A stretch of 53,443 nt of DNA, taken from assembly GCA_026415985.1 (NCBI GenBank), contig JAOAGA010000003.1, positions 1-53,443 of the forward strand. The letters are read 5' to 3'. The stretch comes from Pseudomonadota bacterium (GTDB lineage: Bacteria > CALINM01). Both the position numbers and the translations under genes were made by a program. Shown piece by piece: positions 1 through 53,443 of this stretch; position 1 is the stretch's first letter, and every line of letters begins with the position of its first letter. The notes under the pieces are model-generated. The model had not been told where the DNA came from. It saw only the letters and a list, made by a program, of their open reading frames with translations, and made no database searches.

Positions 1-2
1 CC

Positions 3-404
3 TTAAAGGATTACCTTAAAGGATACGGAATATCTGATAATGAAGTTGTTTTGTGGGGTAGCGGAGAGCCCTACAGGGAGTTTCTATATGTGGAAGATCT
101 GGCTGATGCTGTTTTATATCTGACGGAGAGATTAGAGGCAGAGGATATTAAAAAGATTTCGCCTGATTACTTTGTAAATGTTGGCTCCGGTAAAGATATT
201 AAGATAAAGGATCTGGCGGGATTAATTAAGGATATTGTTGGTTATGGTGGAAATATTATCTATGATAAGATGAAACCCGATGGTACTCCAAGGAAGCTTC
301 TTGATGTTAGCAAGGTAAACTCTTTGGGATGGCATGCAAAAACGGCCCTTGAAGAAGGGGTAAAAAAGACCTATGAATGGTATCTTGAAAGATTAAAAAA
401 TTAA
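3..404 (+). CDS. fcl: GDP-L-fucose synthase, 3' part (runs off the window start)
   Basis: WGSGEPYREFLYVEDLA, VNVGSG and KPDGTPRKLLD motifs; the frame is open to the window edge. Confidence 0.9.
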   Translation, partial: LKDYLKGYGISDNEVVLWGSGEPYREFLYVEDLADAVLYLTERLEAEDIKKISPDYFVNVGSGKDIKIKDLAGLIKDIVGYGGNIIYDKMKPDGTPRKLLDVSKVNSLGWHAKTALEEGVKKTYEWYLERLKN

Positions 405-522
405 ATCAGTGGAGCCTCGGATTATATTAAAGGTGAGTCTGCAGGTCTTCTTAAGCCTGAAAATCTAAAATCGAACTCTTAAATACGCTGATACTAACAT
501 TGTTTCAAAACGTTCATAAAAA

Positions 523-551
523 TTGCATTTTTTTCATTTAATTGTTATCTT
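523..551 (+). promoter_or_regulatory. sigma70-type promoter of cobQ (TTGCAT-17-TATCTT, extended TG), probably leaderless
   Basis: -35 at 523-528, TGnTATCTT at 543-551, ATG 7 nt after the -10, no SD. Confidence 0.55.
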
Positions 552-557
552 AATGTT

Positions 558-2039
558 ATGAACGCCCTAATGATTCAGGGGACTTCTTCCCATGCGGGGA
601 AAAGCATAATCACTGCTGGAATTTTGCGGATACTTAAAAGAAGAGGTATCTCCTGTGCCCCTTTTAAGCCCCAGAATATGGCCCTTAACTCCTTTGTTAC
701 AATGGATGGCTATGAGATAGGGAGAGCACAGGCGATGCAGGCTGAGTCTGCAAAAATACTGCCAACTGTTCATATGAACCCGATTCTTCTTAAACCAACC
801 TCTGATTCGAAGGCACAGGTAGTCTTACTGGGTAAACCTTATAAAAATCTTAACGCAAGAGAGTATCTTGAGGAAAAAAAGATTTTAAGAAAATATGCCA
901 TTGAAAGTTTTAATTATCTCAAAAAGAGTTTTGATGTTGTGGTTATTGAAGGAGCGGGAAGTCCCGCTGAGATAAATCTGAGAAAAAATGATATAGCAAA
1001 TATGGGTTTTGCTAAAATTTTTGATATACCTGTGGTCATTGTTGGTGACATAGACAGAGGTGGTGTATATGCCTCTTTTTATGGCACCTATGCTTTATTA
1101 AACAGAAGCGAGAGAAGGCTGATAAAGGGATTTCTTATAAACAAGTTCAGAGGTGACTCTTCTCTCCTTCAAAGCGCAAATGAGTATATTACAAAAAAGA
1201 CTAATGTTCCGGTAATTGGAGTAGTGCCTTTTTTTAAAGATATAAAGATTAGCGAAGAAGACGGCGTGGCTTTAACCAACCCGGGCGGGGGCAAAAAAGA
1301 TAAGGCAGTAAATATCGGTGTGATAAAACTGCCAAGGATATCTAATTTTACTGATTTTGAGCCTTTTCTGCTGGAAGAAGATGTTAATCTTATTTATCTT
1401 AACAGCCCATCAGAAGGGCTAAACTGCGATCTGATAATAATTCCCGGAAGCAAAAATACTATTGAAGATCTCATATATTTGAGAAATAGTGGTTTTGAAG
1501 CCTTTTTAAAAAGCTTTGTTAAAAAAGGCGGAGAGCTCATAGGCATCTGTGGTGGTTATCAGATGTTAGGAAGAAAGATTTATGATCCCTATGGTATAGA
1601 AAGTAATATCAAGGAAGCAGAAGGACTTGGCTATCTGGCAATGGAAACAACCATGGAAAAAGAAAAGAGACTCGAGCAGGTTACTTTTGAAACCATAGAC
1701 GGTAAGCTTAAGGATATGAAAGGTTACGAGATTCATATGGGTATCAGTAAAGTTTTTGATGGAGAAAGAGTTTTCAGAATAAAAGGCAAGGAAGAGTTTG
1801 AGGATGGTGTAAAATCAAAAAAGGCTAATGTCTGGGGAAGTTATATCCATGGACTTTTTGATAATGATAGTTTCAGATTGCATGTTCTTAATGGTCTCAG
1901 AGAAATAAAGGGGCTTCCTGTAAAAAAAAGGACATATAATTATTTGAGGTATAAAGATGATGCCTATGAAAAACTGGCAGATACTATTGAAAACTCAGTT
2001 AATATGGACTATCTGCTAAAAATAATAGGAATTGGTTAG
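558..2039 (+). CDS. cobQ: cobyric acid synthase
   Basis: MIQGTSSHAGKS, PFKPQNMALNS, EGAGSPAEINL, GICGGYQMLG and GSYIHGLFDN motifs. Confidence 0.96.
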   Translation: MNALMIQGTSSHAGKSIITAGILRILKRRGISCAPFKPQNMALNSFVTMDGYEIGRAQAMQAESAKILPTVHMNPILLKPTSDSKAQVVLLGKPYKNLNAREYLEEKKILRKYAIESFNYLKKSFDVVVIEGAGSPAEINLRKNDIANMGFAKIFDIPVVIVGDIDRGGVYASFYGTYALLNRSERRLIKGFLINKFRGDSSLLQSANEYITKKTNVPVIGVVPFFKDIKISEEDGVALTNPGGGKKDKAVNIGVIKLPRISNFTDFEPFLLEEDVNLIYLNSPSEGLNCDLIIIPGSKNTIEDLIYLRNSGFEAFLKSFVKKGGELIGICGGYQMLGRKIYDPYGIESNIKEAEGLGYLAMETTMEKEKRLEQVTFETIDGKLKDMKGYEIHMGISKVFDGERVFRIKGKEEFEDGVKSKKANVWGSYIHGLFDNDSFRLHVLNGLREIKGLPVKKRTYNYLRYKDDAYEKLADTIENSVNMDYLLKIIGIG

Positions 2040-2041
2040 AG

Positions 2042-2902
2042 ATGGATATTGTTGAAAGCTTTGAAAAATATTTAAAGATTGAAAAAGGTTTACTGCCACT
2101 TTCTCTGTCGGCCTATATAAGAGATGTAAAAGAGTTTCTGGAATTCAGCAAAATCAATGAAATTAGCGATGTGAGTGCAGAAGAGGTCAGACACTTTGTT
2201 TATCATCTTCATGGAAAAAATAAGGCTACCAGTATTATCAGAAAATTATCTTCTCTGAGAGTTTTTGGAAAGTTTCTCGTAAGGGAAGGTTTTCTGAGTA
2301 AAAATATCTTTGAAGACCTTTCTTTACCCAAAAAGCCAAAACATCTTCCTTCCTTCGTTACGGTTGATGAAGCCTTTGAGATAATAGATGGCATTGAAGG
2401 AGATGATTTTTTATCTAAAAGAAATAAGGCCATATTTGATTTTCTATACTCAGAGGGACTTAGAGTAAGTGAAGTGGTTAATATCAAGACAGATCAGATA
2501 AGCCTGACAAATAAAACCATCAGGATATCTGGAAAGGGGAAAAAGGAAAGGATAATCCCATTAGGGGAGAAAGCCATTAAAAGTCTCAATGATTACCTTA
2601 ATGAAAGAAAGAAAAAAGGATGGGAAGACAGAGAATACATCTTTTTGAATAACAGAGGTGGGAAGCTAACAACAAGGACTATTGAGTTATATATCAAAAA
2701 ATTTTCTAAAAGGGACATAACCCCCCATGCCCTGAGACATAGTTTTGCAACACATCTTCTTGAGGGGGGGGCAGATTTAAGAAGTATCCAGAAATTACTG
2801 GGGCATGAAAGCCTTTCAACTACTCAAAAATACCTGCATCTTAATTTCGATAAATTAGCCTATGTTTATGACAAGTGTCATCCGAGGGCGAAAAAAAAGT
2901 AA
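2042..2902 (+). CDS. xerC: tyrosine recombinase XerC/XerD family
   Basis: GLRVSE, GKGKKER, HALRHSFATHLL, LLGH and TTQKY catalytic motifs; lies upstream of hslV. Confidence 0.85.
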   Translation: MDIVESFEKYLKIEKGLLPLSLSAYIRDVKEFLEFSKINEISDVSAEEVRHFVYHLHGKNKATSIIRKLSSLRVFGKFLVREGFLSKNIFEDLSLPKKPKHLPSFVTVDEAFEIIDGIEGDDFLSKRNKAIFDFLYSEGLRVSEVVNIKTDQISLTNKTIRISGKGKKERIIPLGEKAIKSLNDYLNERKKKGWEDREYIFLNNRGGKLTTRTIELYIKKFSKRDITPHALRHSFATHLLEGGADLRSIQKLLGHESLSTTQKYLHLNFDKLAYVYDKCHPRAKKK

Positions 2903-2988
2903 AAATTATGATATGTCAACGGGAGACCGACTTTTTTTAAAAATCACATTTTTTTGTCTTCCGCTAACATAATTATTTGGGAGGTAAT

Positions 2989-3525
2989 ATGAGTGAGCTA
3001 AAGGGGACAACGATAGTTGCAGTAAAAAAAGACGGGAAGATAGCGATGGCAGCAGATGGACAGGTTACTATGGGTAATAGCATAGTTTTGAAACACTCTG
3101 CGAGAAAGATACAGAAACTTTATAAAGGAACGGTGCTTGCAGGCTTTGCAGGCAGTACCGCAGATGCCTTTTCTTTATTGGAAAGGTTTGAACAAAAATT
3201 AGAAGAGTTCAGAGGTCAGTTAAAGCGGGCTTCTGTTGAGCTTGCCAAGGATTGGAGGACAAATAAAATTTTTCAGAAGCTTGAAGCTCTCTTGATAGTT
3301 GCCGATAAAGATAATCTTTTTATAATATCTGGTAGCGGTGATGTAATAGAGCCTGATGATGGAATTGCCGCTATTGGTTCAGGTGGCCCCTACGCACTTG
3401 CTTCTGCCCGGGCACTTCTGCGTAACACCAATCTGTCTTGTGAAAAGATAGTAAAAGAAAGTATAATGATAGCTTCAGAAATATGTGTTTATACAAACAG
3501 TAATATTATATATGAGGAGCTTTAA
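2989..3525 (+). CDS. hslV: ATP-dependent protease peptidase subunit HslV
   Basis: GTTIVAV catalytic Thr, [14 protein letters not shown]; GGAGGT SD before the ATG at 2989. Confidence 0.97.
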
Positions 3526-4862
3526 TGATGATAAATCTCGGACTTACTCCAAAAGAGATTGTAGCAGAGCTTGATAAATATATTATCGGTCAAAGGGAAG
3601 CCAAAAAGGCAGTTGCGGTTGCCTTAAGGAACAGGTATAGAAGAAAATATGTTTCTTCACCTTTGAGAGAAGAGATAATGCCTAAAAATATTATAATGAT
3701 CGGGCCTACGGGTGTTGGTAAAACGGAAATAGCAAGGAGATTGGCAAGATTAGCAAAAGCACCCTTTTTAAAGGTTGAGGCCTCTAAGTTTACTGAGGTA
3801 GGCTATGTCGGAAAAGATGTGGAATCTATAATCAGAGAGCTCGTTGAGCGTTCAATTAATATGGTTAAAGAAGAAGAGATGGAAAAGGTTAAGAAAAAGG
3901 CAGAAAAACTTGCCGAAAAAAGGCTTATAGATGCCATATTAAACAGTAAGAAGTCTGCCGATATTTACTCCAAGGATGAACCTCTTTCAAAAGAGAAGGT
4001 GATTTCATCACTTATGGCAGGGGAGCTCGATGAAGATTACGTGGAGTTAGAGATTTCTGAAAAAAAACCGCCTTTTCCCTTTATAGAGGTGTCTGTTCCA
4101 AATGTAGATGATATAGATATGGGGTTAAGAGATGCCTTTTCACAATTGTTTCCTCCGAGAAGGGCAAAGAAAAAGATTAAGGTAAAGGAAGCAAGAAATG
4201 TTTTGATTCAGGAAGAATCAGAAAAACTTATTGATATAGAGGCAATAAAAAGGGAGGCCATAAGAAGGGCTGAAAATGACGGAATAGTTTTTATAGATGA
4301 GATAGATAAGATCGCAAGCAGGGGGACAACTCACGGACCTGATGTATCGAGAGAAGGGGTTCAGAGAGATCTGCTTCCCATTGTTGAAGGTTGTACCGTC
4401 AATACAAAGCACGGGCAGGTTAGGACTGATTATATACTGTTTATAGCATCGGGAGCCTTTCATATATCAAAACCTTCCGACTTAATACCGGAACTTCAGG
4501 GAAGGTTTCCCATCAGGGTTAGCTTAAACTCTCTGACACAGGAAGACTTCAAGAAAATTCTTACTGAACCGGAAAACGCTTTAACTAAGCAATATACAGA
4601 ACTTCTCAAAACAGAAGGTATTGAGGTGAGTTTCTCTGCTGATGGTATTGAAGAGATAGCGAAATTTGCCTATGAAGTTAACGAAAAGACTGAAAATATA
4701 GGCGCAAGAAGGCTTCATACGATTCTTGAAAAGTTATTGGAAGAGATTTCCTTTAATGCCCCCGATATCTCTCCTGCAAAAATCGTTATTACAAGAGATT
4801 TTGTAAGAGAACAGATTAAGGATATTGCCGAAGACAGGGATTTAAGTAAGTATATTTTATAG
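3525..4862 (+). CDS. hslU: ATP-dependent protease ATPase subunit HslU
   Basis: GPTGVGKTE Walker A, GYVG pore loop, [17 protein letters not shown]-terminal YIL. Confidence 0.97.
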
Positions 4863-4919
4863 TTGGCTAAAAGTAATTTTAGAATTAAAGTATGTTTTAA
4901 AAGGCGGGTATATTATTTT

Positions 4920-6410
4920 ATGTCAGAAAAGATTTTAGTCTATCACCCCAAGGTTTTTTACAGAAATTTTATCTATGAAACGTTAAACAAGGAAGGTATT
5001 AGCGTAGAGACTGTTGAGAGCATTAAGCTACTTTTAAAAAATATTGATGATATTAAACCTCAGGCAGTTATTGTAGATGTTGATGAGTTGGGGACGAAAG
5101 ACCTTGCTTTCGTTGAATATCTCAGAAAAAACTTTCCTAATACTGCAATAATTGTTCTCTTGTCGTCCGACAGAAGGGAGTATGCAGTCAGATATTTAAG
5201 AATGGGTGCCATTGACTGTCTGGAAAAGCCGTTAAAAAAAGAGGAGCTCATTGCATCGGCAAGTAAAGCAATAAAAATTGAAAAACACAAGAAGGAAAAA
5301 AGTGTTGCTTCAATAGACCGACTTATTTCTCTTGCAGAAAGCTCGGAAAAAATCTCAAAACTGGCTCACAAAAAGTTTGCCTTCAAACTCAGGTCTCCTC
5401 AGAGAGATCTCGTTCAGTCGGTTCTCGACACTATCTCTCTGTTATTCAATGCGGAAAAGGTTTCCATAAGCTGGCTTGATATGGATAAAAGAAAATACTA
5501 CGTAGTAGCCTGTGCGGGAATATGTGTGGATGTGACACTTATGAAACCAAAGGCTATGGGAGAGGGCATAATAGGATATGTGGCAGACAAGAAAGAGGCT
5601 GTTTTGGTTAAAGATATTAACAAAGATGACAGATTTCCTGTATCTCCTTATAAAAAACAATACAAAGGTAATTCCTTTTTGTGCGGACCAATATTTATTG
5701 ATGATGAGGTAGTTGCTGTGGTAAGTGTTAGCGACAGAAAGGATGGTTCTGTCTTTACAGAGGAAGACCTTATCATATTTAAATCTTTTCTGACACAGCT
5801 TTCTTTTGTTTTTAAAACCAATCAGTTGATAGAGGAGTTGGAGAAAAACAGCAAGAGATTTGAAATTTATTATGATCTTTCTGATTATATCATTAATCTT
5901 GTAGAAACAAGTGAGATTTTAAAAAACCTCCTTTTTTCTGTTTCAAAACATTTTACAGCTAAAGGCTCTGCCATATATCTTATCGATGAAAACAGGGAGT
6001 TTATTGTAAAGGAAAGTAGTGTAGGGAGTAAGTTCAGGGATAAAGTGGATTTTTATGATCATTTGGGGGATTTCTTATCAAAAATTCAGTCTTCGCTGGT
6101 TAATAAGGATGTTACAAAGCTGATGGAGGCGCTGTTTGTTGAGGAAAAAATAAATGATGCCATTACGGTGCCTATTACCCTGAAAAATTTCCCCCTTGGT
6201 TTTTTGGTGATAACGGACTTTAAGTTGGAAAATATTGACGATAAAATGTTGAAAGATATTTCAAGGCTTTTTTCTGTTGCTATTAAAAACGATTGGTTAT
6301 ATAAAAATCTTACAAAGACCGTTGATGAGCTTGTGGAAACAAATAAAGCCTTGTCACTTCTGATGGAAAAGTATAAAAAGATTACAAAGGATAAGGAAAG
6401 CAGTGATTGA
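4920..6410 (+). CDS. receiver-domain protein with two GAF domains and no obvious output domain
   Basis: N-terminal REC-like domain (IVDVD, GAIDCLEKP); GAF motifs GEGIIGYVA, SFLCGPI, FTEED; second GAF (AITVPI..PLGFL); start taken at ATG 4920. Confidence 0.75.
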   Translation: MSEKILVYHPKVFYRNFIYETLNKEGISVETVESIKLLLKNIDDIKPQAVIVDVDELGTKDLAFVEYLRKNFPNTAIIVLLSSDRREYAVRYLRMGAIDCLEKPLKKEELIASASKAIKIEKHKKEKSVASIDRLISLAESSEKISKLAHKKFAFKLRSPQRDLVQSVLDTISLLFNAEKVSISWLDMDKRKYYVVACAGICVDVTLMKPKAMGEGIIGYVADKKEAVLVKDINKDDRFPVSPYKKQYKGNSFLCGPIFIDDEVVAVVSVSDRKDGSVFTEEDLIIFKSFLTQLSFVFKTNQLIEELEKNSKRFEIYYDLSDYIINLVETSEILKNLLFSVSKHFTAKGSAIYLIDENREFIVKESSVGSKFRDKVDFYDHLGDFLSKIQSSLVNKDVTKLMEALFVEEKINDAITVPITLKNFPLGFLVITDFKLENIDDKMLKDISRLFSVAIKNDWLYKNLTKTVDELVETNKALSLLMEKYKKITKDKESSD

Positions 6411-6534
6411 TGAACCACAGAAATCAGATTATAGGCTAATTTAGGCAGGAGAGTCTTAAAATACCTGATATAAGGGCTCAGATAGCGATATTTTTTTAAT
6501 ATAAAACTTTTAAAAAATATTTGAGAGGTAAGAG

Positions 6535-7422
6535 ATGAAAGAGGCAAAAACAAAGGTAAAAACTCTGCTTGAATGTCTTCCCTATATTAAAAGCTTTTAT
6601 GGGAAAACGGTTGTTATTAAGTATGGCGGGCATGCTATGGTTGATGAAGAGTTACAAAATGCCTTTGCTGAGGACATTGTACTTTTGAGGTATGTAGGAA
6701 TCAAACCAATAGTAGTTCATGGTGGTGGACCTCAGATAGACGATCTGATGGAAAGATTGGGGAAAAAATCAACCTTTGTTGAGGGTATGAGAATTACCGA
6801 TGAAGACACAATGGATATAGTAGAGATGGTGCTTGGCGGTAAGATTAATACTGACATAGTGAGCCTGATAAACAAACACGGCGGGAGGGCCATAGGGTTA
6901 TCAGGCAAAGACGCTAATTTTATAAAGGCAGAGAGGATTTATGGCAGGAAAAAGATAAAAGATGGTTATGAAGATATAGATATAGGACTGGTTGGTGAGG
7001 TTGAGGAGGTAGATGTCTCAATTCTTAACGCAATACTTGATAATGGGTTTATACCTGTTATTGCACCATACGGCACCGGTGAGAACGGTGAGAGTTTGAA
7101 TATCAATGCGGATCTTGTGGCAGGTAATATTGCCTCAGCGATGACCGCAGAAAAGCTTATTTTATTAACCGATACGGAAGGTGTTCTTGATAGAAATGGT
7201 AAGCTTTTATCTTTTATCAAATATGAAGATGCGGTAAATATGGTTGAAAAAAAGGATATTATATCTGGTGGTATGATTCCCAAGATTAAATGTTGTATAG
7301 ATGCACTGAAGGGAGATGTTCACTCCTGTCATATAATTGATGGCAGAGTGGAACATTCAATACTCCTTGAGATATTCACCCAAAAGGGAATAGGAACAAA
7401 GATAGCGATGGAAGAGGATTAA
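6535..7422 (+). CDS. argB: acetylglutamate kinase
   Basis: VIKYGGHAM, VVHGGGPQI, NINAD, GGMIPK. Confidence 0.97.
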   Translation: MKEAKTKVKTLLECLPYIKSFYGKTVVIKYGGHAMVDEELQNAFAEDIVLLRYVGIKPIVVHGGGPQIDDLMERLGKKSTFVEGMRITDEDTMDIVEMVLGGKINTDIVSLINKHGGRAIGLSGKDANFIKAERIYGRKKIKDGYEDIDIGLVGEVEEVDVSILNAILDNGFIPVIAPYGTGENGESLNINADLVAGNIASAMTAEKLILLTDTEGVLDRNGKLLSFIKYEDAVNMVEKKDIISGGMIPKIKCCIDALKGDVHSCHIIDGRVEHSILLEIFTQKGIGTKIAMEED

Positions 7423-7423
7423 G

Positions 7424-8626
7424 ATGGCAAAGTACAAAGATACTGATAAATATATAATGAATACATATAAAAGGTATCCCTTAACAATTTTATCGGGAAA
7501 GGGTTCATACCTTTTTGACAGCGATGGCAGAAAATATCTTGATTTTATTGCAGGAATAGCGGTATGTTCACTGGGACATTGTCCGGAGGTCATTCATAAG
7601 ACATTGTCTGATCAGTCAAAAAGGCTTATCCACACTTCAAACCTCTTTTATACGATTCCTCAGGCAGAGCTTGCGGGTGCTTTAGCTAAAAAGATCCAGA
7701 CTTATGACAAAAAACTACCTCTTTACAAATCATTTTTTTGTAACAGCGGAGCAGAAGCAAATGAATCTGCAATAAAGCTTGCAAGGAAATTTCAGAAAAA
7801 AAACGGGCAGGACAGATATGAGATTATAACTTTTTTAAACTCTTTTCATGGCAGGACATATGGAGCCATTTCCGCAACAGGACAGGATAAGTTTCACAAA
7901 GGTTTCGAACCTATGCTACCGGGCTTTAAATATTTGCCCTTCAATGATATTAAATCTTTAAAAAAAGCCATAAATAAGAAAACATCTGCCATTATGCTCG
8001 AACTGGTTCAGGCAGAAGGTGGTGTAAATATTATCGATGTAAATTTTTTAAAGGAGATAAAAGGTATCTGCGAAGAGGAAGGTGTTCTTTTAATATATGA
8101 TGAGGTGCAGACCGGTGTCGGAAGAACAGGAAGATTTTTCTGCTTTGAACATTTTGGCATTGAACCCCATATAATAACCTTGGCTAAAGGAATTGCGGGT
8201 GGTCTTCCTATGGGAGTTATGATGGCTAAAGAAGAGATTGCATCTGCCTTTGAGCCGGGCAATCATGCATCAACATTTGGTGGGAACCCCCTTGTTTCAC
8301 AGGTTGCATTAGAAGTAATTTCAAAGATGGATAAAAAATTTCTTAAATCTGTTGAAAAAAAAGGGGAATATCTTATAAAATCATTATCTCTGTTGAAGGA
8401 AAAATATCCTTTAAAAGACATAAGAGGTTTAGGATTACTTATTGGTGCAGATATAGACATAAAAGAACCTTCCAAGATTATTGATAAGGCAATGGAAAAG
8501 GGGCTTTTAGTTAACATTACGGCGGGGAAGACAATGAGACTTGTTCCGCCTTTGACAGTATCCTTTGACGAAATAGACGAGTTTATTTCAAAACTTGAGA
8601 ATACCTTAAAAGAGGTAACAAGATGA
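7424..8626 (+). CDS. argD: acetylornithine aminotransferase
   Basis: NSGAEANE, SFHGRT, DEVQTG, TLAKG, STFGGNP; in the arg operon. Confidence 0.94.
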   Translation: MAKYKDTDKYIMNTYKRYPLTILSGKGSYLFDSDGRKYLDFIAGIAVCSLGHCPEVIHKTLSDQSKRLIHTSNLFYTIPQAELAGALAKKIQTYDKKLPLYKSFFCNSGAEANESAIKLARKFQKKNGQDRYEIITFLNSFHGRTYGAISATGQDKFHKGFEPMLPGFKYLPFNDIKSLKKAINKKTSAIMLELVQAEGGVNIIDVNFLKEIKGICEEEGVLLIYDEVQTGVGRTGRFFCFEHFGIEPHIITLAKGIAGGLPMGVMMAKEEIASAFEPGNHASTFGGNPLVSQVALEVISKMDKKFLKSVEKKGEYLIKSLSLLKEKYPLKDIRGLGLLIGADIDIKEPSKIIDKAMEKGLLVNITAGKTMRLVPPLTVSFDEIDEFISKLENTLKEVTR

Positions 8627-9528
8627 AAAGAGATTTTTTAAGGCTTCTTGACCTATCTCCTTCTGAGATAGATAAAATTATTAAAAGAACCTCCCTTTTA
8701 AAAAAAAACAGAGGAAAGACAGAAAAAAAACTTCCTTTAAAAAATAAGACAACCGCTCTTATTTTTGAAAAATCTTCAACCCGAACGAGGGTATCCTTTG
8801 AAGTAGGTGTCTATGAGTTAGGTGGCAAATCAATTTTTTTAAGTCCAAGAGACCTTCAAATGGGAAGGGGAGAACCTATAAAAGATACCGCAAGGGTTCT
8901 TTCAAGATATGTTCATCTTATAGTTTACAGATGTTTTGAGCATTCAAAGCTGGAAGAACTGGCAAAATATTCTTCCTGTCCTGTCATAAACGGGTTATCA
9001 GATTTAACTCATCCGGTGCAGGTTCTTTCAGATCTTTTTACTATCTACGAGCATTTTGGAGACTATAAAAAACTTAATATCAGCTGGGTTGGCGATGGCA
9101 ACAATATGGCTAATGCCTGGATAGAAGCCCATTTGGTATTAGGTTTCAATCTTACCCTTGCCTGTCCCAAAAAATATTATCCCGATAAAGAACTTTTAAA
9201 AAGGGCTATGAAAAACAAAAATTTCAGGATTACCGAAGATCCTAAGGAAGCAGTTAAATCATCGGATGTCATTAACACCGATGTGTGGATTAGTATGGGA
9301 GACGAGGAAGAGGCAGAAGAAAGAAAAAGGGCCTTTAAGGGTTATCAGATCAACAGGGATCTTTTAAAACTGGCTGACAAGAATGCCATAGTTCTTCACT
9401 GTCTCCCCGCCTACAGAGGTCAGGAGATTACCGATGAGATAATAGAGGACAAAAAATCGGTTATTTTTACACAGGCAGAAAACAGATTACATACACAAAA
9501 GGCATTAATGGAGTTTTTAGTTAAATAA
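8623..9528 (+). CDS. argF: ornithine carbamoyltransferase
   Basis: [22 protein letters not shown]. Confidence 0.97.
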
Positions 9529-9547
9529 AATATTAAAGGAGTTTTGT

Positions 9548-10741
9548 ATGGCTAAAAAGATTGTTCTTGCGTACTCAGGCGGGCTCGATACCTCTGTAAT
9601 ACTAAAATGGCTTAAAGAAACTTATAAAGCTGAGATAATCGCCTTTGCCGCAGATTTAGGACAGGGAGAAGAGCTTGATACCGTGGAAGAACGGGCTAAA
9701 AAAACAGGTGCCAAGAAAGTGTATATTGATGATCTGAGAGAGGAGTTTGTCAGAGATTTTGTTTTTCCCATGCTTAGAGGAAACGCTATCTATGAAACAG
9801 GTTATTTACTGGGCACTTCAATAGCAAGACCATTAATCGCAAAGAGACAGATTGAGATAGCCAGGAAAGAAAAGGCAGAATACATTGCCCACGGTGCTAC
9901 CGGTAAAGGAAATGATCAGGTCAGATTTGAGCTTACCGCTTATGCCCTTATGCCAAATATAAAAATAATTGCTCCGTGGAGAGAATGGAATTTCAAATCA
10001 AGAACAGATTTAATAGACTATGCAAAAAAACACAAGATACCGGTTCCGGTAACAAAGGATAAACCTTACAGTAGTGACAGGAATCTCTTACATATAAGCT
10101 ATGAAGGGGGCATACTGGAAGATATTACAAAGGAACCGCCTGAGGATATCTTTCAGATAACAATATCACCGCAAAATGCTCCAGACAAACCAGAGTATAT
10201 TGAGGTTGAGTTTAAAGCGGGTGATCCCATTGCTATTAACGGAAAGAAGATGAAGCCACACATTTTGCTTGATACACTTAACAAGATTGGCGGAAGAAAT
10301 GGCATTGGAAGAGATGATATAGTGGAGAACAGGTTTGTAGGTATGAAATCGAGAGGAGTATATGAAACTCCCGGTGGAACCATAATTCATAAGGCAAGAA
10401 GGGCTCTTGAAGCGATAACTCTCGACAGAGAGGTATTAAGGATTAAAGATAGCCTTATGCCTAAATATGCAGAGCTTATTTACTATGGATTCTGGTTTTC
10501 CCCTGAAAGGGAGTTACTACAGCAGTTTATTGATACTGCATCAAAAAATGTTGAGGGTAAGGTTAGACTTAAGTTGTATAAGGGCAACGTAATAATAGCT
10601 GGAAGAGAGTCCAAAAAGAGCCTCTATATGGAAAAGATGGCAACCTTTGAAAAGGATGATGTTTACAATCAAAAAGACGCAGAAGGATTTATAAAACTCA
10701 ACGCATTGAGATTGAGAATCAGGGCTATGTTGGATATATGA
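9548..10741 (+). CDS. argG: argininosuccinate synthase
   Basis: [32 protein letters not shown]. Confidence 0.98.
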
Positions 10742-10813
10742 GTGATATGTGATATACGTGATACGTGATACGTGAGATGTAATATGTGATATGTGATAGG
10801 TGATTGGTGAGTG
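10742..10813. repeat. degenerate tandem heptamer repeat (GTGATAY-like, about 10 units)
   Basis: gtgatat-gtgatat-ac-gtgatac-gtgatac-gtgagat-gtaatat-gtgatat-gtgatag-gtgattg-gtgagtg, between argG and argH. Confidence 0.85.
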
Positions 10814-10848
10814 TTTTTAATATAAACAAGTAAGTTATCGGGGAAGAT

Positions 10849-12222
10849 ATGAAAAAGTTATGGGGTGGTAGGTTTAAGGAATCAACAGAAAAGGTAGTGG
10901 AAGAATTTACTGAATCAATCTCTTTTGACAAGAGACTTTACATTGAGGACATAGAAGGCAGTATAGCCCACTGTAAGATGCTGGCTAAACAAAAAATTAT
11001 TGGTTCTGAAGAGTCAAAAAAAATTATAAAAGGTCTTAAAGAGATAAAAAAGGATATTGAAGAAAACAGGTTTGTTTTTAAAAAAGAGTTTGAAGATATC
11101 CATATGGCAATAGAATCGAGGCTCAGGGAGAAGATAGGAGAAACTGCGGGCAAACTACATACAGCAAGAAGCAGAAACGATCAGGTAGCTCTTGATATAA
11201 GGATGTATCTTAGGAAAAAAACCTGTTCTCTATATTTACTCATAGAGGAGCTTCAAAAATCTTTTCTTTCCAAGGCAAAGGAGTATCTGGATCAGATTAT
11301 ACCAGCCTATACCCACCTGCAAAGGGCACAGCCTGTTTTATTATCACACTATCTCCTTGCCTATATAGAAATGTTAGAAAGAGACAGGGAAAGATTTATT
11401 GACTGTTACAAAAGGATTGACAGAATGCCTCTCGGCTCTTGTGCTCTTGCAGGAACTACCTATCCCTTAGACAGAGAGTATGTTGCGAAGGAGTTAGGCT
11501 TTTCAGAGGTAACAAGAAACAGTATTGATGCAGTTTCTGACAGAGATTTTGCTATAGAGTTTGTATCAGCTTTAGCCATATTGATGATGCATCTGTCGAG
11601 GTTTTCTGAAGATATGATTATCTGGAATACAACCGAGTTTGGCTATGTAATCTTACCCGATGGTTTTTGCACAGGAAGCTCCATTATGCCTCAGAAAAAA
11701 AATCCCGATGTATTAGAGATTGTAAGAGGAAAAACGGGTAGGGTCTATGGAAGCCTTATGGCATTGCTTACAATTATGAAAGGACTTCCTTTGAGCTACA
11801 ACAGAGATATGCAGGAGGATAAAGAGCAGATATTTGACGCCACAGATACGGTGGAAAGTTCATTGAAGGTTTTAATACCACTTGTTTTAAAAACTTCCTT
11901 TAACAGAAAGAGGTTGTCTGAAGAAGCAAAAAAAGGGTTTATCTTGGCAACAGAGATTGCAGATTATCTTGCAAAGAAGGGGGTTCCCTTTAGAGAAGCC
12001 CATGAAATTACTGGTAAGATAGTAGCTTTCTGTGATGAGAATAAAAAAGATCTGACAGACCTTACATTAGAGGAACTTAAAAGATTTTCCTCCCTTTTTG
12101 ATAAGGATATTTATAATGATATAGATATCAAAAAGGCGGTTAATAATAGAAATATTATCGGAGCGACGGGGATAGATCAGGTAAAAAAGATGATTAGATA
12201 CTGGGAGAAGAGATTTGAGTAG
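10849..12222 (+). CDS. argH: argininosuccinate lyase
   Basis: LWGGRF, HTARSRNDQ, GSSIMPQKKNPD. Confidence 0.98.
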   Translation: MKKLWGGRFKESTEKVVEEFTESISFDKRLYIEDIEGSIAHCKMLAKQKIIGSEESKKIIKGLKEIKKDIEENRFVFKKEFEDIHMAIESRLREKIGETAGKLHTARSRNDQVALDIRMYLRKKTCSLYLLIEELQKSFLSKAKEYLDQIIPAYTHLQRAQPVLLSHYLLAYIEMLERDRERFIDCYKRIDRMPLGSCALAGTTYPLDREYVAKELGFSEVTRNSIDAVSDRDFAIEFVSALAILMMHLSRFSEDMIIWNTTEFGYVILPDGFCTGSSIMPQKKNPDVLEIVRGKTGRVYGSLMALLTIMKGLPLSYNRDMQEDKEQIFDATDTVESSLKVLIPLVLKTSFNRKRLSEEAKKGFILATEIADYLAKKGVPFREAHEITGKIVAFCDENKKDLTDLTLEELKRFSSLFDKDIYNDIDIKKAVNNRNIIGATGIDQVKKMIRYWEKRFE

Positions 12223-12379
12223 ATACTTAAAAGCGACAACACTTGTTCTGTTAATAATATTAATTAGCTCCTGTGGCAGAAAGGCACCCCTTCTGGCACC
12301 GGAAGAGATAAAAAGGGGAAAGGTTTTTAAAAACTACTCAAAGACAATTTTAAAATCTTTCAGTAGTTCAGTCACTTAA
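12215..12379 (+). CDS. small lipoprotein, LptM/YifL-like (54 aa, not in the ORF track)
   Basis: Hand translation from TTG: MSRYLKATTLVLLIILISSCGRKAPLLAPEEIKRGKVFKNYSKTILKSFSSSVT*; lipobox ISS-C followed by CGRKAP; overlaps the argH stop; purine-rich SD upstream. Confidence 0.75.
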   Translation: MSRYLKATTLVLLIILISSCGRKAPLLAPEEIKRGKVFKNYSKTILKSFSSSVT

Positions 12380-12424
12380 GCATTCCTAACTTGAAAAATA
12401 ATTAGAAACTGTTAATATTTAATT

Positions 12425-14782
12425 GTGAAAAAACTTATATTTACAATTCTGTCTTTTATAATACTTTCCTTCAGATCCTTTGGATACGGACAACAACCTA
12501 TAAGAGTAGTTACCGCTCTCTATGAACCCTTTGTATATTATGATGAAAACAGAAAACTAACAGGTTTTGACATTGATCTTTTAAAAAAGATATGTGAAAG
12601 GATTAATATCTCCTACTCAATAGAAGTTGTTTCGTTTCCTGAAATTTTAAACAAAATATCAAAGGGCGAAGCAGACATTGCAATTGGTGCTATATATGTT
12701 ACCGATGAGAGAAAAAAGATTGTCAGTTTTACTGATCACTATCTGGAAACAGGATTAGTTTTTGTTATTAAAGCAGGTGATATTTTTTCTAAGGATTTAT
12801 CAAATAAAACTATAGGTGTTAAAAAAAGGGCAACTGGTGAGGTTCTGGCACAAAAATATTCTCAAAAATTCATAAATTGCAAGGTAGTAAGTTTTAATTC
12901 AACGGAAGAATCTATTAATGCCCTTATTGACAAGAAGGTAGACGTTGTTCTGAATGATTTTTTAAACACAAACTGGCTTATGTTTAAAAAATATCGTGGT
13001 AGTATTGTTATACCAAGAAATTTTCTTGATTTGCCTGTATCCCTGACCAAAGATAAGATTGCCTTTCCTGTTAATAAGAATAGAGCAGATTTGCTTGAGA
13101 AGTTTAATGATGCACTTAGACAACTAAAACAGGAAGGTTACATTGCTCAGCTTCTTAAGGCAAATCCCTATATACCCCATTATCCAAATTTAATTAGAAG
13201 AATAATAATTGGCGCAGGCTTTCTGTTTTTATTGTTAGGTGTGATTATCCTTGTTGACAGAAATTTTAAAAATAAAGAGAGGCTAAAATTATTAATGGCC
13301 GAAGAGAGAAAGCTTAAAAATATTCTTAATGGCTTTCCTAATCTTATTCTATTTCATAATAGTAAGGGAGAAATAATTTATTTAAATGAAAAATCACAAG
13401 AGTTTGGAGTAAAAGAGAGGGAGAACCTTTTTGAATTTTTTAATAAACGAATTATTAAAAAAGAAGATAAAGATTTAATCAGAAAAAGATATGAAAAACT
13501 TTTTAAAGATAACAAATCATTGGAGATTACAAACATATCTGCAACTGATGAAAAAAACGTATTCAAGATATGGGAAATCAGAGCCACCACCGTAGAGGAT
13601 TATAACAAAAAATTGTATCTTACCTTCATTCAGGATGAAACTTACATAAAGGATATGGAAAAACAGATTTTTCAGATGCAAAAGTTAGATAGTGTTGGCA
13701 GATTAACTGCAGGAATAGCTCATGATTTTAATAATTCTCTTTCTGCGATACTTGGATATATTCAGCTTGCTAAATTGAAAATAGATAATAAAGAAGATGT
13801 CTCTAAAAGTCTCGATAAGGCAATTTATGCTGTCGATAGAGCAAGCGGAATGGTAAAAAAATTACTTGCCTTTACTAAAGCTCAGGCTATTCAGCCACAG
13901 ATATTAAACATTAATAACTTTATTTTAAATACAAAAGAAGTGATGGAGAAACTTGTAGGAGAAGATATAAATATTGAAATTAATCTTCAGCAGGAACTTC
14001 TAAATATAAAAATAGATCCCACTCAGTTTGAGCAAGTTCTGATAAATCTCATTGTTAACGCAAGGGATGCGATGCCAAAGGGGGGCAAGATAACCATAAC
14101 AACAAAAAATGTTTTTATTAGTGAGGAAAGTCCATCCCTTGAAATTGGTGAGTATGTTTTAATGGTCGTAAGTGATACAGGTACCGGAATGAGCGAGGAG
14201 GTCAAAAGCAAGGTCTTTGATCCCTTTTTTACAACAAAGGAAAAAGGGACAGGTTTAGGACTATCAACAGTATATGGGATAATCAGACAAAACAGGGGCG
14301 ATATATCTATTTCAAGTGAGTTAGGTTCAGGAACATCAATAAGTATTTATCTGCCTGCTGTTAGAGATGAAGCCAATGAAGAAAAAAAAGAAGCTCATCC
14401 GAAGATTGAAGTTAAGCCCCGTCATTTGATTCTTTTAGTTGAGGATGATTCTATGATCAGGGAATCGGTGGTTCTTATGCTAAAAGAGTTGGGTTATGAT
14501 GTATTAACCGCCGAGAATGGTAAGGAAGGATTGGAAGTTTACAGAAAAAACAAAAATATATCGGTAGTTATCACAGATATAATAATGCCGGAGATGTCTG
14601 GTATAGATATGATTAACGAGATGTGTAAGATTAACAGTTCTTTAAAGTGTTTATTTATGACCGGTTATTCAGATGCATATTTTGAAGGAAAGATTGAACT
14701 GTCATCCAATAAAAATATTATAAACAAACCTTTCACAATAAATATTCTACTGGAGAAAATGAATAGTCTCTTAAATAATTAA
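12425..14782 (+). CDS. hybrid sensor histidine kinase (periplasmic SBP family 3 amino-acid-binding domain, TM, PAS, HisKA, HATPase, REC)
   Basis: PFVYY..GFDIDL SBP motif; AGIAHDFNN H-box; NARDAM, DTGTGM, FFTTK, GTGLGL; C-terminal LLVEDD..TDIIMP..KPF. Confidence 0.92.
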   Translation: MKKLIFTILSFIILSFRSFGYGQQPIRVVTALYEPFVYYDENRKLTGFDIDLLKKICERINISYSIEVVSFPEILNKISKGEADIAIGAIYVTDERKKIVSFTDHYLETGLVFVIKAGDIFSKDLSNKTIGVKKRATGEVLAQKYSQKFINCKVVSFNSTEESINALIDKKVDVVLNDFLNTNWLMFKKYRGSIVIPRNFLDLPVSLTKDKIAFPVNKNRADLLEKFNDALRQLKQEGYIAQLLKANPYIPHYPNLIRRIIIGAGFLFLLLGVIILVDRNFKNKERLKLLMAEERKLKNILNGFPNLILFHNSKGEIIYLNEKSQEFGVKERENLFEFFNKRIIKKEDKDLIRKRYEKLFKDNKSLEITNISATDEKNVFKIWEIRATTVEDYNKKLYLTFIQDETYIKDMEKQIFQMQKLDSVGRLTAGIAHDFNNSLSAILGYIQLAKLKIDNKEDVSKSLDKAIYAVDRASGMVKKLLAFTKAQAIQPQILNINNFILNTKEVMEKLVGEDINIEINLQQELLNIKIDPTQFEQVLINLIVNARDAMPKGGKITITTKNVFISEESPSLEIGEYVLMVVSDTGTGMSEEVKSKVFDPFFTTKEKGTGLGLSTVYGIIRQNRGDISISSELGSGTSISIYLPAVRDEANEEKKEAHPKIEVKPRHLILLVEDDSMIRESVVLMLKELGYDVLTAENGKEGLEVYRKNKNISVVITDIIMPEMSGIDMINEMCKINSSLKCLFMTGYSDAYFEGKIELSSNKNIINKPFTINILLEKMNSLLNN

Positions 14783-14797
14783 ATTAGGAGTTAAAAA

Positions 14798-15433
14798 ATG
14801 AGCCTATTAATTACCTATAAAGAAGTCTTAGAAAATATGTATGGTATAACCTACATGATTGACAAAGAGGGTTGTTTGATTGATTATGGAGAGAGGAACT
14901 GGAATAGTTTTGCCATCTCAAACGATGGTGAGATACTTACAAAGAAAGATAATGTTATTGGCAAAAACCTCTATGATTTTATATCAGACGAAGAAACCAG
15001 AGAAAGTTACAGAAAGATGAATGGCTTACTTTTTAATGGCATTATGGAGAATATTCATTTTTATTATAGATGTGATGCCCCTGAGTTTAGGAGAGATATG
15101 AAAATGTGTATAACACCTATAAAAAAAGATGGTGAGGTTAAATATCTCATTTATCAGTCTATACTATTAAAGGAGACAATGAGACCACCGATGAATATTT
15201 TTAAAAATCAAGATGCCCAGAGAGAAAGAACCAGTAATATTGTAACTATCTGTAGTTACTGCAAAAACATAAAGATACCTAAAAGCTACGATGACAGTAA
15301 AAGCTACATATGGGTTACACCAGAAAAGTATTATCAGCTCGGTGGCAGAGAAAGTATTCTTTTAAGTCACGGTATTTGTCCGCTATGTTATGAAAATATT
15401 GTTTTAAAGTTTCTACCTGCTGATACCCTATAG
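14798..15433 (+). CDS. PAS-like domain protein with C-terminal Cys/His zinc-ribbon motif
   Basis: VIGKNLYDFI and YRCDAP PAS-like segments; ICSYCK...SHGICPLC; AGGAG SD. Confidence 0.7.
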   Translation: MSLLITYKEVLENMYGITYMIDKEGCLIDYGERNWNSFAISNDGEILTKKDNVIGKNLYDFISDEETRESYRKMNGLLFNGIMENIHFYYRCDAPEFRRDMKMCITPIKKDGEVKYLIYQSILLKETMRPPMNIFKNQDAQRERTSNIVTICSYCKNIKIPKSYDDSKSYIWVTPEKYYQLGGRESILLSHGICPLCYENIVLKFLPADTL

Positions 15434-15449
15434 CTAAAATAATTCGGGT

Positions 15450-17159
15450 TCATTGTTTTACTGGAAGGGTGATTATAAACTTGGTTTTTTTTCCGGGACT
15501 GCTTTCCAATTCAATAAAGCCGTTATGGAGCTCTATAATATTTTTTACTATTGCAAGTCCAAGTCCCGTGCCTCCCAACTGTCTTGAACGGGATTTATCA
15601 ACGATAAAAAACCTTTCAAATATTCTGTCTTGGAAGTTTTTTGGAATTCCGATACCTGTATCTTCTATTGTAAATATAATATTTTTTTCTTCTTTTTTTA
15701 CCGATATGTAAATTTTTCCACTCACGGGGGTAAACTTGATTGCGTTAGAAATAAGATTTATCAGTGCCTGAAATATTAAAAAGCTGTCACCAAAGTATGT
15801 AACATCTTCTCCAATATCTAATTTGATCTCAAGCTGTTTTTCCGAGATATCATTCGTAAACATCTCCAGGGCGTTCACAATAATCTCCTTGAAACTGAAA
15901 AACTCTCTTTCTATGGAGATTCTTGAATCTAATCTTGATAATAGCAAGACATCACTTACGAGGGCAGAGAGTCTGTCTATATGTTTTTTCAGTATGTTTA
16001 CAATTCTCTTTTTATTTTCGTCAATCTCCTCTTCAAGGGTATCTATATACCCCTTAAGAACAGTTATAGGGGTTTTGAGCTCATGAGATACGTTGGCGGT
16101 AAAATCTGCCTGCATTCTTTCAACCCTTTTAACCTCTGTTATATCAACAAAAGATAGCAGAAGAAACTGACTTTTCTGATGATCAATCTTATTACCAGAG
16201 ACTGAAAAAAATTTTCCTTCATATTCTATCTCAATGTTAAAATTTTCTTTTCTTTCATAAAAAGATTTGAGGGCACTGTAAAAATATTCATTTCTTAAAA
16301 TATTTGCAATTTCGTCAAGGTTTTTAAAATTCCGGAAAATTTCTCTGAAAGGTTTATTGGCTATAAAAAATAGCTTGTCTTCCTTTGCAATTACCACCGG
16401 GAAAGGGAGATTTTCTATAATATTTGATAGAAACTCCTTCTGGCTTTTTATATCCTCTGTTAGATCTCTCAATGAATCGGAAAGATATTCTATCTGCTGA
16501 GCTAAAGGATAGAGGATATTTTTTTTATCAATTTTCAGTTCCTCAATAAAATTACCTTTACTTATCTGAGATAAAGAATCCTGAATTTTATCCATGTTTT
16601 TGGCGAAATTTTTTAAGTTTTGAAAAACAAAAAACAAGATTATTAAAAAAAGAGAACTCAAAAGAAGTAAAAAGGTTTTTCTGTAAGGTTTAATAAAGTG
16701 AGATAACTCTGATATCTCGGCAGAGACTCTGAGTATGTAAATATCTTTATCATAGCTGATCTTTTTTGCATAGTATAACAATCGTGTGTTTAGTGTATTG
16801 CTGAACCGGACCACTTCAGCTTCACCTTCTTTCAGTGCCCTTTGAACCTCCTCCCTGTTTTTATGATTTTCCATGGTTTTCGGATTGTTATGAGAGTCAT
16901 AGATAACTTGCCCATCTTCTTTAATGAGGGTGATTCTATAACTGTTTATCTGGGATAGTAAGCTTAGTATCTGGAATGTTTTATCTTCATCAATCCTTTC
17001 AAGATATTTGGTTGTATTCACTGTAAAGTTTTTCAACGCCTTTTTTGATGAGTTTAGATATACCCTTTCTATGAAAAGAGAGGAAAGATATATTGAAAAA
17101 ACAACTCCCAGAAAGAAGATAAGAAAAATCTTCAGGAAATAAAGATATATGTTCTTCAT
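15450..17159 (-). CDS. phoR: phosphate regulon sensor kinase
   Basis: MENHKNREEV periplasmic motif, ANVSHELKTP, NAIKF, FERFF.VDKSRSR..GGTGLGL; downstream of phoB. Confidence 0.88.
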   Translation of the reverse strand: MKNIYLYFLKIFLIFFLGVVFSIYLSSLFIERVYLNSSKKALKNFTVNTTKYLERIDEDKTFQILSLLSQINSYRITLIKEDGQVIYDSHNNPKTMENHKNREEVQRALKEGEAEVVRFSNTLNTRLLYYAKKISYDKDIYILRVSAEISELSHFIKPYRKTFLLLLSSLFLIILFFVFQNLKNFAKNMDKIQDSLSQISKGNFIEELKIDKKNILYPLAQQIEYLSDSLRDLTEDIKSQKEFLSNIIENLPFPVVIAKEDKLFFIANKPFREIFRNFKNLDEIANILRNEYFYSALKSFYERKENFNIEIEYEGKFFSVSGNKIDHQKSQFLLLSFVDITEVKRVERMQADFTANVSHELKTPITVLKGYIDTLEEEIDENKKRIVNILKKHIDRLSALVSDVLLLSRLDSRISIEREFFSFKEIIVNALEMFTNDISEKQLEIKLDIGEDVTYFGDSFLIFQALINLISNAIKFTPVSGKIYISVKKEEKNIIFTIEDTGIGIPKNFQDRIFERFFIVDKSRSRQLGGTGLGLAIVKNIIELHNGFIELESSPGKKTKFIITLPVKQ

Positions 17160-17836
17160 TCATTCATATCGAAGGTATAGCCTATACCCCGAACCGTTTT
17201 CAGATACTTTCCGTAAGGTCCTAACTTGTCGCGCAACCTTTTTACGTGAACATCTATTGTTCTGTCAACAACTATCTTTTCATTACCCCACAATTTCTCA
17301 AGAAGCCCCTCTCGAGTAAAAACTTTGTTCTGATTTTCGACTAAAATTTTCAATATGTAAAACTCTGTCTTTGTAGTTTCTACCTTTTTTTCATCTACGA
17401 ACAGGCAAAAGGCTTCTAAATCAAGAGTGATCCCGTTTATTTTAATTAATCTCGATAAGGTTTTTGCAGGTGTTACTCTTCTTAAAACCGCTTTAACCCG
17501 TGCGATAAGCTCCCTTACCCCGAAAGGTTTAGTAATGTAATCGTCGGCGCCTAACTCAAGCCCAAGCACCTTGTCGCCTTCCATATTCCTTGCAGTCAAG
17601 ATTATTATAGGAATGTGGGACTTTGATGGATTATTTTTTATTAGTCTCAGTATCTCTAAACCATTCATGCCGGGAAGCATCAGGTCAAGTATAAGAAGAT
17701 CAAAATTATCATTTTTATACCTCTTTAAAAAATCTTCCGGTGTGAGAAAGTATTCAACAGAAAGTCCCTCTTTTTCCAGATTATGTTTTATTAACTCTGC
17801 GATGTCCTGCTCATCTTCTAAGATAAAAATTTTCAT
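17156..17836 (-). CDS. phoB: OmpR-family response regulator PhoB/PhoP
   Basis: LEDE, LDLMLP, GADDYITKPF, RTIDVHVKRLR, TVRGIGY; divergent from pstS. Confidence 0.88.
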   Translation of the reverse strand: MKIFILEDEQDIAELIKHNLEKEGLSVEYFLTPEDFLKRYKNDNFDLLILDLMLPGMNGLEILRLIKNNPSKSHIPIIILTARNMEGDKVLGLELGADDYITKPFGVRELIARVKAVLRRVTPAKTLSRLIKINGITLDLEAFCLFVDEKKVETTKTEFYILKILVENQNKVFTREGLLEKLWGNEKIVVDRTIDVHVKRLRDKLGPYGKYLKTVRGIGYTFDMNE

Positions 17837-18093
17837 AATTGTTTATTCTCTTTCTCTTTGTTTATACTGACTGATTTTTCTTTTAATTCCGATATGGTTA
17901 TGTTTTTTCTTAATATTGATGGTATAAGATAAAAAAAACCGCTCAAAACTCCTATTAAATAACAAAGAATTATTACAAGGGCGAGGGACCCTTCAAATGT
18001 CCTGTTGAAAAAACTTACCGATACAATAGCTGAGTTTTGGATAGCGAATATTGTTACAAGAATGGAAATCAAAATCAAGATTAGTAACTTCAT
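17833..18093 (-). CDS. LapA/DUF1049-family small membrane protein
   Basis: FAIQNS..VSVSF motif, two hydrophobic helices, basic coiled C-terminus. Confidence 0.75.
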   Translation of the reverse strand: MKLLILILISILVTIFAIQNSAIVSVSFFNRTFEGSLALVIILCYLIGVLSGFFYLIPSILRKNITISELKEKSVSINKEKENKQL

Positions 18094-18099
18094 ATGAAA

Positions 18100-18128
18100 A
18101 TTCTAACAATATGGTTTTTCTTTGTCAA
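18100..18128 (-). promoter_or_regulatory. sigma70 promoter TTGACA-17-TAGAAT (extended TG) of the lapA-phoB-phoR operon
   Basis: tgtcaa at 18123-18128 and attcta at 18100-18105 on the + strand; ATG 7 nt downstream. Confidence 0.7.
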
Positions 18129-18186
18129 TCTTACTTGGTCTTTAGGAGATTAATATTTATGGAATTAATAAAAAAATAATTTTCTT

Positions 18187-18210
18187 TTAACAAAAATTTA
18201 ACAAATTACA
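18187..18210 (+). promoter_or_regulatory. putative Pho box upstream of pstS
   Basis: TTAACA at 18187 and 18198 (11-bp spacing) plus TTACA at 18206, between phoBR and pstS. Confidence 0.6.
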
Positions 18211-18249
18211 CTTAAACTCAAATCATACAAAAAATTTCGGAGGTTTTTT

Positions 18250-19254
18250 ATGATTAAAAGGCTTTTAATGGTTTCTGTAATTTCCTTGATGTTACTGTTA
18301 AGCATCAAAGGAGCCTATGCGGTAGAAAAGGTCATCAAGATTGATGGTTCAAGCACAGTCTATCCCATTACTGAGGCAGTGGCTGAGGAGTTTCAGAAGC
18401 TTAAAAAGGGTTCTGTTAATGTAACTGTTGGTATATCAGGAACAGGCGGTGGTTTCAAAAAGTTCTGCAGAGGTGAAACGGATATCTCAAACGCCTCAAG
18501 ACCTATTCTTAAGAAAGAAATGGATGTTTGCAAAGAGGCAGGCATTGAGTATATCGAGTTACCCATTGCCTATGACGGATTAGCGGTTATGGTAAACCCG
18601 AAAAATAACTGGGTTAAAAGTTTGACAGTAGAAGATCTGAAAAAGATGTGGGAACCATCTGCTCAGGGAACCGTTACAAAGTGGAATCAAGTAAGATCAG
18701 AATGGCCCGATGCACCTCTTAAACTATATGGTCCGGGAGTAGATTCAGGTACTTTTGATTATTTTACTGAAGCAATTGTTGGTAAGGCAAAGGCATCAAG
18801 AGGAGACTTTACCGCAAGTGAAGACGACAACGTACTTGTTCAGGGTATAGCGGGTGATAGAAACGCCCTTGGTTATTTTGGGCTTGCTTACTATGAAGAG
18901 AATAAGGATAAGCTTAAAATAGTTCCTATAGTTAACCCTAACACAAAAAAGGAAGTTCTGCCATCTATTAAAACTGTAATGGATGGTGAGTATCAACCAC
19001 TTTCAAGACCACTTTTTATATATGTAAACAAGAAATCAGCGGAAAAACCAGAGGTAAAGGAGTTTGTTGAAAACTACCTGAAAAATGCCTCCAAGCTGGT
19101 TAGACAAGTAAAGTATATCCCTCTCCCGGACAGGGCATATAAACTTGCAGAGGAGAGATTTTCCAAGAGAGTAACAGGAACTATGTTTGGTGGTTCTGCC
19201 GAAGTGGGAGTAAAAATTGAAGATTTACTTAAGAGAGAAGAGAAAGGTAAATAA
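18250..19254 (+). CDS. pstS: phosphate ABC transporter substrate-binding protein
   Basis: Signal peptide; [36 protein letters not shown]. Confidence 0.95.
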
Positions 19255-19277
19255 TTAGTCTTTGGTAAGAATCTTTT

Positions 19278-19309
19278 AAAAAAGCCCTGCTATATGGCAG
19301 GGCTTTTTT
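19278..19309 (+). terminator. intrinsic terminator after pstS
   Basis: aaaaaagccctgc-tatatg-gcagggctttttt hairpin with T tract. Confidence 0.9.
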
Positions 19310-19375
19310 ATTTATAAAGGTAGCAAAACAATTTATTTGAAATTAGGTATCTAAAGTTATAAAATCATTAATTCT

Positions 19376-20533
19376 ATGGATCAGCTGCTAATAGAAGGTG
19401 TGACAGGAAAAGATAGTCCGGTTGGAGTTACCGAGACAAAATTCTATACCTTCGACGGGATAACCTTAGAAAGCGGAGAGAAACTATCTCCGATAACCGT
19501 TGCCTATGAAACCTACGGAAATCTAAATGAAAACAAAGATAACGCCATATTAATATGTCACGCCCTTACCGGTGATGCTCACGTTGCAGGGGTTTCCAAA
19601 GAGGATGGTAAGCTCGGTTGGTGGGATTTTATGATTGGTCCGGGCAGAGCCTTTGATACGGATAAATATTTTGTTATCTGCTCAAATGTTATAGGTGGAT
19701 GCAAAGGCTCAACGGGCCCCTCTTCGATTAATCCTGAAACGGGTGTTCCCTATGGAATGAGCTTTCCTGTGGTAACAATAAAGGATATGGTTAATGTCCA
19801 GAAAAGGCTCATAGATTATCTTGGTATTAAGAGGCTTTTTTGTGTAGCTGGTGGTTCAATGGGAGGGATGCAGGTTCTTCAGTGGACCTATTCATATCCG
19901 GAATGCGTCTATACCGCAATACCTATTGCGACCACAATAAGACATACTCCTCAACAGATAGCCTTTAACGAGGTGGGCAGAAGGGCTATAATGTCCGATC
20001 CGGAATGGTTAGGCGGAGACTATTACGGCAAATCCTTTCCTGCCAGCGGGCTTGTGGTTGCCAGGATGATAGGGCATATAACCTATATGAGTGATCAGTC
20101 AATGAAAGAAAAATTTGGCAGAAAGAGAAAGAAAAGTGAAAAGTACGGCTATGATTTTGAGGCCGAGTTTGAGGTTGAAAAGTATCTAAAATATCGTGGA
20201 GAAACCTTTGTCCAGAGGTTTGATGCCAATTCTTACCTATATATTACAAAGGCAATCGATTATTTTGATTTAGGCGAAAACAGGGAGTTAATCAAGTTTT
20301 ATGACAGCAGGGATCTGAAATTTCTGGTGATCTCCTTTTCTCACGACTGGTTGTATCCTCCCTACCAGTCAAAAGAAATAGTTAAAATACTTAAATATGC
20401 ATGGGTTGATGTAACCTATTGTGAGATATCATCTACCTATGGACACGATGCCTTTTTAATACAAAACGAAGAACAGGAAAACCTTGTTAGGGATTTTCTT
20501 AAAAATGCATGGCAACAAAAGGGAAAGAGGTAA
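19376..20533 (+). CDS. metX: homoserine O-acetyltransferase
   Basis: [14 protein letters not shown] nucleophile motif, FDANSY, GHDAFL. Confidence 0.95.
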
Positions 20534-20536
20534 CAG

Positions 20537-21133
20537 GTGACTAAAGAGATAAGTTTTGACCATAGCTTAATAGTCGAGATTATAGAAGAAGGATCTAAAA
20601 TTCTTGATTTAGGCTGTGGTAATGGTGAGTTATTAAGAATTCTGATGGACAAAAAGAAGGTCAAAGGGGTTGGAATTGAGAATGATGAAGAGATGATTTA
20701 TGCCTGTGTTAAGAAAGGTGTTACTGTCGAACATTTTGACATAGATGAAGGCTTACCGGATTTTCCCGATGATTTTTTTGATTATGTAATTCTAAACTTT
20801 ACCTTACAGGAGACTAAGAAACCTAAAAAGGTTATAAAAGAGGCCTTAAGGGTTGGAAGAAAGGTTATAGTTTCCTTTCCAAATTTTGCTTACTATCCCG
20901 TTAGATTTTATATAGGATTTCTTGGCAAAACTCCTCAGACAAAAGCTTTACCTTACAGATGGGATGAAACGCCTAACTTACACTATTTTACAATAAAAGA
21001 TTTTATCGAGTTTTGTTCAAGAGAAAGAATAAAAATTGTTTCCTTCATTGGTTTTACCGAGAATAAAAAAGTAAACTATCTTCCCAATATCTTTGCCGAG
21101 AAGGCAATGTTTATTTTGGAACGGATTAACTAA
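20537..21133 (+). CDS. metW: methionine biosynthesis protein MetW
   Basis: LDLGCGNG SAM motif, SFPNF, LPY.W..TPN; follows metX. Confidence 0.92.
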   Translation: MTKEISFDHSLIVEIIEEGSKILDLGCGNGELLRILMDKKKVKGVGIENDEEMIYACVKKGVTVEHFDIDEGLPDFPDDFFDYVILNFTLQETKKPKKVIKEALRVGRKVIVSFPNFAYYPVRFYIGFLGKTPQTKALPYRWDETPNLHYFTIKDFIEFCSRERIKIVSFIGFTENKKVNYLPNIFAEKAMFILERIN

Positions 21134-21282
21134 CCTATCTTTTAAGCAGTGACTTATCTTATAATTAGTTTATCAGTTAAAGCGGGTCTTATTATATTTG
21201 TCCCTATTTGTATCTGAATTCCAAAGTTTGTTTGACAAAAATCTACAAAGTAAAGTAAAATGTGATAAATTTGGAGGTGGCT

Positions 21283-22455
21283 ATGTTTGATTTTCCAAGA
21301 ATTAAGAGGCTTCCGCCGTATGTCTTTAATATTGTTGTAGATTTAAAAAATAAGGCGCGCAGAGAAGGTGAGGATATTATTGATTTAGGAATGGGTAACC
21401 CCGATATTCCTACACCCCAGCATATTGTTGATAAGCTCGTTGAATCAGCCTATAATCCTAAAAATCACAGATATTCAGCATCTAAAGGTATAACCAAGTT
21501 AAGGGTTGCAATTGCTGACTGGTATAAAAGAAACTATGATGTTCATATAGATCCTGAGACAGAAGCTATTGTAACTATTGGAGCCAAGGAAGGGCTTTCA
21601 CACTTTGCATTGGCGGTATTGGAAAGAGGTGATGTGGCATTAGTTCCAAATCCTACCTATCCGATTCATACCTATTGTGCGGTTATGGCGGGTGCAGATG
21701 TTCATTCCATACCTTTTACGGAAGACAGAGATTTTTTTGTAGAGCTTGAAAAATCTGTTAAAAGGGTCTGGCCTCAACCAAAACTTTTACTTATAAGTTT
21801 TCCTCATAACCCAACCACCCGTATTGTGGATATTAACTTTTTTGAAAGGATCGTTGATTATGCCAAGGAAAACAATCTTATAGTTGTTCATGATTTTGCC
21901 TATGCGGATTTATGTTTTGATGGATATAGAGCACCGAGCTTTATGCAGGTGCCCGGTGCAAAGGATGTAGGGATAGAGTTCTACTCTCTTTCAAAGGGCT
22001 ATAGTATGCCCGGCTGGAGGGTGGCTTTTGCGGTTGGAAACAGGGAGCTTATAAATGCCCTTGCAAGGCTAAAAAGCTACTTTGATTACGGAGTTTTCCA
22101 GCCTATTCAGATTGCCTCAATTATCGCTCTGAATGGGCCGAGGGACTGCGTAGATCAGGTAAGAGAGACTTACAGGATCAGAAGAGATGTATTATGCGAA
22201 GGTCTGAACAAGATTGGCTGGGATATTGAAAAGCCCAAGGCAACCATGTTTGTATGGGCAAGAATACCGGAGGCCTATAGAAATTTAGGTTCCATCGAGT
22301 TTTCCAAGCTACTTTTAAAAGAGGCGAAAGTGGCGGTATCTCCGGGAATCGGTTTTGGTGAATATGGTGAAGGTTTCATAAGATTCTCTCTTGTGGAGAA
22401 CGAACATAGAATTAGACAGGCTGTAAGAGGAATAAAAAAATTGATGGGAAAGTGA
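21283..22455 (+). CDS. alaC: class I PLP aminotransferase, AlaC(YfdZ)-like
   Basis: [37 protein letters not shown]; GGAGG SD before ATG 21283. Confidence 0.78.
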
Positions 22456-23774
22456 GTATGAAGAAAAAAATTTCCTTTGGTGTAATTGGCTTTGGAACGG
22501 TAGGATCAGGCGTTGTTAAGCTTTATCTTGATAATTTGGATGAGATAAAAAAGAAGCTTCCCTTTGATCTCAGGCTTAAGACCATAGCGGAGAAAACAAA
22601 GACTTCCAAAGAAGGGATTAAAACACCCAGATCAATAAAAATCACCGATGATGCTTACGAACTGATAAACGATCCTGAGATAGACATTGTAGTGGAGCTT
22701 GTTGGTGGTAAAACTTTTGCAAAAGATTTTATTATCTCAGCTGTTAAAAAGGGTAAGCACATAGTTACCGCTAACAAAGCACTCCTTGCTGAAGCGGGAG
22801 ACGAGATCTTCGGGCTATGTGAAAAAAATGGTGTTGAGATCGGTTATGAAGCCTCAGTAGCAGGTGTTATACCTATAATAAGAAGCATAAAGGAATCTTT
22901 AGCAGGCGACAGAGTAGAAAATATTTATGGTATTATTAATGGTACCTGTAATTATATTCTCACCAAGATGACAGAAGAGGGAAAGGATTTTGATGAGGCT
23001 CTTAAGGAGGCACAAAAAAAGGGCTACGCTGAGGCAGATCCAACTCTTGATATAGAGGGTATTGACGCAGGACATAAAATAGCAATACTTACATCTCTTT
23101 CTTTCGGGAAAAAGGTCGATTTTAAGGATATTTATATAGAAGGGATAACTAAAGTAACAAATATTGATATCAAGTTTGCCTCACAGTTCGGATATGTAAT
23201 CAAATTACTGGGAATATCAAAGAAGCAGGGGGATAGAATTGAAGTAAGGCTTCATCCCACACTGATTCCGAAAACACACCCCCTTGCAAGCGTGAGGATG
23301 GAATATAATGCGGTATTTGTGAAAGGATATGCCTCAGGCTCAATCTTGCTCTACGGCAAGGGTGCAGGAATGATGCCCACCGCTTCAGCAGTTTTGGGAG
23401 ATGTTATTTCAATAGCAAGAAATATTGCCAATGAAACTGTGGCTACTGTTCCGATCAGAGGGTATATCTCTAAATTTATAGATAAGGGTGATATCCTTAA
23501 TGTTACAGACATAGTAAGTAAATATTTTATAAGACTTATGGTTGTTGATAAGCCGGGTATACTGGCAAAAATATCAGGTATCCTTGGAAAGAAAAATATT
23601 AGTATAGCTTCGGTTATTCAGGAGGGCAGAAATGACGAAGGCGGTGCGGTTCCTCTTGTTATAATTACCCATGAGACTCAGGAAAAAAAGTTGAGGGATG
23701 CCCTAAAAGAGATTGAAAAGCTTAATATAACCTTTGATAAACCGGCCTTTTTAAGGATAGAGGAAAGTTTGTAG
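22452..23774 (+). CDS. hom: homoserine dehydrogenase with ACT domain
   Basis: [30 protein letters not shown]-terminal DKPGILA ACT domain. Confidence 0.96.
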
Positions 23775-23873
23775 CTGATTTTTATAAGACAATTGTCTCT
23801 GAGTTGGGAAGTTTTATTGGGAAGGTTGTTAATTTTGGATTTTAAATTATAATCATAACTTAAAGGAAAAAAT

Positions 23874-24926
23874 ATGAGTTGGCAGGGGATAGTTAAACAT
23901 TACATTGATTTTTTCAGTATAGATGAGAAAAATATTATAACGCTATTAGAGGGTAACACCCCTCTTATTCCTTCTGTTTGCATCGGGAAGAGTTTTGAAA
24001 GACCTATAAATCTCTTCTTTAAATATGAAGGCCTTAATCCTACAGGCTCATTTAAAGATAGGGGGATGACCTACGCTATAAGTAAAGCGGTAGAGTCAGG
24101 CTCAAAGGCGGTAATTTGTGCCTCTACCGGCAATACTTCTGCCTCTGCAGCGGCCTATTCTGCAAGGGCGGGATTAAAATGTATTGTGCTAATTCCTGAG
24201 GGGAAAATTGCATTGGGAAAGCTTTCTCAGGCTATGATACACGGTGCCAAGGTTATTCAAATAAAAGGAAATTTTGATGACGCCCTGAAGATTGTGAAAG
24301 AAATTTCTGAGAAATATCCCATAACATTGGTTAATTCTTTAAACCCCCATAGATTGGAAGGTCAGAAAACCGGTGCTTTTGAGATTTGCGATGTGTTGAA
24401 GAATGCTCCTGATTATCACTGTCTTCCTGTAGGTAATGCAGGCAATATCAGTGCCTACTGGATGGGATATAAGGAGTATAGATCCTGTGGCAAGATTAAT
24501 AGTCTTCCAAAAATGCTGGGCTTTCAGGCGGAAGGGTCTGCTCCCATAGTTAGGGGGTATCCCATAGAAAAGCCGGAAACCATTGCTACTGCCATAAGAA
24601 TTGGTAACCCCGCAAGTTGGGATAAGGCGGTCAAGGCAAGAGATGAATCAGGTGGTTTAATAGATATGGTGTCTGATGATGAGATTATAAAGGCATATAA
24701 ATTATTGGCAGAAAAAGAAGGGGTCTTTTGTGAGCCTGCATCATCGGCAAGTGTTGCAGGAATAATCAAACTTTCTGAAAGAGGATTCTTTCAGGGCGGA
24801 GAAACTGTGGTTTGCACATTAACAGGTCATGGCTTGAAAGATCCTGACAACGCTATTGCAAACTCAGAAAAACCTTCAAGCATTGAACCGAATATATCGG
24901 ATATTTTAAAAATAATAGGTTTATAG
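23874..24926 (+). CDS. thrC: threonine synthase
   Basis: [33 protein letters not shown]. Confidence 0.95.
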
Positions 24927-24935
24927 GGAGGAGAT

Positions 24936-25541
24936 ATGAGACCAGTTGAGAAGTCGCTTTTTGACTACCAGAAAAGGCTTTCCGATTCAACGGAAGATTT
25001 GTTGTCTATGCTAAATTTTATCTATGACGGCTTTATTAAACACAAAAAAAACTTACTCCACGAAGCAGAGCTATTAGGCAAAAAGGTGCACGACTTTGAG
25101 AAAGATTTTACCTCAGATATTATTAAGGAAGGAAATAAGGATAGTGTCAGGCTTCTGATAACTATTGCAGGACATTTGGAAAGGATTGGGGATTGTTTTG
25201 AGAATATAATCAGGACAGTCCATACCAAGATTAAAGAGGGAACACTATTTTCTGATAAAGCAGTATCGGAGTTAAACTATCTTTTTAATACAGCCAAGGA
25301 GCTTATTAAAAATTTGAAAGATCTTATTGCCACCTTTAATACGGTTCTGATTGAACACATAGTAAATGTTGGAACAAAGGCAAACCAGATGGCCGATGAG
25401 TTTGCCACACAGCATGAGGAAAGGCTTGTTACAGGCATTTGTCATCCAAAGCACTCTTCAATGTATTTAGATATTCTTGATAATTTAAGAATGAGCATCT
25501 GGCACATAAAAGAGATAGCAAGAAGGATTGAAAGTTTTTAA
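24936..25541 (+). CDS. PhoU-domain protein (resembles the C-terminal domain of Na/Pi cotransporters)
   Basis: HLERIGD, FSDKAV.EL, HEERL..GIC, YLDILDNL helical repeats. Confidence 0.75.
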   Translation: MRPVEKSLFDYQKRLSDSTEDLLSMLNFIYDGFIKHKKNLLHEAELLGKKVHDFEKDFTSDIIKEGNKDSVRLLITIAGHLERIGDCFENIIRTVHTKIKEGTLFSDKAVSELNYLFNTAKELIKNLKDLIATFNTVLIEHIVNVGTKANQMADEFATQHEERLVTGICHPKHSSMYLDILDNLRMSIWHIKEIARRIESF

Positions 25542-25723
25542 AGAGGCAGGTTGGAGGTAATCGGTGATTTGTTTAAACAAATAAGGTATAGAAATTTGAA
25601 CATAAAAATTGAGGCATAGTTTAAAAATTATATAATCTTCTCAAACTTGCCTTGATTTCTTGATATTTCACTTCTTACAGATCACCTTCTTACCTTAAAC
25701 CTCACTTCTTTCGCAGGTCAGGT

Positions 25724-26857
25724 ATGGCTGAAAACAGCAGAGTAATCTATTGTTATTCCGATGAGTTTTTAAAGTATGATTATGGCGATGATCATCCCTT
25801 AAAGGTCTATCGGCTAAAACTAACTTATGAATTATCAAAATCCTATGATCTTTTTAAGAATATCACGGTTATAGAGCCAGAGTATTGTTCTGAGGAAGAC
25901 ATCTTAAAGGTCCATTCTTCTCATTATCTTTATGTTTTAAAACAGTGTAACAATGGTTTATGCCCGCCTGAAGCCTTTTTTTATAACTTAGATACCTCTG
26001 ATAATCCTGTATTTGAAGGTGTCTATGACTGGTCAACCCTTGTTTGTGGCTCGAGCCTTAAAGGGGCAAAGAGCCTTCTTTCCGGTGTTTGTGATACCTT
26101 CTTTAGTATATCAGGTGGGTTACATCATGCTATGCCGGAAAAGGCGTCGGGATTTTGCTATCTCAATGATATAGCGGTTGCTATTAAATATCTGATTGAC
26201 AATGGCAAAAAGGTTCTTTACATAGACACAGACGCACATCACGGAGATGGTGTTGAAAAAATTTTCTATGAAACTTCAAAGGTTATGACAATATCTTTCC
26301 ATGAATCGGGCAGATTTTTATTTCCCGGAACGGGTTTTGAAACAGACATAGGGGCAGGAGATGGGTTAGGGTATGCAGTTAATTTTCCTCTTTACCCCTA
26401 CACAGATGATAAAAATTTTTTGAGAGGGTTTTTTGAAATAGTTCCAACTCTTATAGAAGCATTTAAACCGGATATAATTGTTACACAACTTGGCGTTGAC
26501 TGCTTTTACAATGACCCTCTGGCTACTCTTAACTTAACAACCATATCTTTTGAAAAAATAATAAAATTTTACAAAGAATTAGGTATTCCTTGGCTGGCTT
26601 TGGGTGGTGGAGGATACAATCCCGCAAATGTGGCAAGGGCATGGACCTTGGCTCTGGCTATTATGGCCGATAAAGAAATATCTGATCCTATACCGGATAG
26701 TTTCACCGATATAGCCCTACCATATAAAGTAAAAATTAATAAACTAAGGGATACAGAAAGTATTAAAGACGAAGAATATTCAAACTTGATAGACAGAGAA
26801 ACAAGCAGGGTTATAGAAAAATTAAAAAAGCACCTGTTTCCCTATCACCATTTATAA
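25724..26857 (+). CDS. acuC: Zn-dependent deacetylase, AcuC/histone deacetylase family
   Basis: HPL..RL, GGLHHA, SGFCYLND, DAHHGDG, FPGTG, LGGGGY. Confidence 0.88.
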   Translation: MAENSRVIYCYSDEFLKYDYGDDHPLKVYRLKLTYELSKSYDLFKNITVIEPEYCSEEDILKVHSSHYLYVLKQCNNGLCPPEAFFYNLDTSDNPVFEGVYDWSTLVCGSSLKGAKSLLSGVCDTFFSISGGLHHAMPEKASGFCYLNDIAVAIKYLIDNGKKVLYIDTDAHHGDGVEKIFYETSKVMTISFHESGRFLFPGTGFETDIGAGDGLGYAVNFPLYPYTDDKNFLRGFFEIVPTLIEAFKPDIIVTQLGVDCFYNDPLATLNLTTISFEKIIKFYKELGIPWLALGGGGYNPANVARAWTLALAIMADKEISDPIPDSFTDIALPYKVKINKLRDTESIKDEEYSNLIDRETSRVIEKLKKHLFPYHHL

Positions 26858-26877
26858 AAGTTAGTTACTAAAAAATA

Positions 26878-27390
26878 TTACAGCATCATATCTATCATTC
26901 TTGCTAATTCCCCCCCTTCAACATAGCCGGTAATTGTCTGAATTAATCTGCCTTTTTTGTCATACAATAATGTGGTTGGAACAGCATCAATCTTATAGAT
27001 ATTGTTTAAATCCTGGGTTGTAAGATATAGTGAGTAGTTGATATTTACTTTTTCGGCAAAGGGTGTAACTGCAGAAGCGCCATTTTCATCTATTGCTATC
27101 CCAATAAACTCAACATTTTTGCTCTGATAGGTCTTGTAAAGTTCCACTAACTCGGGAACCTCTTTTCTACAAGGCGGACACCATGTGGCAAAAAAATTAA
27201 CGAGAACTACCTTGCCTTGATTGGATTTCAGTATTTCCTGAAGATCTTTTGCAGATATTGATTTAAGCTCCTTTGTGCTTTTGCTTTCAACGGTTTTCTG
27301 AGGTGTTGTTTCAGCCTTTTTTTCTTCTTCCTTTTTTGCACAGGAAAAAATGAACAAACTTACTAAAACCAAGAAAAAAAATCTCTTCAT
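26878..27390 (-). CDS. TlpA-family thiol:disulfide oxidoreductase lipoprotein
   Basis: Lipobox IFS-C; VNFFATWCPPCRKE; VPTT. Confidence 0.9.
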   Translation of the reverse strand: MKRFFFLVLVSLFIFSCAKKEEEKKAETTPQKTVESKSTKELKSISAKDLQEILKSNQGKVVLVNFFATWCPPCRKEVPELVELYKTYQSKNVEFIGIAIDENGASAVTPFAEKVNINYSLYLTTQDLNNIYKIDAVPTTLLYDKKGRLIQTITGYVEGGELARMIDMML

Positions 27391-28272
27391 TTATATCTCC
27401 TTTTTTATCAAATCAGTCTTTTGTGCCCCGACTAATTCTATAGATATTGCTCCAAATTTGCAAGAGTCTGTATAGCATTTAAAGCATCTTATGCAGTTTA
27501 GCTGATTGGCACCATCGGGGAATTTTAAATGCATGGGGCAATCACGGTAGCATTGATAGCATCTTACACATTTATCTTTATTGTGGCTCATCCTGAGAAT
27601 ACTAACCTTGTTAAAAAGTGAGTAAAAACCACCTAAAGGACAGATGGTTCTGCAAAAGGGCCTTCTTATAAAAACCATCGAGACAAGCAAAAAAATTAAG
27701 ATAATCAGCTTATTGTAAAATAAAACTCCTATGAGCCTCTGAAGAGAGTTATCAAGAAACATAAGAGGTATTCCCGCTGTAAGAGTTCCCGCTGGACAGA
27801 CATATTTACAAAACCAGGTAATACCGTAACCAAACTCATCAACTATAAGTAATGGCAGGATAATTACAAAACCAAATAAGAATATATATTTTCCATATTG
27901 TAACTTAGAGGGAATGTTAAATTTTTTTGATGGTATCTTATGAATAAGTTCTTGTAGAAAACCAAAAGGGCAGAGCCAGCCACAGGGAAATCTGCCCACA
28001 AGCATTCCAATGGTTCCGAGAAAACCAACTACATAAAAGCCAAAATGATATTTCATGGAGCTTATAGAAACCCTTATGTTACCCAAAATAACCTGTAATG
28101 CTCCCATTGGACAGGCAAGAACTGATGCGGGGCAGGAGTAACAGTTAAGTCCGGGGGCACAAAAAGCCTTTGTAGGACCCTGAAAGATTTTTTTTGTCCA
28201 GATGAAGCCAAAATAGGAGTTATTTAAAAAGGTTACGATGGTTTGTATGATCCTTCTTAGATGTTTTGTCAT
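27391..28272 (-). CDS. membrane 4Fe-4S binding protein (NapH/YccM-like)
   Basis: CAPGLNCYSCP, CGWLCP, CKYVCP, CRTICP and two CxxCxxC ferredoxin motifs; TM helices; ATG 28272 overlaps the upstream stop (ATGA). Confidence 0.88.
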   Translation of the reverse strand: MTKHLRRIIQTIVTFLNNSYFGFIWTKKIFQGPTKAFCAPGLNCYSCPASVLACPMGALQVILGNIRVSISSMKYHFGFYVVGFLGTIGMLVGRFPCGWLCPFGFLQELIHKIPSKKFNIPSKLQYGKYIFLFGFVIILPLLIVDEFGYGITWFCKYVCPAGTLTAGIPLMFLDNSLQRLIGVLFYNKLIILIFLLVSMVFIRRPFCRTICPLGGFYSLFNKVSILRMSHNKDKCVRCYQCYRDCPMHLKFPDGANQLNCIRCFKCYTDSCKFGAISIELVGAQKTDLIKKEI

Positions 28273-28406
28273 CCTATACCTACACAGCTTAGACAAATCC
28301 TTATCGCCTTTTCAAGAACAGCGGAAAATTCACTGAAGTTTATGCCTAATATGAAAATTACTACAAAAAATATTAATAAAAGGTAGCTTTTTCTGACTTC
28401 ATTCAT
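28269..28406 (-). CDS. CD1871A-type CXXC microprotein (45 aa, not in the ORF track)
   Basis: Hand translation MNEVRKSYLLLIFFVVIFILGINFSEFSAVLEKAIRICLSCVGIG*; one TM, C-terminal CLSCVGIG; coupled to the 4Fe-4S gene. Confidence 0.85.
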   Translation of the reverse strand: MNEVRKSYLLLIFFVVIFILGINFSEFSAVLEKAIRICLSCVGIG

Positions 28407-28477
28407 TTTTTTATTATATTACTAATATTAATTTTTTCAATTTAAAATTATTAAATTTGATGAAATAGGCGTTTCAT

Positions 28478-28594
28478 TTTTAATGATTTGTTTCACAAAT
28501 ATTGTTCTGAATTTTTTCATTAAAAATCAGATATTTGAAATAAAGATTAAATCAAATGATAAAAAAAGCCTTTTTGTGAAACAAATTATTAAAA
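28478..28594. promoter_or_regulatory. pair of 22-bp inverted sites in the divergent promoter region (candidate activator/repressor sites)
   Basis: ttttaatgatttgtttcacaaa (28478-28499) and tttgtgaaacaaattattaaaa (28573-28594) are reverse complements with 1 mismatch. Confidence 0.6.
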
Positions 28595-28645
28595 GAAATT
28601 AAAAATAAAAATTCAATTATTTCAGTAATTTGTAAAAATTAAGTT

Positions 28646-28662
28646 TTGGCATTATAATTGAT
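28646..28662 (+). promoter_or_regulatory. putative sigma54 (-24/-12) promoter of the cytochrome operon
   Basis: TTGGCAT-TATAA-TTGAT, correct GG-N10-G spacing, GA in place of GC at -12; about 43 nt before the ATG. Confidence 0.55.
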
Positions 28663-28704
28663 AATGTAAATGAAAATAAAAGAAAATTAATAGGGGGTGA
28701 TTTT

Positions 28705-29037
28705 ATGAAAAAAATAGTAGTTTTTTTAGTTGTTCTATCTTTTTTTAGTGTTTCCTATGCTGTCGACGCAAAAAAAGGTGATATCAATAAGGGAAAACAG
28801 CTTTACAGAGAAGTTTGCAGGAGTTGTCACGATGGTTCTAAGGCAAAAAAGGTAACACCTATGCATAAGACTACCGCACAGTGGAAAAAATTGTTTGATA
28901 ATGATATGGCAAGGCTAAAGGAAAAGCATGAAGGCAATGATGCCTTCAACAAGATTAAGGCAGAGGATTTTGACCACATCTATAGGTTCGTACTGGATGG
29001 AGCATTAGACTCTGAGCAACCACAGACCTGTGATTAA
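28705..29037 (+). CDS. periplasmic monoheme cytochrome c
   Basis: Signal peptide (SYA), GKQLY..VCRSCH, C-terminal DSEQPQTCD. Confidence 0.88.
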   Translation: MKKIVVFLVVLSFFSVSYAVDAKKGDINKGKQLYREVCRSCHDGSKAKKVTPMHKTTAQWKKLFDNDMARLKEKHEGNDAFNKIKAEDFDHIYRFVLDGALDSEQPQTCD

Positions 29038-29101
29038 AAATGGTTACAGGTGTAAGTTTTGGTTTTGATTCAACCTTAATTAATAATTTGGAGGTATTAA
29101 G

Positions 29102-30961
29102 ATGAGAAAATGTTTTGTTTTGCTTATGTTAATGTTTTTTACTACCCTTTCAGGAAAGGTTTTTGCACAGGAACAACCAAAGGTTGAAGACTTATTGAAA
29201 CAGATTAAGCAGTTAAAGTCCGAGCTGGCAGAGATAGAAGACAGGGTATCTGCAACAGAAAGACATACCGTAACAGATAAGGTAAGTTTGGGAATTGATT
29301 TCAGAACCCAGGCTATTTCAGCCCATTACAAAGACTTAAGAGGACTACCAGAGTGGGCGAGTTCAATGATGCAGTTATGGGCCTTTAACAGGCTTGCTAT
29401 TGATGGGACAAAAATTGGCGGAAATCCTATCCCGTCCGGAAGCAGTAGTTATACATTCAATCCAACCTTTTTACAGAAATACGGAGCAACATTGCAACCT
29501 ATGTTTCCCGCAATGGTCTCTTTAGGATTCGTAAACGGCGGTGCTTTTCTCGATATGAATGGCAACAGTACCTTTGATGCTACAGCTGATCTGCCGGTAC
29601 TTGGTAATAACTCTCTTGGCAACCCTCATTTTTCAGGCACCTTTGGTGCAACTGACCTCGCTAAGTATCAGGGAATGTTTAAAAGCATAGCACCACAGAA
29701 ATATGATTCCAACAATGATATTATGTTTACTAACAGACTGAGAGTTAACCTGGATTCTAAGGTCTCAGATAATCTTTCTTTTTCTGGCAGACTTGCCATG
29801 TATAAGACCTGGGCAGATGCGTCAGGTGTAAAATTTTATAATGGCAATATGAATACAATGAATATGGATGGTAATGATGTTTCCGTTCCTACCGATGATT
29901 TACTTAAGGTAGAAAGGGCATATTTTGTTTATAAAAACAGGTGGGGTAAGGTAGACTGGCATCTGTCCTTTGGCAGAAGACCCGCAACAGATGGTCCGCC
30001 TCTGGAGCTTAAGGCAAACTCAGAGGTTGGAGGCTCTCCCCTCGCCCATATTATAAACTGGCAGTTTGATGGTGCCTCCTGGGGGTTTGAGCTTGAAGAG
30101 TTAACGGGTATTCCCGGTGCATCTTTTAAGCTTTGCTATGGTGTAGGCTTTGAGTCGGGGGTAGGCAACTCCTATTCCTTAACTTCTCAGAATAATGTAA
30201 AAGATGTTCATATGCTTGGTTTTATTGCAAAGCTATATGACAACAAGAACACAAAGGTTGCTGTAAACTACGCCCACGCCTTTGATATTACCGATGGTTT
30301 TACAGGAACAGTGATCATGCCTTTTACGATAAATGCCCTTGATATTGATGGTAATGGTGTTTTTGATGAGTACTATCTAAACCCAAACTGGGGTGGTTAT
30401 GTATCCCGTATGCAACCTACCGCAAATATTGGTTCTATGGATATGGTAAACGTTCTCTATCAGTCAAAGGTTAAAGACATTAACTATTTTGTCTCTTTGG
30501 CATTGAGCAATACAAATCCCGACGGCAGATCCATGAACCCGATGATGCAGTTTATGGGACAGGACGCATTGTTAAACGATAACGGCGAACAAAAATCAAG
30601 AACAGGCTATTCTGTCTGGGCTGGGATCAAGGCACCAGTTACAGTTACTAAAGGTCAGTTAGGGCTGGAATATAACCATGGTTCCAAATACTGGCTTAAC
30701 TTTACAGGTGCAGAAGACAATGTGGTAGGCTCTAAGATTGCAGTAAGAGGAGATGTTTACGAAGTTTATTATATTCAACCAATCACTGGTAAAAACTTCT
30801 TTTTAACTCTTGGTGCCCAGCTTTATGATTATGATTATACAAATAGCGGTAGTCCGTTGGGTGCACCTAAGAAGATATCAGATGTGAATGCATTGGATAG
30901 TCTGATGCCTGTAGCAGACAAGATCAATGTTTATTATGCATCTCTTACCTATAGGTTCTAA
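29102..30961 (+). CDS. DUF3373-like outer-membrane beta-barrel protein
   Basis: Signal peptide (VFA-Q), N-terminal coiled coil, amphipathic beta strands (TNRLRVNL, VERAYF, GRRP.TDGPP), C-terminal YYASLTYRF barrel signature. Confidence 0.78.
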   Translation: MRKCFVLLMLMFFTTLSGKVFAQEQPKVEDLLKQIKQLKSELAEIEDRVSATERHTVTDKVSLGIDFRTQAISAHYKDLRGLPEWASSMMQLWAFNRLAIDGTKIGGNPIPSGSSSYTFNPTFLQKYGATLQPMFPAMVSLGFVNGGAFLDMNGNSTFDATADLPVLGNNSLGNPHFSGTFGATDLAKYQGMFKSIAPQKYDSNNDIMFTNRLRVNLDSKVSDNLSFSGRLAMYKTWADASGVKFYNGNMNTMNMDGNDVSVPTDDLLKVERAYFVYKNRWGKVDWHLSFGRRPATDGPPLELKANSEVGGSPLAHIINWQFDGASWGFELEELTGIPGASFKLCYGVGFESGVGNSYSLTSQNNVKDVHMLGFIAKLYDNKNTKVAVNYAHAFDITDGFTGTVIMPFTINALDIDGNGVFDEYYLNPNWGGYVSRMQPTANIGSMDMVNVLYQSKVKDINYFVSLALSNTNPDGRSMNPMMQFMGQDALLNDNGEQKSRTGYSVWAGIKAPVTVTKGQLGLEYNHGSKYWLNFTGAEDNVVGSKIAVRGDVYEVYYIQPITGKNFFLTLGAQLYDYDYTNSGSPLGAPKKISDVNALDSLMPVADKINVYYASLTYRF

Positions 30962-30973
30962 CTGAATAGTTAC

Positions 30974-31016
30974 AGGTTTAGGTTATGGTTGGTCAGTTTC
31001 TCCATAGCCTAAACCT
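30974..31016 (+). other. intercistronic stem-loop (15-bp stem)
   Basis: aggtttaggttatgg ... ccatagcctaaacct; no U tract, so possibly an mRNA stability/processing element. Confidence 0.6.
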
Positions 31017-31092
31017 AAACTTTAACTAAATGGTATTTAGTCTTTAAGGAACAAGCAATTTTAAATTATTTAATGTTTTTGGAGGCAATTAA

Positions 31093-32514
31093 ATGAAGAA
31101 GTATCTGATTTTTATTTTGTTGGCAATGTTTACGTTAGTAAGCATTGGCTATTCACAAAGGACCGGAGAGGGGGTGTACAAGGAAGAAGGTGAAAACCCC
31201 CATGAAGGATATGTAAAGAGTTTTGAGGGAACTAAAACCTGTCTTGAATGTCATGAAAAAGAGGCGAAGGACGTTTTTCATAGCACCCATTATCAGTGGA
31301 AGACCGACACATCAGATGTAGTTGGTGGTTCAGGAAAGAAACTTGGCAAAATTAACGTCATCAATGACTTTTGCACGGGACCATGGATTAACTGGATATT
31401 TGATATTAAAAATAAAGGTGGAAAGATAGTTACCAATGGTTGTTCTAAATGTCATGCGGGACTGGGGCTTATGCCCTCTGAGACAATGTCACAGGAACAG
31501 CTGGAAAACATCGATTGTCTTATATGTCACGCCCCCGGTTATAACAGAAAGGTTGTGAATGATAACGGAAAGCTGAGATGGGCACCTGCCGATGAAAAGG
31601 ATGTTTTGTTAGTGAGGGCACAAAATGTTCAGAAACCTAAAAAAGGTATGTGTTTGAGATGCCACGCGGGAGCGGGTGGTGGATTCAATTTTAAAAGGGG
31701 TGATATTGAAGCGGGTATGGTAAAGGCAGATAAAGACTTAGATGTTCATCTGGCAGGTGGGCTAAATTGTGTTGATTGCCACAAGAGTAAAGAACACAGG
31801 ATTTCCGGAAGAGGTGTTGACCTGGCAGGAAGGGACAACAATGAGTTCAGACCTACATGTGATACTAAGGATTGTCATGGTAATAAACCCCATAGTAAGA
31901 ATGTCCTTAACAAACATACCGCTTCTCTTGATTGCACCGTTTGTCATATCCCTGAGTTTGCTAAAAGAGAAAAAACTGATATGGAAAGAAACTGGGCACA
32001 TCTTGAGTATTTAAAAGATGCCGACAAATATGAGCCGGAGATAAAATTTCAGAAGAATGTAATTCCCGTTTATGCCTGGTGGAATGGCAGATCTTTCATA
32101 AATGACCCTGAAAAACCTATTAAAGACACCAAGACAATCTTTAAGATGGCAAAGCCGGATGGGAGTATAAAGGATACAAAATCAAAAATCTATGCCTTTA
32201 AACTTCATAAGGCAAATCTGCCCTATGACACAGAAACAAAAAGATTAATTCCTGTTGCAACCGATATTGCTTTTCTAGAAGGGAATGTAGATAAGGCAAT
32301 AAAGGAAGGTGCAAAAAGGGCCTTTGGAAAGGAACTGCAAAGGTATGATTTTGTTAAAACGGAAAGATATATGGGAATATTCCATGGAGTCTCACCAAAG
32401 GAAAAGGCTCTGAAATGTAATGATTGTCATTCGGAAAAGGGAAGAATCGATTTTAAAGCCTTAGGTTACAAGGGAGACCCGATGAAAGTTGGTGGCAGAT
32501 TTTCTAAGAAGTAG
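31093..32514 (+). CDS. octaheme c-type cytochrome, tetrathionate reductase (OTR)-like
   Basis: Signal peptide; 7 CxxCH (CLECH, CSKCH, CLICH, CLRCH, CVDCH, CTVCH, CNDCH) plus CDTKDCH; GK...INDFC segment and C-terminal FKALGYKGDP as in the OTR family. Confidence 0.8.
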   Translation: MKKYLIFILLAMFTLVSIGYSQRTGEGVYKEEGENPHEGYVKSFEGTKTCLECHEKEAKDVFHSTHYQWKTDTSDVVGGSGKKLGKINVINDFCTGPWINWIFDIKNKGGKIVTNGCSKCHAGLGLMPSETMSQEQLENIDCLICHAPGYNRKVVNDNGKLRWAPADEKDVLLVRAQNVQKPKKGMCLRCHAGAGGGFNFKRGDIEAGMVKADKDLDVHLAGGLNCVDCHKSKEHRISGRGVDLAGRDNNEFRPTCDTKDCHGNKPHSKNVLNKHTASLDCTVCHIPEFAKREKTDMERNWAHLEYLKDADKYEPEIKFQKNVIPVYAWWNGRSFINDPEKPIKDTKTIFKMAKPDGSIKDTKSKIYAFKLHKANLPYDTETKRLIPVATDIAFLEGNVDKAIKEGAKRAFGKELQRYDFVKTERYMGIFHGVSPKEKALKCNDCHSEKGRIDFKALGYKGDPMKVGGRFSKK

Positions 32515-32530
32515 TTATTAGAGTTATCAT

Positions 32531-32588
32531 GTTTTGGGTGTAAGGTTTGAGTAAAGATTAATATGACCTCTGCCAAGCACCCAAAACT
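32531..32588. terminator. stem-loop between the convergent OTR-like gene and rng
   Basis: gttttgggtg ... cacccaaaac inverted repeat followed by tttattttt. Confidence 0.45.
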
Positions 32589-32622
32589 TTATTTTTATAC
32601 TCAGCCAATCATCCCAAGCCTT

Positions 32623-34134
32623 TTAATAAATTATCTGGTAATTATGCCAGGGAAGTTCTTTTGAGACCTCAATTAAGATATCTTTCTTGGTATTTTTCTT
32701 TATTGCGTCTATTATCTTTTTCTCTTCACCGAATAACAGGTCTCCGATTTCTCTTCCGACTCTTACGAGAATTCTCTGGGTGGTAGCTTTTGAGATAGCC
32801 TTGAGGAGCTCTCTGTAAATAGCTAAACAGATTGTCTTTTTAGATAATACAAAGCCTTTGCCTTCACAAAAGGGGCATGTTTCGCCAAGTATCTTAGAGA
32901 GACTGTTTCTCAGTCTCTTTCTTGTAAGCTCTACAAGACCCAAGTCAGACATCGGATTGAGAAAAATTTTTGTTCTGTCTCTGAGACATTCCGATTCAAG
33001 AAGTTTGAATACCTTTTCTTTATTTTTCGGATCTTTCATATCTATAAAGTCAATTATTATTATCCCGCCTATGTTTCTTAGTCTTAACTGATAGGGGATC
33101 TCTTTGGCTGCCTCCAAGTTTGTCTGCAATATGGTGGTTTCTAAGTTATCTTTACCTATAAATCTGCCGGTGTTTACGTCTATTATTGTAAGAGCCTCCG
33201 TCTCATCAATTACTATATAACCACCGGATTTCAGCCATATATATCTTTCAAGGGCCTTTGTAATTTCCAGTTCAATGCCAAACTTTTCGAAGATCGGTGT
33301 CTCATCGGTATAAAGCTCAACATTAATCTGTTCTTCAGGCCAGAACTCCTGAATATAGCTTTTAAGTCTTTCATAGATTTCTTTATTGTCTATGACAATC
33401 TTTCCGATCTCTTCAGATGGTAAGTCCCTTACGAGTCTGAATGGCAACTCTAACTCCTGATATATAATGGCGGGTGCATTATTTTTTGCCCTTTTTTCCT
33501 TTATGTGCTCCCAGAGTCTGAGAAGATAGTTCATATCTCTTTTGAGCTCTGTATCAGATTTCCCCTCAGCTGCAGTCCTTACTATATATCCGGCGGAAGG
33601 GGTTCTAAGCTCTTCTACTATAAATTTAAGCCTTTCACGTTCTTTTTCATCCTGAATTTTGTGTGAGATACCAACATGGTCAGAAAAGGGGAGTAATACA
33701 AGGTATCTGCCGGGCAGGGCGATGTTTGTAGTTACCCGTGCACCCTTTGTGCCAACAGGACATTTTTCCGTCTGAACAAGTATTTCCTGACCTTCCTTAA
33801 TGAGATCCTGAATTTTTGTGGTGATCAGATGAAAACTATCTTTTAGATACCTTTCTTCTTCTTCAGACTCAATTGCGATCTCAAAGGGATCTTCATCTGT
33901 AATTGAATAGGGCTCTAAATCCTTTACATAAAGAAAGGCAGCCTTTTCAACGCCAATATCTATAAATGCCGATTGCATACCGGGAAGAATTCTCAATACT
34001 TTTCCTTTGTATATATTACCTATGTTTTCTTTGGTATTTTCCCGCTCTATAAATATTTCAATAGGGGTTCTGTTGTCTAAAAGAACCGCCCTTGTTTCAA
34101 AGGGTGTTACATTAATCATCAACTCTCTTGCCAA
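32623..34134 (-). CDS. rng: ribonuclease G (RNase E/G family)
   Basis: GNIYKG.V..ILPGMQSAF, IDVNTG, GGIIIIDFIDM, CPFCEG; SD spacing favours the TTG at 34134. Confidence 0.93.
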   Translation of the reverse strand: MARELMINVTPFETRAVLLDNRTPIEIFIERENTKENIGNIYKGKVLRILPGMQSAFIDIGVEKAAFLYVKDLEPYSITDEDPFEIAIESEEEERYLKDSFHLITTKIQDLIKEGQEILVQTEKCPVGTKGARVTTNIALPGRYLVLLPFSDHVGISHKIQDEKERERLKFIVEELRTPSAGYIVRTAAEGKSDTELKRDMNYLLRLWEHIKEKRAKNNAPAIIYQELELPFRLVRDLPSEEIGKIVIDNKEIYERLKSYIQEFWPEEQINVELYTDETPIFEKFGIELEITKALERYIWLKSGGYIVIDETEALTIIDVNTGRFIGKDNLETTILQTNLEAAKEIPYQLRLRNIGGIIIIDFIDMKDPKNKEKVFKLLESECLRDRTKIFLNPMSDLGLVELTRKRLRNSLSKILGETCPFCEGKGFVLSKKTICLAIYRELLKAISKATTQRILVRVGREIGDLLFGEEKKIIDAIKKNTKKDILIEVSKELPWHNYQIIY

Positions 34135-36535
34135 ACCAGCCAATCTCCTTTATAAATACTTTTTCTTTAATTAAATCAAAGTTTGTGACTTCTTCTCCCG
34201 CTACCTTCCGGGCATATTCAAGAGGTTTCAACCCACCTGCTGTAACTTTAAGTTTAAATCTAAAGGCGTTATCGAGCTTTTCCAAATCTGTGACAAACTC
34301 ACTTCGTAAAAAAACCTTCTCGCTATCCTTTCTTTTTACCATAATTTTATCCTCTATGTCAAAAAGATAGGGTTTTTTGCAATAGATCTGGAAGCATTCC
34401 GAAAGTACATCAAGGGATTTATCGGTTTCTGTTTCAACAATATCAATTAAGTTTATGCCATCAATAATCTTTGATTTAAGTATCTCTAAATTTTTATCAT
34501 TTATCGGACGTTCTGTTTCAATCTTTATTGCTTCGCAGTAACTTTCAATTCCCAAAGGTAGGGCCCAGCCGGTATCTATTTTTGGCTGGGGGTTAAAACC
34601 TTTTGTATAGGCCAATTTAAAGTCTGATAGTCTCAAAAGTCTGTGCCAAAGTCTCATAATATCAAGATTACCAAGAAATACGGCATCATCTACCTTAGTA
34701 TAGATAATAAGATATTTTTTTATAACCGAAGGGTTTTTATCCTCTGATTGAAGCTTAATTTCGGTTCCTGATGAGAGTATATTTTTTACTTCCTTAAAAT
34801 CACAGACACCACAGTTGTTACATATTCCTGATCTGCAATCTTCGGTTATCTCTCCCTGTTTAAATTTATCGTACTCTCTTAGTAAAAATTCCTTTGTTAT
34901 ACCCGTATCAATAAACTCCCATGGCAGGTCAGTGTTTATTGGTTTTTCCTTAAGATAATTTTCATACTCCATATCAAGAGAGTTAAAGGCATTTTGCCAT
35001 ATTGCAAAATTAAACCTTTCATCCCAGGCATCAAGAATTGATCCCTTCTTGTAGGCATTATAAATAACCTCGTTCAAGTTTGCATCTCCCCTTGATATTA
35101 TTCCTTCAAGAATGCTCATATAGGGATTGTGAAGTTTAAGAAAGATCTTTTTTTCTTTGAAAAAGAGGTCTTTCAGTATCTTTTGTTTATCCAATATCTC
35201 GTTTAACCCGTTCATTCTTTCCCATTGAAGAGGTGTATGGGGTTTGGGAACAAAGGTAGAAAAAGACAGTGTAATATTTGCCTTATGGGTTTTGACCTTA
35301 ATTAAGATATCTTTTAAAAACCTCTTTAAATCATAAATTTCGTTTATGTTTTCATCGGGTATGCCTATCATAAAATAAAGCTTGATATTAAGCCAGCCCT
35401 CTTCCAGTGCGGTTAATATATCGCTTTCTAATTTTGAAAAATCGATATTTTTGTTAATCTTTTTTTGCATTGAGAAAAAACTTTCCGGTGCTATTGTAAA
35501 TCCTGTCTTTCTTATCTCTTTTATCTTCTCGGCAATTGTGTTTTTAACACTGCCTACCCTTAGAGAAGGTAATGATATAGAGGCCTTCTTTTGGATACTT
35601 AAGTGATAGAGACAGTGAAACAGCTCAGAAAAGCAGGAATAATCAGATGTGCTTAGTGATGAAGGAGAAAACTCGTCAAAACCTGTATCTTCAATACCTT
35701 TTTTGAAATAATTATAAATTGAGTCGAGATTTCGTTCTCTGTAGGGTCTTTGAGTATATCCTGCAAAGCAAAATCTGCAACCTCTTAAACACCCCCTTGC
35801 TATCTCTATGGAAAACCTGTTGAAAGTAGTCTCTACTATGGGGACTAAGTTTGCAGAAGGTTCATATTTATTAAGGTCCTTCACTATCAACTTTTTAATT
35901 TTATCTTTCTTTGTATTATGGATTGAAGGAACGTAGATACCATCGGTTTTACTGATCTCTGACAAAAATTTCTCCCTGTTGAAACCAGCAGATAAGAGTA
36001 TTTCAGTAATTTTATCGAGAATATCTTCACCATCACCGATTACAAACAGATCAAAGAAATCTTTAAAGGGCAGGGGGTTGAAGGCTAAGGCCCCTCCTCC
36101 TATTATAAGGGGCATTTTAGCTCTTTCTCTGGCATACAAGCTTATCTGAGATAACTCAAAAAATTTAAGAATGTTTGTCAGGGTAAGCTCATAGGGTAAG
36201 GTTATACCCAGTATGTGAAAGTCAAGGGGCGCCTTCCTGTTTTCCATTGAAAGAGGTGGAATTTTTTCCTGCTCCATAATCTTTACAGCATCTTCGGCTG
36301 GGAAATAAAACCTTTCACAGAGGGAAAGAGGGTTTTTATTAATGATATTATATAAGACGCTGATTCCTAAGTTTGAGGCACCGATTTCGTATAGATCCGG
36401 AAAAAGCAACCCCCACTTAACCTTTATCTTGCTCCAGTCTTTCCTTATAAGATTAAGCTCAGCGCCTATGTATCTTGCTGGTTTCTGACATTTTTTTAAA
36501 ACCTTTTCTTTGAATATATCATAGTGATTAACCAT
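34112..36535 (-). CDS. TIGR03960-type radical SAM protein fused to a TIGR03936/DUF2344 radical SAM-linked domain
   Basis: KPARYIGAE, FPDLYEIG, RGCLRGCRFC, FVPKPHTP; DCRSGICNNCGVC; YTKGFNPQPKI; upstream of rng. Confidence 0.88.
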   Translation of the reverse strand: MVNHYDIFKEKVLKKCQKPARYIGAELNLIRKDWSKIKVKWGLLFPDLYEIGASNLGISVLYNIINKNPLSLCERFYFPAEDAVKIMEQEKIPPLSMENRKAPLDFHILGITLPYELTLTNILKFFELSQISLYARERAKMPLIIGGGALAFNPLPFKDFFDLFVIGDGEDILDKITEILLSAGFNREKFLSEISKTDGIYVPSIHNTKKDKIKKLIVKDLNKYEPSANLVPIVETTFNRFSIEIARGCLRGCRFCFAGYTQRPYRERNLDSIYNYFKKGIEDTGFDEFSPSSLSTSDYSCFSELFHCLYHLSIQKKASISLPSLRVGSVKNTIAEKIKEIRKTGFTIAPESFFSMQKKINKNIDFSKLESDILTALEEGWLNIKLYFMIGIPDENINEIYDLKRFLKDILIKVKTHKANITLSFSTFVPKPHTPLQWERMNGLNEILDKQKILKDLFFKEKKIFLKLHNPYMSILEGIISRGDANLNEVIYNAYKKGSILDAWDERFNFAIWQNAFNSLDMEYENYLKEKPINTDLPWEFIDTGITKEFLLREYDKFKQGEITEDCRSGICNNCGVCDFKEVKNILSSGTEIKLQSEDKNPSVIKKYLIIYTKVDDAVFLGNLDIMRLWHRLLRLSDFKLAYTKGFNPQPKIDTGWALPLGIESYCEAIKIETERPINDKNLEILKSKIIDGINLIDIVETETDKSLDVLSECFQIYCKKPYLFDIEDKIMVKRKDSEKVFLRSEFVTDLEKLDNAFRFKLKVTAGGLKPLEYARKVAGEEVTNFDLIKEKVFIKEIGWFGKRVDD

Positions 36536-37307
36536 TATCTTTTTGCTCACTCAGATTATTCCAGTTTGTAAGACAGGCAGAGACCTCTTCTTCGTTATGC
36601 ATCTCCATGGTAATCCATTTGATATTCTTATCCGGTAAGTTGGAAACAAAAAATCTGAAAGGGAAGGTACCTCTCCCAACGGGGATATGATCGTCTTTGA
36701 AACCAAAATTATCATGTATATGAAGGGAAAAAAAATATTTACCCATCTCTTCCAACCAGCTTTTTAGAGATGTTCTTGAAAAGATGTTGAAATGTCCGGT
36801 ATCAAAACAATGGCCTAAGTAGGGGGAAGAAAAATGTTCAAGCAGTTTTTTCAGATTTTCGTAACTTTCTTCAAAGATGTTTTCTACCGCAAGGTATATC
36901 TTTAATTGTTCAGCCTTTTTTAATAGGGGTTCGATATTTTTGGTGATATTTTTAAACCAGCTACCTTGATCATCTAAATATCTGAAGGGGTCGTAACCCG
37001 GATGGATTACAACACCAACCGCATTGAGTATTTTAGCAAAATCAAGCGTTTTCAGCATTCTTGATATAACAATTTTTGATATCTCTTCATCCTTTGCAGA
37101 AAGGTTTATATCAAGAAAGGGTGAATGGATAGAAGGAATAAGGTTTTTTTCTTTTAATTTCTGAGAAATCTCTTCTAACTCTCTGTAATCAAAGTTTTCA
37201 AAATCACCACCTTCAAAATAAAACTCAGGCTGAAGATTAAGCTGTATAAGTTTTGTTAAGTATTTTCTTCTCGATTTGTAAGGTAGGTGAACATTAACTT
37301 TTACCAT
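36528..37307 (-). CDS. sugar phosphate isomerase/epimerase (xylose isomerase-like TIM barrel)
   Basis: HSPFLD, HPG, AVENIFE, CFDTGH, HIHDN..DDH. Confidence 0.85.
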   Translation of the reverse strand: MVKVNVHLPYKSRRKYLTKLIQLNLQPEFYFEGGDFENFDYRELEEISQKLKEKNLIPSIHSPFLDINLSAKDEEISKIVISRMLKTLDFAKILNAVGVVIHPGYDPFRYLDDQGSWFKNITKNIEPLLKKAEQLKIYLAVENIFEESYENLKKLLEHFSSPYLGHCFDTGHFNIFSRTSLKSWLEEMGKYFFSLHIHDNFGFKDDHIPVGRGTFPFRFFVSNLPDKNIKWITMEMHNEEEVSACLTNWNNLSEQKDNG

Positions 37308-38319
37308 ATGCCATATCCTCCAGTGTGGTTAGATGTTCCTCACTCCCTAAGGCTATAAAGACATCTCCTGCATCAATTTTATATTTTGGTTTGGGGTTAA
37401 ACTCCATAGTTCCATCGGATTTTTTTATTGCTATAATTATTGAACCAGTTATCTCTCTAATCTGGCTTTCCATAAGGGTTTTGCCCACCAGCTTTGAGTT
37501 TTGTGATATCAGTATCTCTTCCATCTTGAGAACACCTTTATGTGCCTTTCCTCCAACCGCTATTTCTATAAAATCAAGGACACTTGGCTTTAATACCGCT
37601 AAAGCCATTCTCTCACCACCAATTATGTAGGGGGAAATAACCTTGTCCGCTCCTGCCTTATACATCTTTTGTTCGGAAGACTCCTCTGCAGCCCGTGCAA
37701 TAATATATAATTTTGGGTTTAGTTGCCTTGCAGTTAAAACTATATAAACGTTGTCAGCATCAGAAGAAACAACGCTTATAAGACCCTTTGCGCGTTCCAC
37801 TCCCGCAAAGGTTAACACCTCTTCTCTTGATGAGTCGTCAAGAATATATAGATAATCCTCGTTTTCCAAATGGGTTTCTAATGCAGGGTTTTTATCAATA
37901 ACAACAAACGGTATCTTTTCTTCTTTCAACTTTTTGCATATATAACTGCCCATTCTGCCATATCCACATACAATATAGTGGTCTTTAAGCTTTTCCAACA
38001 TTTTTTTCTTCCTCCTAAAAATCCATACCTGCTTTAACTCCCCCTCAACTATAATCGATGTGATTACTGAATATCCGTAGGCAACTGTAGAAACGCCGAA
38101 CAGTATAAGAAAGGAGTTAAAAATCTTGCCGTAGCTTGAAAGTTCCTTTATCTCTCTGTATCCAACCGTAGATATAGTTATAACGGTCATATAGAAGCTG
38201 TCCAGGAGAGCCATATCTTCAAGAAAATGAAAACCAAAGGTTCCAAGTAAGAAGATACTTAATATAATTATTACTACAATCTGTAATTTTTTGATTATAA
38301 AGGCATATTCTTTTGTCAT
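37294..38319 (-). CDS. two-TM potassium channel with RCK (TrkA-N/TrkA-C) domains
   Basis: YMTVITISTVGYRE pore, VCGYGRMG Rossmann motif, TrkA-C tail. Confidence 0.88.
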   Translation of the reverse strand: MTKEYAFIIKKLQIVVIIILSIFLLGTFGFHFLEDMALLDSFYMTVITISTVGYREIKELSSYGKIFNSFLILFGVSTVAYGYSVITSIIVEGELKQVWIFRRKKKMLEKLKDHYIVCGYGRMGSYICKKLKEEKIPFVVIDKNPALETHLENEDYLYILDDSSREEVLTFAGVERAKGLISVVSSDADNVYIVLTARQLNPKLYIIARAAEESSEQKMYKAGADKVISPYIIGGERMALAVLKPSVLDFIEIAVGGKAHKGVLKMEEILISQNSKLVGKTLMESQIREITGSIIIAIKKSDGTMEFNPKPKYKIDAGDVFIALGSEEHLTTLEDMAYGKS

Positions 38320-38414
38320 TGTTAATCATTTATTTTATACTATAAGGAGATATTAGGCAATAGAACTGACAAAATCTTTAAAAATATAATGAGGAGCTGT
38401 GAAGGTTAATTAAA

Positions 38415-38957
38415 ATGAGAGTTATTTCTGGTAGCTTAAAAGGAAGAATATTAAAGAGTCCCGAAGGTATCAGACCTTTGACAGATATGATAAAAGAGGC
38501 TATATTTAATATTCTTCAATTTGAGAATTGGGAATACCTGAGTGTTCTTGATTTATTTGCAGGCTCGGGAAACTTTGGAATTGAGGCATTAAGCAGAGGG
38601 GCGAAATCGGTGATGTTTGTTGATAAAAACCCGGTGAGCAGAATATTTATTGAAAAAAACATTAATGACGGAAGCTACGATTATAAAATTTTAACAGGTG
38701 ATGTCTTCAGCATAATAAAAAAACTTTTCAAAAAAAACTTAAAATTTAATATAATTTTTGCAGATCCTCCATTTGATTTGTTTTTAGGTAATAAGATTTT
38801 GAAAGAGTTATCATTAAATAACCTGCTTGAAGAGAAAGGAATGATAATTTTAAGGGTCAGAGATAAGGAAAATATTGATTTCCCAGAGGGGTTTGAGATA
38901 GACAAGAGAGTATATGGTGATTCAGTTATATATTTTTTAAGAAAGGTAAGTAGATGA
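38415..38957 (+). CDS. rsmD: 16S rRNA m2G966 methyltransferase
   Basis: MRVISG, LDLFAGSG, EALSRGA, DPPF, YGDS. Confidence 0.93.
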   Translation: MRVISGSLKGRILKSPEGIRPLTDMIKEAIFNILQFENWEYLSVLDLFAGSGNFGIEALSRGAKSVMFVDKNPVSRIFIEKNINDGSYDYKILTGDVFSIIKKLFKKNLKFNIIFADPPFDLFLGNKILKELSLNNLLEEKGMIILRVRDKENIDFPEGFEIDKRVYGDSVIYFLRKVSR

Positions 38958-39394
38958 AAAAAGTACTTTTGTCTATATTAGTTATCATTTTTTTAATTCC
39001 AGACTTATCTCACTCAAAAAAACCAGAAGCAGATATCTCTGCAAAAGCCCAGAAGTTTTATGATGACTTTATGGATATGGCAAGTTATGGCAGGAAGAGA
39101 GATTTTTATGATAATTATATCGATTTCAGAGAGTTGACCTTTGATGAGTTTTCAAAGATAATAGACGAATCGGACATAAAGATAGAAGGTTCCTATAAAT
39201 CAAAACTTATCTCATGGGAAGCCAAAGGCAATGAGGTTGAGGTATTTCTTAAGTTAGCAGTAAAAAGGCTGAAAAGGCCGGAAAACTATGAAAAAAATAT
39301 AAAGATTGTTCTAAAAAAGAAAGATGATTCCTTAATCCTTTCGAAAAAAGAGCTGTTAAAAATTTATACCGGAAAAAGGAGCAAGAAAAGATGA
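38954..39394 (+). CDS. hypothetical exported protein
   Basis: 146-aa ORF with a signal-peptide-like N-terminus; ATGA-coupled to both rsmD and coaD. Confidence 0.75.
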
Positions 39395-39894
39395 TTGCCA
39401 TATACCCGGGGTCTTTTGATCCAATTACAAATGGTCATTATGATATTATTGAAAGGAGTTGTAAGATCTTTGATAAGGTTATAGTAGGGGTGGCCTATAA
39501 CTCAGAGAAATCGGGCCTTTTCACTCCTCAGGAAAGGGTGGAGATAATAAAGGAAGTCTTTAAAGGTAATGACAAGATTGAGGTTGATAGGTTTAACGGG
39601 CTCCTTGTTAATTATGTTAAGGAGAGAAATATTAAGGTTATAATAAGAGGGCTTAGAGCGGTTTCTGACTTTGAGTATGAGTTTCAGATGGCTTTGATGA
39701 ATAAAAAGCTATGGGGAGATGTTGAGACCGTCTTTATGATGAGCTCCGAAAATTATATGTATGTTAGCTCAAGAATCGTTAAAGAAATCTTTAGTTTAGG
39801 TGGTTGTATTAAGGATCTTGTTCCTGAGATTGTAAGGGTACACTTAGAAAGAAAGTTAAGAGAGATAAAAAACAAACAGGAAGGAAGGTTATGA
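39391..39894 (+). CDS. coaD: phosphopantetheine adenylyltransferase
   Basis: [32 protein letters not shown]. Confidence 0.97.
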
Positions 39895-41096
39895 AAAATA
39901 TTTTCGCAAAAAGAGTATCAAAGCTCAATCCGTCTCCTACCCTTGCCTTAGACGCAAAAATTAAAGATATGATTAAAAATGGTATTGAAGTCATCAGTTT
40001 TGGAGTTGGAGAACCAGACTTTGATACCCCTCAGTATATAAAAGAGGCAGGAAAGAAGGCTATAGACGAAGGATTAACGAAATATACACCTGCAGGCGGG
40101 ACAGAAAGTCTTAAAAGGGCAGTTTGTATGTGGTATAAAAGGGAGTATGGGGTAGATATTAACCCATCAATGGTTGTGGTATCAAACGGAGCCAAACACT
40201 CTCTTTTTAATATCGCCCTTGCATTAATTGATCGAGGCGATGAGGTTATTATTCCTTCCCCCTACTGGGTATCTTATCCCGAACAGGTTTCTCTTGTTGG
40301 TGGCAAGCCCGTTTTTATCAAGACAACTATAGATGACAACTTTAAGGTAACACCAAAAAAACTGAAGGAAAGTATAACCGATAAGACAAAGGCTATAATA
40401 ATCAGTTCACCTTCAAATCCTACCGGTGCGGTTTATTTTAAAGAGGAGCTCTCAGAAATACTTAAGATAGCAAAGAAATATAATTTTTATCTTATCTTTG
40501 ACGAGATTTATGACAAGCTTGTTTATGATGAAAAATTTTATTCAATACTTGAGCTTATTAAAGACGATAAAAATTTAAAAGACAGGGTAATAGTAGTTAA
40601 TGGTGTTTCAAAAAGCTATGCTATGACAGGTTGGAGAATTGGCTATACCATCTCTAATGATAAGTTAGCAAAGGTTATGAATGATATTCAAAGTCAGACC
40701 ACTTCAAACCCGTCATCGATCTCTCAGAGGGCTGCAGAAATTGCTCTGACCGAGAAGACCGATGATTTGAAAAAAATGGTATCAGAGTTTAAGAAAAGAA
40801 GAGATTTAATCTTTAAACTTATCTCTGATATCCCCGATGTGAGGGTCCATAAACCTGAGGGGAGTTTTTATATATTTCCGGACTTTTCTAAATATTTAGG
40901 AAGAAAAGATGGTAAAAAAGTAATTAAAACTACTCTTGATCTTGCCGATTATCTCCTGCAGAATGCCAAATCAGGAGTTGTCCCCGGTGAAGCCTTCGGT
41001 GCCCCCGGCTATCTTAGGTTTTCCTTTGCAAACTCAAGTGATAAGATTAAGAAAGGAATAGGAAATATTAAAGAGGCGTTACTCAGGCTTTTGTAA
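39891..41096 (+). CDS. aspC: aspartate aminotransferase family (class I PLP)
   Basis: [36 protein letters not shown]. Confidence 0.85.
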
Positions 41097-41201
41097 AAAG
41101 ATTTCTCCTTATTTTCATCGTATCTCCGGGAGTAATTACATTTGTATTTTTTGTTATCCTCTGTTTAAATTTAAATAGGATAAAAAAACAGGAGGTGACA
41201 A

Positions 41202-42062
41202 ATGCTTAGTAAAGTTCTTATAGCAACCGATCTTTCAGGAACATCCTATAACATGGTTCAATCTCTTAAAGAGTTGAAAAAATTTAATGTTTCCAATCTA
41301 ATTCTTACCCATGTTATTGATTTAAAATATTCTGCCATTGTACCTACGGAGCTTAAGGATGAGTCCCTTATGCTATTAAACAAAGAGGCGGAGATATTAA
41401 CCAATGAGGGTTTTAATGTAACGGTCGATTTAAGGGTAGGTACCTGCTGGAAAGAGATATTGGATTCCGCTAAAGACAACAAAGCTTCAATGGTCATAAT
41501 CGGTTCCCATGGAAAAAGCATAGCGAAAGAGATTGTTTTAGGTAGTGTTACATCGGAACTCATAGAAAACGCTAATCTGCCCGTTCTTGTTCTTAAGATG
41601 AGTGATTTTGATACAGAGAAAAAGGCAAGATTCACCTCCATAAAAATATCTCATCTTTTTGATAATGTTCTTTTTGCTACAGACTTTTCATCGGAAACAG
41701 GGGGGGCAAAAAAGTTCCTCAAGGACAATAAAAATTTCATAAAAGAGCTTACCATCGCCTATGTTCAGGAACCTATTATACTTGAACAACCCATCGAGTT
41801 TGATATAACAGAGTTGGATGCAATAGCTCTGAAAAGACTTGAAGACATTGAAAAAGAGATAGAAATAACATCAAAAAGGGAGTTACTGCACGGACTTCCT
41901 TCCTTAGAGATTACAGACTTGATAAATAATGGTAATTTTTCCCTTGTTGTTATGGGGACCCGTGGGTTAGGACTGGCTTCCCGGCTTCTTTTGGGAAGTA
42001 CATCCCGATATGTAATCAGACATTCAAAAACACCTATACTGATTGTTCCCCAGACAAAATAA
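41202..42062 (+). CDS. tandem universal stress protein
   Basis: Two USP domains: ATDLS/ATDFS, GSHG...LGSV, GTRG...LGST, PVLV/PILIV. Confidence 0.92.
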   Translation: MLSKVLIATDLSGTSYNMVQSLKELKKFNVSNLILTHVIDLKYSAIVPTELKDESLMLLNKEAEILTNEGFNVTVDLRVGTCWKEILDSAKDNKASMVIIGSHGKSIAKEIVLGSVTSELIENANLPVLVLKMSDFDTEKKARFTSIKISHLFDNVLFATDFSSETGGAKKFLKDNKNFIKELTIAYVQEPIILEQPIEFDITELDAIALKRLEDIEKEIEITSKRELLHGLPSLEITDLINNGNFSLVVMGTRGLGLASRLLLGSTSRYVIRHSKTPILIVPQTK

Positions 42063-42075
42063 GAAGGAGATATAG

Positions 42076-42513
42076 ATGCTTAAATGTGAAAGTTGCGGTG
42101 CCTTACTTAAGCCTAAAAACCCCTTTTTAACCGTTGATATAATAATAGAAGTGGAAGACGGAGTTGTACTTATTGAGAGGAAAAATGAGCCCTATGGATG
42201 GGCTATACCCGGTGGTTTTGTTGATTACGGTGAGACCGTGGAAACGTCGGCAAAAAGAGAGGCTAAAGAGGAGACTAATCTGGATATAGCCAATCTTTTT
42301 TTGTTTGGCGTTTATTCGGATCCTAAAAGAGACCCCCGATTTCATACCGTATCTGTGGTTTTTGTAGCTACTGCCAGAGGTGACCAGCTCATTGCAGGAG
42401 ACGATGCGAAAAATGCTAAAATTTTTAAAGAGAATGAGCTACCAGAAAATATAGTCTTCGACCATAAAAAGATATTGAAGGATTATTTCAGGTGGAAGAG
42501 GTCATGGATATGA
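42076..42513 (+). CDS. NUDIX hydrolase
   Basis: Nudix box [23 protein letters not shown]; RDPR; AGDDA. Confidence 0.92.
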
Positions 42514-42520
42514 CCTTTTA

Positions 42521-43171
42521 TTAAAGCCTTGTAAGTTTTATAATTCCATCGTTTGTTCCAAGAAGGAGTAATATATCGTCTTCTTTTATCTTGTCTTCTC
42601 CTGAGGGGTTTATGATAAGGTCATTGCCTCTTCTGATAGCTAAAATATTAACATTAAAGCTTTTTCTGAGCTGAAGTTCCTTTAATGACTTATCTACAAA
42701 AGATTTCGGGGTGTTTATCTCAAAAATTCCGTGTTTTGGTGTCAGGGGTATCTCTTCAAGTACATTTTTCATAAGCAAGGAGTGGGAGACTCTTATTGCC
42801 ATATCTCTTTCAGGATAGACAACCCTTGTAACACCAATTTTTTCGAGAAGTTTTCCGTGTAATGGTGTTACCGCCTTTGCAATGATATTTTTTATGCCCA
42901 AATCAATAAGAACCATAACTACTATAAGGTTTGCTTCCACATTCTGACCAATACTAACAATTGCAACATCAACGTTTGCTATCCCTGCCTCTTTCATCGC
43001 CTTTTCATCCATCGCATCAAGGATATAAGTTTGAGTTACAAAATCTGAAAGTTCACGAACATTCTCTTCTTCTCTGTCGATGGCTATTACTTCTGCACCA
43101 AGCTCAGCTAATGTCTTGGCTACATGAAAGCCAAATCTTCCCAATCCTATTACTGCAAATGTTTTTTTCAT
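42521..43171 (-). CDS. ktrA: Ktr/Trk K+ uptake NAD-binding subunit
   Basis: VIGLGRFG, PERDMA, TrkA-C domain. Confidence 0.88.
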   Translation of the reverse strand: MKKTFAVIGLGRFGFHVAKTLAELGAEVIAIDREEENVRELSDFVTQTYILDAMDEKAMKEAGIANVDVAIVSIGQNVEANLIVVMVLIDLGIKNIIAKAVTPLHGKLLEKIGVTRVVYPERDMAIRVSHSLLMKNVLEEIPLTPKHGIFEINTPKSFVDKSLKELQLRKSFNVNILAIRRGNDLIINPSGEDKIKEDDILLLLGTNDGIIKLTRL

Positions 43172-44523
43172 ATCAGTATCCTCGCTTCTGGATATTTAAT
43201 TCTTGCCTCTTTTGGCTTTTTTGACAAAGCAATTACAAAGCTTATCAGCCCTATCTTTCCGATAAACATCGTTGCCATTATAATAATTTTACCAAGAACG
43301 GTAAAGTTTGCCGATAAACTCAAAACATCGCCATTTCCGACAGAAAGACCAACCGTTGAAAAGGCAGAGATTACCTCGAAGAGGGAACGAGTAAAGGTAA
43401 CATTTTCAAGTTTGCTAATAAAAATTGCGACAAAGGTAATGTAAAGAAAAGAAAAACTAAAGATAACAAGAGCTTTATATACCTGTTCAACGTTTATCTT
43501 CCTGAAATTGAAGTTAACGGTATTGCTTCCTTTTACATAGTTTACTATTGCCAGGAAAATTACTGTTATAGTTGTAGTTTTTATACCACCGCCTGTTGAG
43601 CCCGGCGATGCACCGACAAACATAAGTGCAGACATAATACTTAGTGTTGCATCGGTAAAACCAGACAAATCTACTGTATTAAAACCAGCAGTTCTTGTGG
43701 AGATACTATGGAACAGGGCGGAAATTATTCTGTCGATCCAGTTATATTTCCATAAACCGGAGTTATTGGAATATTCAAAGATGATAATAAGCATAGCACC
43801 AAAAAAAATTAGGTATAGAGAAGAAAAGCAGGCAATAAGAGAATGATTTGATATCCTTTTAACCTCTTTTCTTAAAAAGAGATAAAAGTCATTTATAACA
43901 AAAAACCCAAGCCCGCCTATTATTATTAAAGAGGCTATGGTGACATTAACTATCAGGTTATGTTGATAGTCCAACAGATTATTGGGAAAAAGAGAAAATC
44001 CCGCATTGTTAAAGGCAGAAATAGAATGAAAAATACTGAGCTTGATTGCGGAAAATATGTTATTGCCCCTTAAAAAACCAAAAAAAAGAATTATTGCCCC
44101 TAACATCTCGATAATTATTACAAATAAAAAAACCCTTGTCAGGAACCTAATCAAACCACCCGCTCCGGGATAGTTGAGAGATTCTGCAAGAATAAGTCTG
44201 TCTTTAAAACTTATCTTCTGTCTGAAGGTTAGAAGAAAGAAGGTGGTAAAGGTCATATATCCTAAACCGCCTATATGTATGAGCAAAAGGATAATAAACT
44301 TACCGAAGGGAGTAAAATCCTTTGGAGTATTCAGAACAATTAAGCCCGTATCAGTTATAGCGGATACAGTTGTAAATAATGCGTCTAAGTAATTGATGGG
44401 TTTAGTTGTTGAAATCGGCAGGAATAAAATAACGGAACCCAAAAAGATAATTAAAAGATAGGATAATAAAATAATCCTTGGTGGTGAAGAAAATATATCA
44501 TCGATGAATTTTTTTATTACCAT
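43168..44523 (-). CDS. ktrB: Ktr/Trk K+ uptake membrane subunit
   Basis: SAITDTGL, SAFNNAGF, RTAGF, STGGGIK, SAFSTVGLS pore repeats. Confidence 0.9.
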   Translation of the reverse strand: MVIKKFIDDIFSSPPRIILLSYLLIIFLGSVILFLPISTTKPINYLDALFTTVSAITDTGLIVLNTPKDFTPFGKFIILLLIHIGGLGYMTFTTFFLLTFRQKISFKDRLILAESLNYPGAGGLIRFLTRVFLFVIIIEMLGAIILFFGFLRGNNIFSAIKLSIFHSISAFNNAGFSLFPNNLLDYQHNLIVNVTIASLIIIGGLGFFVINDFYLFLRKEVKRISNHSLIACFSSLYLIFFGAMLIIIFEYSNNSGLWKYNWIDRIISALFHSISTRTAGFNTVDLSGFTDATLSIMSALMFVGASPGSTGGGIKTTTITVIFLAIVNYVKGSNTVNFNFRKINVEQVYKALVIFSFSFLYITFVAIFISKLENVTFTRSLFEVISAFSTVGLSVGNGDVLSLSANFTVLGKIIIMATMFIGKIGLISFVIALSKKPKEARIKYPEARILI

Positions 44524-44601
44524 AGCATTTTATTTTAAAACCTTTAAGTTTTTTTGCAACCGTTAATTGAAAAAAAGATAAAAATATGACAGTATAAAGA
44601 T

Positions 44602-45504
44602 ATGAAAAATATCGTTGAAGGATCTGACATAGTTAAAAATTATGGCTCCTTTCCTGCGCTGAGGGGGATAAACTTTTTTGTAAAAGAAGGAGAGATTGTA
44701 GCTTTTTTAGGGCCTAATGGTGCAGGAAAAACTACGTTGATTAAACTAATCACCTGCACCTCAAAGATAACAAGTGGCAGGCTTTCGGTTTTTGGCAAAG
44801 ATATATCAGGTAATGAAAGATTTATAAAATCCATGATAGGAGTTGTTCCACAGGATAACAATTTAGATCCCGATTTTACCGTTGAAGAGAATCTCTTTGT
44901 TTACTCAAGATATTTTTTCATGAAAAAAAATTACGCAAGAAAGATCATCGATGATTTATTAAGTTTTGTCAGTCTCAGTGATAAAAAAGATGTTAATGTT
45001 CAGGATTTATCTGGTGGGATGAAAAGGAGACTGATTATTGCAAGAAGTTTAATAAATGATCCTCAGTTAGTTATTCTTGATGAGCCGACAACAGGTCTCG
45101 ATCCTCAGGCAAGAAGACATATATGGGAGAAAATTATTGAGCTTAAGAGGATGGGAAAGACAGTAATACTTACAACCCATTATATGGAAGAGGCAGAAAG
45201 TCTTTGTGATAGAGTATATATAATGGATTTGGGAAAGATAATTCTTGAAGGAAGTCCAAAGAACCTTATAGAAAACTATTTGGGAGAAGAAACAGTTGAG
45301 ATTTTTAACTGTGAGGAGAGACTGATATCTTCTTTTCCCGGGAAGAAGACCTTTTTTAAAGACAGGGTCTACATACATCACAAAGACAAAAGGGAGATAT
45401 TAGAAAGGCTTATGGCACTTTGTAACGATGCACAATTTGTTGTAAGGCCGTCAAACTTAGAAGACCTCTTTATATATCTGACCGGAAAGGAACTAAAAGA
45501 GTAA
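44602..45504 (+). CDS. ABC-2 exporter ATP-binding protein (NodI-like)
   Basis: GPNGAGKT, VPQDNNLD, LSGGMKRRL, LDEPTTGLDPQAR. Confidence 0.9.
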   Translation: MKNIVEGSDIVKNYGSFPALRGINFFVKEGEIVAFLGPNGAGKTTLIKLITCTSKITSGRLSVFGKDISGNERFIKSMIGVVPQDNNLDPDFTVEENLFVYSRYFFMKKNYARKIIDDLLSFVSLSDKKDVNVQDLSGGMKRRLIIARSLINDPQLVILDEPTTGLDPQARRHIWEKIIELKRMGKTVILTTHYMEEAESLCDRVYIMDLGKIILEGSPKNLIENYLGEETVEIFNCEERLISSFPGKKTFFKDRVYIHHKDKREILERLMALCNDAQFVVRPSNLEDLFIYLTGKELKE

Positions 45505-46262
45505 TGCTTAGATTTGGTTTTATACCTGTTTGGAAAAGAAACAGAGATGTCTTTATTAAACTTTTTTGGGTAAATTTTTTATTACCGCTTTTAGAACCGG
45601 TCTTTTATATCTTTGCCTTCGGATATGGATTAGGTGCCTTTGTGAGAGAGATAAACGGTTTTCCATATAAAGTGTTTATTACCCCTGCGATTATTTCTAT
45701 GGCGGTCTTAAACTCATCGTTTTTTTATACCACCTATTCGAGTTTTGTTAAGATGATATTCCAAAAAACATTCGATGCAATTATAGTAACACCTGTAAGT
45801 ATTGAAGATGTAGTGATAGGTGAAATTTTATGGGGGACAACAAGAGGTATTGTTAGTGGATTGATTGTAATGACACTATTTCTTATACTTGGTCTTATAA
45901 AGGTATTTCACTTTTTGGTATTTCTGCCTGTAATATTGGTTTTAAGCTTTACCTTCTCAAGTTTAGGTATGTTTTTTACCGCTACTGTAAAAAATATAGA
46001 ATCTTTTAATTTCCCTATTTTCCTATATTTCACTCCAATGATGTTTTTCTCGGGAACATTTTTTCCTTTGAGTAATATCGATGAGAAGGTAGTTTTTACT
46101 AGCAAAATTATTTTTCCTTTGTCCTTCAGTGTAGATGCTTTAAGAAGTAGTTACCTCGACTTTACCCTTGCTAAACTATTTTTGGGTTTTGTTCCTGTAA
46201 TACATGGTTTAGTGTTTTTCCTAATGTCAATAAAAATTATGTCTAAAAAACTGATAAAATAG
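45504..46262 (+). CDS. ABC-2 exporter permease (NodJ-like)
   Basis: LEPVFYI.AFGYGLG, GEILW, FSGTFFP. Confidence 0.88.
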   Translation: MLRFGFIPVWKRNRDVFIKLFWVNFLLPLLEPVFYIFAFGYGLGAFVREINGFPYKVFITPAIISMAVLNSSFFYTTYSSFVKMIFQKTFDAIIVTPVSIEDVVIGEILWGTTRGIVSGLIVMTLFLILGLIKVFHFLVFLPVILVLSFTFSSLGMFFTATVKNIESFNFPIFLYFTPMMFFSGTFFPLSNIDEKVVFTSKIIFPLSFSVDALRSSYLDFTLAKLFLGFVPVIHGLVFFLMSIKIMSKKLIK

Positions 46263-46270
46263 GGGGATTA

Positions 46271-46972
46271 GTGAATATTTCTGATGATTTGAGAAAAACC
46301 TTATTGTTTTCAGGGCTTTCAGAGGAGGATCTGAAAGAAATTGCTAAGATAGTGATAGTTAAAGAGTATCCAAAAAAATCTATTATCTTTTCTGAAGGAG
46401 ATGAGGCAAAAGGTTTCTACATTCTCCTGTCGGGGATGGTTAAGATTTATAGAATTTCCACCGATAGCAGAGAACAAATCTTACATATTATCAACCCCGG
46501 AGAAACCTTTGCTGAAGCGGCTATTTTCATAGGAAAAAACTATCCTGCCTTTGCGGAGACCATACTGGATAGCAGGTTAGCCTATATTGACAAAAAAATT
46601 TTTTTAAAGACCCTTGAAAAAAACTCCAAGATAGCATTAAATCTGATAATAAGTTTATCGATGCTTTTAAAGAAGGTAGTTGATCTTGTTGACAATGTCT
46701 CTCTTAAAAATGTCGATGCCCGACTGGCAGAGTTCCTCATAGAGGAAGCCATAAGAAAAGGTAAAAAGATTGACGATTATATAGAGATTGAGCTAAATAT
46801 TACAAAGACTGAACTTGCCAAGAAGTTAGGGACAGTAAACGAGACCCTCTCAAGATCTTTAAGAAAGTTAAGAGAAAAAGGGATAATTGATGCTGAAAAA
46901 AATAAGGTTTACATCTTCGAGCTTGAGAAACTTCAGGAGATAAAAACCTTAGGAAGTCTTAGGATTGATTAA
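46271..46972 (+). CDS. Crp/Fnr-family regulator (no Cys cluster; Dnr/HcpR-like)
   Basis: LFSGLS, IFSEGD, GETFAE, HTH LGTVNETLSR; no cysteines. Confidence 0.88.
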   Translation: MNISDDLRKTLLFSGLSEEDLKEIAKIVIVKEYPKKSIIFSEGDEAKGFYILLSGMVKIYRISTDSREQILHIINPGETFAEAAIFIGKNYPAFAETILDSRLAYIDKKIFLKTLEKNSKIALNLIISLSMLLKKVVDLVDNVSLKNVDARLAEFLIEEAIRKGKKIDDYIEIELNITKTELAKKLGTVNETLSRSLRKLREKGIIDAEKNKVYIFELEKLQEIKTLGSLRID

Positions 46973-47022
46973 ACAATAATTTTCTTTGACAGAATTTAAA
47001 GTAAGTTTAATAATAAATAAAA

Positions 47023-47094
47023 GGGCGATTAACTCAGAGGGAGAGTGCTACCTTCACACGGTAGAAGTCACTGGTTCGAATCCAGTATCGCCCA
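47023..47094 (+). tRNA. tRNA-Val (CAC), CCA not encoded
   Basis: Acceptor gggcgat/atcgccc, anticodon stem ctacc/ggtag with loop tt-CAC-ac, T loop GGTTCGAATCC; TTGACA upstream at 46986. Confidence 0.95.
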
Positions 47095-47099
47095 TTTAA

Positions 47100-47171
47100 A
47101 GCCATCGGGGGGATTTGAACCCCCGACCTGCTGATTACGAATCAGCTGCACTGCCACTGTGCTACGATGGC
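47100..47171 (-). tRNA. tRNA-Thr (CGT), CCA not encoded
   Basis: Reverse complement gccatcg...cgatggc-t, anticodon loop tt-CGT-aa, GGTTCAAATCC; TGnTATAAT at 47182-47190. Confidence 0.95.
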
Positions 47172-47235
47172 ATTGCTAAAAATTATATCATAAAACCTTT
47201 ATTTTTTAAATTTTTTATAAAAGGTTTCTAACAAT

Positions 47236-47267
47236 AAAAAAGCCGAAGGTTAAGCCTTCGGCTTTTT
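47236..47267 (-). terminator. intrinsic terminator of groESL (bidirectional form)
   Basis: aaaaaa-gccgaagg-ttaag-ccttcggc-ttttt. Confidence 0.9.
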
Positions 47268-47291
47268 CGTAACTGAATTGTTTTGCCGATA

Positions 47292-48908
<1,617 letters not shown>

Positions 48909-48942
48909 CTATCATTCCTCCTTTCAATTTTTTAATTTTTTT

Positions 48943-49239
48943 TTATTTTTTTTCGATAATACCAAGAATATCATCTTCTCTCATAATGAGATACTCTTCG
49001 CCATCAATCTTAATCTCATTGCCTGCATATTTACCGAATATTACGATGTCGCCGACCTTAACTTCCATAGGTATCTTCTGACCATTTTCGAGTATTCTTC
49101 CGTTACCTACCGCGATTACCTCTCCTTCCTGTGGTTTTTCTTTTGCGGTATCGGGTATTATAATACCGCTTTTTGTCTTTTCTTCTTCAGGTAGTCTTTT
49201 GACAATAATTCTGTCGTGTAGTGGTCTTACTTTGCTCAT
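48943..49239 (-). CDS. groS: co-chaperonin GroES
   Basis: [19 protein letters not shown]; start at ATG 49239 after a GAGGTG SD. Confidence 0.97.
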
Positions 49240-49274
49240 AGTGCACCTCTCCTTTCTATAGTTTTTTTTGTTTG

Positions 49275-49301
49275 TTAGCACTCAAAACTTTTAAGTGCTA
49301 A
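49275..49301. promoter_or_regulatory. CIRCE element (HrcA operator) of groESL
   Basis: TTAGCACTC-N9-AAGTGCTAA (1 mismatch to consensus), just downstream of a minus-strand TTGACA-17-TATCTT (49331-49303). Confidence 0.92.
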
Positions 49302-49352
49302 TAAGATAATTACTCTTTAGGTTTTTGTCAAGAGGGGGGATAAAAATTTTTT

Positions 49353-50687
49353 TTAATCTCTTAAATGTTCCTGAACTTCTATGTCTTGCCAGGTAGCACT
49401 TACAGTGCCGACAATAATAACTTTCTGATTAGTTTCTTCGTCAACAGGTTTTTGGGATAGATCATAAATTTTAGGTTTCTCCAGCTTGGTTCCGAATATG
49501 TCATAAATTACCTTGATTACCGGTTCATCGGGCGATGAAGGGTTGGGGCTTGATACTATAGCTGTTTCTCCTGTATTAAGTTTTACCAGAGTGCCCTGTG
49601 GATATATGCCAAGCATTTTTATAAAGGCCTTAAGATAGTTTGGTTCAAAACTAACCCCTGCCATTCTCGTCATAAACTCAAGGGCTTCTCTTGGCTCATG
49701 GCATCTTTGATATACCCTGTGGGTTGTCATGGCATCATAGCAGTCACAGATAGAAAGAATCATACTTGCGGGATGGAGTTTATATTCCTTTGTAACCTCC
49801 GGATAACCTGTTAGATTGTATTTCATATGATGCTCAAGGGCTACTCTTAATACAACCTCCGATACACCTTCCATTTTTTTCAGTGTTTCGTAACCAGTAA
49901 CGGGATGTTTTTTCATCTGCTCCCATTCTTCATCGGTTAGCTTATCTGGTTTTAAAACTATTTTAGGGTCAATGGAGACCTTTCCGATATCGTGAAGCAT
50001 TGCTGCAGTCCCCATCTCTCTTAACAGATCGGGCCTTATCTTTAATGTTTCCCCCAGTGCCAGTGAAAGTATTGTTACATTAACAGAGTGGTGAAAAAGA
50101 TAGTCATCATAGCTTTTTATAAGGCTTAAACCAATCATTGTCTGTTTATCTTTAAGGACCATATCAACCATTTTTCCGACAACGCTTTTTACCTCATCGG
50201 CCTTTGGAATTCTTCCCATCCTGACTTCGGAGATAACATTTTTTACCACATCTATCGCTTCTGTATAGACCTTTTCGGCAGTCTTTTTAATGTCCTCCGA
50301 TTCAATAGAATGAAAAACAATGTTTTCAGAGAACTCATCGGACAGAATCTCCTCTTTAATTAGGGCAACCTTAGTTACAAAATCTTCCCATTCCTTGAAA
50401 GTGATATTTTTTAAAATCTTCAGGTTGTCTTTGTTTTTAACCTTAAAGACATTCATTATATAATCCCACATATTTTCAGAGGGTAGGGGGATATTCTGGA
50501 CCCAGATTAGACCCTCAATTGATGATATATTCACTTCATCAGATTCTTTGAAAAAGTTTGACAGCATCTCGTAGGATCTTTTTATAGGTTGGGCTACATA
50601 AGGATGCCCCTTTGGATAAAAACTGAAGTTTTTCAGAGATGAGTTAAGTTGCTGAATAAAACTTTCGCATTCTTTTAAACTTGGCAT
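49353..50687 (-). CDS. HD-GYP cyclic dinucleotide phosphodiesterase
   Basis: HSVNV, LHDIGK, KPDKLT.EEW, HHMKYNLTGYP, DCYDAMTTHRVYQ. Confidence 0.88.
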   Translation of the reverse strand: MPSLKECESFIQQLNSSLKNFSFYPKGHPYVAQPIKRSYEMLSNFFKESDEVNISSIEGLIWVQNIPLPSENMWDYIMNVFKVKNKDNLKILKNITFKEWEDFVTKVALIKEEILSDEFSENIVFHSIESEDIKKTAEKVYTEAIDVVKNVISEVRMGRIPKADEVKSVVGKMVDMVLKDKQTMIGLSLIKSYDDYLFHHSVNVTILSLALGETLKIRPDLLREMGTAAMLHDIGKVSIDPKIVLKPDKLTDEEWEQMKKHPVTGYETLKKMEGVSEVVLRVALEHHMKYNLTGYPEVTKEYKLHPASMILSICDCYDAMTTHRVYQRCHEPREALEFMTRMAGVSFEPNYLKAFIKMLGIYPQGTLVKLNTGETAIVSSPNPSSPDEPVIKVIYDIFGTKLEKPKIYDLSQKPVDEETNQKVIIVGTVSATWQDIEVQEHLRD

Positions 50688-50688
50688 A

Positions 50689-52269
50689 TCAGATCCTTAT
50701 TTTTTGTAAGGCATCGAATGCCTTTTCTCTTATCTCAATATCAGAATCTCTTATGAGTTTCTCAAGAACTTTTTCCGTATCCTGTCCTTTAATCTCAGAA
50801 AGTCCTTCTATGGCATTCAGCCTTAATATCTTATTGTTTGCTTTGTTAAAAAAGGTCTTTTTTGTAGCATAATCCTTTAAAACTTCAAAAGCCACTTTAT
50901 TACCAATCCTGCCTATAGCCAGAAGGGCTTCTTTTTTTATCGATGGATTACTATTTATACTCAACTCGTTAATTATCTCAGGAAGAGAACCTTCATCTTT
51001 TAATATTCCTAATGAAAAAATTACTAACTGCTTTACATCATCTCCTTCCTTTTTTAACATCTCTCTAAGGTATTTAAGTGATTCCCTGCCCGGTATCCGG
51101 GCTAAAGTTTTGACCAATTCTTTTCTAACCCTAACATCAGGATGATCCATGAGCTTTTTAAGATCCTGAAGGTATTTTTCCTGCCCTGCAAACCCCAGAA
51201 TGGTGAGCATATTTCTGACTACAAACCATCTCTCGTCATCTAAGTAATATATAACCCTTTCAAAGGCTTTTTCACCTAATTTTGTTATCTCGTTAATTAT
51301 AAAACGCCTTTCTTTTATATCATTAGAAGATGTAAGCCTTTCCAAGATTACATCAACCGCATTAATTCCCAACACGGAAATAATAGTGTGAATCTTGTTT
51401 AGCAGTTCATCCTTTCCCTGATTCGTAATCATTATGTCAATGAGCCTTTTAATTTTTTTCGTGTTAAGTTTGTCTCTGACGAAGGCTTCCGCCTCTTTTC
51501 TGATACCGAAAACTACTGAAGTGTCTTTTGCATCAAGGGAAAGATGGTGAAAAATGTCTATGGTAAGTTTGTCATTTTCCTCGCTTCTGTTTACAATATT
51601 GTCAATATCTTTTAAATTTTCTATATAAAGGCCAGCATTATTATTTTTCTTGATGTCTGTAAGAGCCGTTTTAATTCTTTCCCATAACTCTTCGTCAGTT
51701 TCTTTCTTTTTTTCTGTCTTGCCTGCACCCTCAAAATTTTTATTTATAACATTCAGATTGAGGTCATCCAAACTAAAGACAGGCTTTTCAGATGTTTGAT
51801 TTTCTGAAGTAATTTCAACGCCTTTTTGTGATTTAATCTCCATATGTTTTGCAAATTGTCTTTCCGATAGGGCAATATTTTCTATATTTCTGCTATCAAT
51901 AATATTTTCAAGTCCTCCCGCTGAGAATATGGTGTTCATATCCATTGTAAGGATATTGAGAAAATCATATAACTCTTCTCCTGAGACCTTGCAGTTGAAA
52001 ATTATCCTGTTTACCCTCCTTAAAAAGAGGGTTTGAAGAAACTCTCTGATTAGCGGGTTTGTCAGCGTGACCTTTGTATTCCTGACAAGAAAGTGGTCTT
52101 TGGCAATCTCAATCTCCAATCTGTCTCCGGAGCATAGGGTACCTATATCACTGGCGATTTTATTAAGGGCCTTATTAAGGGATGGATGTCCTTCGGGATA
52201 GAAAGAAATTACTTTAACTGCTTTGGCAAGGTCAAGGATAATATTCTCGAAAATGGTTATATTAAACAT
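50689..52269 (-). CDS. HEAT-repeat protein
   Basis: DERWFVVRN, HPDVRVRKE and further HEAT-like repeats; N-terminal FYPEGHP domain. Confidence 0.82.
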   Translation of the reverse strand: MFNITIFENIILDLAKAVKVISFYPEGHPSLNKALNKIASDIGTLCSGDRLEIEIAKDHFLVRNTKVTLTNPLIREFLQTLFLRRVNRIIFNCKVSGEELYDFLNILTMDMNTIFSAGGLENIIDSRNIENIALSERQFAKHMEIKSQKGVEITSENQTSEKPVFSLDDLNLNVINKNFEGAGKTEKKKETDEELWERIKTALTDIKKNNNAGLYIENLKDIDNIVNRSEENDKLTIDIFHHLSLDAKDTSVVFGIRKEAEAFVRDKLNTKKIKRLIDIMITNQGKDELLNKIHTIISVLGINAVDVILERLTSSNDIKERRFIINEITKLGEKAFERVIYYLDDERWFVVRNMLTILGFAGQEKYLQDLKKLMDHPDVRVRKELVKTLARIPGRESLKYLREMLKKEGDDVKQLVIFSLGILKDEGSLPEIINELSINSNPSIKKEALLAIGRIGNKVAFEVLKDYATKKTFFNKANNKILRLNAIEGLSEIKGQDTEKVLEKLIRDSDIEIREKAFDALQKIRI

Positions 52270-52399
52270 AAATTATTAATTATTGAATTTAACAGAAAAA
52301 CTCAATAAGGTCAATTGTTTTAGTTACATAAAATTTTTATTGCCTTGAATGCATAATTTTTGTAAAATAAACTTTCTAAATTTTAATGAGAGGTGTGTT

Positions 52400-52594
52400 A
52401 TGTCAAGGAACTGTGAGATATGTGGTAAGGGACCTCAGGTTGGCAACAATGTCAGCCATGCAAATAACAAGACAAAAAGGATATTTTATCCAAATTTACA
52501 GAACGTAAAGGCGCTTCTGCCCGGCGGGCAGGTGAAAAAGATTAAGGTTTGCACAACCTGCATCAAATCAGGAAAAGTTAATAAGGCGGTTTAG
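52400..52594 (+). CDS. rpmB: 50S ribosomal protein L28 (Cys-containing form)
   Basis: [36 protein letters not shown]; GAGGTG SD. Confidence 0.96.
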
Positions 52595-52971
52595 TCTTTA
52601 CAGGCAACCACCTCTATTTCAATCAATGCACCTTTGGGCAGATTAGAGACCTCAACGGTTGATCTGACAGGGTAGGGTGGGTTAAAAAAGCTCTCATAAA
52701 CCTTATTCATTCCTGCAAAATCAGATATATTTTTTAAAAAAATTGTTGTTTTAATTACTTCCGCAAGTTTAAACCCTGCTTCTTCAAGGATTGCTGAAAT
52801 ATTCCTAAATACCTGAAGAGTTTGTTCTTCAATGTTTTTGCCTACTATCTCACCACTATCCTTATCTAAAGGTATCTGTCCTGACAAAAACAAGAATCTG
52901 TCGCACAAAACTGCCTGAGAGTACGGTCCGATAGGTTTTGGTGCCTTTTCCGTTAAAATCTCTTTTTTCAT
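52591..52971 (-). CDS. ridA: RidA/YjgF family imine deaminase
   Basis: [33 protein letters not shown]. Confidence 0.92.
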
Positions 52972-52982
52972 AAAATCCCCTT

Positions 52983-53441
52983 TTACGGTCTTGTATTTAA
53001 TTTCAGCTTTTCTTCAAAGAAATCTTTAAGTAAATCTTTACCTTTCCCAACAATTTTTATTCCTCTCGTCTTTTCTCCTATGTCTTTACTTTTAACAAGA
53101 TAGACACTTTCTGCCCTTTCAAGCTCAATCCCGCCAAGCTGAGAGGTGCTTGCATAAATGATTATATTTTCCTCGCCAAAAGGTGGTGTTACCTCAAGCT
53201 CAAACCTATCTGGTCCCGATGGTATCTCATAAACTACCCCACCCTGAAAATAGTTGTCTTCTCTATAGGGGTTTGGCAAAATCTGTATTAAATTACCATC
53301 TGCCTGTTTATATACAATTCTTGCATAAAAGGGCTTGTTACCCTTGAAATAAATTTTTATCTTCTCTCCCTTTTTAAACTCTCCCTTCTCAGTCCAAACC
53401 TTAACTTTCAGCGGTAAAGAGGGATCATCAAGTTCTTTTGC
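52983..53441 (-). CDS. DUF4384-like domain protein, 3' part (runs off the window end)
   Basis: Frame open to the edge: LKVKVWTEKGEFKKGEKIKIYFKGNKPFY...IQILPNPY...VTPPFGEE..IYAS. Confidence 0.7.
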   Translation of the reverse strand, partial: AKELDDPSLPLKVKVWTEKGEFKKGEKIKIYFKGNKPFYARIVYKQADGNLIQILPNPYREDNYFQGGVVYEIPSGPDRFELEVTPPFGEENIIIYASTSQLGGIELERAESVYLVKSKDIGEKTRGIKIVGKGKDLLKDFFEEKLKLNTRP

Positions 53442-53443
53442 TT

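Follow-up and report, generated by a model that had tools for sequence, protein, structure and literature searches.

The divergent redox locus in the window, the whole 53,443-nucleotide stretch of DNA that was analysed, on balance probably consists of two independent operons, (A) a terminal reductase for sulfur-type substrates with its porin and (B) a free-standing thiol cassette, which are divergent neighbours in a single genus only. The plus-strand trio would be a periplasmic terminal-reductase module in which a DUF3373 protein, an Omp50-like porin, would pass a small anionic substrate through the outer membrane, an OTR-type octahaem cytochrome would reduce it at a lysine-ligated haem beside a catalytic cysteine, and a small cytochrome c, the constant companion of the porin, would either carry electrons to the reductase or handle the substrate via its C-terminal cysteine. 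The substrate is most likely S-S bonded, namely tetrathionate, polysulfide or thiosulfate. The minus-strand trio would be an independent housekeeping cassette, most likely moving reducing power across the membrane to a periplasmic thioredoxin-like protein for uses such as cytochrome c maturation, and its service to the plus-strand operon would be at most indirect.

An earlier reading made from the sequence alone had placed six open reading frames between positions 26878 and 32514, three on each strand around an AT-rich control region of 300 bp, and both the layout and the family names that it gave are confirmed, the spacer measuring 298 bp (Table 1). The locus is flanked by housekeeping genes, one deacetylase-like on the upstream side and that for RNase G on the downstream side. 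The G+C fraction falls to 0.16-0.26 in the spacer region (windows 28200 to 28799), compared with about 0.35-0.44 around it. The sigma-54-like site is kept in all three sequences from the window's own genus, g1, and is the sole such match in the window, although 0.37 would be expected by chance and at least one was present in 32 of 100 shuffled sequences. The hairpin behind the barrel gene is strong (-24.3 kcal/mol, z -4.42; none of 200 shuffles folds as well), whilst the one at 29026-29051, behind the small cytochrome gene, is weak (z -1.44, equalled in 18 of 200 shuffles).

Table 1. Features of the locus, in order of position in the window; promoter-like sites are consensus matches only.
Feature	Position	Strand	Remarks
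TlpA/ResA-like thioredoxin-fold lipoprotein	26878-27390	-	170 aa; third cassette gene
NapH/MauN/CcoG-type membrane polyferredoxin	27391-28296	-	301 aa
CD1871A-family microprotein	28269-28406	-	45 aa; ends CLSCVGIG
Divergent spacer	28407-28704		298 bp; AT-rich
Sigma-70-like site	28440 to 28413	-	ends 7 nt before microprotein ATG
Inverted pair, 11 nt, perfect	28489-28499 and 28573-28583		in spacer
Sigma-70-like site	28630-28658	+
Sigma-54-like site, TGGCAT-N5-TTGAT	28647-28662	+
Small cytochrome c, periplasmic, class-I-like	28705-29037	+	110 aa; signal peptide
Haem motif CRSCH	28816-28830	+	residues 38-42; only haem motif of small cytochrome
C109 of small cytochrome	29029-29031	+	sole non-haem Cys; penultimate residue
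DUF3373 outer-membrane barrel	29102-30961	+	619 aa; signal peptide; ends LTYRF
N-terminal helix of barrel protein	29183-29257	+	residues 28-52; first strand comes next
Insert of about 118 aa in barrel protein	29333-29686	+	residues 78-195, after strand 1; missing in Omp50
Cys345 of barrel protein	30134-30136	+	sole mature Cys; motif K-L-C-Y-G
Strong RNA hairpin	30975-31015	+	just past barrel stop codon; no U-run behind
OTR-family octahaem cytochrome c	31093-32514	+	473 aa; signal peptide
Lys86 of octahaem	31348-31350	+	aligns with K56 of 1SP3
Cys94 of octahaem	31372-31374	+	aligns with C64 of 1SP3
Sixth haem motif, CX4CH	31858-31878	+	octahaem gene

The sequence-only reading had gone on to join all six genes into one respiratory module, in which the NapH-like protein would oxidise quinol on behalf of the octahaem, with TlpA and the CXXC peptide serving that enzyme. 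Conservation of gene neighbourhood argues against this. Of the six species genomes of this small phylum three belong to genus g1, and the minus trio is intact as a cassette in all six, but only in the three of g1, each of which keeps the divergent arrangement and the common spacer, does it lie next to the plus trio. Elsewhere its neighbours are housekeeping genes of no related function. The trios are apart in the other three: they lie on different contigs in G001, the cassette of G006 is on another contig than DUF3373, the sole plus-trio gene located there, and in G007 the cassette is present with no match to DUF3373. Among DUF3373 loci of other genomes, the best-scoring 80 of 421 from a pattern search and hence a biased sample, the cassette is missing from 78, and the two that have it are those of the two congeners. 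Pairs of CD1871A and NapH-like genes in four other phyla-level lineages stand amid unrelated genes (CNNM transporter, pseudouridine synthase, Mrp/NUBPL, GroEL, hydrogenase, epimerase). The NapH-like protein itself reaches only 57.7 bits with the NapH/MauN model, a quarter of the cut-off of 213.05, and OTR operons of relatives have either no adjacent quinol dehydrogenase or a cytochrome b561 gene in its place, which follows the OTR gene at 17 of the best 80 of the 421 loci. A single module thus appears improbable, even though the common spacer is constant within the genus and the search for another quinol dehydrogenase was negative, both next to the plus trio and, for the NapC/NrfH family, in G000 (84% complete). 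A thiol reductase of the periplasm could also have a target in the plus-strand proteins, by keeping reduced the one non-haem cysteine that each of them contains.

The cassette has a consistent make-up of its own. The microprotein, with a basic N-terminus, a single hydrophobic helix and CLSC near the C-terminus, is above the cut-off of the CD1871A family model NF040920 (41.9 bits against 32), and its like was found in all six genomes of the phylum and in seven of 145 other diverse genomes; four of these seven are followed immediately by a NapH-like gene (E 4e-87 to 4e-50), and at two there is a TlpA-like neighbour. Orthologues of the NapH-like protein occur in 6/6 genomes of the phylum. Its real start is likely to be Met9, in which case its gene and that of the microprotein would overlap by 4 nt. 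It resembles the NapH/MauN/CcoG polyferredoxins in its Fer4_5 domains (E 9.6e-21), its three CX3CP motifs (105, 163, 215) and a C-terminal two-cluster ferredoxin motif (CX2CX2CX3C, 243), but unlike them it has no NapA, NapG or oxidase gene nearby, is always preceded by the CXXC microprotein and is also far below the curated cut-offs for NapH (52 against 234 bits) and CcoG (15.9 against 317 bits). The third protein has a lipobox (Cys17), a WCPPC motif at residues 70-74 of the translation and a Redoxin/AhpC-TSA match (E 1.7e-17), with its best NCBIfam scores under cut-off for ResA (92.1 bits; 170) and TlpA (65.2 bits; 230); it is the sole long TlpA-like match in G000, G009 and G010, and G006 has a second. 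Like the thioredoxin-fold protein of the CcdA-ResA/TlpA thiol-reducing branch of cytochrome c maturation, it is periplasmic, anchored in the membrane and equipped with CXXC, and its best models are ResA, StoA and TlpA, but its neighbours here are an Fe-S membrane protein and a microprotein and not a member of the DsbD/CcdA family. Genes for cytochrome c synthesis of the CcsA type were present in all five genomes searched. CcdA coexists with the cassette in four of the six genomes of the phylum, so the cassette is no simple replacement for it.

Turning to the plus strand, the eight-haem cytochrome is OTR-like, as had been proposed. Residues 42-465 align with the solved OTR of Shewanella oneidensis (SO_4144, PDB 1SP3; E 1.3e-60), a full-length homologue with which it shares eight haem sites and the equivalents of K56 and C64; no lipobox was found in the protein. 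Seven of its haem motifs are CXXCH and one is CX4CH, the sixth, which has this form in 4/4 sequences from the window's phylum, whereas it is CENCH in 8/8 Acidobacteria and in 1SP3. Eight motifs are present in 32 of 34 aligned relatives, and the motif G-K...N-[DN]-[FYN]-C occurs in all 34, with F in 32. Three OTR genes of Desulfobacterota were examined, and in each the C64 position is taken exactly by an in-frame TGA; this exchange of cysteine and selenocysteine marks the residue as catalytic. The match to octaheme_Shew (TIGR04315) is full-length (E 7.8e-92), but at 308.6 bits it lies under the curated subfamily cut-off of 375, which an octahaem of 538 aa beside DUF3373 in a member of the Desulfobacteraceae (locus L039) exceeds with 506 bits. 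SO_4143 of S. oneidensis is presumably a DUF3373 protein. The order SO_4142-SO_4143-SO_4144 is apparently that of the plus trio, the three being annotated, in the available parts of the sources, as 'periplasmic monoheme cytochrome c', 'uncharacterized protein' and otr, and there they are described as rising together in one data set and as all belonging to one oxygen-sensing regulon.

The 619-aa protein does model as the barrel that had been proposed. The DUF3373 match (E 3e-139) covers residues 202-619, the AlphaFold2 model is a porin-sized barrel (pLDDT 78.7, pTM 0.74), and of its 329 matches in the PDB at E<=0.001 all 46 among the matches listed are outer-membrane barrels, including AlgE, OmpF, OmpC and similar folds. 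Homology to Omp50 (PDB 10aw/10dn) was detected with the single sequence (E 1.7e-17) and with a profile (E 1.9e-28), in an alignment that takes in the N-terminal helix and the first strand, which follow one another in both proteins. Omp50 of Campylobacter jejuni (CjTK) is, in the available part of its description, trimeric: each barrel has 16 strands, its loops fold into the pore, and a coiled coil of 44 residues forms the stalk (PMC13759207). The DUF3373 porin would probably likewise be a trimer joined by an N-terminal periplasmic coiled coil, but its stalk helix is predicted to be shorter, it has the insert after strand 1, and its K-L-C-Y-G is R-A-A-Y-G in Omp50, the cysteine becoming alanine. 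This single lumen-phase cysteine is invariant (54/54), and the second pattern of the DUF3373 search includes it.

Two roles had been suggested for the barrel, import of substrate or the holding of cytochromes, and of these the latter is unlikely, since its homologue is a loop-constricted porin of 16 strands, whilst genomic context favours the former. An MtrAB-like conduit passing electrons through the outer membrane to an insoluble acceptor, Fe(III) or S0 for instance, is accordingly very improbable. MtrAB-like conduits have barrels much larger than 16-18-stranded porins, the folds which the model matches. Porin and cytochrome genes do share one operon, and the 118-aa insert has no assigned place or role, but there is no lipoprotein or surface-type decahaem among the cytochromes here and a one-haem protein is unable to span the membrane. 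Homologues of the small partner cytochrome, which matches Cytochrome_CBB3 (E 3.1e-07), have moreover often lost the haem motif: CXXCH is missing in 38 of 125 representatives, so electron carriage cannot be the general role of its family.

That small cytochrome is a highly regular neighbour of DUF3373, a homologue lying within 10 kb at 72 of the best 80 of 421 loci, although none was found within 5 kb of the barrel at seven of 20 further loci. Among the same best 80 of 421, an OTR-family gene is found at 33, a rhodanese at 24, a PhsA-like molybdoenzyme at 11 (with an Fe-S subunit at 11 and a cytochrome b561 subunit at 8) and a YeeE/TsuA-like transporter at 9; 58 have one or more of the four types (OTR, rhodanese, molybdoenzyme, YeeE) and 22 have none. 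For the neighbouring molybdoenzymes the top-scoring model is that of thiosulfate reductase PhsA (562 and 507 bits), though both scores stay below its cut-off of 694. This recurrence of DUF3373 and the small cytochrome with sulfur-linked genes suggests that the module works on sulfur compounds and that the barrel lets substrate through rather than sheathing a cytochrome. Sulfur or nitrogen oxyanions had both been put forward as substrates, and only the sulfur half gains from the neighbours, since none of the recurrent clusters annotated beside DUF3373/OTR is a nitrogen-cycle gene. Reduction of nitrite or hydroxylamine, for respiration or detoxification, with nitrite entering via the porin, is for this reason unlikely, and the replacement of the active-site cysteine by selenocysteine in relatives also suits chalcogen chemistry better. 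It has some basis in that OTR and the NrfA-type nitrite reductases are members of one Lys-ligated multihaem group, OTR reduces nitrite and hydroxylamine too in vitro, and parts of the octahaem protein weakly match NCBIfam models of NrfH and related cytochromes. Searches of the six genomes of the phylum yielded neither a dsrA-level nor a PhsA-level gene, so a sulfur-respiring lifestyle has no independent support from that quarter.

It might also be asked whether DUF3373 is a general or major porin like Omp50, linked to redox genes through co-regulation under anoxia and not through substrate specificity. The available part of one proteomic study places a DUF3373 protein among the most abundant in Dissulfuribacter thermophilus during thiosulfate disproportionation (PMC13490349), a setting that agrees with a sulfur role as well. 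A single copy was found in each of G000, G001, G002 and G006. In 251 sampled Desulfobacterota genomes, tallied by hand, OTR-family genes occur in 52, DUF3373 in 36 and the two within 10 kb of each other in 12; the remaining 40 OTR carriers and 24 DUF3373 carriers lack the other gene at that distance, and the association is facultative. The loci with none of the four sulfur-linked gene types fit a general porin as well. Against it stand the near-constant small cytochrome, the invariant lumen-phase cysteine that Omp50 lacks and the fact that the same pair recurs, across three phyla or more, beside four different types of sulfur-linked gene, and such a role is improbable. Two other chalcogen-linked systems resemble the plus trio in part. 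The 2026 report of a 'multiheme selenoenzyme essential for elemental sulfur respiration' likewise concerns chalcogen reduction by a multihaem cytochrome; in the available part of its text 'lysine' and '1SP3' each occur 0 times, so that its enzyme is probably no OTR. The Geobacter ext cluster, as far as the available part of its description goes, also brings together a porin-like protein (ExtI), a rhodanese-like protein (ExtH) and multihaem cytochromes and is chalcogen-linked, and the rhodaneses beside DUF3373 give weak matches to ExtH.

Six open reading frames, three on each strand, were found where the sequence-only reading had placed them, and the family name it had proposed for each was borne out by Pfam and NCBIfam searches. 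The divergent spacer between the two trios is 298 bp long and has a G+C content of 0.16 - 0.26. The remaining genes of the window are housekeeping genes (arginine, methionine and threonine synthesis, HslUV, RNase G, Trk and GroESL) and the genome from which it comes comprises 161 contigs and 1.57 Mb, being 84% complete. A Crp/Fnr-family regulator encoded 14 kb downstream is a candidate anaerobic regulator.

Coordinates of the six genes and of other features discussed (window positions unless a locus in another genome is named)
Feature	Position	Strand	Family or remark
Thioredoxin-fold lipoprotein (TlpA), 170 aa	26878-27390	-	Redoxin/ResA/TlpA-like (Pfam, NCBIfam)
Fe-S membrane protein (NapH-like), 301 aa	27391-28296	-	Fer4_5, weak NapH/MauN match
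Microprotein, 45 aa, C-terminus CLSCVGIG	28269-28406	-	CD1871A_fam, above cut-off
Microprotein ATG	28404-28406	-	
Best sigma-70-like site of the spacer	28413-28440	-	11/12 matches
Inverted pair, 11 nt, first arm	28489-28499		TGTTTCACAAA
Inverted pair, 11 nt, second arm	28573-28583		complement
Cytochrome c, one haem, 110 aa	28705-29037	+	Cytochrome_CBB3
Barrel protein, 619 aa, YRF end	29102-30961	+	DUF3373, E 3e-139
Barrel insert, residues 78-195	29333-29686	+	
Stem-loop	30975-31015	+	
Multihaem cytochrome, 473 aa	31093-32514	+	OTR model TIGR04315
Crp/Fnr-family regulator	46271-46969	+	FtrB-like, E 1.3e-29
tRNA-Gln gene, relative of another genus	L003:9398-9474		
Split small cytochrome gene, congener	L004:9603-9940		overlapping ORFs 9603-9767 and 9764-9940
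Tandem barrel array	L137 (G400:C223:36000-53000)		

The central claim of that reading, that all six genes form one respiratory module for sulfur or nitrogen oxyanions, proved to be wrong, whereas its families, its barrel and its connection with sulfur stand. The phylum is represented in the collection by six species genomes, which fall into three genera of a single family. In all six the genes for the microprotein, the NapH-like protein and TlpA occur together, but this cassette adjoins the plus-strand trio only in the three genomes of the window's genus (the window, L002 and L004). G001 carries the cassette on contig 15 and the trio on contig 17; in G006, where the DUF3373 gene was the sole gene of the trio to be located, contig 95 bears that gene and contig 66 the cassette; and G007 (91% complete) possesses the cassette and has no DUF3373 match. 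Among the best 80 of 421 DUF3373 loci from other genomes the cassette was present at two, those of the two congeners. A CD1871A-like match was found in 7 of 145 sampled genomes of other lineages, directly followed by a NapH-like gene in four, one of which also has a TlpA-like gene; a fifth match has a TlpA-like gene before it and a peroxiredoxin gene after it, and the genes flanking these cassettes are unrelated to respiration. Since the cassette is kept together throughout the phylum, lies apart from the plus-strand trio outside a single genus and has unrelated neighbours in other lineages, it is an independent and widespread unit, and annotators should be cautious in taking divergent neighbours in one genus for a functional module. 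In a relative from another genus the place of the divergent cassette, immediately upstream of the plus-strand trio, is taken by a tRNA-Gln gene, whose position may mark a point of rearrangement.

The cassette is thus a separate thiol/Fe-S unit that is unstudied. The microprotein scored 41.9 bits against NF040920 (CD1871A), for which the cut-off is 32, and its CLSC motif occupies residues 38-41. Three CX3CP motifs and one of ferredoxin type occur in the NapH-like protein, which falls below the curated cut-offs (57.7 of 213.05 bits for TIGR02163 and 52 of 234 for NF007013), so that its score is about a quarter of that set for NapH/MauN. No nap genes (NapA, NapG context) were named among the window proteins scanned, and the NapH-like paralogues of G006 and G007 have neither a microprotein nor a TlpA gene as neighbour. 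The lipoprotein, which has a WCPPC motif and a lipobox, matches its fold families at E about 1e-17 and stays under the curated equivalog and subfamily cut-offs (92.1 of 170 bits for ResA and 65.2 of 230 for TlpA); it is the only long TlpA-like gene product of the window's genome, G009 and G010, and G006 has a second one. We infer that the cassette keeps a thiol reductase of the periplasm supplied with reducing power, which perhaps serves cytochrome c maturation, and CcsA-type genes were found in all five genomes searched. The proposal that the cassette replaces CcdA was considered, as DsbD_TM is missing from the window's genome and G002, but their congener G008 does have it, as do G001, G006 and G007; with CcdA in four of the six genomes of the phylum, the cassette is not a simple stand-in for it.

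The plus-strand trio is, to judge from homology, an OTR-type operon, found here in an uncultured small phylum. The octahaem aligns over nearly its full length with the solved Shewanella oneidensis enzyme (SO_4144, 1SP3; E 1.3e-60) and covers model positions 17-440 of 440 of TIGR04315 with 308.6 bits (E 7.8e-92), missing the curated cut-off of 375 bits; the one Desulfobacterales relative scanned from beside a DUF3373 gene (L039) reached 506 bits. Its haem sites, seven CXXCH and one CX4CH, align with all eight of 1SP3, and Lys86 and Cys94, the latter its sole non-haem cysteine, align with K56 and C64, which we take to be the lysine ligand of the catalytic haem and a neighbouring active-site cysteine. 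OTR enzymes reduce tetrathionate and also nitrite and hydroxylamine, and to our knowledge the physiological role of octahaems of this type has been unclear ever since the enzyme was solved. When the window's protein was aligned with 33 relatives, all from beside DUF3373 genes, the Lys...Cys motif was found to be kept in all 34 and eight haem motifs in 32, the others being one protein with 13 and a truncated ORF with six, and the sixth haem motif was CX4CH in 4/4 members from the window's phylum as against CXXCH in 8/8 Acidobacteria. In 251 sampled Desulfobacterota genomes 19 of 64 OTR-family matches contained one in-frame TGA, which in all three of the genes aligned (L123, L124 and L125) stood at the exact position of C64; this codon probably specifies selenocysteine, and its position marks the residue as catalytic. 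The TGA-bearing forms have a hydrophobic segment at the C-terminus, and in the PDB neither the cysteine form nor the TGA form has a relative other than 1SP3. In-frame TGA codons, one per gene, also occur in genes for molybdopterin oxidoreductases (about 900 aa) of G006, G008, G009 and G010 and suggest that selenoproteins are synthesised within the lineage. An apparently comparable arrangement exists in Shewanella, where the monohaem cytochrome c SO_4142, the uncharacterised SO_4143 and otr have consecutive numbers and, in the portions of the sources retrieved, increase together and are assigned to a single regulon.

The barrel protein matches PF11853 (DUF3373) over model positions 1-409 of 409 with 465 bits, the gathering score being 26.1. 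DUF3373 is entered in TCDB as the putative porin 1.B.62 (PMC4827864, in the extract retrieved), and no function is assigned to it in the passages returned by full-text search of the literature. That the protein would be a barrel was supported by an AlphaFold2 model (pLDDT 78.7, pTM 0.74, from a 54-row alignment) with 329 PDB matches at E<=0.001, the 46 listed, including AlgE and OmpF, all being outer-membrane barrels. The model has 16-18 strand segments by DSSP and a helix at residues 28-52, its best fold matches have 16-18 strands, and the C-terminal YRF provides the expected aromatic signal. The protein is related to the Campylobacter jejuni porin Omp50 (PDB 10aw/10dn; E 1.9e-28 with a family profile and 1.7e-17 with the single sequence), its N-terminal helix and first strand aligning with Omp50 residues 42-97. 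The available text of PMC13759207 describes Omp50 as a trimer of 16-stranded barrels with loops inside the pore, and with a 44-residue N-terminal helix that contributes to a periplasmic three-helix stalk. Unlike Omp50, the window's barrel carries about 118 extra residues behind its first strand, modelled with high confidence with three helices; this insert may lie at the cell surface or plug the pore. A porin-cytochrome conduit of the Mtr/Pcc type is very unlikely, given the homology of the barrel to a 16-stranded, loop-filled porin, the 16-18 strands of its best fold matches and the make-up of the trio, which is without a lipoprotein or surface-type cytochrome. The modelled barrel is that of a predicted solute channel, not a sheath around a 50-kDa cytochrome. 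Complex prediction with the barrel (28-619), haem and the small cytochrome (21-110) gave scores of 0.01 and 0.00, which amount to no answer, and argues neither for nor against binding.

The family of the small cytochrome numbers 622 representatives at E<=0.001 in a set of 1.84 billion proteins. In the 54 members encoded beside barrels G30, P52, W60, A100, D102, P106 and the penultimate Cys109 are invariant and the first haem cysteine and the histidine are often lost. In a subset of 125 representatives (95-170 aa), CXXCH is present in 87, CH only in 18 and neither in 20, and 93 have a cysteine within the last three residues. As the haem motif is so often lost, electron carriage cannot be the constant function of the family. 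The modelled protein is all-helical (pLDDT 72.9) and weakly cytochrome c6-like (best E 0.13, TM about 0.4-0.5); a word-based homologue search produced 12 close relatives with no informative names, and a protein atlas placed it in generic cytochrome c clusters. In one congener the gene is split into two overlapping ORFs, by either a frameshift or an assembly error.

When species-representative genomes were scanned for DUF3373, 421 relatives were obtained, from which the best 80 loci were kept, a set biased for the conserved barrel cysteine because one of the two search patterns contains it. A homologue of the small cytochrome is encoded within 10 kb of the barrel gene at 72 of these loci, and six of the other eight lie on contigs no longer than 7.2 kb. 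Other neighbours, counted by clustering and annotation at the same 80 loci, included an OTR-family octahaem (33), often followed by a cytochrome b561 (17), a sigma-54 PAS activator (31), a Tll0287-like protein (31), a rhodanese (24), a molybdoenzyme whose best score, though below the cut-off, was for thiosulfate reductase PhsA (11), together with its Fe-S (11) and cytochrome b561 (8) subunits, and a YeeE/TsuA-like membrane protein (9). At 58 of the 80 there is at least one of OTR, rhodanese, molybdoenzyme and YeeE, and in this respect the connection with sulfur chemistry drawn from the sequence holds. The association of OTR with DUF3373 was found in the window's phylum, Acidobacteriota and Desulfobacterota and is recurrent but facultative: a hand count of the 251 Desulfobacterota genomes gave 52 with an OTR-family gene, 36 with DUF3373 and 12 with both within 10 kb. 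A published proteome table (PMC13490349) also counts a DUF3373 protein with the most abundant ones of cells disproportionating thiosulfate.

What recurs, beside OTR, PhsA-like, rhodanese and YeeE-type genes in at least three phyla, is the pair of a DUF3373 barrel and a small cytochrome with a cysteine tail, and its recurrence beside sulfur-linked genes suggests a route through the outer membrane by which sulfur compounds enter. The pair is likely, on the comparative evidence, to be an entry device for such compounds with paired cysteines, one that was not found in the literature searched. This hypothesis directs attention to three single cysteines and makes the role of OTR and DUF3373 testable. 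A quinol dehydrogenase of the NapC/NrfH type was not found in the window's 84% complete genome, nor was a gene of dsrA or PhsA level found in the six genomes of the phylum. One locus (L137) carries seven divergent DUF3373-like barrel genes in tandem, with six small cytochrome genes interleaved, and the paired cysteines are absent from all members of the array.

Each plus-strand protein has exactly one non-haem cysteine. That of the barrel, Cys345, is invariant in 54/54 members and the sole mature cysteine in 50/54, the corresponding residue of Omp50 being alanine, and it probably faces the lumen since an invariant lysine lies on the same face of the strand. Cys109 of the small cytochrome, invariant in the same number (54/54), is on a flexible tail, and Cys94 of the octahaem is at the active-site position probably taken by selenocysteine in some relatives. 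A further 20 loci were collected with the Pfam model, which carries no cysteine bias. Barrel and partner both lacked the cysteine at nine, both had it at three and one was mixed, the other seven being cysteine-bearing barrels with no partner within 5 kb. Pooled, the pairs are concordant in 71 of 72 cases (both 57, neither 14, barrel only 1, partner only 0), a figure without statistical weight because there is essentially one deep split on the tree, with 2 and 1 changes, and a tree test with only two independent pairs has no power. The boldest case that the data allow is that the plus-strand proteins make up a cysteine (persulfide/disulfide) relay by which sulfane sulfur would cross the outer membrane and reach the haem enzyme. 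In such a scheme the tail cysteine of the small protein would extend into the pore, pick up sulfur from the cysteine of the barrel (or be tethered to it) and pass the sulfur on to the octahaem, so that the small protein would be a carrier like SoxY or DsrC and not just one of electrons. Such a role would account for the small-cytochrome family keeping its cysteine while often losing its haem, but we regard the relay as improbable, and the entry device for sulfur compounds is the main reading.

The spacer holds sigma-70-like consensus sites in both directions. The best of these ends 7 nt before the microprotein ATG, in front of which no Shine-Dalgarno sequence is visible, and the microprotein may be translated from a leaderless mRNA. 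A sigma-54-like site 43 bp upstream of the cytochrome gene overlaps a sigma-70-like site and is kept in 3/3 congeners, and RpoN is present; the site is not significant in the window, as 32 of 100 shuffles contained at least one match, and is treated as a lead only. The spacer also contains a perfect 11-nt inverted pair with its arms 73 bp apart, partly kept in the congeners, which could be a regulator site or a product of chance in very AT-rich DNA. The intergenic gap between the barrel and octahaem genes is 131 nt in the window compared with about 50 nt in L003 and L004, and within it lies a stem-loop of -24.3 kcal/mol (z -4.42), as stable as which there was none among 200 shuffles.
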